Notes under the pieces: model-generated
The model's input: only the letters and a program-made list of their open reading frames with translations
Database searches by the model: none
What the model was told of the DNA's origin: nothing
Assembly: GCA_045599905.1 (NCBI GenBank)
Contig: JAZRWX010000228.1
Coordinates: 1-30,701, forward strand
Source: Acutalibacteraceae bacterium
Lineage (GTDB): Bacteria > Bacillota > Clostridia > Oscillospirales > Acutalibacteraceae
Length of the DNA: 30,701 nt
Reading direction: 5' to 3'
Made by a program: the position numbers and the translations under genes
In this document: one piece after another, positions 1 to 30,701 of the stretch
How positions within the stretch are numbered: the first letter of the stretch is position 1
Layout: every line of letters begins with the position of its first letter

Positions 1-732
1 CGTCTGCAAAAGCATCTGTCGGAGTGCGGTATCGCATCTCGCAGAAAAGCCGAGGAACTGATTGCGGCGGGGAAAGTTAAAATCAACGGGCATGTCGCGT
101 CCCTGGGTGATAAGGTCGACCCGAAACGCGATAAAGTCACGGTTCGGGGGAAAGCGGTCGTTGCCGTCCGTGAAAAGGTTTATATCATGCTGCATAAACC
201 GCGCGGATTTGTTACCACAGTCAACGATGAATTCAACCGTAAATGCGTAATGGATCTTGTAAAAGACGTCGGTGTCCGTGTTTTTCCGGTCGGTCGGCTG
301 GATATGGATTCCGAAGGACTTTTGTTTCTGACTAATGACGGCGAGTTTGCCAATCATCTGACCCATCCGTCAAGCCATGTCACAAAAACCTATCGGGTGA
401 CGGTCGACGGAGCGGTAGATGATGAAATGCTGGACAAACTGTGTACCGGTATCGTTCTGGACGGAAAGAAAACCTTGCCGTGCGATGTATTTGTGATCGA
501 ACGCCGTGAAACAAGAACGGTGCTTACGTTTATTATCAGTGAGGGACGGAACCGTCAGATCCGCAGGATGTGTGAAGCGGTCGGGTTAAAGGTTCTGCGC
601 CTAAAACGGATTGAGATCGCCGGTGTTAAAATGGGAATGCTGCCGCAGGGAAAATGGCGGCCGCTGAACGAACGGGAAATGACACGACTGAATGCTGTTT
701 CCGAAAGTAAAAGAAACGGGGAGAATATATGA
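1..732 (+). CDS. rluB: 23S rRNA pseudouridine synthase, RluB/RsuA family (5'-truncated by the window edge)
   Basis: Frame 1 is open from base 1: RLQKHLSECGIASRRKAEELIAAGKVKING (S4 domain), then YIMLHKPRG, the catalytic GRLDMDSEGLL, and GRNRQIRRM. The ORF track start at 187 is internal. Confidence 0.9.
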   Translation, partial: RLQKHLSECGIASRRKAEELIAAGKVKINGHVASLGDKVDPKRDKVTVRGKAVVAVREKVYIMLHKPRGFVTTVNDEFNRKCVMDLVKDVGVRVFPVGRLDMDSEGLLFLTNDGEFANHLTHPSSHVTKTYRVTVDGAVDDEMLDKLCTGIVLDGKKTLPCDVFVIERRETRTVLTFIISEGRNRQIRRMCEAVGLKVLRLKRIEIAGVKMGMLPQGKWRPLNEREMTRLNAVSESKRNGENI

Positions 733-1100
733 TTTCTGTTATACCGGTCGAAGATCGTGACCGTATTGCCGAACTATTTCAGCAAAACGGAATAGCGTTT
801 TGTGAAATTTCTTCGGCAGTTGAAGCATCGGACGGACATGAATCTTTGGGTTATTGTCTGTTTGATCTGTCACAGAAGGGAATACTGGTTCATACGCTTG
901 AACCGCGGGAGGATGCGTTTCTTGCCGACGGTATTCTGCGTTCGGCATTGCACGTAGCGGCCGAGCGTTCCGCCATGGATGCCCGGTATGCCACCACAGC
1001 ACCCGAACAGTTATTAAAGAATCTCGGCTTCGTCCAGGAGGGAAAAGAGGGTGTGCTTGATATTGATTTACTGTTCCGCGGTTGTTGCTGTGAAAAATAA
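729..1100 (+). CDS. Hypothetical protein, 123 aa, possibly a degenerate GNAT-like fold
   Basis: ATGA overlap with the rluB stop and a GGGAG RBS upstream. No family recognised with confidence. Confidence 0.7.
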   Translation: MISVIPVEDRDRIAELFQQNGIAFCEISSAVEASDGHESLGYCLFDLSQKGILVHTLEPREDAFLADGILRSALHVAAERSAMDARYATTAPEQLLKNLGFVQEGKEGVLDIDLLFRGCCCEK

Positions 1101-1123
1101 TTTTCTGTTTTTGAAAAAAAGTG

Positions 1124-1152
1124 TTGCAAAATGGTAAATTATATGATATTAT
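1124..1152 (+). promoter_or_regulatory. sigmaA-type promoter for secG
   Basis: TTGCAA (1124-1129), 17-bp spacer, TGnTATTAT (-10 at 1147-1152). Confidence 0.6.
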
Positions 1153-1215
1153 AATTTAGCTTATGAATTTTAGGCGTTGTTTTTGTACGCCTTTATTAAA
1201 TCGGAGGTTTCGTTT

Positions 1216-1467
1216 ATGCAGTGGTATCATTATCTTTTAGGTGCATTTGTTATTTTGGTTTCGTTGTTCATCATCGCTGTCATTTTGTTGCAGCAGGGTC
1301 ATCGTTCCGGTATCAACGGTGCGATTTCCGGCGGTGCTGACACGTTCCTTTCCAAAACAAAGGCACGTACTTGGGACGCAAAGTTGGCTCGTTTCACCAA
1401 GTATATTGCCATCGCTTTCTTTGCATTGGCTTTGCTGGCTAATATTTTAACCATTTATTTGAAGTAA
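1216..1467 (+). CDS. secG: Preprotein translocase subunit SecG
   Basis: 83 aa with two hydrophobic helices and the motif ILLQQGHRSGINGAISGGADTFL. GGAGG RBS at 1203-1207 places the ATG at 1216. Confidence 0.92.
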   Translation: MQWYHYLLGAFVILVSLFIIAVILLQQGHRSGINGAISGGADTFLSKTKARTWDAKLARFTKYIAIAFFALALLANILTIYLK

Positions 1468-1473
1468 GTTTTT

Positions 1474-1498
1474 AAGCACGGCTTTGCCGTGCTTTTTT
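1474..1498 (+). terminator. Intrinsic terminator of secG
   Basis: AAGCACGGC-TTT-GCCGTGCTT followed by a T run. Confidence 0.85.
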
Positions 1499-1500
1499 CT

Positions 1501-1542
1501 ATTATTACCCCTTTGTCCGTGCAAAGGGGTAATAATTTTTTT
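1501..1542 (+). terminator. Second terminator-like hairpin with a perfect 15-bp stem
   Basis: ATTATTACCCCTTTG (1501-1515), loop TCCGTG, CAAAGGGGTAATAAT (1522-1536), then TTTTTT. Confidence 0.65.
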
Positions 1543-1617
1543 CGAATTGTCCTTTATTTTGGACATAAAAAGGTATATAATCTAAATTAGAAATTAGAAA
1601 TTAAGGGATGTGATTTT

Positions 1618-4600
1618 GTGCTGCATTTTATTTACGGAAGATCCGCTTCCGGCAAGACATATACCTTGATGGAAACAATGAAGAAATCCATTGAATCCGG
1701 CAGAAAGGTTATTATTCTCGTACCCGAGCAATTTTCTTTCGACACGGAAAAATCCATTCTGCATCAATTTGGCGACCACGTCGCTGCTGACGTAACGGTG
1801 TTGAGCTTTACCCGCATTTGCGATGAAGTTGAGCGTCTGGTTGGCGGCGGTTGTGATAAAATGCTGACAGAAGCCGGTAAACATATTTTATTGAACCGTG
1901 CTTTACAGCATACCGCCGGTGATTTGAAAATCTGGGGTCGTCAGGCAAGGCTGCCCGGATTTTGTGAAATTCTTTTGGACAGTATCGAAGAATTCAAAAC
2001 CGAGGGCATTACCCCGGAAATCCTGCGAAACGCCGCGGTGTCTTCCGACCGTCCGCGTCTTGCGGCGAAGCTGAATGATACCGCACTGATCTACGAATAT
2101 TACAACAGTTTGATCGAGCAGTATTTTATCGATCCTTCTGATCGATTGGAAAAGGTTTATGATAAACTTGAAAGCTGTAAGTATTTTGAAGATAAAATCG
2201 TTCTGATCGACTCTTTTAAAGGTTTTACGGGACAGCAATTCCGCATTATGGAAAGAATTATTACCCAGGCCGATGAAGTACATATCGCATTGACGCTTGA
2301 CCCGGATATTAAGAAACCGTATGATATTTTTGAAAACGTACGTAAGACCGCCCGGCGTCTGAAAAGTATTGCCGCATCGCATCATGTTTCTGTTACGGAA
2401 GAAAAAACGGTCAAAGATTTTTTGAAAATTCCGGACGACCTTAAAGCTGTTGAACAGATTTTATCGGACTCTGCTCAGGAAATCGTTGCTGACGGAAATC
2501 ATGTTACGGTCTGTTGTGCTGAAACGGTCTTTGATGAGGCGGATTACGCTGCGCGTACGATCCGCCGCCTGGTGCGTGAAGAAGGATACCGCTATCGTGA
2601 CTTTGTTATAATTGCCCGTAACACCGTTCCTTACGAAGAGGCGGTTGCTATTGCCTGCGAAAAAAACGATATCAGCTGTTTTATCGACCGGCGGATGCCG
2701 TTATCGGATTTCCCACCCGCTGTCGCAATGCTTTCGGTGATCGGTACCATTAAACGTTTTACAACCGAATCAGTTTTCCGTTTCAGTAAATCCGGCATCG
2801 GCATTTTCACAACAGAAGAACTGTCACTTTTAGAAAACTATTGCCGACTTTGGAATATTGATGGTAAAGACTGGCTGAAAGAATGGGATATGAATCCCAA
2901 AGGTCTGCAAGCTGAAAATAGCCCCGTTGATATTGAAAAACTGAATGCTATTAACGAATTACGTACGCGAGTTATCCTGCCGTTAAATCAATTCCGCAGT
3001 TCTTTCAGCGGTACCGCCGCTCAACGCGGAACTGCCGTTATGCAGTTGTTTGACGATGTTCACGCGGCCGTGTCTTTTGCGAAATTGCGCTGTTTCTTTG
3101 ATGAAAAAGGTCAGTATGCCAACGCGGACGCACTGCGCCAGTCCTTTGATCAGGTTGTCAATATTTTAGACGATCTTGCCGAGTGTTTCGGTCAGGACAC
3201 ACCTGATACAGACGAATACTGCAAAGCGCTGAATACAGCGGTTACGGCAACAACAGTCGGTATCGCTCCGCAGACATTGGACGAGGTATCGTTCGGTGCG
3301 GCAGACCGAATCCGTCCTTCCAGACCGAAAATCGCTTTCATTCTCGGCTGCAACCAAGGGGTATTTCCGCAGAACACTTCGGTCAGCGGTTTGTTCGGCA
3401 TAACCGAACGCTCCGATATGATCGATCTGGGACTGAATATTACCGACAAAACGGTATCCGACTCGATCGATGAAAATTATCTCGTGTATTCAAATCTCTG
3501 TTGTGCGACCGATCGCTTATATCTCTCTTATGCAAAACGAAATGCTGAACAGGAAGAAATGGAACCGTCCGCGTTTTTTGAACTGATACGTTCAAAAATT
3601 AACTGTAAATACGTTTTTGAACCACAGACAGAATTGGATGCGGATTGTTTGCCGGAAACGGCTGATACGGCATTTTCAGCTGCCTGCGGTTGTTTTGAGA
3701 CTGATCCCTACAGTGCTTCGGCAATTTTTGACGCGATTGGGGATGACAATTATGCCCTGCGTGCCGAAAAAATCAAAAATGCCGCCGAACAAAAAGTCTT
3801 TTCCATATCGCCCAGGACAGCCGAAAAACTGTACGGAACCAATATGCGGATTTCACCGTCATCAATTGATGTCTATCACAGTTGTAAATTCCGCTATTTC
3901 TGCCGTTACGGTTTACGCGCTCAAAAATTACAGCCGGCTGTTTTTGACCAAATGCAGCGCGGTACCATGATCCATTATATTTTACAGCGTGTTGTTGAGA
4001 TCCACGGCGATCAAATCGGTTTTATCGACGATGAAACCGTGTACCGGACCGTGGACGATTGCGTGCGTGAATATCTAGGAAAAATACCGGGATTTTCCAA
4101 TGCCTGCCCGCCGCACATTCAGGTTATGGTCGATAATATGACGCGTTGTTCCAAGGAAGTGGTCATACAACTGCGTAATGAATTTGCACAGTCTGATTTC
4201 AAACCGTCCGCCTGTGAACTGAAATTCGGTCTTGAAGGCAGAGAACCCATTCGCATTCCGTATGATAAAGGGCAGATTCTGTTGCGTGGATCGATTGATC
4301 GCGTCGATACATGGAACGGTTATGTGCGTATTGTCGATTATAAAACCGGTGGAAAAGAATTCAAATTACCGGACGTACTGGTAGGCCATAATTTGCAGAT
4401 GCTTCTGTATCTGTATGCAATTACAAGACATACGGATTACACAGATAGCCGCAGTGCCGGCATTTTCTATCTGCCGGCGAAACGGAAGTATGAAAATCTC
4501 ACCTTGCCGATGGACGGATTGATGTGTGACGATCAGGAACTGATACACGCCATGGAAAAAGATAACGCCGGTCAATTTATTCCAGAGTATAAATTGAAAA

Positions 4601-4890
4601 AAGACGGTGAATTGTATGCTAATTCGGCATCGCATTTTGTCGGTGAAGAGGATTTTGATGTTATTTTCGATTATATCGAACAAATTATGCAGGATATGGG
4701 AAACGGAATTCTGTCCGGTGATATTGCGGTCGATCCCGTTGACGGGTTAAAGACAAAAGCTTGCGATTATTGCGATTTTGTGGCTGTTTGCAATATCGGC
4801 GACCGTCCGCATAAACACGCCGAAGATTATACGAACGCTCAGGTTATTGAGGAAATCGTGCGGAAGGAGGATTCAGACAATGGGGAATGA
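1618..4890 (+). CDS. addB: ATP-dependent helicase/nuclease subunit B (AddB/RexB)
   Basis: GTG start. N-terminal GRSASGKT and LVPEQFSF, C-terminal RecB-type nuclease GSIDRVD...IVDYKTG, Fe-S cysteines SCKFRYFC and CDYCDFVAVC. Overlaps addA. Confidence 0.93.
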   Translation: MLHFIYGRSASGKTYTLMETMKKSIESGRKVIILVPEQFSFDTEKSILHQFGDHVAADVTVLSFTRICDEVERLVGGGCDKMLTEAGKHILLNRALQHTAGDLKIWGRQARLPGFCEILLDSIEEFKTEGITPEILRNAAVSSDRPRLAAKLNDTALIYEYYNSLIEQYFIDPSDRLEKVYDKLESCKYFEDKIVLIDSFKGFTGQQFRIMERIITQADEVHIALTLDPDIKKPYDIFENVRKTARRLKSIAASHHVSVTEEKTVKDFLKIPDDLKAVEQILSDSAQEIVADGNHVTVCCAETVFDEADYAARTIRRLVREEGYRYRDFVIIARNTVPYEEAVAIACEKNDISCFIDRRMPLSDFPPAVAMLSVIGTIKRFTTESVFRFSKSGIGIFTTEELSLLENYCRLWNIDGKDWLKEWDMNPKGLQAENSPVDIEKLNAINELRTRVILPLNQFRSSFSGTAAQRGTAVMQLFDDVHAAVSFAKLRCFFDEKGQYANADALRQSFDQVVNILDDLAECFGQDTPDTDEYCKALNTAVTATTVGIAPQTLDEVSFGAADRIRPSRPKIAFILGCNQGVFPQNTSVSGLFGITERSDMIDLGLNITDKTVSDSIDENYLVYSNLCCATDRLYLSYAKRNAEQEEMEPSAFFELIRSKINCKYVFEPQTELDADCLPETADTAFSAACGCFETDPYSASAIFDAIGDDNYALRAEKIKNAAEQKVFSISPRTAEKLYGTNMRISPSSIDVYHSCKFRYFCRYGLRAQKLQPAVFDQMQRGTMIHYILQRVVEIHGDQIGFIDDETVYRTVDDCVREYLGKIPGFSNACPPHIQVMVDNMTRCSKEVVIQLRNEFAQSDFKPSACELKFGLEGREPIRIPYDKGQILLRGSIDRVDTWNGYVRIVDYKTGGKEFKLPDVLVGHNLQMLLYLYAITRHTDYTDSRSAGIFYLPAKRKYENLTLPMDGLMCDDQELIHAMEKDNAGQFIPEYKLKKDGELYANSASHFVGEEDFDVIFDYIEQIMQDMGNGILSGDIAVDPVDGLKTKACDYCDFVAVCNIGDRPHKHAEDYTNAQVIEEIVRKEDSDNGE

Positions 4891-7800
4891 GTGGACAAAA
4901 GCTCAGGAAAAAGCCATTCACGCAAAAGGAAACGTTATTGTCAGCGCGGCCGCCGGTTCAGGTAAGACGGCTGTTCTGACCGAACGCGTATTTTCATTAC
5001 TTTCCGATCCGGATCATCCGATTTCCGCTGACCGGTTGCTGGTCGTTACTTTTACAAATGCCGCCGCAACGGAAATGCGTACAAGGATCGAAAAACGATT
5101 GGAGGAAGAATGCGCAAAGAATACCGAAAATCATAATGCGCTGATGTACCAGAAACATTTGATTTCCTCGGCAAAAATCTGCACGATCGATTCTTTTTGT
5201 ATTGATCTGATCCGTGAGAATTTTGAGATTGCGAATGTCAGCCCGACTTTCAAAATTGAGGATGAAAACGCCTTACTGCCGATTTATCAGGCAGTATTTG
5301 ATCAATTATTGAATGAACGCCTTTCGGAAAACGATCCCGATTTCCGTGATCTGCTTGACATTGTCGGATGTGAATACGGATTTGACGATTTCCGCAAACG
5401 GGTTATGGAACTGTTTACATACAGCCGTCAGATCCCGTTCCCGGACCGTTATCTGGAACGGTTGAATTATCCGTATTCCATACCGTTTGACCGCGATCAT
5501 CCGTGGTGTTCTTTGGCGTTCGACTGCGCCCATACGCTGATCAACGATCTGCAAAAAAGTATTTCAGCTGCATTGGATCAAGTCGAAAATATTGAAAACG
5601 GCGAAAAGTACAATGATATTTTGACAATGCTTGCCGACGTACTGTTTTCATTGCGTGAAGCCGCTGAAAAACGTGATTGGAACGGTATGCGTGATTTATT
5701 GCTGCTGAAACCGAACATCAGACTTCCCGGGTTTACCGGATCGACCAATGCTATTTATAATGTTTTCAAAGAACCGATCACAGCGGTCAAAGATGCTTTT
5801 TCAACACTTGAAACCACTTTTGAATTAAGTGCAGAAGATATTGAACGCCAAATCAAACGGTTGAGCCGTCCGATCGCTTGTTTGGTTGAATTTGCGCGTG
5901 ATTTTGCCGATCGCACTTTCAAAATGCAGTGTGAAGAAAATCTGTTTACTTTTTACAACACAGAACAGATGGCACTGAATATGCTGTGCCGTCCCGGTGA
6001 AAAGGGAATTGAATTGTTACCGATCACCCAAGTGTTTTTTGATCGGTATGACGCGGTATTGGTTGATGAATATCAGGATGTTAACGATTTGCAGGATATG
6101 CTGTTCCGTATTCTTTCCGATCAGGAAAAGCACCTGTTTGTCGTCGGTGATATCAAGCAAAGTATCTATGCGTTCCGCGGATCAAATCCGGAAATTTTTC
6201 TTGAGCGAAAAAATAAAGCAGTCAATGTCGAAATCGCTGATGATAATTCACTGAAAAAGATTTATCTTACTAAAAATTTCCGAAGTCGCCGTAGAATCTG
6301 TGATTTTGTAAATTTCTTTTTCCGTCAGATCATGACGGAACAGACCGGAAAACTGCAATATGATCAGGATGAAGAATTGGTTTACGGTGCTGAATTTCCG
6401 CCGAATGATGCGCCTGCAACTGAACTTTTGTTTTTGAATGACGCGCCGAAAAATAACGCAGACATTATTGCCGCGGAAGGCAAGCGCATTGCGGATTATA
6501 TTCACAGTGTTATGAATGAAAAACCGTTTTTGAAAGACGGAAACGGTCTTCGTCAGGCAAAGTTCTCGGATTTTGTGATCCTGTTGCGTTCTGTCAGCGG
6601 AAATGATTTTCTTCTGACGGAAGAATTACGCCGTCACGGCATACCGGTTGAACACAGTCCCGATGCGTATTTGTCAACTGTCGAAGTTACTACCGTTTTA
6701 TCATTGTTGAGGATCATCGATAATCCGGATAACGACATTGAACTGCTGACAGTTCTTTTGTCGCCAATATTCGGTTTTTCCGCTGATGAATTGGCGGAAT
6801 GCCGTGCGGCCTGCAAAAACGCTTCGCTGATTTCCGCGATCGCTTTTTCAGCCGAAAACGGGAACGAACACGCAGCGGACTTTCTGACAAAACTTGATGA
6901 ATTCCGACGGGAATCCGCTGTATTGTCCCTGCCGAAATTCTTGATCAGGTTATTACTGATTACTGATTATCTGAATATTGTTTCCGCGATGAGCAACGGT
7001 AATAGCCGCCGACTGAATTTGCAGTTATTAATCACCTACGCTTCGACCTATCATGAACGTTCATCCGGCGGGATCGACGGTTTTCTGAACTACATTGAAA
7101 AACTGCCCCAAGGAACGCTTTCCGCCGCGAAAATCGGCGGCGGTTCGGATGTTGTCCGGATCACCAGTATGCACAAATCCAAAGGTTTACAGTTTCCGAT
7201 ATGCATTTTGGCACATTTGAACGATTCTTTCTTTAACAAGGATACACGCCATAATATGCTGTATGATGATGAGATCGGTATCGGTTTCAAATATTTTGAA
7301 GAAAGCGCATCAAAACGTATTAAAACTGTGGCTTTTGATTTGCTGGAACGCAAAAACAGACAACAACGTTCCGAAGAAGAACTTCGCGTTTTGTACGTTG
7401 CGATGACACGTGCCGAAGAACGTCTTGCTTTGGTGATGCCGTTCGGTGATTTGTACAAAAACGTCTGCAATTGTGCGTGTAATCTTTTACTCAATCAGGG
7501 CAGGGTGGATCACCGTTTCTTTGCCGCCGCATCCTCAATGCGGGACTGGATTCTAATGGCCGTTTTACAGCATCCGGACGCCGTAAATCTGCGTGACGGA
7601 CTTGATTTCCGTCTGCCGACACTTCCGACCGAAAGCCGTTTGACCGTTGATATATCTGATGCGGATATTGTGGAAAATACTTATGAGGAGAATGACACAT
7701 CCGCACCGATCGCCGCTCCGCCGGATCCGGCACTTATAAAGCAGTTGAAAAGTAATCTGTCATATGTTTATCCATACGGCCCGTTGCGCGAGATTGAGGC

Positions 7801-8398
7801 AAAAAGCACCGTATCGTTACTGGCCAACCATGCTGAACGCGAGCGCTTCGAGTTTTCGGCAAAACCGTCGTTTATGTTGGAAAGCGGGATCAGCGCCGCA
7901 AGACGCGGTACAGCGACTCACCATGTCATGCAGTTTATGCGTTTTACGGAACATCCCGACGTGGATGCAGAACTGGAACGTCTGGTCGAATGGGCTTATA
8001 TTACGGAAAGCGAAGCAAAAGCAATTGACCGAACTGCTGTTAAAAAATTCTTTGAAAGTTCTTTATATGCCCGTATACTAAAAGCGGATTCGGTACATCG
8101 TGAAATGCGATTTTTAACTGAATTACCCGCAGAACGGATCGATCCGTCGCTGCCGGCGGAGTTGAAGGACGAAAAGATCGTTGTTCAGGGCGCCGTGGAC
8201 CTTTGCATTATTGAAAACGGTTTTCCGATCGTGATTGATTTCAAGACCGACCGTGTGAATACGCCCGAAGAACTGATCGAAACCTATTCGGAGCAGTTGA
8301 ATATTTACAGCAGTGCCTGCAATAAAATATTCGAAAAACCGGTAAGGGAAAGAATAATTTATTCGTTTGCTCTCCACCGCGCGATCACCTTACCGTAA
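4880..8398 (+). CDS. addA: ATP-dependent helicase/nuclease subunit A (AddA/RexA)
   Basis: GGAGG RBS then ATG at 4880. Walker A SAAAGSGKT, VTFTNAAA, VDEYQD, VGDIKQSIYAFR, NFRS, SMHKSKGLQFP, YVAMTRA, nuclease QGAVD...IDFKT. Confidence 0.95.
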   Translation: MGNEWTKAQEKAIHAKGNVIVSAAAGSGKTAVLTERVFSLLSDPDHPISADRLLVVTFTNAAATEMRTRIEKRLEEECAKNTENHNALMYQKHLISSAKICTIDSFCIDLIRENFEIANVSPTFKIEDENALLPIYQAVFDQLLNERLSENDPDFRDLLDIVGCEYGFDDFRKRVMELFTYSRQIPFPDRYLERLNYPYSIPFDRDHPWCSLAFDCAHTLINDLQKSISAALDQVENIENGEKYNDILTMLADVLFSLREAAEKRDWNGMRDLLLLKPNIRLPGFTGSTNAIYNVFKEPITAVKDAFSTLETTFELSAEDIERQIKRLSRPIACLVEFARDFADRTFKMQCEENLFTFYNTEQMALNMLCRPGEKGIELLPITQVFFDRYDAVLVDEYQDVNDLQDMLFRILSDQEKHLFVVGDIKQSIYAFRGSNPEIFLERKNKAVNVEIADDNSLKKIYLTKNFRSRRRICDFVNFFFRQIMTEQTGKLQYDQDEELVYGAEFPPNDAPATELLFLNDAPKNNADIIAAEGKRIADYIHSVMNEKPFLKDGNGLRQAKFSDFVILLRSVSGNDFLLTEELRRHGIPVEHSPDAYLSTVEVTTVLSLLRIIDNPDNDIELLTVLLSPIFGFSADELAECRAACKNASLISAIAFSAENGNEHAADFLTKLDEFRRESAVLSLPKFLIRLLLITDYLNIVSAMSNGNSRRLNLQLLITYASTYHERSSGGIDGFLNYIEKLPQGTLSAAKIGGGSDVVRITSMHKSKGLQFPICILAHLNDSFFNKDTRHNMLYDDEIGIGFKYFEESASKRIKTVAFDLLERKNRQQRSEEELRVLYVAMTRAEERLALVMPFGDLYKNVCNCACNLLLNQGRVDHRFFAAASSMRDWILMAVLQHPDAVNLRDGLDFRLPTLPTESRLTVDISDADIVENTYEENDTSAPIAAPPDPALIKQLKSNLSYVYPYGPLREIEAKSTVSLLANHAERERFEFSAKPSFMLESGISAARRGTATHHVMQFMRFTEHPDVDAELERLVEWAYITESEAKAIDRTAVKKFFESSLYARILKADSVHREMRFLTELPAERIDPSLPAELKDEKIVVQGAVDLCIIENGFPIVIDFKTDRVNTPEELIETYSEQLNIYSSACNKIFEKPVRERIIYSFALHRAITLP

Positions 8399-8430
8399 AA
8401 ACACCGACCGGGATTCCGGTCGGTGTTTTT
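8397..8430. terminator. Bidirectional terminator between addA and the XRE gene
   Basis: AAAAACACCGACCGG-GATT-CCGGTCGGTGTTTTT, a perfect 15-bp stem between convergent stops. Confidence 0.88.
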
Positions 8431-8846
8431 CAGTTCTCATTTTGCAAATCCATTAAAAACTGTTCCAGTTTCTTTAATTGCTGCCTATTCAGTTTACGGA
8501 AAATGCGAATATAATTCCGTTCGTTATTTGTCAGTACAAGCGGCTTTGAAGTTAAAAACTGCGGACCGCTTGAATTCAGCGTAATCGGTTCAAAGGAACG
8601 CGGAGAATTACCGTGCAGATAGGTTTCCATCGGCATATCCGTTTCCTGCTCACCATACAGAATCTGAACCGGGGAAACATGGAAAAGTGCCGCTAATTTG
8701 GGCGCAAGATCCGGACTGATTTTTCCCTGCGCTTCCTGTCTTGCATAGGTACTGCGGTGAATACCGAGCGCTTCACTGACCTCGTTTTGTGTCAGACCGG
8801 CTTTGATTCGATATTGTTTGATTTGTTCGCCGATTTGCGATTTCAT
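8430..8846 (-). CDS. XRE-family helix-turn-helix transcriptional regulator
   Basis: N-terminal IGEQIKQYRIKAGLTQNEVSEALGIHRSTYAR...LAALFHVS (HTH_3 pattern). GAGG RBS upstream. Confidence 0.85.
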   Translation of the reverse strand: MKSQIGEQIKQYRIKAGLTQNEVSEALGIHRSTYARQEAQGKISPDLAPKLAALFHVSPVQILYGEQETDMPMETYLHGNSPRSFEPITLNSSGPQFLTSKPLVLTNNERNYIRIFRKLNRQQLKKLEQFLMDLQNEN

Positions 8847-8875
8847 AATTTGACCTCATTTTTTCAAAATAATGC

Positions 8876-8904
8876 TTGACTTAACGAGTTATAATTGGTA
8901 TAAT
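8876..8904 (+). promoter_or_regulatory. sigmaA promoter of the tRNA
   Basis: TTGACT (8876-8881), 17-bp spacer, TGnTATAAT (-10 at 8899-8904), 12 bp upstream of the tRNA. Confidence 0.85.
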
Positions 8905-8916
8905 CAATAAGTCCTC

Positions 8917-8992
8917 GCTGAAGTGGCTCAGTTGGTAGAGCAGCTGATTCGTAATCAGCAGATCGTGGGTTCGAGTCCCATCTTCAGCTCCA
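8917..8992 (+). tRNA. tRNA-Thr(CGT)
   Basis: 76-nt cloverleaf: acceptor GCTGAAG/CTTCAGC, D arm GCTCAGTTGGTAGAGC, anticodon arm CTGAT-TCGTAAT-CAG region with CGT at 8950-8952, GGTTCGAGTCC T arm, encoded CCA. Confidence 0.97.
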
Positions 8993-9028
8993 AAGTACCG
9001 AAAATCAAAATGATTTTCGGTACTTTTT
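8992..9028 (+). terminator. Terminator of the tRNA
   Basis: AAAGTACCGAAAATCA-AAA-TGATTTTCGGTACTTT followed by T's. Confidence 0.85.
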
Positions 9029-9201
9029 ATTATACAAAAACCGTCGAATTTTGTCAAGAATTTGTGCTATGACCTATTTTAGGCGGTTACAAAGTAAAAA
9101 AACGTCAAGTGATATTAATAAATTTTCCTCTGTAACCGCTCGATACATTTTCAGTATATGAGTGACCTGCGATGAATAAAATGAATCGTGGGGGGATTTT
9201 G

Positions 9202-9939
9202 GTGATTTTGGAGTGGAACTGGAAATATATACTGAAAAGATCCGGGATAGTTATACTGGCGGTGACGGTGTTCTGGGTATCAACGCTGTTCGGCGATGAA
9301 CGGCCGAAACCCGTCGTATCGACTGCCGTTCTCGAATCATCACCGACGATCATTATTGATCCCGGTCACGGCGGATTTGACGGTGGTGCCGTTTCCGAAG
9401 ACGGTACTCTGGAAAAGGACATCAATCTCGATATTGCATTTTTTGTTGAGAAACTACTGAAATTTTACGGTTATCGCGTTACTATGACACGAAACGAAGA
9501 TACGGGTACAGAAAGTGTGACCGGTACGATTTCCGGCAGAAAGAAAAGTGACCTTGAAAACCGTTTATTGTTGATGAGTCAAAATCCGGACTCCGTTTAT
9601 GTTAGTATACACTTAAATAAGTATACGACCTCTGCCGCGGCGGGTGCCCAGATCTTTTATACACCGAATATCGAATCCGCTCCGGTATTGGCGGATTGTA
9701 TCCAAGCGACGATCCGCCGGCAATTACAGCCGGAAAACAACCGTAAAGTCAAGTCAGGCGGAAAAAGCGCGTATCTGCTTATGAAAGCGACTGTTCCGGC
9801 GGTGATCGTTGAATGCGGTTTTTTAAGCAATCACCGTGAACTTGAATTGTTAAAAGATCGAAACTATCAGGCGAAGATGGCTTTTTCCATTGTCTCCGGA
9901 ATTCTTGATTTTTCTTCAAAGAATTCCGGCAATACTTGA
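9202..9939 (+). CDS. cwlD: N-acetylmuramoyl-L-alanine amidase, CwlD-like (germination-type Amidase_3)
   Basis: N-terminal TM helix. IIIDPGHGGFDGGA, EKDINL, RKKSDLENR, SIHLN, GAQIFY and VECGFLSN match the CwlD pattern. Start is uncertain: GTG 9202 follows GGGGG, and ATG 9172 or 9181 are alternatives. Confidence 0.75.
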   Translation: MILEWNWKYILKRSGIVILAVTVFWVSTLFGDERPKPVVSTAVLESSPTIIIDPGHGGFDGGAVSEDGTLEKDINLDIAFFVEKLLKFYGYRVTMTRNEDTGTESVTGTISGRKKSDLENRLLLMSQNPDSVYVSIHLNKYTTSAAAGAQIFYTPNIESAPVLADCIQATIRRQLQPENNRKVKSGGKSAYLLMKATVPAVIVECGFLSNHRELELLKDRNYQAKMAFSIVSGILDFSSKNSGNT

Positions 9940-9963
9940 AATTCAACGCTGTTATGATATAAT
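9936..9963 (+). promoter_or_regulatory. sigmaA promoter for radA, overlapping the amidase stop
   Basis: TTGAAA (9936-9941), 16-bp spacer, TGnTATAAT (-10 at 9958-9963). Confidence 0.7.
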
Positions 9964-9997
9964 AAATTTGTTAAAATACGTATGGGATGTGCTGAAA

Positions 9998-11362
9998 ATG
10001 GCAGGAAAAACAAAAACGGTGTATGTTTGCAGTGAATGCGGCTATGAAAGCATGAAATGGACAGGGCAGTGTGCCGGATGCGGGGCATGGAATACCATGA
10101 ATGAAGAACTGTCCGTTCCGTCGAAAGCGGCTGTCAGTGCCACACGCAACGTTCGCTCGGCAACGGCAAAACCGTTAGGGGAGATCGCCGTTGACGATGA
10201 ATGCCGTTTTGGGACCGGTATTCGTGAATTGGATCGTGTTTTAGGCGGCGGAATCGTTAAAGGGTCGGTCGTGCTGCTGTCGGGTGACCCCGGCATCGGA
10301 AAATCGACCATTCTGCTGCAGATCTGCCGATCTCTGCAAAATCAACTAAATATTCTGTATGTGTCGGGCGAGGAATCCGCGGTACAAATCAAATTGCGTG
10401 CCAACCGAATCGGTGTCAGCGGTGACTCCATTACCGTCATGTCCGAAACCGACACGCAGGCGATCTGTGAATATATCCGCATCACAAAACCGGAACTGGT
10501 CATGATCGACTCGATCCAGACCATGCAAATCGGTGAATTATCTTCGTCGGCCGGTAGTATCGTTCAGGTACGGGAAAGTACGAATCTGCTGCTGCACACC
10601 GCAAAAGAACTGGAAATACCGACTTTTATCGTCGGTCACGTCAATAAAGGCGGTGATATTGCCGGGCCTAAGGTAATGGAACATATTGTAGACACGGTAC
10701 TGTATTTTGAAGGAGAACGCAATCAATCCTACCGAATTTTGCGCTCTATTAAAAATCGCTTTGGCTCGACCAATGAAATCGGCGTGTTTGAAATGAGCGA
10801 GCACGGTCTGAACGAGGTTGAAAATCCATCCGCCATGCTGCTGTCCGGTCGGATCAGTAATGTTTCCGGCGGCTGTATTACCTGCGTGATTGAAGGAACC
10901 AGGCCAATCCTGTCCGAAGTGCAGGGCCTGGTGACCACGACCGGATTCGGGAATCCGCGCCGGATGTCAACCGGATTTGATTACAATCGGCTGAATCTTT
11001 TGCTGGCGGTTTTAGAAAAGCGCATCGGGCTATATTTTTCCAATCTTGACACCTATCTGAATATTGTCGGCGGAATGCGTCTGGACGAGCCGGCGGCCGA
11101 TCTTGCCGTGTGTATGTCTTTGGTTTCCGGTTTGCGTGATATTCCGATCGACGAGCATTGGATCGCGTTCGGCGAAGTTGGACTTTCCGGCGAGATCCGA
11201 AGTGTTCCGCGTGTGCAGGCACGTATCAATGAAGCAGAACGGTTGGGATTCACGACCTGCATTTTGCCGAAGAGTTGTCTTCGTCAGTTAAATGATAAAA
11301 ACATAAATATTCAGTTGATCGGCGTCCGCAACCTGCGTGAAGCCATTGATTTGATTAAATGA
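9998..11362 (+). CDS. radA: DNA repair protein RadA/Sms
   Basis: Zn finger CSECG...CAGCGAWN, Walker A GDPGIGKST, KNRFG, Lon-like C-terminus GEVGLSGEIR. ATG at 9998. Confidence 0.96.
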   Translation: MAGKTKTVYVCSECGYESMKWTGQCAGCGAWNTMNEELSVPSKAAVSATRNVRSATAKPLGEIAVDDECRFGTGIRELDRVLGGGIVKGSVVLLSGDPGIGKSTILLQICRSLQNQLNILYVSGEESAVQIKLRANRIGVSGDSITVMSETDTQAICEYIRITKPELVMIDSIQTMQIGELSSSAGSIVQVRESTNLLLHTAKELEIPTFIVGHVNKGGDIAGPKVMEHIVDTVLYFEGERNQSYRILRSIKNRFGSTNEIGVFEMSEHGLNEVENPSAMLLSGRISNVSGGCITCVIEGTRPILSEVQGLVTTTGFGNPRRMSTGFDYNRLNLLLAVLEKRIGLYFSNLDTYLNIVGGMRLDEPAADLAVCMSLVSGLRDIPIDEHWIAFGEVGLSGEIRSVPRVQARINEAERLGFTTCILPKSCLRQLNDKNINIQLIGVRNLREAIDLIK

Positions 11363-11397
11363 AAAAAGCGATTGCGGTATTTCGCAATCGCTTTTTT
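11362..11397. terminator. Bidirectional terminator between radA and the P-type ATPase
   Basis: AAAAAAGCGATTGCG-GTATTT-CGCAATCGCTTTTTT. Confidence 0.88.
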
Positions 11398-11400
11398 CAT

Positions 11401-14010
11401 TTAATATTTTCTGATTTTCTTTATAATCAGTTTCAGTATTTCGCTGAAAGGGATAATCGCAAAACTGAGACCGAGGCAGATCAAAAACTTGTTGAACGGG
11501 ATCAGTGTCAGTTGGAAGAAAGCGCCAAACGGTGTAAATATCAAAAATAATACAATAAACAGCGCAACGCCGACCGAAATATTCATATTACGGTTGGTGG
11601 TAAATAATTGTTTCGGATGCGCGAATATCGATTTGGACGTTTTCAAGTCATACACGTGCAGTATTTGCGAAAGTCCCAAAACGGTAAACGCCATTGTCCA
11701 GGAAATGGAAGAGCTGCCTTTGCCAAGTGTATAGGCAATTATGGACATGACAGCGATAAATAATGACTGTAAAGCGCCGGAAACGCAGGAATAGCGGTCG
11801 AATATGTGACCGGACAGTGCCAACGGTTTGCGGTGCATAACGTGTGCTTCGGCTTTCTCAAATCCGAATGCAAAGAACGGTGCGCAGTCGATCAGCAGAT
11901 TCAGCCACAATAACTGGACGGCAGGCATCGGATAGGTGTGATTTAGAATCATACTGAACAAATAGGTCAGCAAAACGGCAAAATTACAACTCAACAAATA
12001 GAAGACCGATTTACGGATGTTTTCAAACAGACCGCGGCTTTCTTTAATAGCGTCAACGATGGACGAAAAACTGTTGTTGGTAATAATTATATCGGCGGAT
12101 CCCTGCGCAACGTCATTTCCGTACTGACCAACGGCGCAACCGATATCGGCTGTTGACAGCGCCTCAAAATCCGAAGCACTGTCACCGGTAGCCGTGACAA
12201 GTTCGCGCCGTTTTTTCCACGCTTTGATAATCCGCACCTTATCGACCGGGTTGATGCGTGCATAGACTGTATATTTTTCCAAATCGGCTTCCAGCTCTTC
12301 ATCGCTCATATCATTCAGTTGAACACCTGTAAGCATCTCCGTTCCGTCTTTCAGAATTCCGATCCGACGTGCTACGGCACGCGCGGTAGACGGATTATCG
12401 CCCGTCATCATGATTAGGCGGATTCCGGCGCTTTCACAGACTTTTATGCTTTCGATCGCACTGTTGCGCGGGGGATCGGAAAGGCCCAATAATCCGACAA
12501 AAATCATGTCCTTTTCCACTTCGTCAGCTGTCGGTGAAGCCGGAATTTCGTCCAGCGGTCGCATGGCGATGCAGAGAATACGCTGACCGCTTTCCGCCAA
12601 AAGATCGTTCTGTTTCAGAATTGCTGCATGATCACAGTCAGCACATTTCGGCACCAAAATTTCCGGCGCACCTTTTGAAATGGCGAACGGTTTGCCGTTC
12701 AAAAGATTGATGGTGGTCATCGTTTTGCGCTCGGCATCAAACGGAATGGTATTGATCCTGGGGAAAAGACCTTCAATATCGACTTGTGACATAAAATTGT
12801 ACTGAATGCAAGATTGGGTGATAGCGGTTTCGGTCGCGTCGGATTCCAGCGTTGAACAAGCGGTCGCCAATTTTAGAATCAGACCATCTTTTTCGTTAAG
12901 CACCGTATGTTCGTCCATTTCCGTCAGTTTTTCACCGTCGTAAATGGTGGAAAGCGTCATGCTGTTATGCGTCAGAATGCCGGTTTTATCAACACAAATA
13001 ACGGTCGTACGTCCCAGTAATTCAGCGGCGCTTGCTTTTTTGATCATAATGTTGTCGCGCAGGATCCGTTCGATGCCCAAAGCGATCATTACGGATGATA
13101 TCACCGGAATGCCGACAGGAACAGCCGTTACGGCCAGCGCGAATACATCTGTCAGCGTATGAATGGTCATAGTGGCGAACGATTCGTCAAAATGGAACCA
13201 GATCCCAAGGGCGAAATATACAATGCAGAAGACGGCGATCAATATATTGATAAACTTATAACCGTCATTCAGCAACTTTTGTACCGGAAGCATTTCACTG
13301 CCGGATTGCTGTGTTAATATCGCTGTGTGTCCGAGTTCTGTATTCAGGCCGGTCGCTACTACAACTGCTTTGGCGCTGCCCTGGATCACGCTGGAACCGG
13401 CAAATACCATATTGACACGCTCTTCCAACGAAGCAATATCTTCACAAATTGTAATTGCGTTTTTTTCGATCGGTACGCTTTCTTCGGTAAGTGTCGTTTC
13501 GTTGCAACGCAATTCCGAAGTTTCCAACAAACGAGCGTCCGCTGTGACGTAATCGCCTGCATTCAGAAGAATGATATCACCGGGGACCAGATTGGCGGCA
13601 GGAACCGTCTGCGTTATACCATCACGGATTACCGTAGCTTCCGGTTTGGTGATGGCGTGCAGATGATTCATGATTTTTTCACTGTTATAACGGTGAACCG
13701 CTTCGATAACGGCACCGACGATCATCATGCCGATGATCACAAGCGGGGTATAGTAGGCGCTTTTATCAGTGTCTTTATAAACGTATGTAACGATCAAAGA
13801 TAAAATAGCCATTACATAAAGCAATATGGAAAGTTTATTGAAAAGCAAAGATAATAAATGCTTTTTGAGAGAAGGTTTATCTAAATTGGTTATAACGTTT
13901 TTCCCGTAACGGCTCAAACGTTCATCAGCGACACCGTTGGAAAGACCGTTTTCCGGGTTGACGTCAAGTTCCTTCAAAACATCAGAAGATTCAGCACTGT
14001 GCCAGATCAT
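11401..14010 (-). CDS. P2A-like cation-transporting P-type ATPase homolog with degenerate motifs
   Basis: 869 aa with P2 architecture: GLS...RL..YG.N, LVPGD, DKTG, PFD.ERK, KGAPE, DPPR, TGD, about 10 TM segments. TGES, PEGL, DKTGT and GDGVND are all altered (see findings). Confidence 0.85.
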   Translation of the reverse strand: MIWHSAESSDVLKELDVNPENGLSNGVADERLSRYGKNVITNLDKPSLKKHLLSLLFNKLSILLYVMAILSLIVTYVYKDTDKSAYYTPLVIIGMMIVGAVIEAVHRYNSEKIMNHLHAITKPEATVIRDGITQTVPAANLVPGDIILLNAGDYVTADARLLETSELRCNETTLTEESVPIEKNAITICEDIASLEERVNMVFAGSSVIQGSAKAVVVATGLNTELGHTAILTQQSGSEMLPVQKLLNDGYKFINILIAVFCIVYFALGIWFHFDESFATMTIHTLTDVFALAVTAVPVGIPVISSVMIALGIERILRDNIMIKKASAAELLGRTTVICVDKTGILTHNSMTLSTIYDGEKLTEMDEHTVLNEKDGLILKLATACSTLESDATETAITQSCIQYNFMSQVDIEGLFPRINTIPFDAERKTMTTINLLNGKPFAISKGAPEILVPKCADCDHAAILKQNDLLAESGQRILCIAMRPLDEIPASPTADEVEKDMIFVGLLGLSDPPRNSAIESIKVCESAGIRLIMMTGDNPSTARAVARRIGILKDGTEMLTGVQLNDMSDEELEADLEKYTVYARINPVDKVRIIKAWKKRRELVTATGDSASDFEALSTADIGCAVGQYGNDVAQGSADIIITNNSFSSIVDAIKESRGLFENIRKSVFYLLSCNFAVLLTYLFSMILNHTYPMPAVQLLWLNLLIDCAPFFAFGFEKAEAHVMHRKPLALSGHIFDRYSCVSGALQSLFIAVMSIIAYTLGKGSSSISWTMAFTVLGLSQILHVYDLKTSKSIFAHPKQLFTTNRNMNISVGVALFIVLFLIFTPFGAFFQLTLIPFNKFLICLGLSFAIIPFSEILKLIIKKIRKY

Positions 14011-14014
14011 ATCA

Positions 14015-15019
14015 TTACTCCTTTGAATCGTTTTTCTTTTCGGTCGATTTTACGGATGCCAGCGGGTTTGAATCGATGGCCCGACGGGACTGCTCGTCCG
14101 AAACGTGGGTATAAATTTGTGTCGTGCCTAAATTGGCGTGACCGAGTATTTCTTTCAGTACGCGGATATCAACATTCCCGTGTTGATACATCAGCGTTGC
14201 AGCCGTATGGCGCAGTTTATGTGTTGACAATCCCTGACCGCCTAAACCGGCTTTTTCAAGATTTGTCATGACGATATGCTGAACGGTTTTATTACTTAAC
14301 CGGCGGTGATTACGACTGATAAACATGGCGTTGCGGTCTTCGGCACGAACAGCATCATTCGGTCGAACCGTCAAATAATCATGTATTGCGCTGACACAAG
14401 CGTCATTCAGGTAGACTATTCGTTCTTTATTACCTTTACCCAAAACCCGCATACTGCCGTCCGCATGAATATCCGTTACGTTTAATCCGCAGAGTTCCGA
14501 AAGTCGAAGTCCGCAATTCAAAAACAAGGTCAGGATGCAATAATCACGTTCTTTGTTTGGACCGTCAACCGATTGCAGTAAATTAATTGATTCTTCCAAA
14601 GAAAGATGGCGCGGCAAACTTTGTTTCAGTTTCGGTGAATCCAGCAATTCCGCAGGATTATTTTCAATCAGATGTGTCTGTGCGGAAAGATATCGGAAAA
14701 ATATCCGCAGGGTAGAGGACTTGCGTGCGCGCGTGGTGGCGTTGTTGTCACGCTCATTTTTGCAGTATACGATGAACGCATACAAATCGGAAATAGTGAC
14801 CGAACGGACCAGTTCCAAATCAACCGAATCGATTGAAATCTTTTCAAAAGGGGTATTTGGCTCGGTTTTTCCGCGAATCATCAGCAGATAACGAAAAAAA
14901 GTCTGTAAATCAAAATAATATTCTTCAACAGAGCGTGACGATTTACCTTTGATTGTTTCGCTGTATGTCAAAAAGTCACGAATCACCGGCGGTGCTGTCA
15001 TTAATATTTCATGTTTCAT
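14015..15019 (-). CDS. xerC: Chromosomal-type tyrosine recombinase (clostridial XerC-like, with XerS-like features)
   Basis: Complete catalytic set: GLRLSEL (R), GKGNKER (K), HKLRH, LGH, TTQIYTH (Y). GAGG RBS. No mobile-element cargo is adjacent. Confidence 0.8.
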   Translation of the reverse strand: MKHEILMTAPPVIRDFLTYSETIKGKSSRSVEEYYFDLQTFFRYLLMIRGKTEPNTPFEKISIDSVDLELVRSVTISDLYAFIVYCKNERDNNATTRARKSSTLRIFFRYLSAQTHLIENNPAELLDSPKLKQSLPRHLSLEESINLLQSVDGPNKERDYCILTLFLNCGLRLSELCGLNVTDIHADGSMRVLGKGNKERIVYLNDACVSAIHDYLTVRPNDAVRAEDRNAMFISRNHRRLSNKTVQHIVMTNLEKAGLGGQGLSTHKLRHTAATLMYQHGNVDIRVLKEILGHANLGTTQIYTHVSDEQSRRAIDSNPLASVKSTEKKNDSKE

Positions 15020-15047
15020 GAGTATACCTCATAGATATATTTATTAT

Positions 15048-15076
15048 ACTATAACACTTTTTCATATAATTTTCAA
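15048..15076 (-). promoter_or_regulatory. sigmaA promoter for the xer gene
   Basis: On the minus strand: TTGAAA, 17-bp spacer, TGnTATAGT. Confidence 0.6.
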
Positions 15077-15084
15077 TCTTAATA

Positions 15085-15113
15085 TTGTGTTTTCGGCTAT
15101 AAAATTATATAAT
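15085..15113 (+). promoter_or_regulatory. sigmaA promoter for the DedA/TVP38 gene, back-to-back with the xer promoter
   Basis: TTGTGT, 17-bp spacer, TATAAT. Confidence 0.55.
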
Positions 15114-15141
15114 TAAATTATCGAGATAGGGAAGTGAAACT

Positions 15142-15840
15142 TTGAAAGATATTCAATTACCGACTAAAAAACTGCTTTCGGCTTTGGCAGTGGTCATACT
15201 GTTGTTGTTTTGGTGTTTGATTGGGTATTATATCGGTAAACCGATGATCCGATTTGCCGAACAGCCGGAACGGTTTCGGTCGTGGGTCGAAAACGGCGGC
15301 ATAGCCAGCCGACTTGTTTTTGTCGGTATGGTCATCATTCAGGTGATCGTTGCCATAATTCCGGGTGAACCGCTTGAACTTGGTGCCGGATACGCATTCG
15401 GCGCAATTGAAGGCGCTATTTTGTGTCTGATCGGATGTTTTCTCGGCGGAATCATCGTATTTGCGCTGGTACGCAGCGTTGGTGTTACTTTGGTAGAAGT
15501 ATTCTTTCCGATCGAAAAAATCCGTTCATTGCATTTCTTGAAAAACCAAAGGAAAGTTAACGTTTTAACTTATCTGATATTTATCTTACCGGGAACGCCA
15601 AAAGATCTTTTGTCATATTTTGTGGGACTGACGGATATGCGATGGGGAACATGGCTGATCATTACCGGTATTGCGCGTATTCCTTCAATCATCACTTCGA
15701 CCTATTGCGGCTCTGCCGCCGGTGCCAAAAATTATGTTGTCGCAATCGTCGCGCTGATCGTGACTGCGTGTATTAGTCTGATCGGTTGGCTGATTTATCA
15801 ATATATCTGTAAAAAACATGAAAATAATGATACTGAATAA
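15142..15840 (+). CDS. TVP38/TMEM64 (DedA superfamily, VTT domain) membrane protein
   Basis: TTG start after AGGGAAG. Motifs QVIVAIIPGEPLELGAGYAFG and LPGTPKDLLSYFVGLT, multiple hydrophobic segments. Confidence 0.88.
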   Translation: MKDIQLPTKKLLSALAVVILLLFWCLIGYYIGKPMIRFAEQPERFRSWVENGGIASRLVFVGMVIIQVIVAIIPGEPLELGAGYAFGAIEGAILCLIGCFLGGIIVFALVRSVGVTLVEVFFPIEKIRSLHFLKNQRKVNVLTYLIFILPGTPKDLLSYFVGLTDMRWGTWLIITGIARIPSIITSTYCGSAAGAKNYVVAIVALIVTACISLIGWLIYQYICKKHENNDTE

Positions 15841-15902
15841 TCCGATGCGATACAAAATAGGAATCATTGGTTACAGGGAATTGGTCTTATTAAACGATAA
15901 CC

Positions 15903-15932
15903 AATTATACAAAATCAATGTTTTGTATAATT
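15903..15932. repeat. Perfect 12-6-12 inverted repeat, candidate recombinase (dif-like) or operator site
   Basis: AATTATACAAAA-TCAATG-TTTTGTATAATT. The repeat is seen directly; the function is inferred. Confidence 0.6.
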
Positions 15933-16211
15933 AAGGGGAGTGGAAAAGCCACTTTTTCAGGTCGTTTTGCTATTTTCGGTGGAACATTGTATTTTGCGCT
16001 AAATATTAATATATTTAATGTGCTTTAATTTAGTGCGCAAGACAAATATAAATCCGGAACTTCTTTCTGCAATACATTATCGTATGATCTTCATTCACTT
16101 CGGATAATGTATCATTATTCTTTATTAAATCAGTCACAAATAAATTTTTTTAATAAAATTTGTCGTTTTACTTGCACTTTTCACCGTTTTGGCGATTTTC
16201 CGAAAAAAGTC

Positions 16212-16267
16212 ATCCTCTCAGTTTTTTTCTGACATATACTGCATCGTCGGAAAAAATCTGAGAGGAT
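16212..16267. other. Long imperfect stem-loop of about 21 bp, terminator or structured RNA candidate
   Basis: ATCCTCTCAG...CTGAGAGGAT outer stem with inner TTTTTTCTGAC/GTCGGAAAAAA. T-rich tracts follow on both strands. Confidence 0.55.
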
Positions 16268-16472
16268 TTTATATTTTTGTAAAAATGTAAAGTTAGCGTC
16301 AAAAGTTTCAAAATCGTGATATACATTGTATTTTTGCATATACGTCCGCTAATACCCGTATTATGATATTATGATCTTCCCGTTCTTACCCAAGGTAGAT
16401 TGCTATACATTATTTAATTCATAGTCATTATTTAAAATCTTAAAATCTCACTTTGTTATATTTTTAACAAAA

Positions 16473-17951
16473 TTATAGTATTATACACACCAGACCGTTA
16501 CAACCCTCGTTAATTACACGCTCGATCGTTTCCTGAATTCTTCCGCGCGCATCGGCCGGCATTCGTGCCAATTTGGTGTGTAAACCTTCGTTGACCAGTT
16601 CATGCAGCGATTTTCCGAAAATATTTGAATCCCATATTTTTACAGGATCATCCTCAAATTGTTTCAACAAATATAAGATCAGGTCTTCCGACTGCTTTTC
16701 GCTTCCGACGATCGGTGTGACCTCGGTCGTGATGTCAGCACGCATCATATGTATTGACGGTGCGGACGCCCGCAAACGAACACCGTAGCGTCCGCCTTGC
16801 TTCATGATTTCCGGCTCATCCAAGGTTAATTCTTCAATTGATGGCATGACGATACCGTAACCGGTTGCTTCGACTTCATCCAGTGCGTTTTTGACGCGCC
16901 GATATTCTTTTTTAATCTGCGACAGATCGGTCATACATTCTAAAAGTTCCTGTTCATCTGCTATTTCCAACCCGGTTTTTTCGGCAAGAATTTTGAAAAA
17001 CAGCGTCGGTTGAAGTTTCAGTTCAATAACGGCACTTCCCTGCCCCAGATCAATGGAATATATACGTGCCTTTTCAACGTTTTCGCTGTCTGAAAACGCG
17101 CTTTCAAAACGACGGATATCACGGATGTGCCGAATATCTTGCACAATGCTGTGAATGCCGCCGGTCAAATCAGCGCGCAGCCAGTGGTCCAAAGATAAAG
17201 AATTCACCCAGCGCGGGAAACGGATTTGAATTTCATGCACGGGAAATTCAAACAAAATCTGTGCCAGTATTGCCCGAACGTCTTCTTCGGTCAGATCCAC
17301 ACAATTGATCGGCAAAACGGTTACGCCGTACTTTTCACCGATTTCATTCGCGGTTTTACGCGCTTCATCGGTATCCGGATCAATGCAGTTCAACAGGACG
17401 ATAAACGGTTTGTTCAATTCCTGCAATTCTCTGATGACACGTTCTTCGGCTTCGGCGTACTCCTCACGCGGAATATCACTGATACTGCCGTCTGTGGTAA
17501 TGACCAATCCGATAGTCGAATGCTCACGTATGACCTTTTCGGTACCGATTTCAGCCGCCATATTAAACGGGATCGGTTCACTGTGCCACGGCGTCATGAC
17601 CATTCGCGGCTGATCGTTTTCAATATACCCGAGTGCGCTCGGAACAATATAACCAACACAGTCGATCAACCGTACATTCATGGCGGCAGTCGGATCAATC
17701 ATGATCTGAACGCCTTTTTCGGGGACAAATTTCGGTTCAGTTGTCATGATCGTGCGACCGGATGAGGCCTGCGGCATTTCATCGCTGGCGCGCTCTTTCT
17801 GAAATTCCTGCGGAATATTCGGTAGTACCAGTTCCTCCATAAAACGTTTGATAAATGTTGATTTTCCCGTTCTGACCGGACCAACGACCCCAATATAGAT
17901 ATCACCGCCCGTTCGTGCGGAAATATCATGGTAAATGCTTGTATTTGTCAT
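16473..17951 (-). CDS. spoIVA: Stage IV sporulation protein A
   Basis: GGAGG RBS, ATG at 17951, 492 aa. IYIGVVGPVRTGKSTFIKRFM, TTEPKF, DCVGY and the C-terminal INEGCNGLVCIIL. Confidence 0.97.
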   Translation of the reverse strand: MTNTSIYHDISARTGGDIYIGVVGPVRTGKSTFIKRFMEELVLPNIPQEFQKERASDEMPQASSGRTIMTTEPKFVPEKGVQIMIDPTAAMNVRLIDCVGYIVPSALGYIENDQPRMVMTPWHSEPIPFNMAAEIGTEKVIREHSTIGLVITTDGSISDIPREEYAEAEERVIRELQELNKPFIVLLNCIDPDTDEARKTANEIGEKYGVTVLPINCVDLTEEDVRAILAQILFEFPVHEIQIRFPRWVNSLSLDHWLRADLTGGIHSIVQDIRHIRDIRRFESAFSDSENVEKARIYSIDLGQGSAVIELKLQPTLFFKILAEKTGLEIADEQELLECMTDLSQIKKEYRRVKNALDEVEATGYGIVMPSIEELTLDEPEIMKQGGRYGVRLRASAPSIHMMRADITTEVTPIVGSEKQSEDLILYLLKQFEDDPVKIWDSNIFGKSLHELVNEGLHTKLARMPADARGRIQETIERVINEGCNGLVCIIL

Positions 17952-17989
17952 AAACATTCCTCCGAAGACTGAATTATCATTCTGTTTCA

Positions 17990-18018
17990 AGAATATGAAG
18001 GTTCTGAATAGTTTATGA
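17990..18018 (-). promoter_or_regulatory. sigmaE-type promoter of spoIVA
   Basis: On the minus strand: TCATAAA, 14-bp spacer, CATATTCT, fitting (T/G)(A/C)ATA(A/T)(A/T)-N14-CATAnnnT. spoIVA is a known sigmaE target. Confidence 0.75.
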
Positions 18019-18019
18019 C

Positions 18020-18054
18020 AAAAAACGGATGGTACCGAATTACGATACCATCCG
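18020..18054 (-). terminator. Terminator of the class A PBP gene
   Basis: CGGATGGTA/TACCATCCG stem followed by TTTTTT on the minus strand. Confidence 0.8.
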
Positions 18055-18063
18055 CCGGTAGTA

Positions 18064-20679
18064 TTATTGAGTTGTTGCGGGCTGACCGGTCGTAGAATCG
18101 GTCGGCTGCTGGGTGTTACCGCCGTTATCACCAGTCGGGTTTTCGGCAGGAGCGGTGCTTTGAGGCGGCACGCTACTTGCCGGTGTTTCGGAAGGTGTTA
18201 CTGTGGACGGTGTATTATCGGTGGTAGATTGTGTACCGGATGAAGTTCCGCCGTTATTGGTATTAGAAGAATTCTTTGAATTGTTTTGCGAGGAATTGTT
18301 CTTCTTATCATTTGAATTCGGCTTACTGTCGGAAGCATCCGAAGAACCACCGCCGCAGCGGGTACATTTGGCAGGAACATTACTGGAACGGAACCAACCG
18401 AGTTCTTTTGAACAGCCGCTGCTTGCGATCAGACCGGAGGATTTACAGTAATATGCCTCCACAACGTCCGAACAATCTTCAAACTGTTTATTGCTCAAAT
18501 CAGAATGAACACTGCTCATGATCGTTCCCCAGAGTTTTTTGGCGATATTGGTATCGGGTATGCGTACTTTTTGATTGTTCGTGTTGTCATAACCGCACCA
18601 GCAGGATGCCACATAATACGGTGTACCGCCGCAGAACCAAAGGTCACACTCATCGTTGGTCGTACCGGTCTTACCGTATACGGCCATCTTCGGGAAATAT
18701 GATTTGATCATGGTCGCCGTACCGTTTTTCACGACGTTCTGTAACAAATGATTCATGACGTCGGCGGAATCCGGCGCAATAACGTAATGACCGCGCGCAT
18801 TTTCACGGTTCAGTATGACTTCACCTTTTTCATTTCGCAACGGCTCACCGTGTGAATTTAATACCTTTGTGTAGAAATGCGGTTCATAATAAAAACCGTG
18901 ATTGCCGAAAATGGCGTACGCCGCTGCTGATTCAAGTGTTGTCAAACCGCCGTTTGTACCGCCCATGCCCAAAGGTGCCAGGTTCAGATCTCCGTTGCCG
19001 CCCGGTGTCAGGGTCGTGAATCCAAGTGATTTTGTCATGAATTCATAACTGGTTTCCAGTCCCAGTTTTTCATCCAGCAATTTGACCGGAACGGTATTCA
19101 GCGACTGCTCCAAAGCATATTTAATGGAAACATTCGCACCGTGACCGCCCATATTGCCGTAGTTGGCAACACGCCATTCACCGTAGTTTTTGCTTAAATC
19201 CTGGATCAGCATCGAATAATAAATATCATTATTATCCATACATGCTGAATAGACCGACAACGGTTTAATAGAGGAACCCGGCTGACGTATCGCGGAAGTC
19301 GCGCGGTTGAAAGAACGGTTTACTTTTTTCTTTCCGATCCCGCCGACAATACCGCGAACATTGCCTTTGTAATCGACAATGGTCATTGCCGACTGCATTT
19401 TTGTTCCGTTACTGCCGACCAAACCGTAGGTGTTACGGTCTTTGTAAACCGCTTCCATTTTTGACTGGATTTCGGGATCGACCGTCGCGTAGATCTTATA
19501 ACCGCCATTATAAAGCATTCGGCTTGCGTATTTGGAATCCCAATCGTTTTCTTTCGCAAGTTGTTTTGTTATATCGTCGATCAGACCGTCGATAAAGTAA
19601 GAATTGACCGTATCGCCCGCAAGCATGGATTTTTTGCAAACGACCTTCAATTCTTCATCGCGCGCGGACTTATATTCCTCTTTCGTGATGTACCCTTGAT
19701 TGTACATTTCGGAAAGAACGGTATTGCGGCGTTTTAAGCTTTCTTCCTCGTTAAGGTCCGGTGAATACAAGGACGGATTCTTGGTAATGCCGGCGATCGT
19801 TGCGCATTCAGCCAATGTAAGATTATTGACTTTTTTATTAAAATAATAGTTTGCCGCGACCTGAACGCCCTTAATATTATGGCCAAGCGCGATCTGATTC
19901 AGATAGCATTCCATAATAACGTCTTTGGAATAATGCTCTTCCAGATAGCGCGCGTTCATGATTTCACGGATTTTGCGGCTCGCGTTCTGCTGATCGTCTA
20001 GCGTCAGGTTTTTGACCAACTGTTGTGTGACGGTGGAACCGCCCTGATTCGATGCGTAAAAATGCAGGAACATATTGGCGAACGCCGAAAATGTACGTTT
20101 CCAGTCAGTTCCCTGATGCTGATAAAAACGCTTGTCTTCGATCGCGACGACGGCGTTGACCATGTTCTGCGGAATACCACGGTATCCTTTTTCGTTTTTG
20201 GATGCCGCATTGTGATCATATTCGACCCAGATACAGTTATTGTCACCTTGCAGGCGTTTATATTCCTTATACCCGCCTTTCCCGTTATCGACGTATATGA
20301 TCGTCGTGAACAGGGCTTCAAGGTCATTCAGGTTGAATTCATCGACCGTAGTATCGACCATGGTGAAGAAATAAAGCAAAAACGCGCCGATAACAACGCT
20401 GAATGTAATAACGCCGACCAAAAATATAGACAGAATGGTCATCAACAACCGACGCTTGCGTTTTTGACGATGGTTCATTTTCTTTTCATTTTTTTCTGCG
20501 GCGGCAGATGAAAAACTGAAAAGATCCACGACTTCCCCATCCGAAACAGCGGACTGGTTCTGACTGCTTGAATCCGAAAAGAAATTCGGAATATCCAAAT
20601 TATCCGAACGTTGATCATTAGTACCGTAATCGTTCAGATCCTGCGATTCATCCTGCGGATATTCAAAAAATTCGGACAT
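18064..20679 (-). CDS. Class A penicillin-binding protein (PBP1A family, transglycosylase/transpeptidase)
   Basis: GGAGGTG RBS, ATG at 20679. GT51 motifs EDKRFYQHQG, GGSTVTQQLVKN, RKIRE. Transpeptidase SSIK, SLN, KTGT. One TM helix and a low-complexity C-terminal tail. Confidence 0.93.
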   Translation of the reverse strand: MSEFFEYPQDESQDLNDYGTNDQRSDNLDIPNFFSDSSSQNQSAVSDGEVVDLFSFSSAAAEKNEKKMNHRQKRKRRLLMTILSIFLVGVITFSVVIGAFLLYFFTMVDTTVDEFNLNDLEALFTTIIYVDNGKGGYKEYKRLQGDNNCIWVEYDHNAASKNEKGYRGIPQNMVNAVVAIEDKRFYQHQGTDWKRTFSAFANMFLHFYASNQGGSTVTQQLVKNLTLDDQQNASRKIREIMNARYLEEHYSKDVIMECYLNQIALGHNIKGVQVAANYYFNKKVNNLTLAECATIAGITKNPSLYSPDLNEEESLKRRNTVLSEMYNQGYITKEEYKSARDEELKVVCKKSMLAGDTVNSYFIDGLIDDITKQLAKENDWDSKYASRMLYNGGYKIYATVDPEIQSKMEAVYKDRNTYGLVGSNGTKMQSAMTIVDYKGNVRGIVGGIGKKKVNRSFNRATSAIRQPGSSIKPLSVYSACMDNNDIYYSMLIQDLSKNYGEWRVANYGNMGGHGANVSIKYALEQSLNTVPVKLLDEKLGLETSYEFMTKSLGFTTLTPGGNGDLNLAPLGMGGTNGGLTTLESAAAYAIFGNHGFYYEPHFYTKVLNSHGEPLRNEKGEVILNRENARGHYVIAPDSADVMNHLLQNVVKNGTATMIKSYFPKMAVYGKTGTTNDECDLWFCGGTPYYVASCWCGYDNTNNQKVRIPDTNIAKKLWGTIMSSVHSDLSNKQFEDCSDVVEAYYCKSSGLIASSGCSKELGWFRSSNVPAKCTRCGGGSSDASDSKPNSNDKKNNSSQNNSKNSSNTNNGGTSSGTQSTTDNTPSTVTPSETPASSVPPQSTAPAENPTGDNGGNTQQPTDSTTGQPATTQ

Positions 20680-20829
20680 TATAGCACCTCCGTATGTGAA
20701 ACGTAAAAATACCATTTTAGACTATTATACCATGATTTTCTTATTTGTTAAGTTACAATTTTTTTACCATTATATTTTTAGAAGAATATTATATAAATAA
20801 AAGCAAAAAATACCTTTGAGGTGTATGTT

Positions 20830-21120
20830 ATGCGTAAAAAAGTCATATATGGAATCGTGATCGGCTGTATGATCGCTTTCACGGTTTTCGGTATGGTTGA
20901 ATTTTTATCACTGATGCCCACGGTAAAAAAAGATCCGGTCTACCTTTTACAAATCAACGGCGGAACCGTACAATTGTTTGAAAACGGAACGCCGGTTAAA
21001 AATTATCCGGAAATCGTTATAGACAATCTGCCGTATGAAGACCGACGGAAACTTTCAAAAGGAATCGAATTTTCCAGTCGGCACGAAGCCGAACTTGCAA
21101 TTGAAGATTATGACGGATAA
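20830..21120 (+). CDS. Small membrane-anchored protein with a BofC C-terminal-like domain
   Basis: GAGGTG RBS then ATG at 20830. N-terminal TM helix and C-terminal IDNLPYEDRRKLSKGI...AIEDY, a pattern typical of clostridial BofC_C proteins. Confidence 0.65.
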   Translation: MRKKVIYGIVIGCMIAFTVFGMVEFLSLMPTVKKDPVYLLQINGGTVQLFENGTPVKNYPEIVIDNLPYEDRRKLSKGIEFSSRHEAELAIEDYDG

Positions 21121-21135
21121 ATTTTACAATACCCC

Positions 21136-21163
21136 TTGAAAAATGCGCAAATAAAGGTATAAT
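21136..21163 (+). promoter_or_regulatory. sigmaA promoter for the DUF4364 gene
   Basis: TTGAAA, 16-bp spacer, TATAAT. Confidence 0.6.
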
Positions 21164-21194
21164 AGTAGTCAGAAATAATACAAAGGAGTATTCC

Positions 21195-21752
21195 ATGGAA
21201 AAAGATGCTGCTTCTGCCGGCGTAGCGCCGGTCGGTGGACTTTTCAGTACCGCTGAAATCAAAATTCTGATCTGCTATATCCTGACCGAATTGAATGAGC
21301 CTGTCCCGACCGACGGTATGGTCAATCTTTTGCACTATGAGGGAATCGCCAACGCTTTTGAAGTAAGTGATGCGTTCCATTCCCTCGAAAAAAGCGGTAT
21401 GATTTTTTCGCCCGAAAATGACGGCCGTTTCACCGTGACCGAACAAGGTAAATCCGTTCATGAAACATTGAAAGATTCTATACCGATCACCGTTAAAAAC
21501 CGTGCGTTAACGGCAACAAAAAAGATGTTGACCCGTAACCGTAACGCGGAGAATTCAGATATTTCCATTACCCACGAAGACGGAATGACCTACGTTACCT
21601 GCACCGCGCTGGATCGAAAAAAGCCGTTGTTAAGCATTAAAATGGTCGTTGTCGACGATGCGCAGGGACAGCGTATCAAGGATCGTTTTCTTGAAAATTC
21701 CACGGAAATATGTTCAACCGTCATTAATCTGTTGACGTGTGAAAGTGAATAA
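21195..21752 (+). CDS. DUF4364-family protein (winged-helix-like N-terminus)
   Basis: AAGGAG RBS. KILICYIL...EGIANAFEV and ITEQGK-like wHTH wing; the size fits the family as recalled. Confidence 0.7.
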   Translation: MEKDAASAGVAPVGGLFSTAEIKILICYILTELNEPVPTDGMVNLLHYEGIANAFEVSDAFHSLEKSGMIFSPENDGRFTVTEQGKSVHETLKDSIPITVKNRALTATKKMLTRNRNAENSDISITHEDGMTYVTCTALDRKKPLLSIKMVVVDDAQGQRIKDRFLENSTEICSTVINLLTCESE

Positions 21753-21756
21753 AATT

Positions 21757-21789
21757 TCGGGCAGAGCACTTAAATAATGCTCTGCCCGA
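21757..21789. terminator. Terminator-like hairpin between convergent genes
   Basis: TCGGGCAGAGCA-N9-TGCTCTGCCCGA. Confidence 0.75.
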
Positions 21790-21792
21790 TTG

Positions 21793-22185
21793 TTATATAT
21801 ATTTTTTGCGGTCTTTTCGATTGACACCAACGATCCCGCCTATCAATCCGCTTAACAGAATAATGACCAGATGAAATGCTGAATTTATGGTCACGCCGGA
21901 TTCACGTGCCAAGAGTCCGATAAACGTAATAATAACGAAATAAATGCCGCCGGTAATCAAGCCGACCGCCCACCCTTTCTCGCCTCGTTTATACGCGGTA
22001 AAATAAGCGGTGAAAAAAGAACCGATCGCAAGGCACAGCGTTGCCAACGGCGCGGCAAAAGCCCGGTCGGCGGACAAATACATCATTCCGACCGCGGCAA
22101 GGCAAAGGCATACCGCACTGATCGGTATGCCGATCAAAAACCCTTTCAGATAGCATAAACAGCATTCCGTATTTATTTTACGCAT
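21793..22185 (-). CDS. TIGR04086/DUF3792-like four-TM membrane protein
   Basis: GGAGG RBS, ATG at 22185, 130 aa. Four hydrophobic helices, KGWAVGLITG and C-terminal GLIGGIVGVN. Confidence 0.75.
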   Translation of the reverse strand: MRKINTECCLCYLKGFLIGIPISAVCLCLAAVGMMYLSADRAFAAPLATLCLAIGSFFTAYFTAYKRGEKGWAVGLITGGIYFVIITFIGLLARESGVTINSAFHLVIILLSGLIGGIVGVNRKDRKKYI

Positions 22186-22219
22186 AAAAAATCCCTCCGT
22201 CAAAAGATATGACGGAGGG
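22186..22219 (-). terminator. yajC terminator whose 3' arm contains the RBS of the next gene
   Basis: On the minus strand: CCCTCCGTCA-TATCTTT-TGACGGAGGG-ATTTTTT-ATG. Confidence 0.75.
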
Positions 22220-22232
22220 TTCGTTATTATTC
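22204..22232 (-). promoter_or_regulatory. sigmaE-like promoter inside the yajC terminator
   Basis: On the minus strand: GAATAAT, 14-bp spacer, CATATCTT, the same geometry as the spoIVA promoter. Confidence 0.5.
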
Positions 22233-22568
22233 GGCTGTATCCTCGTGAACGGTCAGATTCTGCTGAATGGCCCAACGGGCAATGGTCAGTTTGCTGTGAT
22301 CGCTTTTGGATTCAATAACGATCGAATCATCTTTCAAAGAAATGACACGACCGTAAATACCGCCGATCGTCAGCAGTTCGTCACCGATTTGCAGATTTTC
22401 ACGCATTTTCTTTTCTTCTTTTTCCTTTTTCTTCTGCGGGCGGATCATCAGGAAATACATGACCGCAATGATCAGAACGAAAGGCAGGAAAGTCACTAAC
22501 AGACCAAGCGCCCCCCCTTGATTGCCTTGGGCGGCATTTGCAGTTTCTTTTGCAAGCGTAAATAACAT
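22227..22568 (-). CDS. yajC: Preprotein translocase subunit YajC
   Basis: MYFLMIRPQKKKEKE, LQIGDELLTIGGIYG; lies downstream of tgt. Confidence 0.93.
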   Translation of the reverse strand: MLFTLAKETANAAQGNQGGALGLLVTFLPFVLIIAVMYFLMIRPQKKKEKEEKKMRENLQIGDELLTIGGIYGRVISLKDDSIVIESKSDHSKLTIARWAIQQNLTVHEDTAE

Positions 22569-22601
22569 AATTGATAATTCCTTTCAAAAAATCTAAAACT
22601 T

Positions 22602-22630
22602 ATTATACATAAACGAACGACGGAATGCAA
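22602..22630 (-). promoter_or_regulatory. Internal sigmaA promoter for yajC
   Basis: On the minus strand: TTGCAT, 17-bp spacer, TATAAT. Confidence 0.7.
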
Positions 22631-22657
22631 GCAAAAAATTGTGAATGAACGGTAAAA

Positions 22658-23788
22658 TTATATCCGACGCCCCAAAACCTGCTCTTTTTCCGCTTTAAAT
22701 TGCGCAAATCTGCCTTCATCAAGCGCGTTTCGGATATCGGTCATCAGATGATTATAAAACCAAAGGTTGTGGATAACGTTCAATCGGCTTGAAAGCATCT
22801 CGCCCGCTTTCAATAAATGGCGCAGATAGGCGCGGCTGTATTGACGGCAGACCGGACAGTCACATTCTTCATCGACCGGGCGCATATCACGTTCATATTT
22901 CTGATTATTAAGATTGATGATGCCCTGCGAAGTAAACAAATGACCGTGACGCGCATTCCGGCTGGGCATTACACAGTCAAACAGATCGATACCGTGCGCA
23001 ACGCCGTTCAGAATATTCAGCGGGGTACCCACCCCCATCAGGTAACGGATCTTATCCTTCGGCATAAAGGGCTCGACCTTCTCGATGATATCGTACATCA
23101 CCTCGGTCGGCTCACCGACCGCAAGACCGCCGATCGCGTAGCCGTCGAGATTCATTTCGGCGATCGTTTTCATGTGTTCAACGCGCAGGTCGCCATAGGT
23201 GCAGCCCTGATTGATCCCGAACAGCATCTGTTCGGGGTTGACAGTCGTTTCCAAACCGTTCAGTCGTTTCATTTCATCCTGACAACGCTTTAACCAGCGT
23301 GTCGTACGTTCACAGCTTTGTTTGGCGTAATTATATTCCGCCGGATTTTCAACGCATTCATCAAAAGCCATGGCAATGGTCGAACCCAAATTCGACTGGA
23401 TCTGCATACTTTCTTCCGGACCCATGAAAATTCGCCGTCCGTCAATATGAGAATTAAACGTCACGCCTTCTTCTTCGATTTTCCGCAAAGCACCCAACGA
23501 GAAGACCTGAAAACCGCCGCTGTCGGTCAGAATCGGGCCGTCCCAACGGGTGAAGCGGTGTAATCCGCCACAGTCGTGAACGATTTTGTCACCCGGACGA
23601 AGGTGTAAATGATAGGTGTTACACAACATGACCTGACAGTCAATATTACGTAAATCCTCCGCGGAAAGACCGCCCTTGATCGCGGCGGCCGTTGCAACAT
23701 TCATGAAAGCCGGCGTCTGTACGGTGCCGCGGTTGGTAACGAACTCTCCGCGCCGGGCCTCCCCTTCTTGTTTTATTAAACGATACAT
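22658..23788 (-). CDS. tgt: tRNA-guanine transglycosylase
   Basis: TPAFMNV, CNTYHL, TDSGGFQVFSL, AFDEC, GGLAVGE, DCVMPSRNARHG and Zn site CDCPVC...H. Confidence 0.96.
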   Translation of the reverse strand: MYRLIKQEGEARRGEFVTNRGTVQTPAFMNVATAAAIKGGLSAEDLRNIDCQVMLCNTYHLHLRPGDKIVHDCGGLHRFTRWDGPILTDSGGFQVFSLGALRKIEEEGVTFNSHIDGRRIFMGPEESMQIQSNLGSTIAMAFDECVENPAEYNYAKQSCERTTRWLKRCQDEMKRLNGLETTVNPEQMLFGINQGCTYGDLRVEHMKTIAEMNLDGYAIGGLAVGEPTEVMYDIIEKVEPFMPKDKIRYLMGVGTPLNILNGVAHGIDLFDCVMPSRNARHGHLFTSQGIINLNNQKYERDMRPVDEECDCPVCRQYSRAYLRHLLKAGEMLSSRLNVIHNLWFYNHLMTDIRNALDEGRFAQFKAEKEQVLGRRI

Positions 23789-23797
23789 AAAATCTCC

Positions 23798-24820
23798 TTA
23801 TAAAATCAACATCGCGTCACCGAAACTGAAAAAACGATACCGTTCTTCAACGGCGGTTTTATACGCGTTCATGATATGATCATATCCCGCAAAAGCGGAA
23901 ACCAACATAATTAGCGTGCTTTCCGGCAGGTGGAAATTTGTGATCAGACCATCCATGCATTTGAACTGATATCCGGGATAGATAAAGATATCCGTATCCC
24001 CGGAACATTCTTTGATCTCGCCGTATTTTGTGCCCACGCTTTCGACCGTGCGGCAGCTTGTAGTACCGACACAGATTACGCGTCCACCGTTTTTCTTGGT
24101 TTCATTGATCACATCCGCGGTATGCTGCGGCATATAATAATATTCGGTGTGCATTTTATGTTTTGTGACGTCATCCACCTTGACCGGACGGAACGTTCCG
24201 AGACCAACGTGCAGAGTAACGTATTCCACACGAATACCGCTGTCGATCAGATCCTGCAACAGTTCCGGCGTAAAATGCAGACCGGCAGTCGGTGCCGCGG
24301 CGGAACCTAATTCTTTGGAGTAAACTGTTTGATACCGTTCCTTATTTTCCAGTTTTTCTTTTATGTAGGGCGGTAACGGCATCTGCCCGATTTCGTCCAG
24401 CACAGCGAAAAATTCACCGTCGCAGGTAAATTCAAGCATACGGTTGCCATCATCTTTGACTTCTTTAACAACAGCGGACAGTTTATCTGAAAAGCGGAAT
24501 TGGTGACCTTCTTTCGCTTTTTTCCCCGGACCCGCGATACATTCCCATAATAATTGACCGCGCTGACGCAATAAAACGAATTCGACAACAGCGCCGGTGT
24601 CGGTACGGGTACCGAAAATGCGTGCAGGCAGTACCCGCGTGTTATTCAGAATCAGGCAATCGCCCGGTTTCAAATAATCTTTCAGGTTGTGAAAAACGGT
24701 ATGGGTAACTTCCCCGCTGTCCTTGTTCAAAAACATCAGTCTGGAAGCGTCACGCGGTTCGATCGGCGTTTGCGCGATCAACTCCTGCGGAAGATCATAA
24801 AAGAAATCACTTGTTTTCAT
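23798..24820 (-). CDS. queA: S-adenosylmethionine:tRNA ribosyltransferase-isomerase
   Basis: [74 protein letters not shown]. Confidence 0.97.
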
Positions 24821-24861
24821 AAATTCACCGGTAACTTTCTGCTTAAAAGGTATAAAATGGT

Positions 24862-24890
24862 TTGACAAACAGTATACTTAATGGTATATT
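24862..24890 (+). promoter_or_regulatory. sigmaA promoter of asd-dapA-dapB
   Basis: TTGACA, 17-bp spacer, TGnTATATT. Confidence 0.75.
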
Positions 24891-24959
24891 TATTTAGTAT
24901 TATATTGCAAATTACTGTTAATATCAAGTAAAATTATTGCATGAAGGGAATCTTTTATC

Positions 24960-26048
24960 GTGAAACAGAATTATCGTGTAGGAATCATCGGCGCGACCGG
25001 CATGGTCGGTCAACGTTTTTCGCTTCTTTTGGCTGACCATCCGTGGTTTACGGTCACGGCGCTGGCTGCCAGCGGACGCAGTGCCGGAAAAACCTATGAA
25101 GAAGCGGTCGGAAACCGTTGGGCAATGAAAGACGCAATGCCCGAAAAGTTGAAAACAATGACCGTTTTCGACGCTGAAAATGATATTGAAAAGATCGTTG
25201 CCGCCGTTGACTTTGTTTTTTGCGCGGTCGCCATGAAAAAGGATGAAATCAAAGCACTGGAAGAGCGCTACGCAAAGTATGAGTGCCCCGTTGTTTCCAA
25301 TAACAGCGCGCACCGCTTTACACCCGACGTTCCGATGGTCGTGCCGGAATTGAACCCGGAACACATTGAAATCATTGAGGCACAGCGCAAGCGTCTTGGC
25401 ACGAAGCGCGGTTTTGTCGCGGTCAAATCCAACTGTTCCCTGCAAAGTTATGTTCCGGCGTTATTCCCGCTGGATCAGGCAGGTTTTGAAGTGGATGAAT
25501 GCCTTGTATGTACCTATCAGGCAATTTCCGGTGCCGGTAAAACGTTTGAAAGAATGCCCGAAATTTTAGATAACGTGATTCCGTATATCGGCGGCGAAGA
25601 AGAAAAAAGCGAGCAGGAGCCGCTAAAAATCTGGGGTAAAGTTGACGGTGATAAAATCGCGCTGTCGAATCGTCCGCATTTTACGGCACAATGCCTGCGT
25701 GTTCCGGTTTCGGACGGACATCTTGCGGCCGTGTTCGTAAAATTCAAAAATAAGCCGACCGAAGAACAGATCTTTGAGGTCTGGAAAAACTTTAAGGGTG
25801 TTCCGCAGGAACTTGCCCTTCCCCACGCGCCGAAACAGTTTTTGAATTACTTTACCGAAGATGATATGCCGCAGACTAAACTTGCGCGTGATCTGGAAGG
25901 CGGTATGGCAATCTCGATCGGAAGACTGCGTCCCGACACGCAGTACGATTATAAATTCGTCTGTGTTTCTCACAATACACTGCGCGGTGCCGCCGGCGGT
26001 GCCGTACTGTTAGCGGAATTGCTTTGTGCCAAAGGTTATATGGACTAA
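24960..26048 (+). CDS. asd: Aspartate-semialdehyde dehydrogenase
   Basis: GTG start. GIIGATGMVGQRF, SNNSAHR, KSNCS (catalytic Cys), QAISGAG, HNTLRGAAG. Confidence 0.94.
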   Translation: MKQNYRVGIIGATGMVGQRFSLLLADHPWFTVTALAASGRSAGKTYEEAVGNRWAMKDAMPEKLKTMTVFDAENDIEKIVAAVDFVFCAVAMKKDEIKALEERYAKYECPVVSNNSAHRFTPDVPMVVPELNPEHIEIIEAQRKRLGTKRGFVAVKSNCSLQSYVPALFPLDQAGFEVDECLVCTYQAISGAGKTFERMPEILDNVIPYIGGEEEKSEQEPLKIWGKVDGDKIALSNRPHFTAQCLRVPVSDGHLAAVFVKFKNKPTEEQIFEVWKNFKGVPQELALPHAPKQFLNYFTEDDMPQTKLARDLEGGMAISIGRLRPDTQYDYKFVCVSHNTLRGAAGGAVLLAELLCAKGYMD

Positions 26049-26070
26049 TTTTCAGAAAGAGGGTCTTTTC

Positions 26071-26958
26071 GTGAAAAAGGTTATATTTACAGGTGCCGCC
26101 ACCGCTTTGATCACACCGATGAACGAAGATATGACGGTAAACTATGATCGTCTTCACCGACTGATCAACGAACAAATCGACGGCGGTATCGATGCGTTGG
26201 TCATCTGCGGAACGACCGGTGAAAAATCCACCCTGCGTTATGATGAACACGTTAAAGTTATCGAAGATGCCGTTAAAACCGCGGCCGGTCGTGTCCCAAT
26301 CATTGCCGGTACCGGCAGTAATGATACGGTCTATTCCGTTGAACTGTGTAATGATGCTTCCCGCGCCGGTGCGGATGCTTTTTTAATGGTTACACCCTAC
26401 TACAATAAAACATCACAATCCGGTTTGATCGCCCACTATAATTACATTGCCGACCGTGTCGATAAACCGATCATTCTTTACAACGTTCCCTCACGCACAG
26501 GGGTACATATTAAACCCGAAACCTACAAGGAACTGGCGAAACATCCGAACATCGTCGCTACCAAAGAAGCCAGCGGCGACCTTTCGTTGATCGCCGAGAT
26601 CCGTCATTTGTGCGGCGATGAACTTACCGTATATTCCGGAAATGATGATCAGACCGTTCCGATCATGTCGCTGGGCGGTAAAGGTGTCATTTCGGTTTTA
26701 TCCAATTATCTGCCCGGTGTAGTACACGAAATGTGTGTTTCCTATCTGGAAGGCAACGTACAGCACGCACAGGATCTGCAATTAAAATACCTCGGTCTGA
26801 TGAATGCGATGTTCTGTGACGTGAACCCGATCCCGGTCAAAGAAACGATGAATATTTTAGGTCTCGACGTCGGCCCCTGCCGCCTGCCGTTGGTTCCGAT
26901 GAGCGAAGCCAACCGCGAACTTGTTATCCGCGAATTGAAGGCCTGCGGTTGTTTATAA
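26071..26958 (+). CDS. dapA: 4-hydroxy-tetrahydrodipicolinate synthase
   Basis: GTG at 26071 after AGAGGG. GTTGE, TPYYNK, YNVPSRT, KEAS (Schiff-base Lys), NPIPVK. Confidence 0.95.
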   Translation: MKKVIFTGAATALITPMNEDMTVNYDRLHRLINEQIDGGIDALVICGTTGEKSTLRYDEHVKVIEDAVKTAAGRVPIIAGTGSNDTVYSVELCNDASRAGADAFLMVTPYYNKTSQSGLIAHYNYIADRVDKPIILYNVPSRTGVHIKPETYKELAKHPNIVATKEASGDLSLIAEIRHLCGDELTVYSGNDDQTVPIMSLGGKGVISVLSNYLPGVVHEMCVSYLEGNVQHAQDLQLKYLGLMNAMFCDVNPIPVKETMNILGLDVGPCRLPLVPMSEANRELVIRELKACGCL

Positions 26959-26983
26959 GAATTTGAAAACGGATGTGAAAAAT

Positions 26984-27739
26984 ATGATTGAAATTCTGCT
27001 GGTTGGCTGCTGCGGAAAAATGGGACGTGTCATCAGCAACCTTGTATCTGATGATCCGGATATTTCCATTCTGTGCGGCGTTGATCTTTACCCGAAAGAA
27101 AGTGATTTCCCGGTTTATAAATCGTTTTCCGAAGTGCGGGAAAAACCGGACGTTATTGTTGATTTTTCAAATCCGGCAATACTCGGTAATATGATCGAAT
27201 ATGCCGAAAGCCGCAATATTCCGATCGTTATCGCAACGACAGGATACTCGGCCGAGCAGGTCGCGCAGATCAAAGAGGCCGCAAAGGTCATCCCGATCTT
27301 CTTTACGTTTAATATGTCGCTTGGTGTCAATCTGCTGTGCTCGCTGGCGAAAAAGGCCGCGTCGGTACTGGGTGACCGTTTTGACATTGAAATCATTGAA
27401 AAACATCATAATCAGAAAATCGACGCGCCGTCCGGTACGGCACTGATGCTTGCAAATGCCCTGAATTCGGTTTTTGACGATCAGATGGAATACGAATATG
27501 ACCGACATTCAAAACGCGCCAAACGCCCGAAAAACGAGATCGGTATCCATTCCGTGCGCGGCGGTACGATCGTCGGCGAACATGAAATCATTTTTGCCGG
27601 TCACGATGAAGTGCTTACCCTTTCCCATTCGGCCGGCTCAAAAGAAATTTTCGCCGCCGGTGCGCTGAAAGCCGCAAAATTCATACAGAAAAAAAATCCC
27701 GGATTATATGACATGAACCAGGTAGTTAGTGTCGATTAA
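26984..27739 (+). CDS. dapB: 4-hydroxy-tetrahydrodipicolinate reductase
   Basis: GCCGKMG, DFSNP, NMSLGVN, EKHHNQKIDAPSGTA, GHDE. ATG at 26984. Confidence 0.95.
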   Translation: MIEILLVGCCGKMGRVISNLVSDDPDISILCGVDLYPKESDFPVYKSFSEVREKPDVIVDFSNPAILGNMIEYAESRNIPIVIATTGYSAEQVAQIKEAAKVIPIFFTFNMSLGVNLLCSLAKKAASVLGDRFDIEIIEKHHNQKIDAPSGTALMLANALNSVFDDQMEYEYDRHSKRAKRPKNEIGIHSVRGGTIVGEHEIIFAGHDEVLTLSHSAGSKEIFAAGALKAAKFIQKKNPGLYDMNQVVSVD

Positions 27740-27765
27740 TGCTTTTAATAATTTAATATTGATAT

Positions 27766-27813
27766 AAAAAATGATCGAAGAAAGAAATCAATTCTTTTTT
27801 CGGTCATTTTTTT
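27766..27813. terminator. Bidirectional terminator between dapB and deoD
   Basis: AAAAAATGATCGAAGAAAGAA-ATCAA-TTCTTTTTTCGGTCATTTTTT, a stem with two G-U pairs on the + strand. Confidence 0.75.
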
Positions 27814-27827
27814 AACAACATAATAAT

Positions 27828-28544
27828 TTACTTTGTTGAAATTTCTAATGCAAGTTTGATCATTTCATTAAATGAATTCTGCCGTTCATCCGCCGTGGTA
27901 CATTCGCCGGTGATAAGGTGATCGGATACAGTGCAGATCGCCAACGCCTGTTTTTTGGCACGGGCGGCGGTCATATACAATGCCGCGGCTTCCATTTCAA
28001 CGGCTAAAACACCCATCTTACCCCAAACGTCGGCTGTTTTGAAAGAATCGTTATAAAAGACATCGGAAGACAGCAGGTTTCCGACATGATAGCTGATCTT
28101 TTGTTCATCGGCGATTTGTGTGCCGGTTTTGAGCAGTTCGTAACTGCAAATCGGTGAAAAAGTGCCGTTTAGATCATATTGCCGGGCAAAGTTCGAATCG
28201 GTACAGGCACCCAAACCGAAAATTATATCCCGAACGTTGACCTGCGGTTGAATTCCACCGGCAGACCCTGCGCGGATAATGCGTTCAACACCGAAAAATT
28301 GATACAATTCATAAGCATAGATACCGATTGACGGCATCCCCATACCGCTTGCCATGACCGAAACTGGTTTTCCTTTGTACAAGCCGGTATAACCCTGAAC
28401 GCCACGCACGTTATTCACTAATTTTGCATTGGTCAGAAAAGTTTCGGCAATATATTTTGACCGCAGCGGATCGCCGGGCATAATAACGGTTTTTGCGAAA
28501 TCATCCGGTGTGGCATTGATATGCGGTGTCGGAAAATTTGCCAT
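27828..28544 (-). CDS. deoD: Purine-nucleoside phosphorylase, DeoD type
   Basis: PTPHI, PGDPLRSKYIA, GMGMPSIGIY, LAVEMEAAALY, TVSDH. GGAGG RBS. Confidence 0.95.
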   Translation of the reverse strand: MANFPTPHINATPDDFAKTVIMPGDPLRSKYIAETFLTNAKLVNNVRGVQGYTGLYKGKPVSVMASGMGMPSIGIYAYELYQFFGVERIIRAGSAGGIQPQVNVRDIIFGLGACTDSNFARQYDLNGTFSPICSYELLKTGTQIADEQKISYHVGNLLSSDVFYNDSFKTADVWGKMGVLAVEMEAAALYMTAARAKKQALAICTVSDHLITGECTTADERQNSFNEMIKLALEISTK

Positions 28545-28556
28545 AGGTATTCCTCC

Positions 28557-30701
28557 CTACTCGTTTAAGGTAGCGATCGTTACGCCGTTTTCGCCTTCGC
28601 CGAAAGTGCCGACGCGGAACGATTTTACTGATTTGTGACTGCGCAAATGAGATTGTACCGCTTTTCGCAGGATTCCCGTTCCCTTTCCGTGAATGATGCG
28701 TACTGTTTCCAGCCCGGAAAGGACCGCGTTGTCAATGTATTTATCTAATTCCATTAAAGCTTCGTCGCTTGCCATGCCGCGGATATCCAACTCATCGGAT
28801 ACGATGCGCATGGCTTTTGAAGCAATATCTTTGGCGCGTCTGTTTTTTTTGATTTCGGTAGACTCACGGCCTTTTTTGACGCGCAGGTCATCTTTGTTGA
28901 CCCACATTTTCATCGAGCCGGAAACAACGTAACAGCGATTCCGTTTTTCATCACTTTCCAGAACGGTCGCATCACGCCCGATCGAATGGATCACAACGAT
29001 ATCACCGGCGGCAGGAAGTGCGGAAAGCATTTCACCGCCGGGTGCTGTTTCGGTGATGGGATCGGCGTCATTTTCCATTTCACGCCACGCTTTTTTATAA
29101 TCCGCACGGGCACGCTCGGCAAGCGAGGCGGCGTTTTGCGGATTCATTTTTTTCTTTACGTCTTCCAGTTCATTCAAAAGCCGTGATGACTGCACACGCG
29201 CATTTTCAAGGATCTGCGCGGCTTTTTCACGCGTTTGCGTCATCAGCTTTTCCTGTTTCAGACGGAATTCATGTTCCAACTGATCGGATTTCTTTTTGGC
29301 TTCATTCAGTTCAGAACGCAATTTCAACGCTTTTTCACGTTCTTTTTCGGCCGCCTGACGTGCGTTTTCCAGACTTTCAAGGATCCGTTCAAATCGCAGA
29401 TCATCATCCGACACCTGCTCGCCTGCGCGGTCAATAATAGATTCATCCAAACCGAGGCGGCGTGAAATAGCAAAAGCATTGGATCGACCGGGTACTCCGA
29501 TGACCAGTCGATAGGTCGGCCGCAGGGTCGCGATATCAAATTCACAGCCGGCGTTTTCAACACGTTCTGTGTCCAGTGCATAGGATTTCAATTCGGCATA
29601 ATGGGTCGTAGCAACCGTTTTAACGCCACGACTTTTCAGTTCCATTAAAATTGCCTTTGCGAGTGCCGCCCCTTCGATTGGATCAGTGCCGGCGCAAAGT
29701 TCATCAAACAACGCCAGCGAGCGATCGTTGCAGGTTTCGAGAATATCAATAATGTTTACCATGTGGGACGAAAAGGTGGAAAGCGACTGTTCGATGCTCT
29801 GCTCATCCCCGATATCGGCGAAAATATGTTGAAATACGGAAATTTCACTGCTTTCATCCGCCGGGATCATCAAACCGCACATTGCCATCAGCGTCAGCAG
29901 ACCGATCGTTTTCAGCGTAACAGTTTTACCGCCGGTATTCGGACCGGTGATGATCAAAGAGTCATAATCGCCGCCCAAAGAAACCGTGATCGGAACGACG
30001 CTTTTTTTCGGGATCAGCGGATGCCGGGCGCGTTTCAGAAAAACATAGCCGTTCTCGTTCAGTTTCGGAACGACCGCCGCCATTTTATATGCCAGATTTG
30101 CTTTGGCAAAAATCAAATTCAGTTCAACAAGGGCATTGTAGGAATATTTAATACTGTCTGAAAAATCGGCGGCTTCTGCGGAAAGTTCGGTCAGAATGCG
30201 TGTGATTTCTTCCTGCTCTTTGATTTTCAGCACACGAATTTCATTGTTGGTTTCCACCACCGACATCGGCTCGATAAACAAGGTTGAGCCGGATGAAGAA
30301 GTGTCGTGAACGATACCGCGGATTTCATTTTTATATTCGGATTTGACCGGAACGACAAAACGTCCGTCACGCTGGGTGATCAGGGCTTCCTGCAAATATT
30401 TCGCGGTACTGCTTCGGATAATTTTATCGAGTATATCACGGATTTTTGCGGATTTTCCGGCTATATTGCGCCGCAGCTGCGCTAAAAGCGGTGATGCCTG
30501 ATCGCTGATTTCTTCTTCGGATTTGATGCAAAGATTGATTTTATCTTCCAGATACTTATTCGAATTCAAGGCATGAAACAAATGCTCAAATGAAACTTCA
30601 CCGGACGAACAGTCCCCGCGCCAGTTTTTGACCGAGCGGATGATTCGCAGTACCTCGGCAATATCAAGCAATTCACGGATAGAAAGCGCGGCACCGACCT
30701 G
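28557..30701 (-). CDS. mutS2: MutS2 (5'-truncated by the window edge)
   Basis: The frame is open from 30701. HDTSSSG, Walker A TGPNTGGKT, DIGDEQSIEQSLSTFS, coiled coil, KOW-like segment, Smr domain LDIRGM...IIHGKGTG. Confidence 0.95.
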   Translation of the reverse strand, partial: QVGAALSIRELLDIAEVLRIIRSVKNWRGDCSSGEVSFEHLFHALNSNKYLEDKINLCIKSEEEISDQASPLLAQLRRNIAGKSAKIRDILDKIIRSSTAKYLQEALITQRDGRFVVPVKSEYKNEIRGIVHDTSSSGSTLFIEPMSVVETNNEIRVLKIKEQEEITRILTELSAEAADFSDSIKYSYNALVELNLIFAKANLAYKMAAVVPKLNENGYVFLKRARHPLIPKKSVVPITVSLGGDYDSLIITGPNTGGKTVTLKTIGLLTLMAMCGLMIPADESSEISVFQHIFADIGDEQSIEQSLSTFSSHMVNIIDILETCNDRSLALFDELCAGTDPIEGAALAKAILMELKSRGVKTVATTHYAELKSYALDTERVENAGCEFDIATLRPTYRLVIGVPGRSNAFAISRRLGLDESIIDRAGEQVSDDDLRFERILESLENARQAAEKEREKALKLRSELNEAKKKSDQLEHEFRLKQEKLMTQTREKAAQILENARVQSSRLLNELEDVKKKMNPQNAASLAERARADYKKAWREMENDADPITETAPGGEMLSALPAAGDIVVIHSIGRDATVLESDEKRNRCYVVSGSMKMWVNKDDLRVKKGRESTEIKKNRRAKDIASKAMRIVSDELDIRGMASDEALMELDKYIDNAVLSGLETVRIIHGKGTGILRKAVQSHLRSHKSVKSFRVGTFGEGENGVTIATLNE

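Follow-up and report, generated by a model that had tools for sequence, protein, structure and literature searches.

A gene on the minus strand of the window, a 30,701-nucleotide stretch of an Acutalibacteraceae contig, encodes a live P-type ATPase (P0001) maintained by selection, on balance probably with a working phosphoenzyme and a membrane path either rebuilt for a role other than Ca2+ transport or uncoupled from transport. Its sequence indicates that the protein very probably no longer pumps calcium.

11401..14010, minus strand: coding sequence of P0001, an 869-residue P2A-derived P-type ATPase (intact open frame, Pfam domains, AF2 model)

The translation of this interval is uninterrupted over 869 codons, and the predicted protein, from a gut/rumen Clostridia setting, contains the Pfam domains Cation_ATPase_N, E1-E2_ATPase, Cation_ATPase, Hydrolase and Cation_ATPase_C. 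The AF2 model (pLDDT 87, pTM 0.80) has ten TM helices together with the A, N and P domains, and its top structural matches in a fold search are SERCA E1 states and LMCA1. The A, N and P domains and ten-helix membrane domain that define a P-type ATPase are found by Pfam, AF2 and fold search alike, and the score against TIGR01494 (P-type ATPase superfamily, HAD-IC) is 222.8 bits, compared with a cut-off of 62.3.

The TGES, DKTGT and GDGxND motifs are textbook examples of near-invariant P-type ATPase sequence. The sequence-only reading had listed departures from these and other motifs in P0001, and upon recomputing the coordinates we find every one of them in place. Those in the cytoplasmic domains are as follows, with G182 and similar positions given in SERCA numbering:

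13477..13488, minus strand: A-domain loop TEES (canonical TGES), residues 175-178, context TLTEESVP; from the translation, G182 is replaced by Glu and E183 is kept
12970..12990, minus strand: phosphorylation loop DKTGILT, residues 341-347, context CVDKTGILT; Asp341, Lys342, Thr343 and Gly344 are kept and T355 is replaced by Ile
12829..12843, minus strand: N-domain SDATE (canonical GDPTE), residues 390-394; Thr and Glu are kept, and the clade consensus is NDSTE
12169..12186, minus strand: hinge GDSASD (canonical GDGVND), residues 609-614, context TGDSASDFEAL; D703 and D707 are kept, G704 and N706 are both replaced by Ser
12067..12078, minus strand: NNSF (canonical DDNF), residues 645-648; the clade has NN[RHS]F

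The A-domain dephosphorylation loop departs from canonical TGES in that Gly gives way to Glu, with the Glu and Ser that follow retained; the equivalent loop is TEEI in P0002, a syntenic and intact ortholog of 67% identity from other assemblies. The motifs PFDAERK, KGAPE, DPPR and MMTGDN and the P-domain Lys within NPVDKVRI are unchanged, and the translation thereby bears out the earlier statement that the nucleotide-binding elements and this Lys are retained. HAD motif I, with its phosphorylated Asp, is present as D341-K-T-G, and motifs II-IV as T536-G-D, K591, D610 and D614. The core residues kept are D341, K342, T343, G344, T347, F424, K429, K446, R515, T536-G-D, R585, K591, D610 and D614, so that in SERCA numbering the HAD core is complete at D351, K352, T353, G354, T625-G-D, K684, D703 and D707. 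Among the core phosphoryl-transfer motif positions, only G182, T355, G704 and N706 differ. Retention of the fold, the nucleotide pocket and the core HAD residues suggests that P0001 would still bind ATP and form and turn over an aspartyl-phosphate, probably with altered kinetics because of these four changes. Turnover of the phosphoenzyme is held to depend on G182 and N706, and with both replaced the engine could be very slow or stalled.

Several of the cytoplasmic departures are shared with relatives. DKTG[VIL], the GDS-x-x-D hinge, NN[RHS]F and [NS]D[SA]TE run through the clade as a whole and are not peculiar to P0001, occurring in at least 120 sequence clusters and in 23 of the 24 genomes of the genus, and P0001 carries the clade signature as DKTGI, GDSASD (lacking N706) and NNSF. 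DKTG[VIL] is found in 121/121 close homologs; the hinge consensus is GDSVQD, with N706 kept in only 8/65 clade representatives and D707 in 62/65; and the TGES loop varies throughout the clade (TGDE, TGVE, TGES, TDD and others). The earlier description of a systematic loss of pump motifs was accurate as to the deviations themselves and too strong as a summary, given that about half of them are clade-wide traits and that the HAD core is kept. In our trees, P0001 nests within a fast-evolving Oscillospirales clade derived from P2A Ca2+-ATPases, and in both trees that clade is sister to the canonical clostridial P2A sequences P0123 and P0131, with moderate support (0.93 SH-like, 67 SH-aLRT) for the clade. 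P0001 would thus descend from clostridial P2A Ca2+ pumps by way of this lineage. Most relatives in the clusters that bear the clade traits keep all six Ca2+ ligands, as do the 19 same-genus orthologs whose motifs were read.

The membrane helices of P0001 have taken a different course, with changes along the ion path that are confined almost entirely to P0001 and P0002:

13105..13119, minus strand: TM4 PVGIP (canonical PEGLP), residues 298-302, context AVPVGIPV; Val stands in place of the site-II Glu E309
11974..11991, minus strand: TM5 SCNFAV, residues 674-679; N768 is kept and E771 is replaced by Val
11887..11901, minus strand: TM6 NLLID, residues 704-708; N796 and D800 are kept and T799 is replaced by Ile
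13702..13704, minus strand: TM2 Glu103, a lineage-specific new acid by alignment (Asp in P0002)

The TM4 Glu is a hallmark of P2 cation sites, and the site-II Glu of P2A pumps (PEGLP; E309, or Glu292 in LMCA1) is absent from the PVGIP of P0001, while the TM6 Asn and Asp (N796 and D800) are present as N704 and D708. Half of the Ca2+-binding residues are lost (E309, E771 and T799), and the E908 position is occupied by Gln. Glu is kept at E309 in 119/121 close homologs, which marks its loss as a discrete event, as opposed to drift at a tolerant position; the P0002 motif reads PTRIP. The E771 position is Val in P0001 and P0002 and Glu in all other close homologs. At T799, Ile occurs in both proteins and, among close clade members, otherwise only in P0007, with Thr in 98% of the other close homologs. 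In TM2, Asn99 (N101 of SERCA by alignment) has become Gly in P0001 and Ser in P0002, compared with Asn in 88/94 canonical sequences, and the Glu103 position, which is Gly in 82/94 canonical sequences, carries an acid in no other clade member of the set. In the common ancestor of the P0001 species and its sister, TM1, 2, 4, 5 and 6 were selectively rebuilt, with E309, E771 and T799 becoming V/T, V and I, N99 lost, and the new E/D103 placed one turn away.

The distribution of these changes is markedly uneven. At clade-conserved columns, derived changes common to P0001 and P0002 fall at 25/96 positions in TM1-6 and at 14/256 elsewhere (odds ratio 6.1, p = 3e-7), and only 1/86 such columns is changed in the P domain. 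Identity between the two proteins equals or exceeds the family norm both in the P domain (0.77 vs 0.70) and in TM5-6 (0.85 vs 0.77). A Ca2+ site of the SERCA/LMCA1 type would be unable to form here, in which case P0001 would not be a Ca2+ pump; the first suspicion, that this is unlikely to be a normal Ca2+ pump, is supported by the Val at E309 and the hydrophobic residues at E771 and T799. The residues that replace E309-G310 differ between the two orthologs, VG in P0001 and TR in P0002, and this resembles relaxation more than the tuning of a new site.

Two outcomes of such a rebuilding can be envisaged. P0001 may move some other small cation by way of the N676/N704/D708 center that is left, or its phosphorylation cycle may run uncoupled from transport. 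Among cations, H+ would be the simplest candidate, since P3A proton pumps work by the logic of a single Asp, at the position of D800, within a hydrophobic pocket. Two P3A hallmarks are missing, the TM2 Asn partner (G99 in P0001) and the counter-ion at the E771 position (Val). The uncoupled cycle can be extended to a more general proposal, which we hold only tentatively and think doubtful: that P0001, and perhaps much of the Oscillospirales clade, uses an ATP-driven phosphorylation cycle separated from cation transport as a membrane-embedded conformational switch. The idea comes from the conservation of the engine (D351, K352, T353, TGD, K684 and D707) alongside a cation site that has been discarded repeatedly and independently. 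If true, it would add a new functional class to a superfamily whose members are all taken to be pumps or flippases.

A related and, in our judgment, unlikely explanation is that P0001 is a non-catalytic pseudo-pump, perhaps binding ATP without completing a phosphorylation cycle, and serving in the membrane as a scaffold, sensor or regulator, perhaps in a process connected with its operon partner or with sporulation. The G182E, N706S and G704S replacements touch residues deemed important for phosphoenzyme formation and hydrolysis, and site II is gone, whereas ion binding at site II of SERCA normally triggers phosphorylation. Members of the wider clade have repeatedly lost cation ligands, and a few distant ones have lost DKTG, TGD or K684 and are still full length (P0221, for example), so a pumping-independent job for the fold seems possible. 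P0001 itself, however, is unlike these dead-core members in that it keeps all of the core HAD and nucleotide-pocket residues. Its P domain is the least changed part of the protein, and TM5-6 are 85% identical between P0001 and P0002, a level higher than the demands on a simple membrane anchor would explain. The ATP-binding sensor or scaffold put forward from the sequence is a less favored candidate than an enzyme that still cycles, given that no part is better preserved than the P domain.

Continued export of Ca2+ (or of Mn2+ or Mg2+) with unusual coordination by N676, N704, D708, TM4 backbone carbonyls and perhaps the TM2 acid is, we think, quite improbable. P0001 does keep two of the three LMCA1 site-II side chains (those equivalent to Asn716 and Asp720), the residue at E771 is Ala even in LMCA1, and a new TM2 acid is found in both P0001 and P0002. 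In addition, relatives from the clade with intact Ca2+ ligands were the only recognizable Ca2+ exporter to turn up in three or more high-quality genomes from this genus (G003, G010 and G017), so the odd cytoplasmic motifs of the clade are probably compatible with pumping. Against this, the gating and coordinating site-II carboxylate of all characterized P2 Ca2+ pumps (E309/Glu292), so widely kept among close homologs, is Val in P0001 and Thr followed by Arg in P0002, and bulky hydrophobic residues replace E771 and T799 in both proteins.

The sequence is both real and under selection. An independent third assembly, which shares 96% identity across residues 472-869, shows the hinge, TM5 and TM6 deviations again, with an identical hinge motif, and dN/dS against that assembly is 0.04-0.06 (dS about 0.34-0.47) over 398 codons spanning the hinge and TM5-10. 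A comparison with P0002, which shows the same pattern as P0001 (TEE, loss of E309, E771V and T799I), gives a dN of 0.24 with dS saturated or undefined by YN00 and NG86, and so only bounds dN/dS. Neighboring genes range in dN from 0.07 to 0.33 between the same loci (0.14 for SpoIVA, 0.30-0.33 for PBP, CwlD and VTT), and we see no faster overall evolution of the ATPase than of these neighbors. The proposal that the frame is under selection and not in decay is supported. A decaying pseudogene or an assembly or sequencing artefact, which the many departures from invariant motifs and the fragmented state of the source MAG (334 contigs, 83% complete) might suggest, is extremely improbable and we reject both forms of it, since the frame is uninterrupted over 869 codons, dN/dS against the third assembly is about 0.05, the same residues appear in independent assemblies, P0002 is intact despite saturated dS, and canonical TGES/DKTGT/GDGIND motifs are seen in both P1B ATPases of this MAG.

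The locus also contains candidate expression signals:

14015..15019, minus strand: Xer-type tyrosine recombinase gene, directly upstream, with its stop codon 4 nt before the ATPase ATG
14018..14024, minus strand: ribosome-binding site AAAGGAG, read from the sequence and ending 7 nt before the ATPase ATG
15048..15076, minus strand: sigma-70-like promoter TTGAAA-17-TATAGT, its -10 hexamer preceded by TG, located upstream of both xer and the ATPase gene
11357..11402, no strand assigned: hairpin whose stem, about 20 bp long, is bordered by A and T runs, in the gap between radA and the ATPase gene, which converge

The recombinase and ATPase genes probably form one operon because of the 4-nt spacing between them, and the same 4-nt junction is found in the P0002 locus (L024). 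The promoter is the best match in the region at 10/12 positions, a match to consensus only, and the hairpin is probably a bidirectional terminator. To judge from these sequence signals, the ATPase gene appears to be the second of two expressed together as an operon, from a sigma-70-like promoter and with a bidirectional terminator after it. Synteny with radA-cwlD extends within the clade to loci L015 and L024 and also to P0144, at 35% identity.

A PF00122 scan and tblastn of the 83%-complete MAG recovered only the two P1B pumps as other P-type ATPases; no canonical P2A paralog was found by these searches, its absence being unproven at this completeness. The suggestion that P0001 is a regulatory partner of an active paralog accordingly finds no support in this genome. 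A canonical P2A paralog is present in about 5 of the 24 genomes of the genus, and most clade relatives have no other P2 pump in their genome. The MAG also encodes a CaCA exchanger, which could cover Ca2+ export. In a scan of genome contigs the matches, spread over many phyla, were nearly all canonical P2A pumps, with one degenerate member (L035, from a rumen Clostridia MAG), and we found no description of such a clade in the literature on FUPA families, P-type pseudoenzymes, clostridial sporulation Ca2+-ATPases and LMCA1 phylogeny.

These observations define a large, unannotated clade of gut/rumen Clostridia in which the supposedly invariant T355, G704, N706 and TGES positions 3-4 vary freely under purifying selection, and, within it, a P0001/P0002 lineage in which the ion path has been specifically rebuilt and the phosphorylation domain frozen. 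Together they offer a natural experiment on which hallmark residues the phosphoenzyme cycle truly requires and on how a P2A pump changes or abandons its substrate. They also expose an annotation problem. Genes of the clade are all labeled 'cation-translocating P-type ATPase' or 'Ca2+-transporting ATPase', and since a clade gene is the only P2-type pump found in most genomes of the genus, accounts of Ca2+ homeostasis drawn from annotation may be wrong for some species.

Among solved structures, the best sequence match to P0001 is LMCA1 (lmo0841), the P2A Ca2+-ATPase of Listeria monocytogenes (PDB 6zhf, 9euq/9evc), with E = 1e-133 over residues 12-866 and an identity of about 31-35%. The two share the ten-TM and A/N/P architecture, the P0001 model superposing on the LMCA1 E1-Ca structure with a TM-score of 0.83; the equivalents of Asn716 and Asp720 (N704 and D708) are kept, and neither has Glu at the E771 position. 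Site II of LMCA1 coordinates Ca2+ through three side chains, Glu292 among them (PMC11468904). P0001 differs in having Val at the Glu292 position, in the alteration of TGES, DKTGT, GDGVND and DDNF, and in the lack of an Arg795-type residue in TM8, which is Gln. Similar to SERCA1a and PMR1-SPCA, P0001 has the same fold and domain order (TM-score 0.86-0.89 for its AF2 model against SERCA E1 states) and keeps N768, N796 and D800. Unlike them, it has lost E309, E771 and T799, has Gln at E908, and is changed at G182, T355, G704 and N706, and its scores fall well short of the P2A equivalog cut-offs of TIGR01522 (434 vs 798.3 bits) and TIGR01116 (375 vs 703.4) and also below that of TIGR01517 (360 vs 507).

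With the P3A H+-ATPases AHA2 and Pma1, P0001 shares a hydrophobic TM4 residue at the E309 position; this motif reads PVGLP in Pma1 and PIAMP in AHA2. It also shares a lone carboxylate at the D800 position (D708, aligned with the TM6 Asp of P3A pumps, Asp684 in AHA2) within a TM4/5/6 core that is otherwise non-acidic. The proton site of AHA2, D684, superposes on SERCA D800 (PMC5387105). Unlike these pumps, P0001 has Gly (G99) at the SERCA N101 position, which we infer to be equivalent to the TM2 Asn partner of AHA2 (Asn106), and V679 at the E771 position in place of a TM5 Arg/His counter-ion (Arg655 or His701). P0001 is not related to the P3A pumps by descent, and its TIGR01647 (P3A) score of 365.4 bits, against a cut-off of 615.5, together with these two defining residues rules out membership of that family. 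It nests within the Oscillospirales clade (for example MCQ2448695.1, MBE6769199.1, MBE6798039.1 and MEE1198840.1), annotated only as 'cation-translocating P-type ATPase', with which it shares DKTG[VIL], GDS-x-x-D, NN[RHS]F, [NS]D[SA]TE and a variable TGES loop. Nearly all close members of that clade keep the six Ca2+ ligands and the Gly of TGES, whereas P0001 and P0002 alone have lost E309, E771 and G182 and gained the TM2 acid.

The frame at window positions 11401-14010 (minus strand) stays open across 869 codons on translation, and every departure from the pump consensus listed in the sequence-only reading is present and correctly placed in its product, P0001. The A-domain loop reads TEES in place of the canonical TGES, TM4 PVGIP in place of PEGLP, the phosphorylation loop DKTGILT in place of DKTGTLT, the N-domain SDATE in place of GDPTE, and the hinge GDSASDFEAL in place of GDGVNDAPAL; NNSF replaces DDNF, with SCNFAV in TM5 and NLLID in TM6. 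The elements described there as retained (PFDAERK, KGAPE, DPPR, MMTGDN and the P-domain Lys) are likewise intact. Pfam recovers the complete P2-type domain set. The nearest NCBIfam equivalogs are PMR1, SERCA and PMCA, at scores far below their cut-offs (e.g. 434 vs 798 bits), and the generic P-type model TIGR01494 is the only NCBIfam model passed. The closest relative with a solved structure is Listeria LMCA1 (E = 1e-133). A confident AlphaFold2 model built from 40 relatives (pLDDT 87, pTM 0.80) matches E1-state SERCA with a TM-score of 0.86-0.89 and LMCA1 E1-Ca with 0.83; the predicted fold is complete. At the level of sequence, the HAD phosphoryl-transfer core and nucleotide pocket are intact, with the A-domain Glu kept.

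The 120 best database matches to P0001 (50-67% identity) form a clade in which all members read DKTG[V/I/L] and nearly all carry the hinge GDS-x-[Q/H/E/D]-D without Asn706, NN[R/H/S]F replacing DDNF, and NDSTE replacing GDPTE. The third and fourth positions of TGES are free to vary among these close homologs (TGDE 64, TGVE 10, TGES 9, and others). The TM4 Glu is kept in 119 of 121, and the TM5 Glu and TM6 Thr-Asp in almost all. Within the window's GTDB genus, 23 of 24 sampled genomes hold an ortholog (45-53% identity) with no internal stops, a lone TAA flagged in five matches being the gene end, judging by open frames of 864-869 aa; the 19 orthologs whose motifs were read follow the pattern of the close homologs. 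A fully canonical P2A paralog occurs in only ~5 of the 24 genomes, and a CaCA exchanger in 21 of 41 genomes of the genus, among them G000, the MAG carrying P0001. The exchanger of G000 (Na_Ca_ex, 336 aa, G000:C8:409-1365, loci L118/L119), of a family that is patchy across the genus, could cover Ca2+ export after the ATPase lost its Ca2+ site. In at least three high-quality genomes (G003, G010, G017), no canonical P2A pump and no CaCA exchanger turned up, leaving the divergent ATPase, Ca2+ ligands intact, as the sole Ca2+ exporter recognised there. Because this sole exporter carries the clade-wide cytoplasmic deviations, we infer that these are compatible with pumping; such freedom at supposedly invariant residues is of interest in its own right. 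Across 40 aligned clade members, down to ~31% identity, an N-terminal M-I-W-H-S is invariant or nearly so, more strongly kept than several catalytic hallmark positions, and Cys169, Cys339, Cys385 and Cys456 are nearly invariant.

We also sampled more widely, taking the 150 best 50%-identity representatives. Those with at least one non-canonical catalytic residue number 65, and nearly all of the 94 others are fully canonical. All 65 fall into one clade with no intruders (FastTree, SH-like support 0.93), recovered by IQ-TREE on a subsample (34/34, SH-aLRT 67). Its sister group is canonical clostridial P2A pumps (P0123, P0131), and its root-to-tip lengths are 2.4-3x theirs. The trees thus give moderate support to a single divergent P2A-like clade, with long-branch attraction possible. 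Named members come from Oscillospiraceae, Ruminococcaceae, Acutalibacteraceae and "Clostridia bacterium" MAGs, with generic annotation throughout, and our literature search found no paper on this Oscillospirales clade or on such P-type pseudoenzymes. Even P0144, a distant member of only 35% identity, is placed convergently to radA-cwlD just as the window gene is, a sign that the orthology is old and that divergence has been fast. In SERCA numbering, D351, K352, T353, G354, T625-G-D, K684 and D707 are each kept in 56-64 of the 65 representatives, D703 in 43 and N706 in only 8. Cation ligands have been lost repeatedly on separate branches (E309 kept in 37 of 65, D800 in 35), and this loss beside a conserved engine is a further point of interest. 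A few distant members, P0221 (L117), P0198 and P0244 among them, have lost DKTG, TGD and the P-domain Lys (K684) and are still full-length ORFs (~863 aa) on long contigs; P0221 has a ComM/Mg-chelatase-like gene and uvrC just downstream.

Special to P0001 and its nearest full-length relative, P0002 (67% identity, GCA_024404235.1), are the replacements of E309 (Val in P0001, Thr in P0002), E771 (Val), T799 (Ile) and G182 (Glu). TM2 Asn99, which aligns to SERCA N101 (N in 88/94 canonical sequences), is also lost, and one turn on an acid is gained (E103 in P0001, D103 in P0002; G in 82/94) that no other member of the set has; the TM1-2 loop bears a three-residue insertion. Compared with the 119 other close homologs, in which 352 columns are at least 90% conserved, P0001 and P0002 both retain 277 and are both changed in 39. 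The changes concentrate in TM1-6 (25/96 vs 14/256 elsewhere; odds ratio 6.1, Fisher p = 3e-7) and affect 1 of 86 conserved P-domain columns. Relative to what is usual in the family at equal overall divergence, P0001-P0002 identity is 0.77 vs 0.70 +/- 0.04 in the P domain, 0.85 vs 0.77 +/- 0.05 in TM5-6 and 0.72 vs 0.70 in the A domain; only TM1-2 falls below it (0.49 vs 0.60 +/- 0.06). These values show the engine to be under as tight a constraint as in relatives whose Ca2+ sites are intact; the ion path was rebuilt and thereafter conserved, a targeted change that makes this lineage of particular interest. The E309-G310 replacements differ (VG in P0001 vs TR in P0002), which argues for relaxation at that spot and against a tuned new ligand.

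On balance we lean towards P0001 being a P-type ATPase that still goes through its phosphorylation cycle, with a membrane path no longer for Ca2+; it would serve another small cation or be uncoupled. Weighed between the replaced G182 and the tightly held engine, a non-cycling pseudo-pump seems unlikely. The single Ca2+ of LMCA1 is held by Glu292, Asn716 and Asp720, equivalent to SERCA E309, N796 and D800, and its E771 position is already Ala (PMC11468904). Because the TM4 Glu is absent from P0001 and Val and Ile fill the site, we infer that a Ca2+ site of the SERCA/LMCA1 type cannot form; an atypical divalent-cation pump, even with an acid gained in TM2, is improbable.

Decay or artefact is a highly implausible source of the deviations, given an independent copy, its low dN/dS and the syntenic P0002. 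G000 (1.86 Mb, 334 contigs, 83% complete) encodes two other P-type ATPases, both P1B heavy-metal pumps with canonical TGES, DKTGT and GDGIND. A contig-truncated copy from a third, independent assembly (GCA_045640765.1, locus L120) is 96% identical to P0001 across residues 472-869 and likewise reads GDSASD, NNSF, SCNFAV and NLLID. Over 398 codons the two differ at 14 amino acids and 89 synonymous-only codons (dN ~0.02, dS 0.34-0.47, dN/dS 0.04-0.06 by four methods). Against P0002, dN is 0.24 with dS saturated, mid-range among plainly functional neighbours (RadA 0.07, Xer 0.10, SpoIVA 0.14, PBP 0.30, CwlD 0.32, VTT 0.33). P0001 is under strong selection. Within positions 1-32 of the 2-kb L120 contig, the first ~21 nt are unlike the window gene and include an in-frame TAG immediately ahead of residue 468. 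Contig-end junk is by far the likelier reading, though that genome could carry a truncated ATPase copy.

The P0001 and P0002 loci share the gene order PBP1A, spoIVA, VTT/DedA, Xer-type recombinase and ATPase, then convergent radA and cwlD. Around the window gene lie:

15076-15048: sigma-70-like promoter TTGAAA-17-TATAGT with upstream TG, ahead of the recombinase gene; best match in the region, by consensus only
14015-15019, minus strand: Xer-type tyrosine recombinase, 334 aa, stop codon 4 nt before the ATPase ATG
11357-11402: hairpin with a near-perfect ~20-bp stem, bounded by an A run and a T run, between convergent ATPase and radA; consensus match only
9890-11362, plus strand: mechanically called radA ORF, whose TTG start overlaps cwlD

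The spacing of recombinase stop and ATPase start makes co-transcription probable; AAAGGAG precedes the ATPase ATG, and the hairpin looks like a bidirectional intrinsic terminator. The P0002 locus (L024, recombinase at 6983-7996) has the same recombinase-ATPase junction; the recombinases are 85% identical and the pairing is conserved in that sister species. Since the match to the RadA model begins at residue 40 and the L024 ortholog has 454 aa, the true radA start is probably near 9998. The operon context differs at the Acutalibacteraceae-type loci of the more distant P0014 ATPases (L025, L026, L027): the ATPase gene shares 4 nt with the end of an AP-endonuclease-2 gene (xylose-isomerase-like TIM barrel), itself after a YqeG-type HAD phosphatase gene, and a Xer gene and spoIIM are separated from the ATPase by two to three genes.

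By descent P0001 is a P2A-type ATPase; as its sequence reads, it does not qualify functionally as a P2A Ca2+ pump, since it lacks the site-II Glu and scores too low against the equivalogs. AHA2, a plant proton pump, has a proton-site Asp684 that superposes on SERCA D800 and pairs with TM2 Asn106, and its Arg655, at the E771 position, serves as an intrinsic counter-ion (PMC5387105). The centre left in P0001 (N676, N704 and D708, in hydrophobic surroundings) is reminiscent of such a site in its logic, but both the Asn partner and the counter-ion are absent, so we reject assignment to the P3A class, and a proton pump is only a candidate by analogy with AHA2.

Follow-up and report, generated by a model that had tools for sequence, protein, structure and literature searches.

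A palindromic site between convergent genes

The window analyzed here, i.e., a stretch of 30,701 nucleotides from an Acutalibacteraceae bacterium, is the entire contig C228 of its own assembly. It carries the genes of a 334-residue tyrosine recombinase, a VTT/DedA-type membrane protein and spoIVA, and the latter two converge on a non-coding gap (Table 1). Within this gap lies a 30-bp palindrome at positions 15903-15932, AATTATACAAAA-TCAATG-TTTTGTATAATT, followed by a short G-rich flank, AAGGGGAG.

Table 1. Features around the palindromic site, in window coordinates.
Feature	Position	Strand	Remarks
Tyrosine recombinase gene, 334 aa	14015..15019	-	Pfam Phage_integrase 2e-40; proposed sole catalyst at the site
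Promoter-like site of the recombinase gene	15048..15076	-	TTGAAA-17-TATAGT with TG; consensus scan, 10/12 matches
VTT/DedA-type membrane protein gene	15142..15840	+	Pfam VTT_dom 7.5e-16; between recombinase gene and site; outside the proposed mechanism
Non-coding gap holding the site	15841..16472	.	From ORF list; 632 bp, between convergent genes; local replication-terminus region
Left arm AATTATACAAAA	15903..15914	.	Proposed recombinase-binding half-site; read directly; identical in most relatives across families
Spacer TCAATG	15915..15920	+	Proposed strand-exchange region; differs among genomes, arms constant
Right arm TTTTGTATAATT	15921..15932	.	Read directly; the same arm forms the single half-sites in arrays before relatives' recombinase gene
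Extended -10-like TGTATAAT	15924-15931		Within the right arm
G-rich flank AAGGGGAG	15933..15940	+	Conserved; directly 3' of the right arm; gives the site its direction
spoIVA	16473-18131	-	Right of the site

Direct reading of these positions confirmed the perfect 12-6-12 repeat with an asymmetric spacer on which the original prediction was built. The arrangement agrees with the layout of a dif site, i.e., two inverted arms of about 11-13 bp around a 6-8-bp centre. The palindrome had no second match in the window with up to three mismatches, 100 dinucleotide shuffles yielded no match, and it was single-copy in the own assembly (1.86 Mb in 334 contigs, 83% complete). The window contains five other perfect 12-nt inverted repeats, mostly at gene ends, compared with none in 20 shuffles. 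Arm symmetry alone is therefore weak evidence, and the weight of the argument comes from conservation. Palindrome and G-rich flank together make up a polar element of about 40 bp, longer than first noted.

The strand switch described earlier at this position is real. The site sits in the 632-bp gap of convergent genes, GC skew amounts to +0.055 over the 8 kb to its left and to -0.048 over the 8 kb to its right, and the cumulative G-C count has its maximum for the window at position 16,000. The membrane protein gene separates the site from the recombinase gene by about 880 bp; in the closest relative (locus L065), the corresponding site lies 917 bp upstream.

Just past the flank, at 15937-15957, we observed a hairpin with a T run (GTGG-AAAAG-CCAC-TTTTT; seven pairs in the RNA fold). 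It was not called by the terminator scan and could provide the end for a very short transcript begun at the -10 box of the right arm. A small ORF past the site (GTG at 15941, 20 codons) was discarded, as it is absent as a conserved ORF in the closest relative. Right after the tRNA-Thr gene, a weak site-like sequence at 9027-9060 (TTATTATACAAAA, 9 nt, TTTTGTCAAGAA) is probably due to chance or part of a terminator.

Conservation across Clostridia and position opposite dnaA

With up to three mismatches, the 24 specified bases of the palindrome were found in 20 of 41 relatives, nearly always as one copy, and control matches were zero. Among the sites of these relatives the arms are constant and the spacers differ. 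A loose 20-base pattern at three mismatches was abandoned, as control matches were as frequent as real ones; instead we used a strict core, TATACAAAA-N6-TTTTGTATA, with at most one mismatch. This core was present in 94 of 301 genomes of the order Oscillospirales (5 control matches), mostly once per genome, and in 84 of 351 class-wide genomes (about 14 control matches), many of them from other orders. Occurrence as a single copy, one of the checks proposed for the site, hence holds for the own assembly and for most relatives that carry the site, with low control counts. About two thirds of the order genomes gave no strict-core match; the sole variant site located among these was that of G030. 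Lineage variants alter both arms jointly, i.e., to GCGCAAAA/TTTTGCGC, CTATAC/GTATAG, TTAAAC/GTTTAA or ACTAAA/TTTAGT. Such mirrored changes are expected from one binding specificity acting on both arms.

Some irregularities accompany this pattern. In G022, G023, G109, G154 and G322, the site is close to a contig end (positions 117-359), and some genomes have two or three copies of it on different contigs; assemblies broken by repeats around inserted elements could account for both. G026 has a second full site (L035, G026:C42:5106-5135), which is surrounded by several single arms on a contig of 6.7 kb; a gene for a group II intron reverse transcriptase lies at a distance of 2.1 kb. Single arm copies at 0.7-7 kb from full sites are in some cases in excess of chance. 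We rejected the idea that they are relics of inserted elements, since the interval in L036 contains sporulation genes and the copy in L031 lies inside a gene.

The own genome is fragmented, so that its terminus was inferred from the 30-kb contig and from relatives. In five complete genomes, site and dnaA are separated by 48.6% (G033), 49.5% (G234), 49.8% (G260), 49.7% (G093) and 48.9% (G060) of the chromosome. These distances, together with the G-C maximum beside the site in the window, bear out the expectation that it lies near the skew inversion. G292, likewise complete, was kept out of the five because its two candidates, 48.4% and 43.6% of the chromosome from dnaA, were indistinguishable. 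In G033, skew calculated in sampled 20-kb blocks was positive in 10 of the 11 blocks preceding the site, all 9 blocks beyond it were negative, and the sign changed at most 2 kb from the site. Local skew was higher on the left side in 17 of 18 loci, with a sign change at the site in L059-L061, L145 and L148. The position does not follow the recombinase gene: in G234, G260 and G093 this gene is 145-870 kb off, and the site is still at the dnaA antipode. In the own genus, the 334-residue gene is often found 48-60 kb from the site on the same contig. One copy per chromosome and a place at the terminus, where the skew switches opposite oriC (the latter from relatives), are the attributes of a dif site.

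To define the direction of the element, 73 distinct sites were oriented by their G-richer flank. At least four G at positions +2 to +8 occur in 64 of these 73 sites, whereas the share for random places is 7%. For the flank, the consensus reads nAGGGGAG, and the spacer in the same frame is T-[G/A]-A-A-[T/A]-[A/G]. The flank was also kept in eight of nine same-genus loci in which the recombinase gene does not adjoin the site. Counted over 416 kb sampled from G033 (L039-L058), the 7-mers with the strongest strand polarity were AGGGAAG (45:8, leading versus lagging), AGGGGAA (32:4) and CAGGGAA (46:12), which are candidate FtsK/SpoIIIE-orienting words for the order. Since AGGGGAG resembles the strand-polar AGGGAAG, the flank itself might be such a signal. 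The element could then represent an undescribed Xer type, in which a symmetric dif would receive its direction from the AGGGGAG flank, instead of from two unlike arms, as a built-in FtsK/SpoIIIE signal choosing the first-firing recombinase; we consider this doubtful.

Recombinases linked to the site

The 334-residue protein belongs to the tyrosine recombinase superfamily (Pfam PF00589, 138.7 bits at a cut-off of 27.1). A comparison of five orthologs showed no variation at R172, K195/K198, H267, R270, H294 and Y303, the residues of the R, K, H-x-x-R, H and Y motifs. The protein stays below the cut-offs of the models for XerC (TIGR02224, 215.3 versus 335.15 bits), XerD (TIGR02225, 198.2 versus 329.6 bits) and XerS (NCBIfam NF003462, cut-off 267 bits, with 137.1 reached by the window protein and 146-149 by orthologs), and with 191 bits it is just below the cut-off of 220 of the NCBIfam XerA model. 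By sequence score, the nearest solved structures in the PDB are E. coli XerD (131.6 bits), then XerA. The match to the XerH structures 5jjv/5jk0 (53.6 bits, E 2e-13) is weaker than both and argues against XerH membership. Related Atlas clusters bear automatic XerC- or XerD-family names. Judged by these scores, the protein is a divergent XerC/D-type recombinase outside the XerS and XerH families. It had been described earlier as XerS-like, which is appropriate for the gene layout and not for the protein, given its 137 bits against the 267 of the XerS family and its higher scores with XerC, XerD and XerA.

Of the 301 order genomes, 279 have one ortholog of this protein, as do 253 of the 351 genomes sampled across the class. 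Among 80 fetched loci, 48 have the site upstream of the ortholog, usually at a distance of 15-200 bp, and none has it downstream. Moreover, coordinate comparison in other orders placed site and gene at most about 150 bp apart in 33 genomes, which represent eight families. The proposal that such a site should be conserved near orthologous xer genes was hence supported. Linkage of gene and site is characteristic of a single-recombinase Xer module. Six near-complete genomes (see below) keep the site with this Xer-like gene only, and from the phyletic pattern a second catalytic Xer appears dispensable.

An XerD-like paralog of about 296 residues has a patchy distribution among the relatives; it passes the NF001399 subfamily cut-off and scores 296-315 compared with 329.6 for the XerD equivalog. 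The own-genome copy (293 aa) is located on contig C328 (L038:1319-2200). The XerD-like gene is always preceded by an unannotated gene of about 210-240 aa with no Pfam or NCBIfam match (own copy, L021-L029). With this paralog, the site could be a dif served by two recombinases, the 334-residue protein acting as XerC and the XerD-like protein as XerD, in a heterotetramer as in E. coli or B. subtilis. Gene neighbourhood would fit such an arrangement. Both genes are present in the own genome, and seven genomes of the same genus have the site 60-220 bp beyond the 3' end of the XerD-like gene; in the own genus it is usually found beside this gene rather than beside the 334-residue one. XerD-like gene, 334-residue gene and site are adjacent in G040 and G118 and all within 10 kb in G033. 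Also, when we compared the arm with the XerD arm of B. subtilis dif (sequence from the 2011 survey), 8 of 11 bases were identical. The arrangement is improbable all the same. Identical arms suit one specificity, yet the two proteins are about 27-32% identical. Of the 41 relatives, 14 yielded no XerD-like gene, among them six genomes (G013, G026, G027, G035, G038 and G039, 93-98% complete) with a perfect site. In those six, the 334-residue ortholog is the best match to the XerD model (193-219 bits), and the next one reaches at most 99 bits. Furthermore, the first catalytic Arg is replaced by Lys in seven of nine XerD-like proteins, and they have not kept the GKGxKER hairpin, which holds the catalytic Lys of E. 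coli XerD. By analogy, these features suggest a non-catalytic role, e.g., SMC unloading, which has been reported for B. subtilis XerD as cited in PMC13342612. Where present, the XerD-like protein may have a part in site function.

An exception in gene content is G037 of family f14. In this genome (100% complete) we found neither a match to the 334-residue recombinase nor an XerD-like gene nor a strict site, and its best match to the XerD model amounts to 72.7 bits. The other f14 genomes have the recombinase in 20 of 21 cases and a strict-core site in none.

The arms can also be read as promoter elements, each being a near-perfect extended -10 box with TGTATAAT within it, and their conservation could in part result from promoter use. 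Where the ancestral layout is kept, 8-20 nt separate the end of the site from the recombinase start codon. As read from the sequence, the flank there probably serves as Shine-Dalgarno sequence and TGTATAAT of the right arm as extended -10 box of the recombinase gene. Some lineages whose full site has moved elsewhere have directly repeated single arms TTTTGTATAAT, two to four per array, at 60-160 bp upstream of the gene (L081, L082 at 5084-5190, L084, L085, L087), and the single arms of L141 (9876-9925) have their own lineage variant, TTTTGTATAAGT. The arrays, including that of L141, hence tie the arm sequence to the recombinase gene, and they suggest a possible autoregulation of this gene through half-sites. 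In the window's own 120-bp region before the recombinase gene (15020-15141), no arm-like half-sites were found.

On these grounds the palindrome might be a promoter or operator only, i.e., a pair of divergent extended -10 boxes with a dimeric repressor site for the recombinase or a neighbouring gene. This is very improbable, because the site stays at the dnaA antipode and the skew flip even where the recombinase gene is far off, no gene follows it in the window according to the ORF list, lineage variants such as TTTTGCGCAATT lose the -10 box and keep the symmetry, and a prophage without integrase has inserted at the spacer (see below). An operator had been named as the main alternative to a dif site. 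As the main role, it is at odds with a site that keeps its terminus position when the gene is far away; as a second role, it is compatible with a right arm that forms an extended -10 box before the ribosome-binding site in the ancestral layout.

Mobile elements at the site and relation to known Xer systems

In G118, a microvirus prophage of 5,635 bp (L184, G118:C8:47322-52990) is inserted exactly at the site, 16 bp upstream of the recombinase ortholog. It encodes a capsid protein (1e-183), a pilot protein, a replication initiator (2e-99) and a DNA-binding protein; an integrase gene is absent. The prophage lies between a full and a hybrid site, which have a 19-bp direct repeat in common, TATTCATTTTGTTTAATTT, consisting of spacer and arm and starting at the first spacer base; the two copies are 5,635 bp apart. 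The XerD-like gene, like the recombinase ortholog, is found beside the prophage. The skew of the contig turns negative at the prophage. At the phage-side junction, a G-rich flank of its own, TAAGGGGGG, adjoins a perfect arm, which would fit a flank that belongs to the functional site. A free member of the Microviridae from elk feces (MG945286, 5,332 nt) carries in non-coding DNA one perfect and one degenerate arm with the spacer TATTCA, which is the commonest host spacer. The pattern in MG945440 is similar, and the degenerate arm is not the same one in the two phages examined. For gokushoviruses of E. coli, XerC/XerD-dependent integration with the same signature has been shown experimentally (PMC7062461).

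Perfect arms were also found in 17 IMG/VR contigs (L151-L167), of which two are host fragments and the other 15 have their own spacers. Three of these contigs were annotated and contain terminase, portal or capsid genes, and in tailed-phage contigs of 26-55 kb the arms lie in non-coding DNA. L159 in addition encodes a ParB-like protein, which suggests a phage-plasmid whose multimers are resolved by the host recombinase. BLAST searches with the 30-mer yielded only noise against plasmids and mostly noise against phages, save four fecal or microvirus records.

An attachment site for integrase-bearing mobile elements, or a structural hairpin or bidirectional terminator between the convergent genes, would match the position between such genes, a predicted 13-pair stem inside an RNA structure of -20.5 kcal/mol (z = -3.0) and the 17 viral contigs with arms, but is highly unlikely. 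An integrase is lacking in the prophage found at the site, and in the phage contigs the arms are internal and surround spacers of their own. Neither arm is followed by a T tail and the terminator scan made no call, in line with the original assessment as a poor terminator. A terminator or hairpin was rejected for the order-wide single-copy conservation, terminators being neither single-copy nor conserved across orders nor fixed at the terminus.

We therefore propose that the element is, very probably, the chromosomal dif of an Xer-type dimer-resolution system used across the class Clostridia, with the 334-residue protein assigned as catalyst from linkage and phyletic pattern. The uncharacterised clostridial Xer/dif system suggested at the outset is thus supported by single copy, terminus position and linkage to orthologous recombinase genes. 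Mirrored arm changes, sites kept in genomes in which no XerD-like gene was found, and the integrase-less phage inserted at the spacer are in favour of it as well. In the proposed mechanism, two copies of the 334-residue recombinase would bind the two identical 12-bp arms, and the two sites of a chromosome dimer would pair at the closing septum. Strand exchange across the 6-bp spacer by the recombinase would then restore two monomers. Control by the FtsK translocase is probable; an FtsK with gamma domain is encoded in the own genome. The ordered spacer, together with the G-rich flank, would give the site its polarity. Where the right arm and flank double as -10 box and ribosome-binding site, as in the ancestral layout, an occupied site would repress the recombinase gene. 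What bears indirectly on binding, cleavage and dimer resolution by an Xer recombinase is the gene linkage, the half-site arrays and the prophage at the spacer. Binding, cleavage, strand order, FtsK dependence and autoregulation at the site are what we infer only from these comparisons.

If confirmed, the assignment would fill a gap in dif knowledge for a class that comprises many dominant gut and rumen commensals. The 2011 dif survey failed for C. perfringens and C. beijerinckii, and its predictions for C. botulinum were about 175 degrees off the skew shift point. TTTTGT occurs in none of the sites listed in that survey, and no site of the palindromic type is found there. The 2017 Xer review does not mention Clostridia (PMC5357621), and our literature search with the exact 11-mer and by topic, which covered sources outside subscription journals, retrieved no description of the site. 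A defined site with a candidate single recombinase would permit exact terminus mapping in genomes and metagenome bins, and the compact recombinase-site pair might be of use as a genetic tool in Clostridia. As one more independent example of an Xer system with a single recombinase, it would be directly testable in vitro. Moreover, the site offers a possible route for integrase-less microviruses of gut Clostridia, and perhaps for phage-plasmids, to integrate or to resolve multimers.

Compared with XerCD/dif of E. coli or B. subtilis (CodV/RipX), the element has in common the 6-bp spacer, arms of about 11 bp, the terminus position and FtsK, and its recombinase scores best with the XerC and XerD models. 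In contrast, XerCD/dif has two different arms and two catalytic recombinases encoded by unlinked genes, and the inner dyad of its dif is ATAA-N6-TTAT, compared with AAAA-N6-TTTT in identical arms here. A search for the canonical Firmicute dif in the five complete relatives did not exceed chance (3 matches versus 8 control matches, none with the ATAA/TTAT dyad). Archaeal XerA, like the protein studied here, is a single XerC/D-like recombinase and acts on a 28-bp dif. However, this system is archaeal and reported to be FtsK-independent (PMC5357621), whereas an FtsK with gamma domain is found here.

The microviruses with the site resemble known Xer-exploiting elements, i.e., gokushovirus prophages at E. 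coli dif (PMC7062461) and microvirus proviruses of Bacteroidetes (PMC3091885), which are likewise integrase-less, lie between a full and a hybrid site and have free relatives with a partly degenerate site copy in non-coding DNA. Here, in contrast, the hosts are Clostridia and the site is palindromic.

The closest parallels are the single-recombinase systems. The AAAA-N6-TTTT feature of difSL and difH named in the original prediction agrees with the arm sequences in the 2017 review (PMC5357621). In XerS/difSL of Streptococcus and Lactococcus, as described in the original report (Le Bourgeois 2007, PMC1914069), one recombinase gene likewise lies by an atypical terminus dif with A-runs at the borders of its central region, a second XerD-like protein with impaired catalytic motifs exists alongside, and the authors considered that the site is perhaps part of the promoter of the recombinase gene. 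The arms are perfect and arranged 12-6-12 here, whereas the 31-bp difSL has imperfect arms that are unequal to each other, and its central region is given as 11 bp (PMC5357621). Also, our protein is not a member of the XerS family, and the range is the class Clostridia compared with Streptococcaceae for XerS. XerH/difH of Helicobacter and Campylobacter similarly combines a single recombinase with a site near its gene and AAAA...TTTT inner arms (PMC5357621). Yet sequence similarity to XerH is weak next to that with E. coli XerD (cf. the scores above), and the arms of difH are imperfect, with 11 and 10 bp (PMC5357621). By this comparison, the single-recombinase Xer layout with a linked site would be known from XerS/difSL and XerH/difH, and what appears new is the present form of dif and recombinase.

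Follow-up and report, generated by a model that had tools for sequence, protein, structure and literature searches.

A two-part motif in the acidic cytoplasmic tail of a class A penicillin-binding protein from uncultured gut Clostridia

The class A PBP gene and its surroundings

The window analysed here is a stretch of 30,701 nucleotides (positions 1 to 30,701 of contig JAZRWX010000228.1, assembly GCA_045599905.1) from an Acutalibacteraceae bacterium. [quoted passage not shown] The frame runs from an ATG at 20679 (MSEFFEY...) to a stop codon ending at 18064. A GGAGG ribosome-binding site at 20687..20691 on the same strand, separated from this ATG by a 7-nt spacer, shows that translation starts here rather than at the upstream ATG at 20715. 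The ribosome-binding site and the start MS[ED][FL]FE are also common to two orthologous loci, L121 and L122.

The protein contains a glycosyltransferase (Transgly) domain at residues 164–325 (19705..20190, minus strand; PF00912, 3.7e-57, 193 bits) and a transpeptidase domain at residues 455–675 (18655..19317, minus strand; PF00905, 4.7e-19, 69 bits). The glycosyltransferase 51 motif EDxxFxxHxG is present as EDKRFYQHQG, and the transpeptidase motifs SxxK, SxN and KTG are present as SSIK, SLN and KTGT. A hydropathy scan and a helix in the AlphaFold2 model place a single transmembrane anchor at approximately residues 78–108 (20356..20448, minus strand); in the model the helix spans residues 53–109, with pLDDT values of 85–98 from residue 71 onwards. 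By the positive-inside rule, this one hydrophobic segment and the K/R patch that precedes it put the N-terminus in the cytoplasm. With all three defining features found, the protein is a class A PBP of the PBP1A type. At its other end, by composition, lies an extracellular low-complexity region rich in S, T, N and P (approximately residues 775–871; 18067..18357, minus strand), the last 102 residues of the protein including 19 Ser, 18 Thr, 14 Asn, 10 Gly and 10 Pro.

A close point of reference for this protein is PBP1 of Clostridioides difficile, an aPBP that drives septation without FtsW or FtsI (PMC10693644, PMC12539705, PMC13584725). Both are clostridial aPBPs disordered at either end, in a cytosolic region at the N-terminus and an extracellular one at the C-terminus; the counterpart of the low-complexity C-terminus described here is a disordered C-terminal region of 108 aa in C. 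difficile PBP1 (PMC12539705). The two differ in that C. difficile belongs to the Peptostreptococcaceae whereas the genome studied here is an Acutalibacteraceae-like MAG, and in that the N-terminal tail is 46 aa long in C. difficile and 76 aa long here. In a search of the MAG, which is 83% complete, the Transgly domain (PF00912) had one match, this PBP, and the complement found comprises two SEDS genes, two bPBP genes and one aPBP gene. The gene lies next to spoIVA, an arrangement seen only in the genus-level clade (the window, L121 and L122) and not in 29 other loci of the family. SpoIVA, which this adjacency suggested as a partner of the tail, was rejected, given that the synteny is restricted to the genus level and nothing further supports the pairing.

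Conserved islands in a variable acidic tail

The initial annotation had described an acidic N-terminus of about 75 residues before the transmembrane helix, and we found a tail of 76 aa with a net charge of −12 over residues 1–60 and +6 over residues 61–76. AlphaFold2 modelled residues 1–52 as coil without secondary structure, at a pLDDT of about 50. Immediately before the membrane lies a polybasic stretch, KKMNHRQKRKRR (residues 66–77; 20449..20484, minus strand, from the translation), and a K/R-rich juxtamembrane stretch is seen in all homologous tails. The strict GpsB-binding motif (S/T/N)-R-x-x-R-(R/K) is absent from the query tail and occurs in 4 of 106 homologous tails.

Within the tail, reverse complementation and translation bear out the previously noted LDIPNFF at 20578..20598 (residues 28–34, minus strand; TTG GAT ATT CCG AAT TTC TTT), which probably represents a genus-specific form of a distal short linear motif. 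Its last residues belong to NFFS (residues 32–35; 20575–20586, minus strand), the core that comparison of tails indicates to be conserved in the family. The motif is internal to the tail and is followed directly by SDSSSQNQ. The two further hydrophobic islands that had been pointed out, SEFFEY and VVDLFSF, are likewise present. The first, in the acidic-aromatic N-terminus MSEFFEY (residues 1–7; 20659..20679, minus strand, from the translation), is kept as MSEFFE in P0003 and as MSDLFEY in L121, and shows no conservation in the wider clade. The second forms part of VVDLFSFSS (residues 50–58; 20506..20532, minus strand), the best conserved of the islands, which takes the form φ-D-L-N-S-F-S-S in relatives.

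For comparison we used 106 unique tails, derived from the 119 tails that could be delimited among the best 120 homologs; these tails are phylogenetically related, and counts such as 106 of 106 thus overstate the independent support. All 106 contain the proximal island, D-[LIVM]-x-x-[FYW], 17–36 aa before the transmembrane segment. In a MAFFT alignment (A1), D52 and L53 are invariant, and S55, F56 and S57 are conserved in at least 90% of sequences. A relaxed distal island, [DEN][LIVMF][FY]S (NFFS in the query), precedes the proximal island in 90 of the 106 tails, with a median gap of 19 aa between the two and linkers that are unalignable. Among 107 diverse aPBP tails (clusters at ≤50% identity), D[LIVM][NS]x[FYW] was found in 8 compared with 0.43 in shuffles, and [DN][LIVM]SSxS in 6 compared with 0.10 in shuffles, while D[IV]PxF was found in none. 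More distant members of the family have a PBP that begins MRKTDINKY. These patterns support the view that the hydrophobic islands are genuine short linear motifs under selection, set in a disordered linker that varies. As for LDIPxFF itself, its slot is occupied in those 90 tails, but the exact motif is not conserved, the MAFFT columns placing D[LI]FS[YF] there in orthologues of the wider clade.

How much weight the exact motif can bear depends on how often it would arise by chance. LDIPxF[FLMI] occurs once in the genome's open reading frames of at least 100 aa (765,356 residues), in this PBP tail, where composition predicts 0.13 occurrences genome-wide and 1.4e-6 in the tail; when the tail was shuffled 200,000 times, D[IV]PxF[FLMI] appeared in 0.02% of the shuffled sequences. 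The only other match to [LIVM]D[IV]PxF[FLMI] in the genome is MDIPEFL, in a multi-pass membrane protein. Because very many windows were scanned, the exact LDIPNFF match is weak evidence on its own. Judged from the sequences of its relatives, the island is nevertheless more than chance, because it is retained in the two nearest of them, as IDVPNFF (P0003) and IDVLDFY (L121), within an otherwise unalignable linker. The resulting genus-level pattern is [LI]-D-[IV]-[PL]-[ND]-F-[FY].

A sceptical reading would treat LDIPNFF as functionless, that is, as a drifting bit of a dispensable tail and a look-elsewhere coincidence, with only the proximal island or the positive-inside patch mattering. A word-based search of 5.8 billion proteins matched the words of the tail to the query alone, so that the exact motif is known from a single sequence, and DIPxF itself was seen in only two sequences. 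This rarity counts in favour of the sceptical reading, as does the genome-wide expectation given above. The proline is already gone in L121, the nearest relative, where, moreover, an in-frame TAA (at about 1492–1494 of L121) falls between the distal island and the PBP and cuts off the tail's distal portion; should this stop codon be genuine, the distal island would be dispensable. The relaxed distal island, too, is missing from 16 of the 106 tails, and the tails of many aPBPs in this family are short and wholly basic. In C. difficile, growth and division in the laboratory are unimpaired when PBP1 lacks its N-terminal disordered region, which is cytosolic and 46 aa long (PMC12539705). Against this stand the retention of [LI]-D-[IV]-x-x-F-[FY] in three genus-level sequences whose flanks are unalignable, and the roughly constant distance at which the distal acidic-Φ-[FY]-S core sits from the proximal island in the tails that have it. 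On balance we consider it unlikely that LDIPNFF is functionless.

Comparison with FtsZ tails and possible docking on SepF

The conserved C-terminal peptide of FtsZ docks FtsA, ZipA, SepF, EzrA, MinC and SlmA. The resemblance of LDIPNFF to this peptide had led to the proposal that the PBP is recruited to the division site by mimicking FtsZ. The canonical core is DIPAFLR in Escherichia coli and DIPTFLR in Bacillus subtilis (bioRxiv 10.1101/459685), and residues 29–34 of the PBP, DIPNFF, fit the pattern D-[IV]-P-x-F-[LF]; in both proteins a short acidic-aliphatic-aromatic peptide is set in an acidic disordered linker. The two differ in that the FtsZ peptide occupies the extreme C-terminus and is followed by a short, variable and usually basic tip, whereas the PBP motif lies about 43 residues before the transmembrane helix in an N-terminal tail, is replaced by D[LI]FS[YF] in orthologous PBPs, and occurs in a lineage whose FtsZ uses another sequence.

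The FtsZ encoded in the same genome ends ...DMEEVISFFKKD (that is, ...EEVISFFKKD), and that of a same-genus genome ends ...YDDVMKFFQK. Across 49 family genomes, this one and 48 relatives, the tails follow the pattern [FY]xD[IV][ML]x[IL]FN[RK]K, with the consensus DIMSIFNRK, and none contains LDIPxFL. We scored the PBP tails with position-specific matrices built from family or subclade FtsZ tails, using the same matrices with permuted columns as the control. The true score was reached by 457 of 1,500 column permutations for the family matrix, by 490 of 2,000 for the subclade matrix, and by 564 of 3,000 for the query tail alone. As the tails differ and order-specific similarity is absent, we rejected mimicry of the genome's own FtsZ tail at the sequence level. 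As far as can be judged from sequence, it is most likely incidental, or else convergent, that DIPNFF agrees with the canonical core DIPxF[LF] of Bacillus and E. coli.

FtsA, which had also been suggested as a dock, must be set aside, as no SHS2_FTSA match was found in any of 121 family genomes and the two PF14450 matches of this genome are MreB paralogs. SepF is present (100 bits), and it could be argued that the PBP islands occupy the FtsZ-peptide pocket of the SepF dimer and thereby recruit the aPBP directly. Apart from the fit of DIPNFF to the canonical core and the acidic, disordered setting of the motif, several features of the system are compatible with this idea: the genome has SepF and no detected FtsA, as in C. 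difficile, in which recruitment or activation of PBP1 depends on SepF (PMC13584725), and its complement of SEDS, bPBP and aPBP genes is compatible with an aPBP-centred divisome. A weak lead comes from the genus, two genomes of which have Phe-Phe both in the FtsZ tail (SFFK, KFFQ) and in the PBP distal island (NFFS, DFFS). This co-variation is inconsistent, however, as in three other genomes (G072, G092 and G110) the PBP has Phe-Phe while the FtsZ tail has Ile-Phe or Met-Phe. Moreover, the peptide that a SepF pocket would meet in this lineage is EVISFFKKD or DIMSIFNRK rather than LDIPxFL, the permutation controls argue against order-specific similarity, the family-wide islands DLNSFSS and DLFSYD lack a second hydrophobic residue past the aromatic one, and the motif sits inside an N-terminal tail instead of forming a free C-terminal peptide with a basic tip after it. 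That C. difficile PBP1 still supports division without its N-terminal disordered region (PMC12539705) is a further point against recruitment of this kind. We therefore regard FtsZ mimicry through SepF as improbable.

A proposed docking or tuning role of the tail

The explanation we favour, in which we place middling confidence, is that a disordered acidic tail with two selected motifs docks or tunes the aPBP, the likeness of LDIPNFF to FtsZ being incidental or convergent. The tail is an acidic, intrinsically disordered segment of 76 residues ending in a polybasic juxtamembrane patch. Two elements within it appear to be under purifying selection, namely a proximal motif φ-D-L-x-S-F-S-S about 25 residues before the membrane, and a distal motif (acidic or Asn)-Φ-[FY]-S about 20 residues upstream of the first, with LDIPNFF being the distal island extended on its N-terminal side by residues specific to the genus. 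Both islands may serve as docking or regulatory peptides that tether or tune the only aPBP detected through a cytoplasmic, probably oligomeric, candidate partner, and the tandem arrangement of the motifs suggests avidity. The dispensability of the N-terminal region of C. difficile PBP1 implies that tails of this kind may have only subtle roles.

Docking of a short PBP motif on a cytosolic adaptor has a precedent in the short cytoplasmic mini-domains of PBPs that dock GpsB via (S/T/N)-R-x-x-R-(R/K), a motif shared by the C-terminus of Staphylococcus aureus FtsZ (PMC11062636). The parallel is one of concept: in both cases a short motif would be carried in the tail of a bitopic PBP that is basic next to the membrane, but the islands described here are acidic-aromatic and not Arg-based. 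One gene with a DivIVA domain and no separate GpsB gene were found in the 83%-complete genome. We take SepF as the leading candidate partner, because no other membrane anchor of the Z-ring is known here and because recruitment of C. difficile PBP1 requires SepF; DivIVA and a PrkC-type kinase are alternative candidates. Since recruitment of PBP1 in C. difficile is SepF-dependent, by a mechanism that was not explained (PMC13584725), the PBP tail may bind SepF. That organism likewise combines SepF with the absence of FtsA and has few SEDS and bPBP genes. That the tandem acidic-aromatic motifs dock directly on SepF, whether in the pocket for the FtsZ tail or elsewhere on its surface, is a more specific proposal that we hold to be quite doubtful. 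A PDB sequence search with the motif region returned no match. A PSSM scan and a tail-restricted regular-expression scan found no other protein of the genome with the same motif in a comparable tail, and the signature expected of docking on a shared hub is thus unsupported. One unrelated 17-bit match fell inside a probable folded region.

The same islands could instead act as substrates or docking sites of a PrkC-type kinase, phosphorylation tuning the activity of the aPBP and not its location. They are rich in serine (SFSS and FFSDSSS in the query, DISSSS in relatives), with S55 and S57 among the conserved residues around the aromatic position, and [DN][LIVM]SSxS is enriched approximately 58-fold in the diverse aPBP tails. 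The genome, moreover, encodes a Hanks-type (PrkC-like) kinase domain in an open frame of 752 aa. In mycobacteria, PknB phosphorylates the cytoplasmic tail of PonA1, which modulates elongation rate and leaves localisation unaffected (PMC4483258). As here, the PonA1 tail is a long, poorly conserved aPBP cytoplasmic tail, and it regulates activity while being unneeded for localisation (PMC4483258); there, however, PknB phosphorylates a threonine, whereas the islands here are serine-based and Hanks kinases usually prefer threonine. The invariant D52 and L53 and the near-invariant F56 are, in addition, typical of a binding motif and not of a phospho-acceptor site, and a phospho-regulatory tail therefore strikes us as a rather remote prospect.

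The docking or tuning tail that we favour bears on the question of how, in FtsA-less Clostridia, class A PBPs get to the division site or are regulated there. FtsZ mimicry, striking though it would be if true, fails the two computational checks applied to it, and the finding is modest and mostly descriptive: a two-part motif, φDLNSFSS together with [DEN]Φ[FY]S, defined for the aPBP of uncultured gut Clostridia that make up a large clade. Assays with SepF, DivIVA and the PrkC kinase thereby gain a concrete peptide. If docking on SepF is true, it would constitute a physical link between the Z-ring anchor and an aPBP septal synthase, a link that is implied genetically in C. difficile and is mechanistically unexplained there.

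The class A PBP and its cytoplasmic tail

The motif of interest lies in the 5' end of the class A PBP (aPBP) gene at 18064-20679 on the minus strand. The 871-aa product, P0001, contains a Transgly domain (residues 164-325; Pfam 3.7e-57) and a Transpeptidase domain (residues 455-675; Pfam 4.7e-19), and its translation shows EDKRFYQHQG, SSIK, SLN and KTGT motifs. Although the listed ORF begins at 20715, the true start is the ATG at 20679, with GGAGG 7 nt upstream; this ribosome-binding site and an MS[ED][FL]FE start are common to the query and two orthologous loci. The names of the organisms from which its homologs come point to Clostridia, Acutalibacteraceae. P0001 was the only Transgly-domain gene found in its own MAG (1.86 Mb, 334 contigs, 83% complete), whereas a same-genus genome (G090, contig C7) has two aPBP matches ~7.6 kb apart, the query being 52% identical to one and 47% to the other. 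At the other end of the protein, an extracellular S/T/N/P-rich low-complexity region of ~100 aa (residues ~775-871; 18067-18357, minus strand) recalls one in C. difficile PBP1, whose C-terminal disordered region spans 108 aa and plays a minor part in morphology (PMC12539705).

Directly downstream, also on the minus strand, lies spoIVA (16473-18131), with all three SpoIVA Pfam domains (ATPase 4.5e-115). With the GTG given as its start, at 18131, it overlaps the 3' end of the PBP gene; because orthologs begin MTNTSIY... and the Pfam match starts from ORF residue 61, the true start is probably ~60 codons later. This adjacency occurs only in the window and the genus-level loci L121 and L122, and is absent from 29 other family loci. 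Synteny with the PBP is wider for two divergent plus-strand genes, both present in L121: a small BofC-like gene (20821-21120; BofC_C E 9e-4, weak and under the Pfam cut-off), found in about a dozen family genomes, and an upstream DUF4364 gene (21195-21752), found in four.

The initial annotation described an acidic N-terminal tail carrying LDIPNFF before a TM helix, and both features are present. The tail comprises 76 residues, of which the first 60 carry a net charge of -12 and residues 61-76 one of +6, and is followed by a single TM helix (~residues 78-108); LDIPNFF occupies residues 28-34 (20578-20598, minus strand). AlphaFold2, using a 20-sequence alignment, gave pLDDT ~50 without secondary structure for residues 1-52 and a confident helix only from ~residue 70. 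Across own-genome ORFs of at least 100 aa, LDIPxF[FLMI] matched once, at the PBP tail site, with expected counts of 0.13 genome-wide and 1.4e-6 in the PBP tail. The only other own-genome match to [LIVM]D[IV]PxF[FLMI] was MDIPEFL in a multi-pass membrane protein, and the islands were not found in a comparable tail of another own-genome protein.

Two islands in orthologous tails

From the best 120 homologs we obtained 119 with a delimitable tail, corresponding to 106 unique sequences. Every one of these carries φ-D-L-N-S-F-S-S as a proximal island, separated from the TM helix by 17-36 residues: FDLNSFSS in 49 tails, LDLNSFSS in 19 and VVDLFSFSS in the query. In a MAFFT alignment of the tails, D52 and L53 never vary, and conservation is at least 90% at S55, F56 and S57; the remaining tail is unalignable. 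VVDLFSF, named in the initial annotation as a further hydrophobic island, therefore occupies the most conserved slot in the tail.

A distal island lies a median of 19 residues upstream; 58 of the 106 tails fit a strict pattern, D[LIVM]xx[FYW] (mostly [KRN]DLFSYDN), and 90 fit a relaxed one, [DEN][LIVMF][FY]S. MAFFT placed the query's LDIPNFFSD in these columns, with NFFS matching the relaxed core. In the two nearest relatives the island is retained in related form: it reads IDVPNFF in P0003 (60% identity to the query) and IDVLDFY at the P0002 locus (64% identity), where an in-frame TAA severs the 31-codon ORF that holds it from the PBP. Together with the fit to the distal core, these sequences indicate that LDIP extends a family-level [DEN]Φ[FY]S island on its N-terminal side at the genus level, its Pro being present in only two of three genus-level sequences. 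As to the expectation that LDIPxFF would be a conserved ortholog island, the slot is widely kept and the exact string is unique to the query: a word-based tail search of 5.8 billion proteins returned the query alone. That the LDIPNFF island has no specific role would fit this uniqueness, but seems unlikely given how widely the slot is retained.

At the P0002 locus (L121:1399-1510), the 31-codon ORF has its own GGAGG and ATG and encodes MSDLFEY...DIDVLDFYSDSSNQN, and 6 nt past the stop a further ATG opens the annotated PBP, which retains only the proximal island. Either the assembly is wrong here, or the gene carries a genuine nonsense mutation and translation re-initiates after it.

More distant aPBP tails, from clusters at ≤50% identity and from 120 family genomes, are very variable: some start MRKTDINKY or MRKTDISRY, some bear DISSSS-type islands, and many are short and purely basic. 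Among 107 diverse tails, D[LIVM][NS]x[FYW] occurred in eight (0.43 in shuffles), [DN][LIVM]SSxS in six (0.10 in shuffles) and D[IV]PxF in none; these enrichments overstate independent support because the clusters share kinship. Six proteins (P0131, P0137, P0142, P0156, P0179 and P0231) repeat [DN][LIVM]SSxS (DISSSS, NISSSS), sometimes three times in one tail, which may represent a second tail-motif type or a phospho-acceptor cluster.

The lineage's FtsZ tail and candidate partners

[quoted passage not shown] The single own-genome FtsZ (L001:3-443) has its 5' end cut because the gene sits at the contig start, but its 3' end is complete and terminates ...NDDDEDMEEVISFFKKD (EEVISFFKKD); a same-genus FtsZ ends ...YDDVMKFFQK. 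Across 49 family genomes, the tail follows [FY]-x-D-[IV]-[ML]-x-[IL]-F-N-[RK]-K, e.g. YDIMSIFNRK, with DVLDIFNK in a subclade whose PBPs bear DLNSFSS. The family peptide (FtsZ loci L006-L035 and L066-L109) is thus non-canonical and lacks Pro, and LDIPxFL is absent from every one of these tails. We then scored PBP tails with a log-odds matrix built from FtsZ tails, taking the best score per tail and comparing the mean with column-permuted matrices, which preserve the 'acidic plus hydrophobic cluster' property. The family matrix gave a negative mean that 457 of 1500 permutations reached; for the query tail alone 564 of 3000 did, and for the subclade matrix 490 of 2000. At the sequence level, therefore, the PBP tail does not imitate the FtsZ peptide of its own lineage, and neither computational check suggested in the initial annotation, on ortholog tails or on the own FtsZ tail, supports FtsZ mimicry. 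A Phe-Phe common to the genus's FtsZ tails (SFFK, KFFQ) and PBP distal islands (NFFS, DFFS) is a weak lead, undercut by three other genomes with Phe-Phe in the PBP and Ile-Phe or Met-Phe in FtsZ.

FtsA, one of the two proposed docks, is excluded: the FtsA-specific SHS2 domain (SHS2_FTSA) was found in none of 121 family genomes (99 of high quality), in a search that detected it in 8 of 14 control genomes. PF14450 'FtsA' hits at L003:1054-1995 and L004:1387-2406 are MreB/Mbl paralogs (PF06723 at 462 and 331 bits). SepF, the other dock, is encoded in the own genome (100 bits; sepF to divIVA neighbourhood) and appears to be the sole known Z-ring membrane anchor in the family, as in C. difficile. 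Its gene (L002:1450-1920, minus strand) encodes an N-terminal membrane-targeting region, MGLFDKIKDIMSI..., that contains DIMSI, the core of the family FtsZ tail (DIMSIF), probably by coincidence.

The own genome encodes two SEDS and two class B PBPs; the genes of one pair sit in a dcw-like context and those of the other adjoin mreC-like genes, a layout resembling that of C. difficile. The precedent cited from that species holds: PBP1, an aPBP, serves there as septal synthase (PMC10693644). Recruitment or activation of PBP1 at mid-cell is SepF-dependent, though the authors describe SepF's manner of action as unknown (PMC13584725), and the 46-aa cytosolic N-terminal disordered region of PBP1 can be deleted with growth and division kept (PMC12539705). 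SepF is the leading candidate partner of the PBP tail, although direct binding seems improbable. GpsB docks on (S/T/N)-R-x-x-R-(R/K) in PBP cytoplasmic mini-domains, a motif common to the S. aureus FtsZ C-terminus and PBP4 tail (PMC11062636); its strict form is not in the query tail and occurs in only 4 of 106 homologous tails. A motif scan of the own genome and the PBP gene neighbourhood identified no partner.

Reading of the tail islands

LDIPNFF is a real, evolutionarily retained island. The disordered aPBP tail carries a pair of short motifs, and LDIPNFF is most plausibly the form that the distal one takes in this genus; the proximal φDLNSFSS island, the most conserved element, is probably also the most important. 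A docking or regulatory role is the likeliest function of the islands, at about even odds. Phospho-regulation of the islands is a rival reading, though a doubtful one. The own genome encodes a PrkC-like kinase, and PknB phosphorylation of the cytoplasmic tail of mycobacterial PonA1 modulates elongation, but localisation is unaffected (PMC4483258). The islands belong to a kind already known, the cytoplasmic PBP mini-domain motifs, of which this is a new variant.
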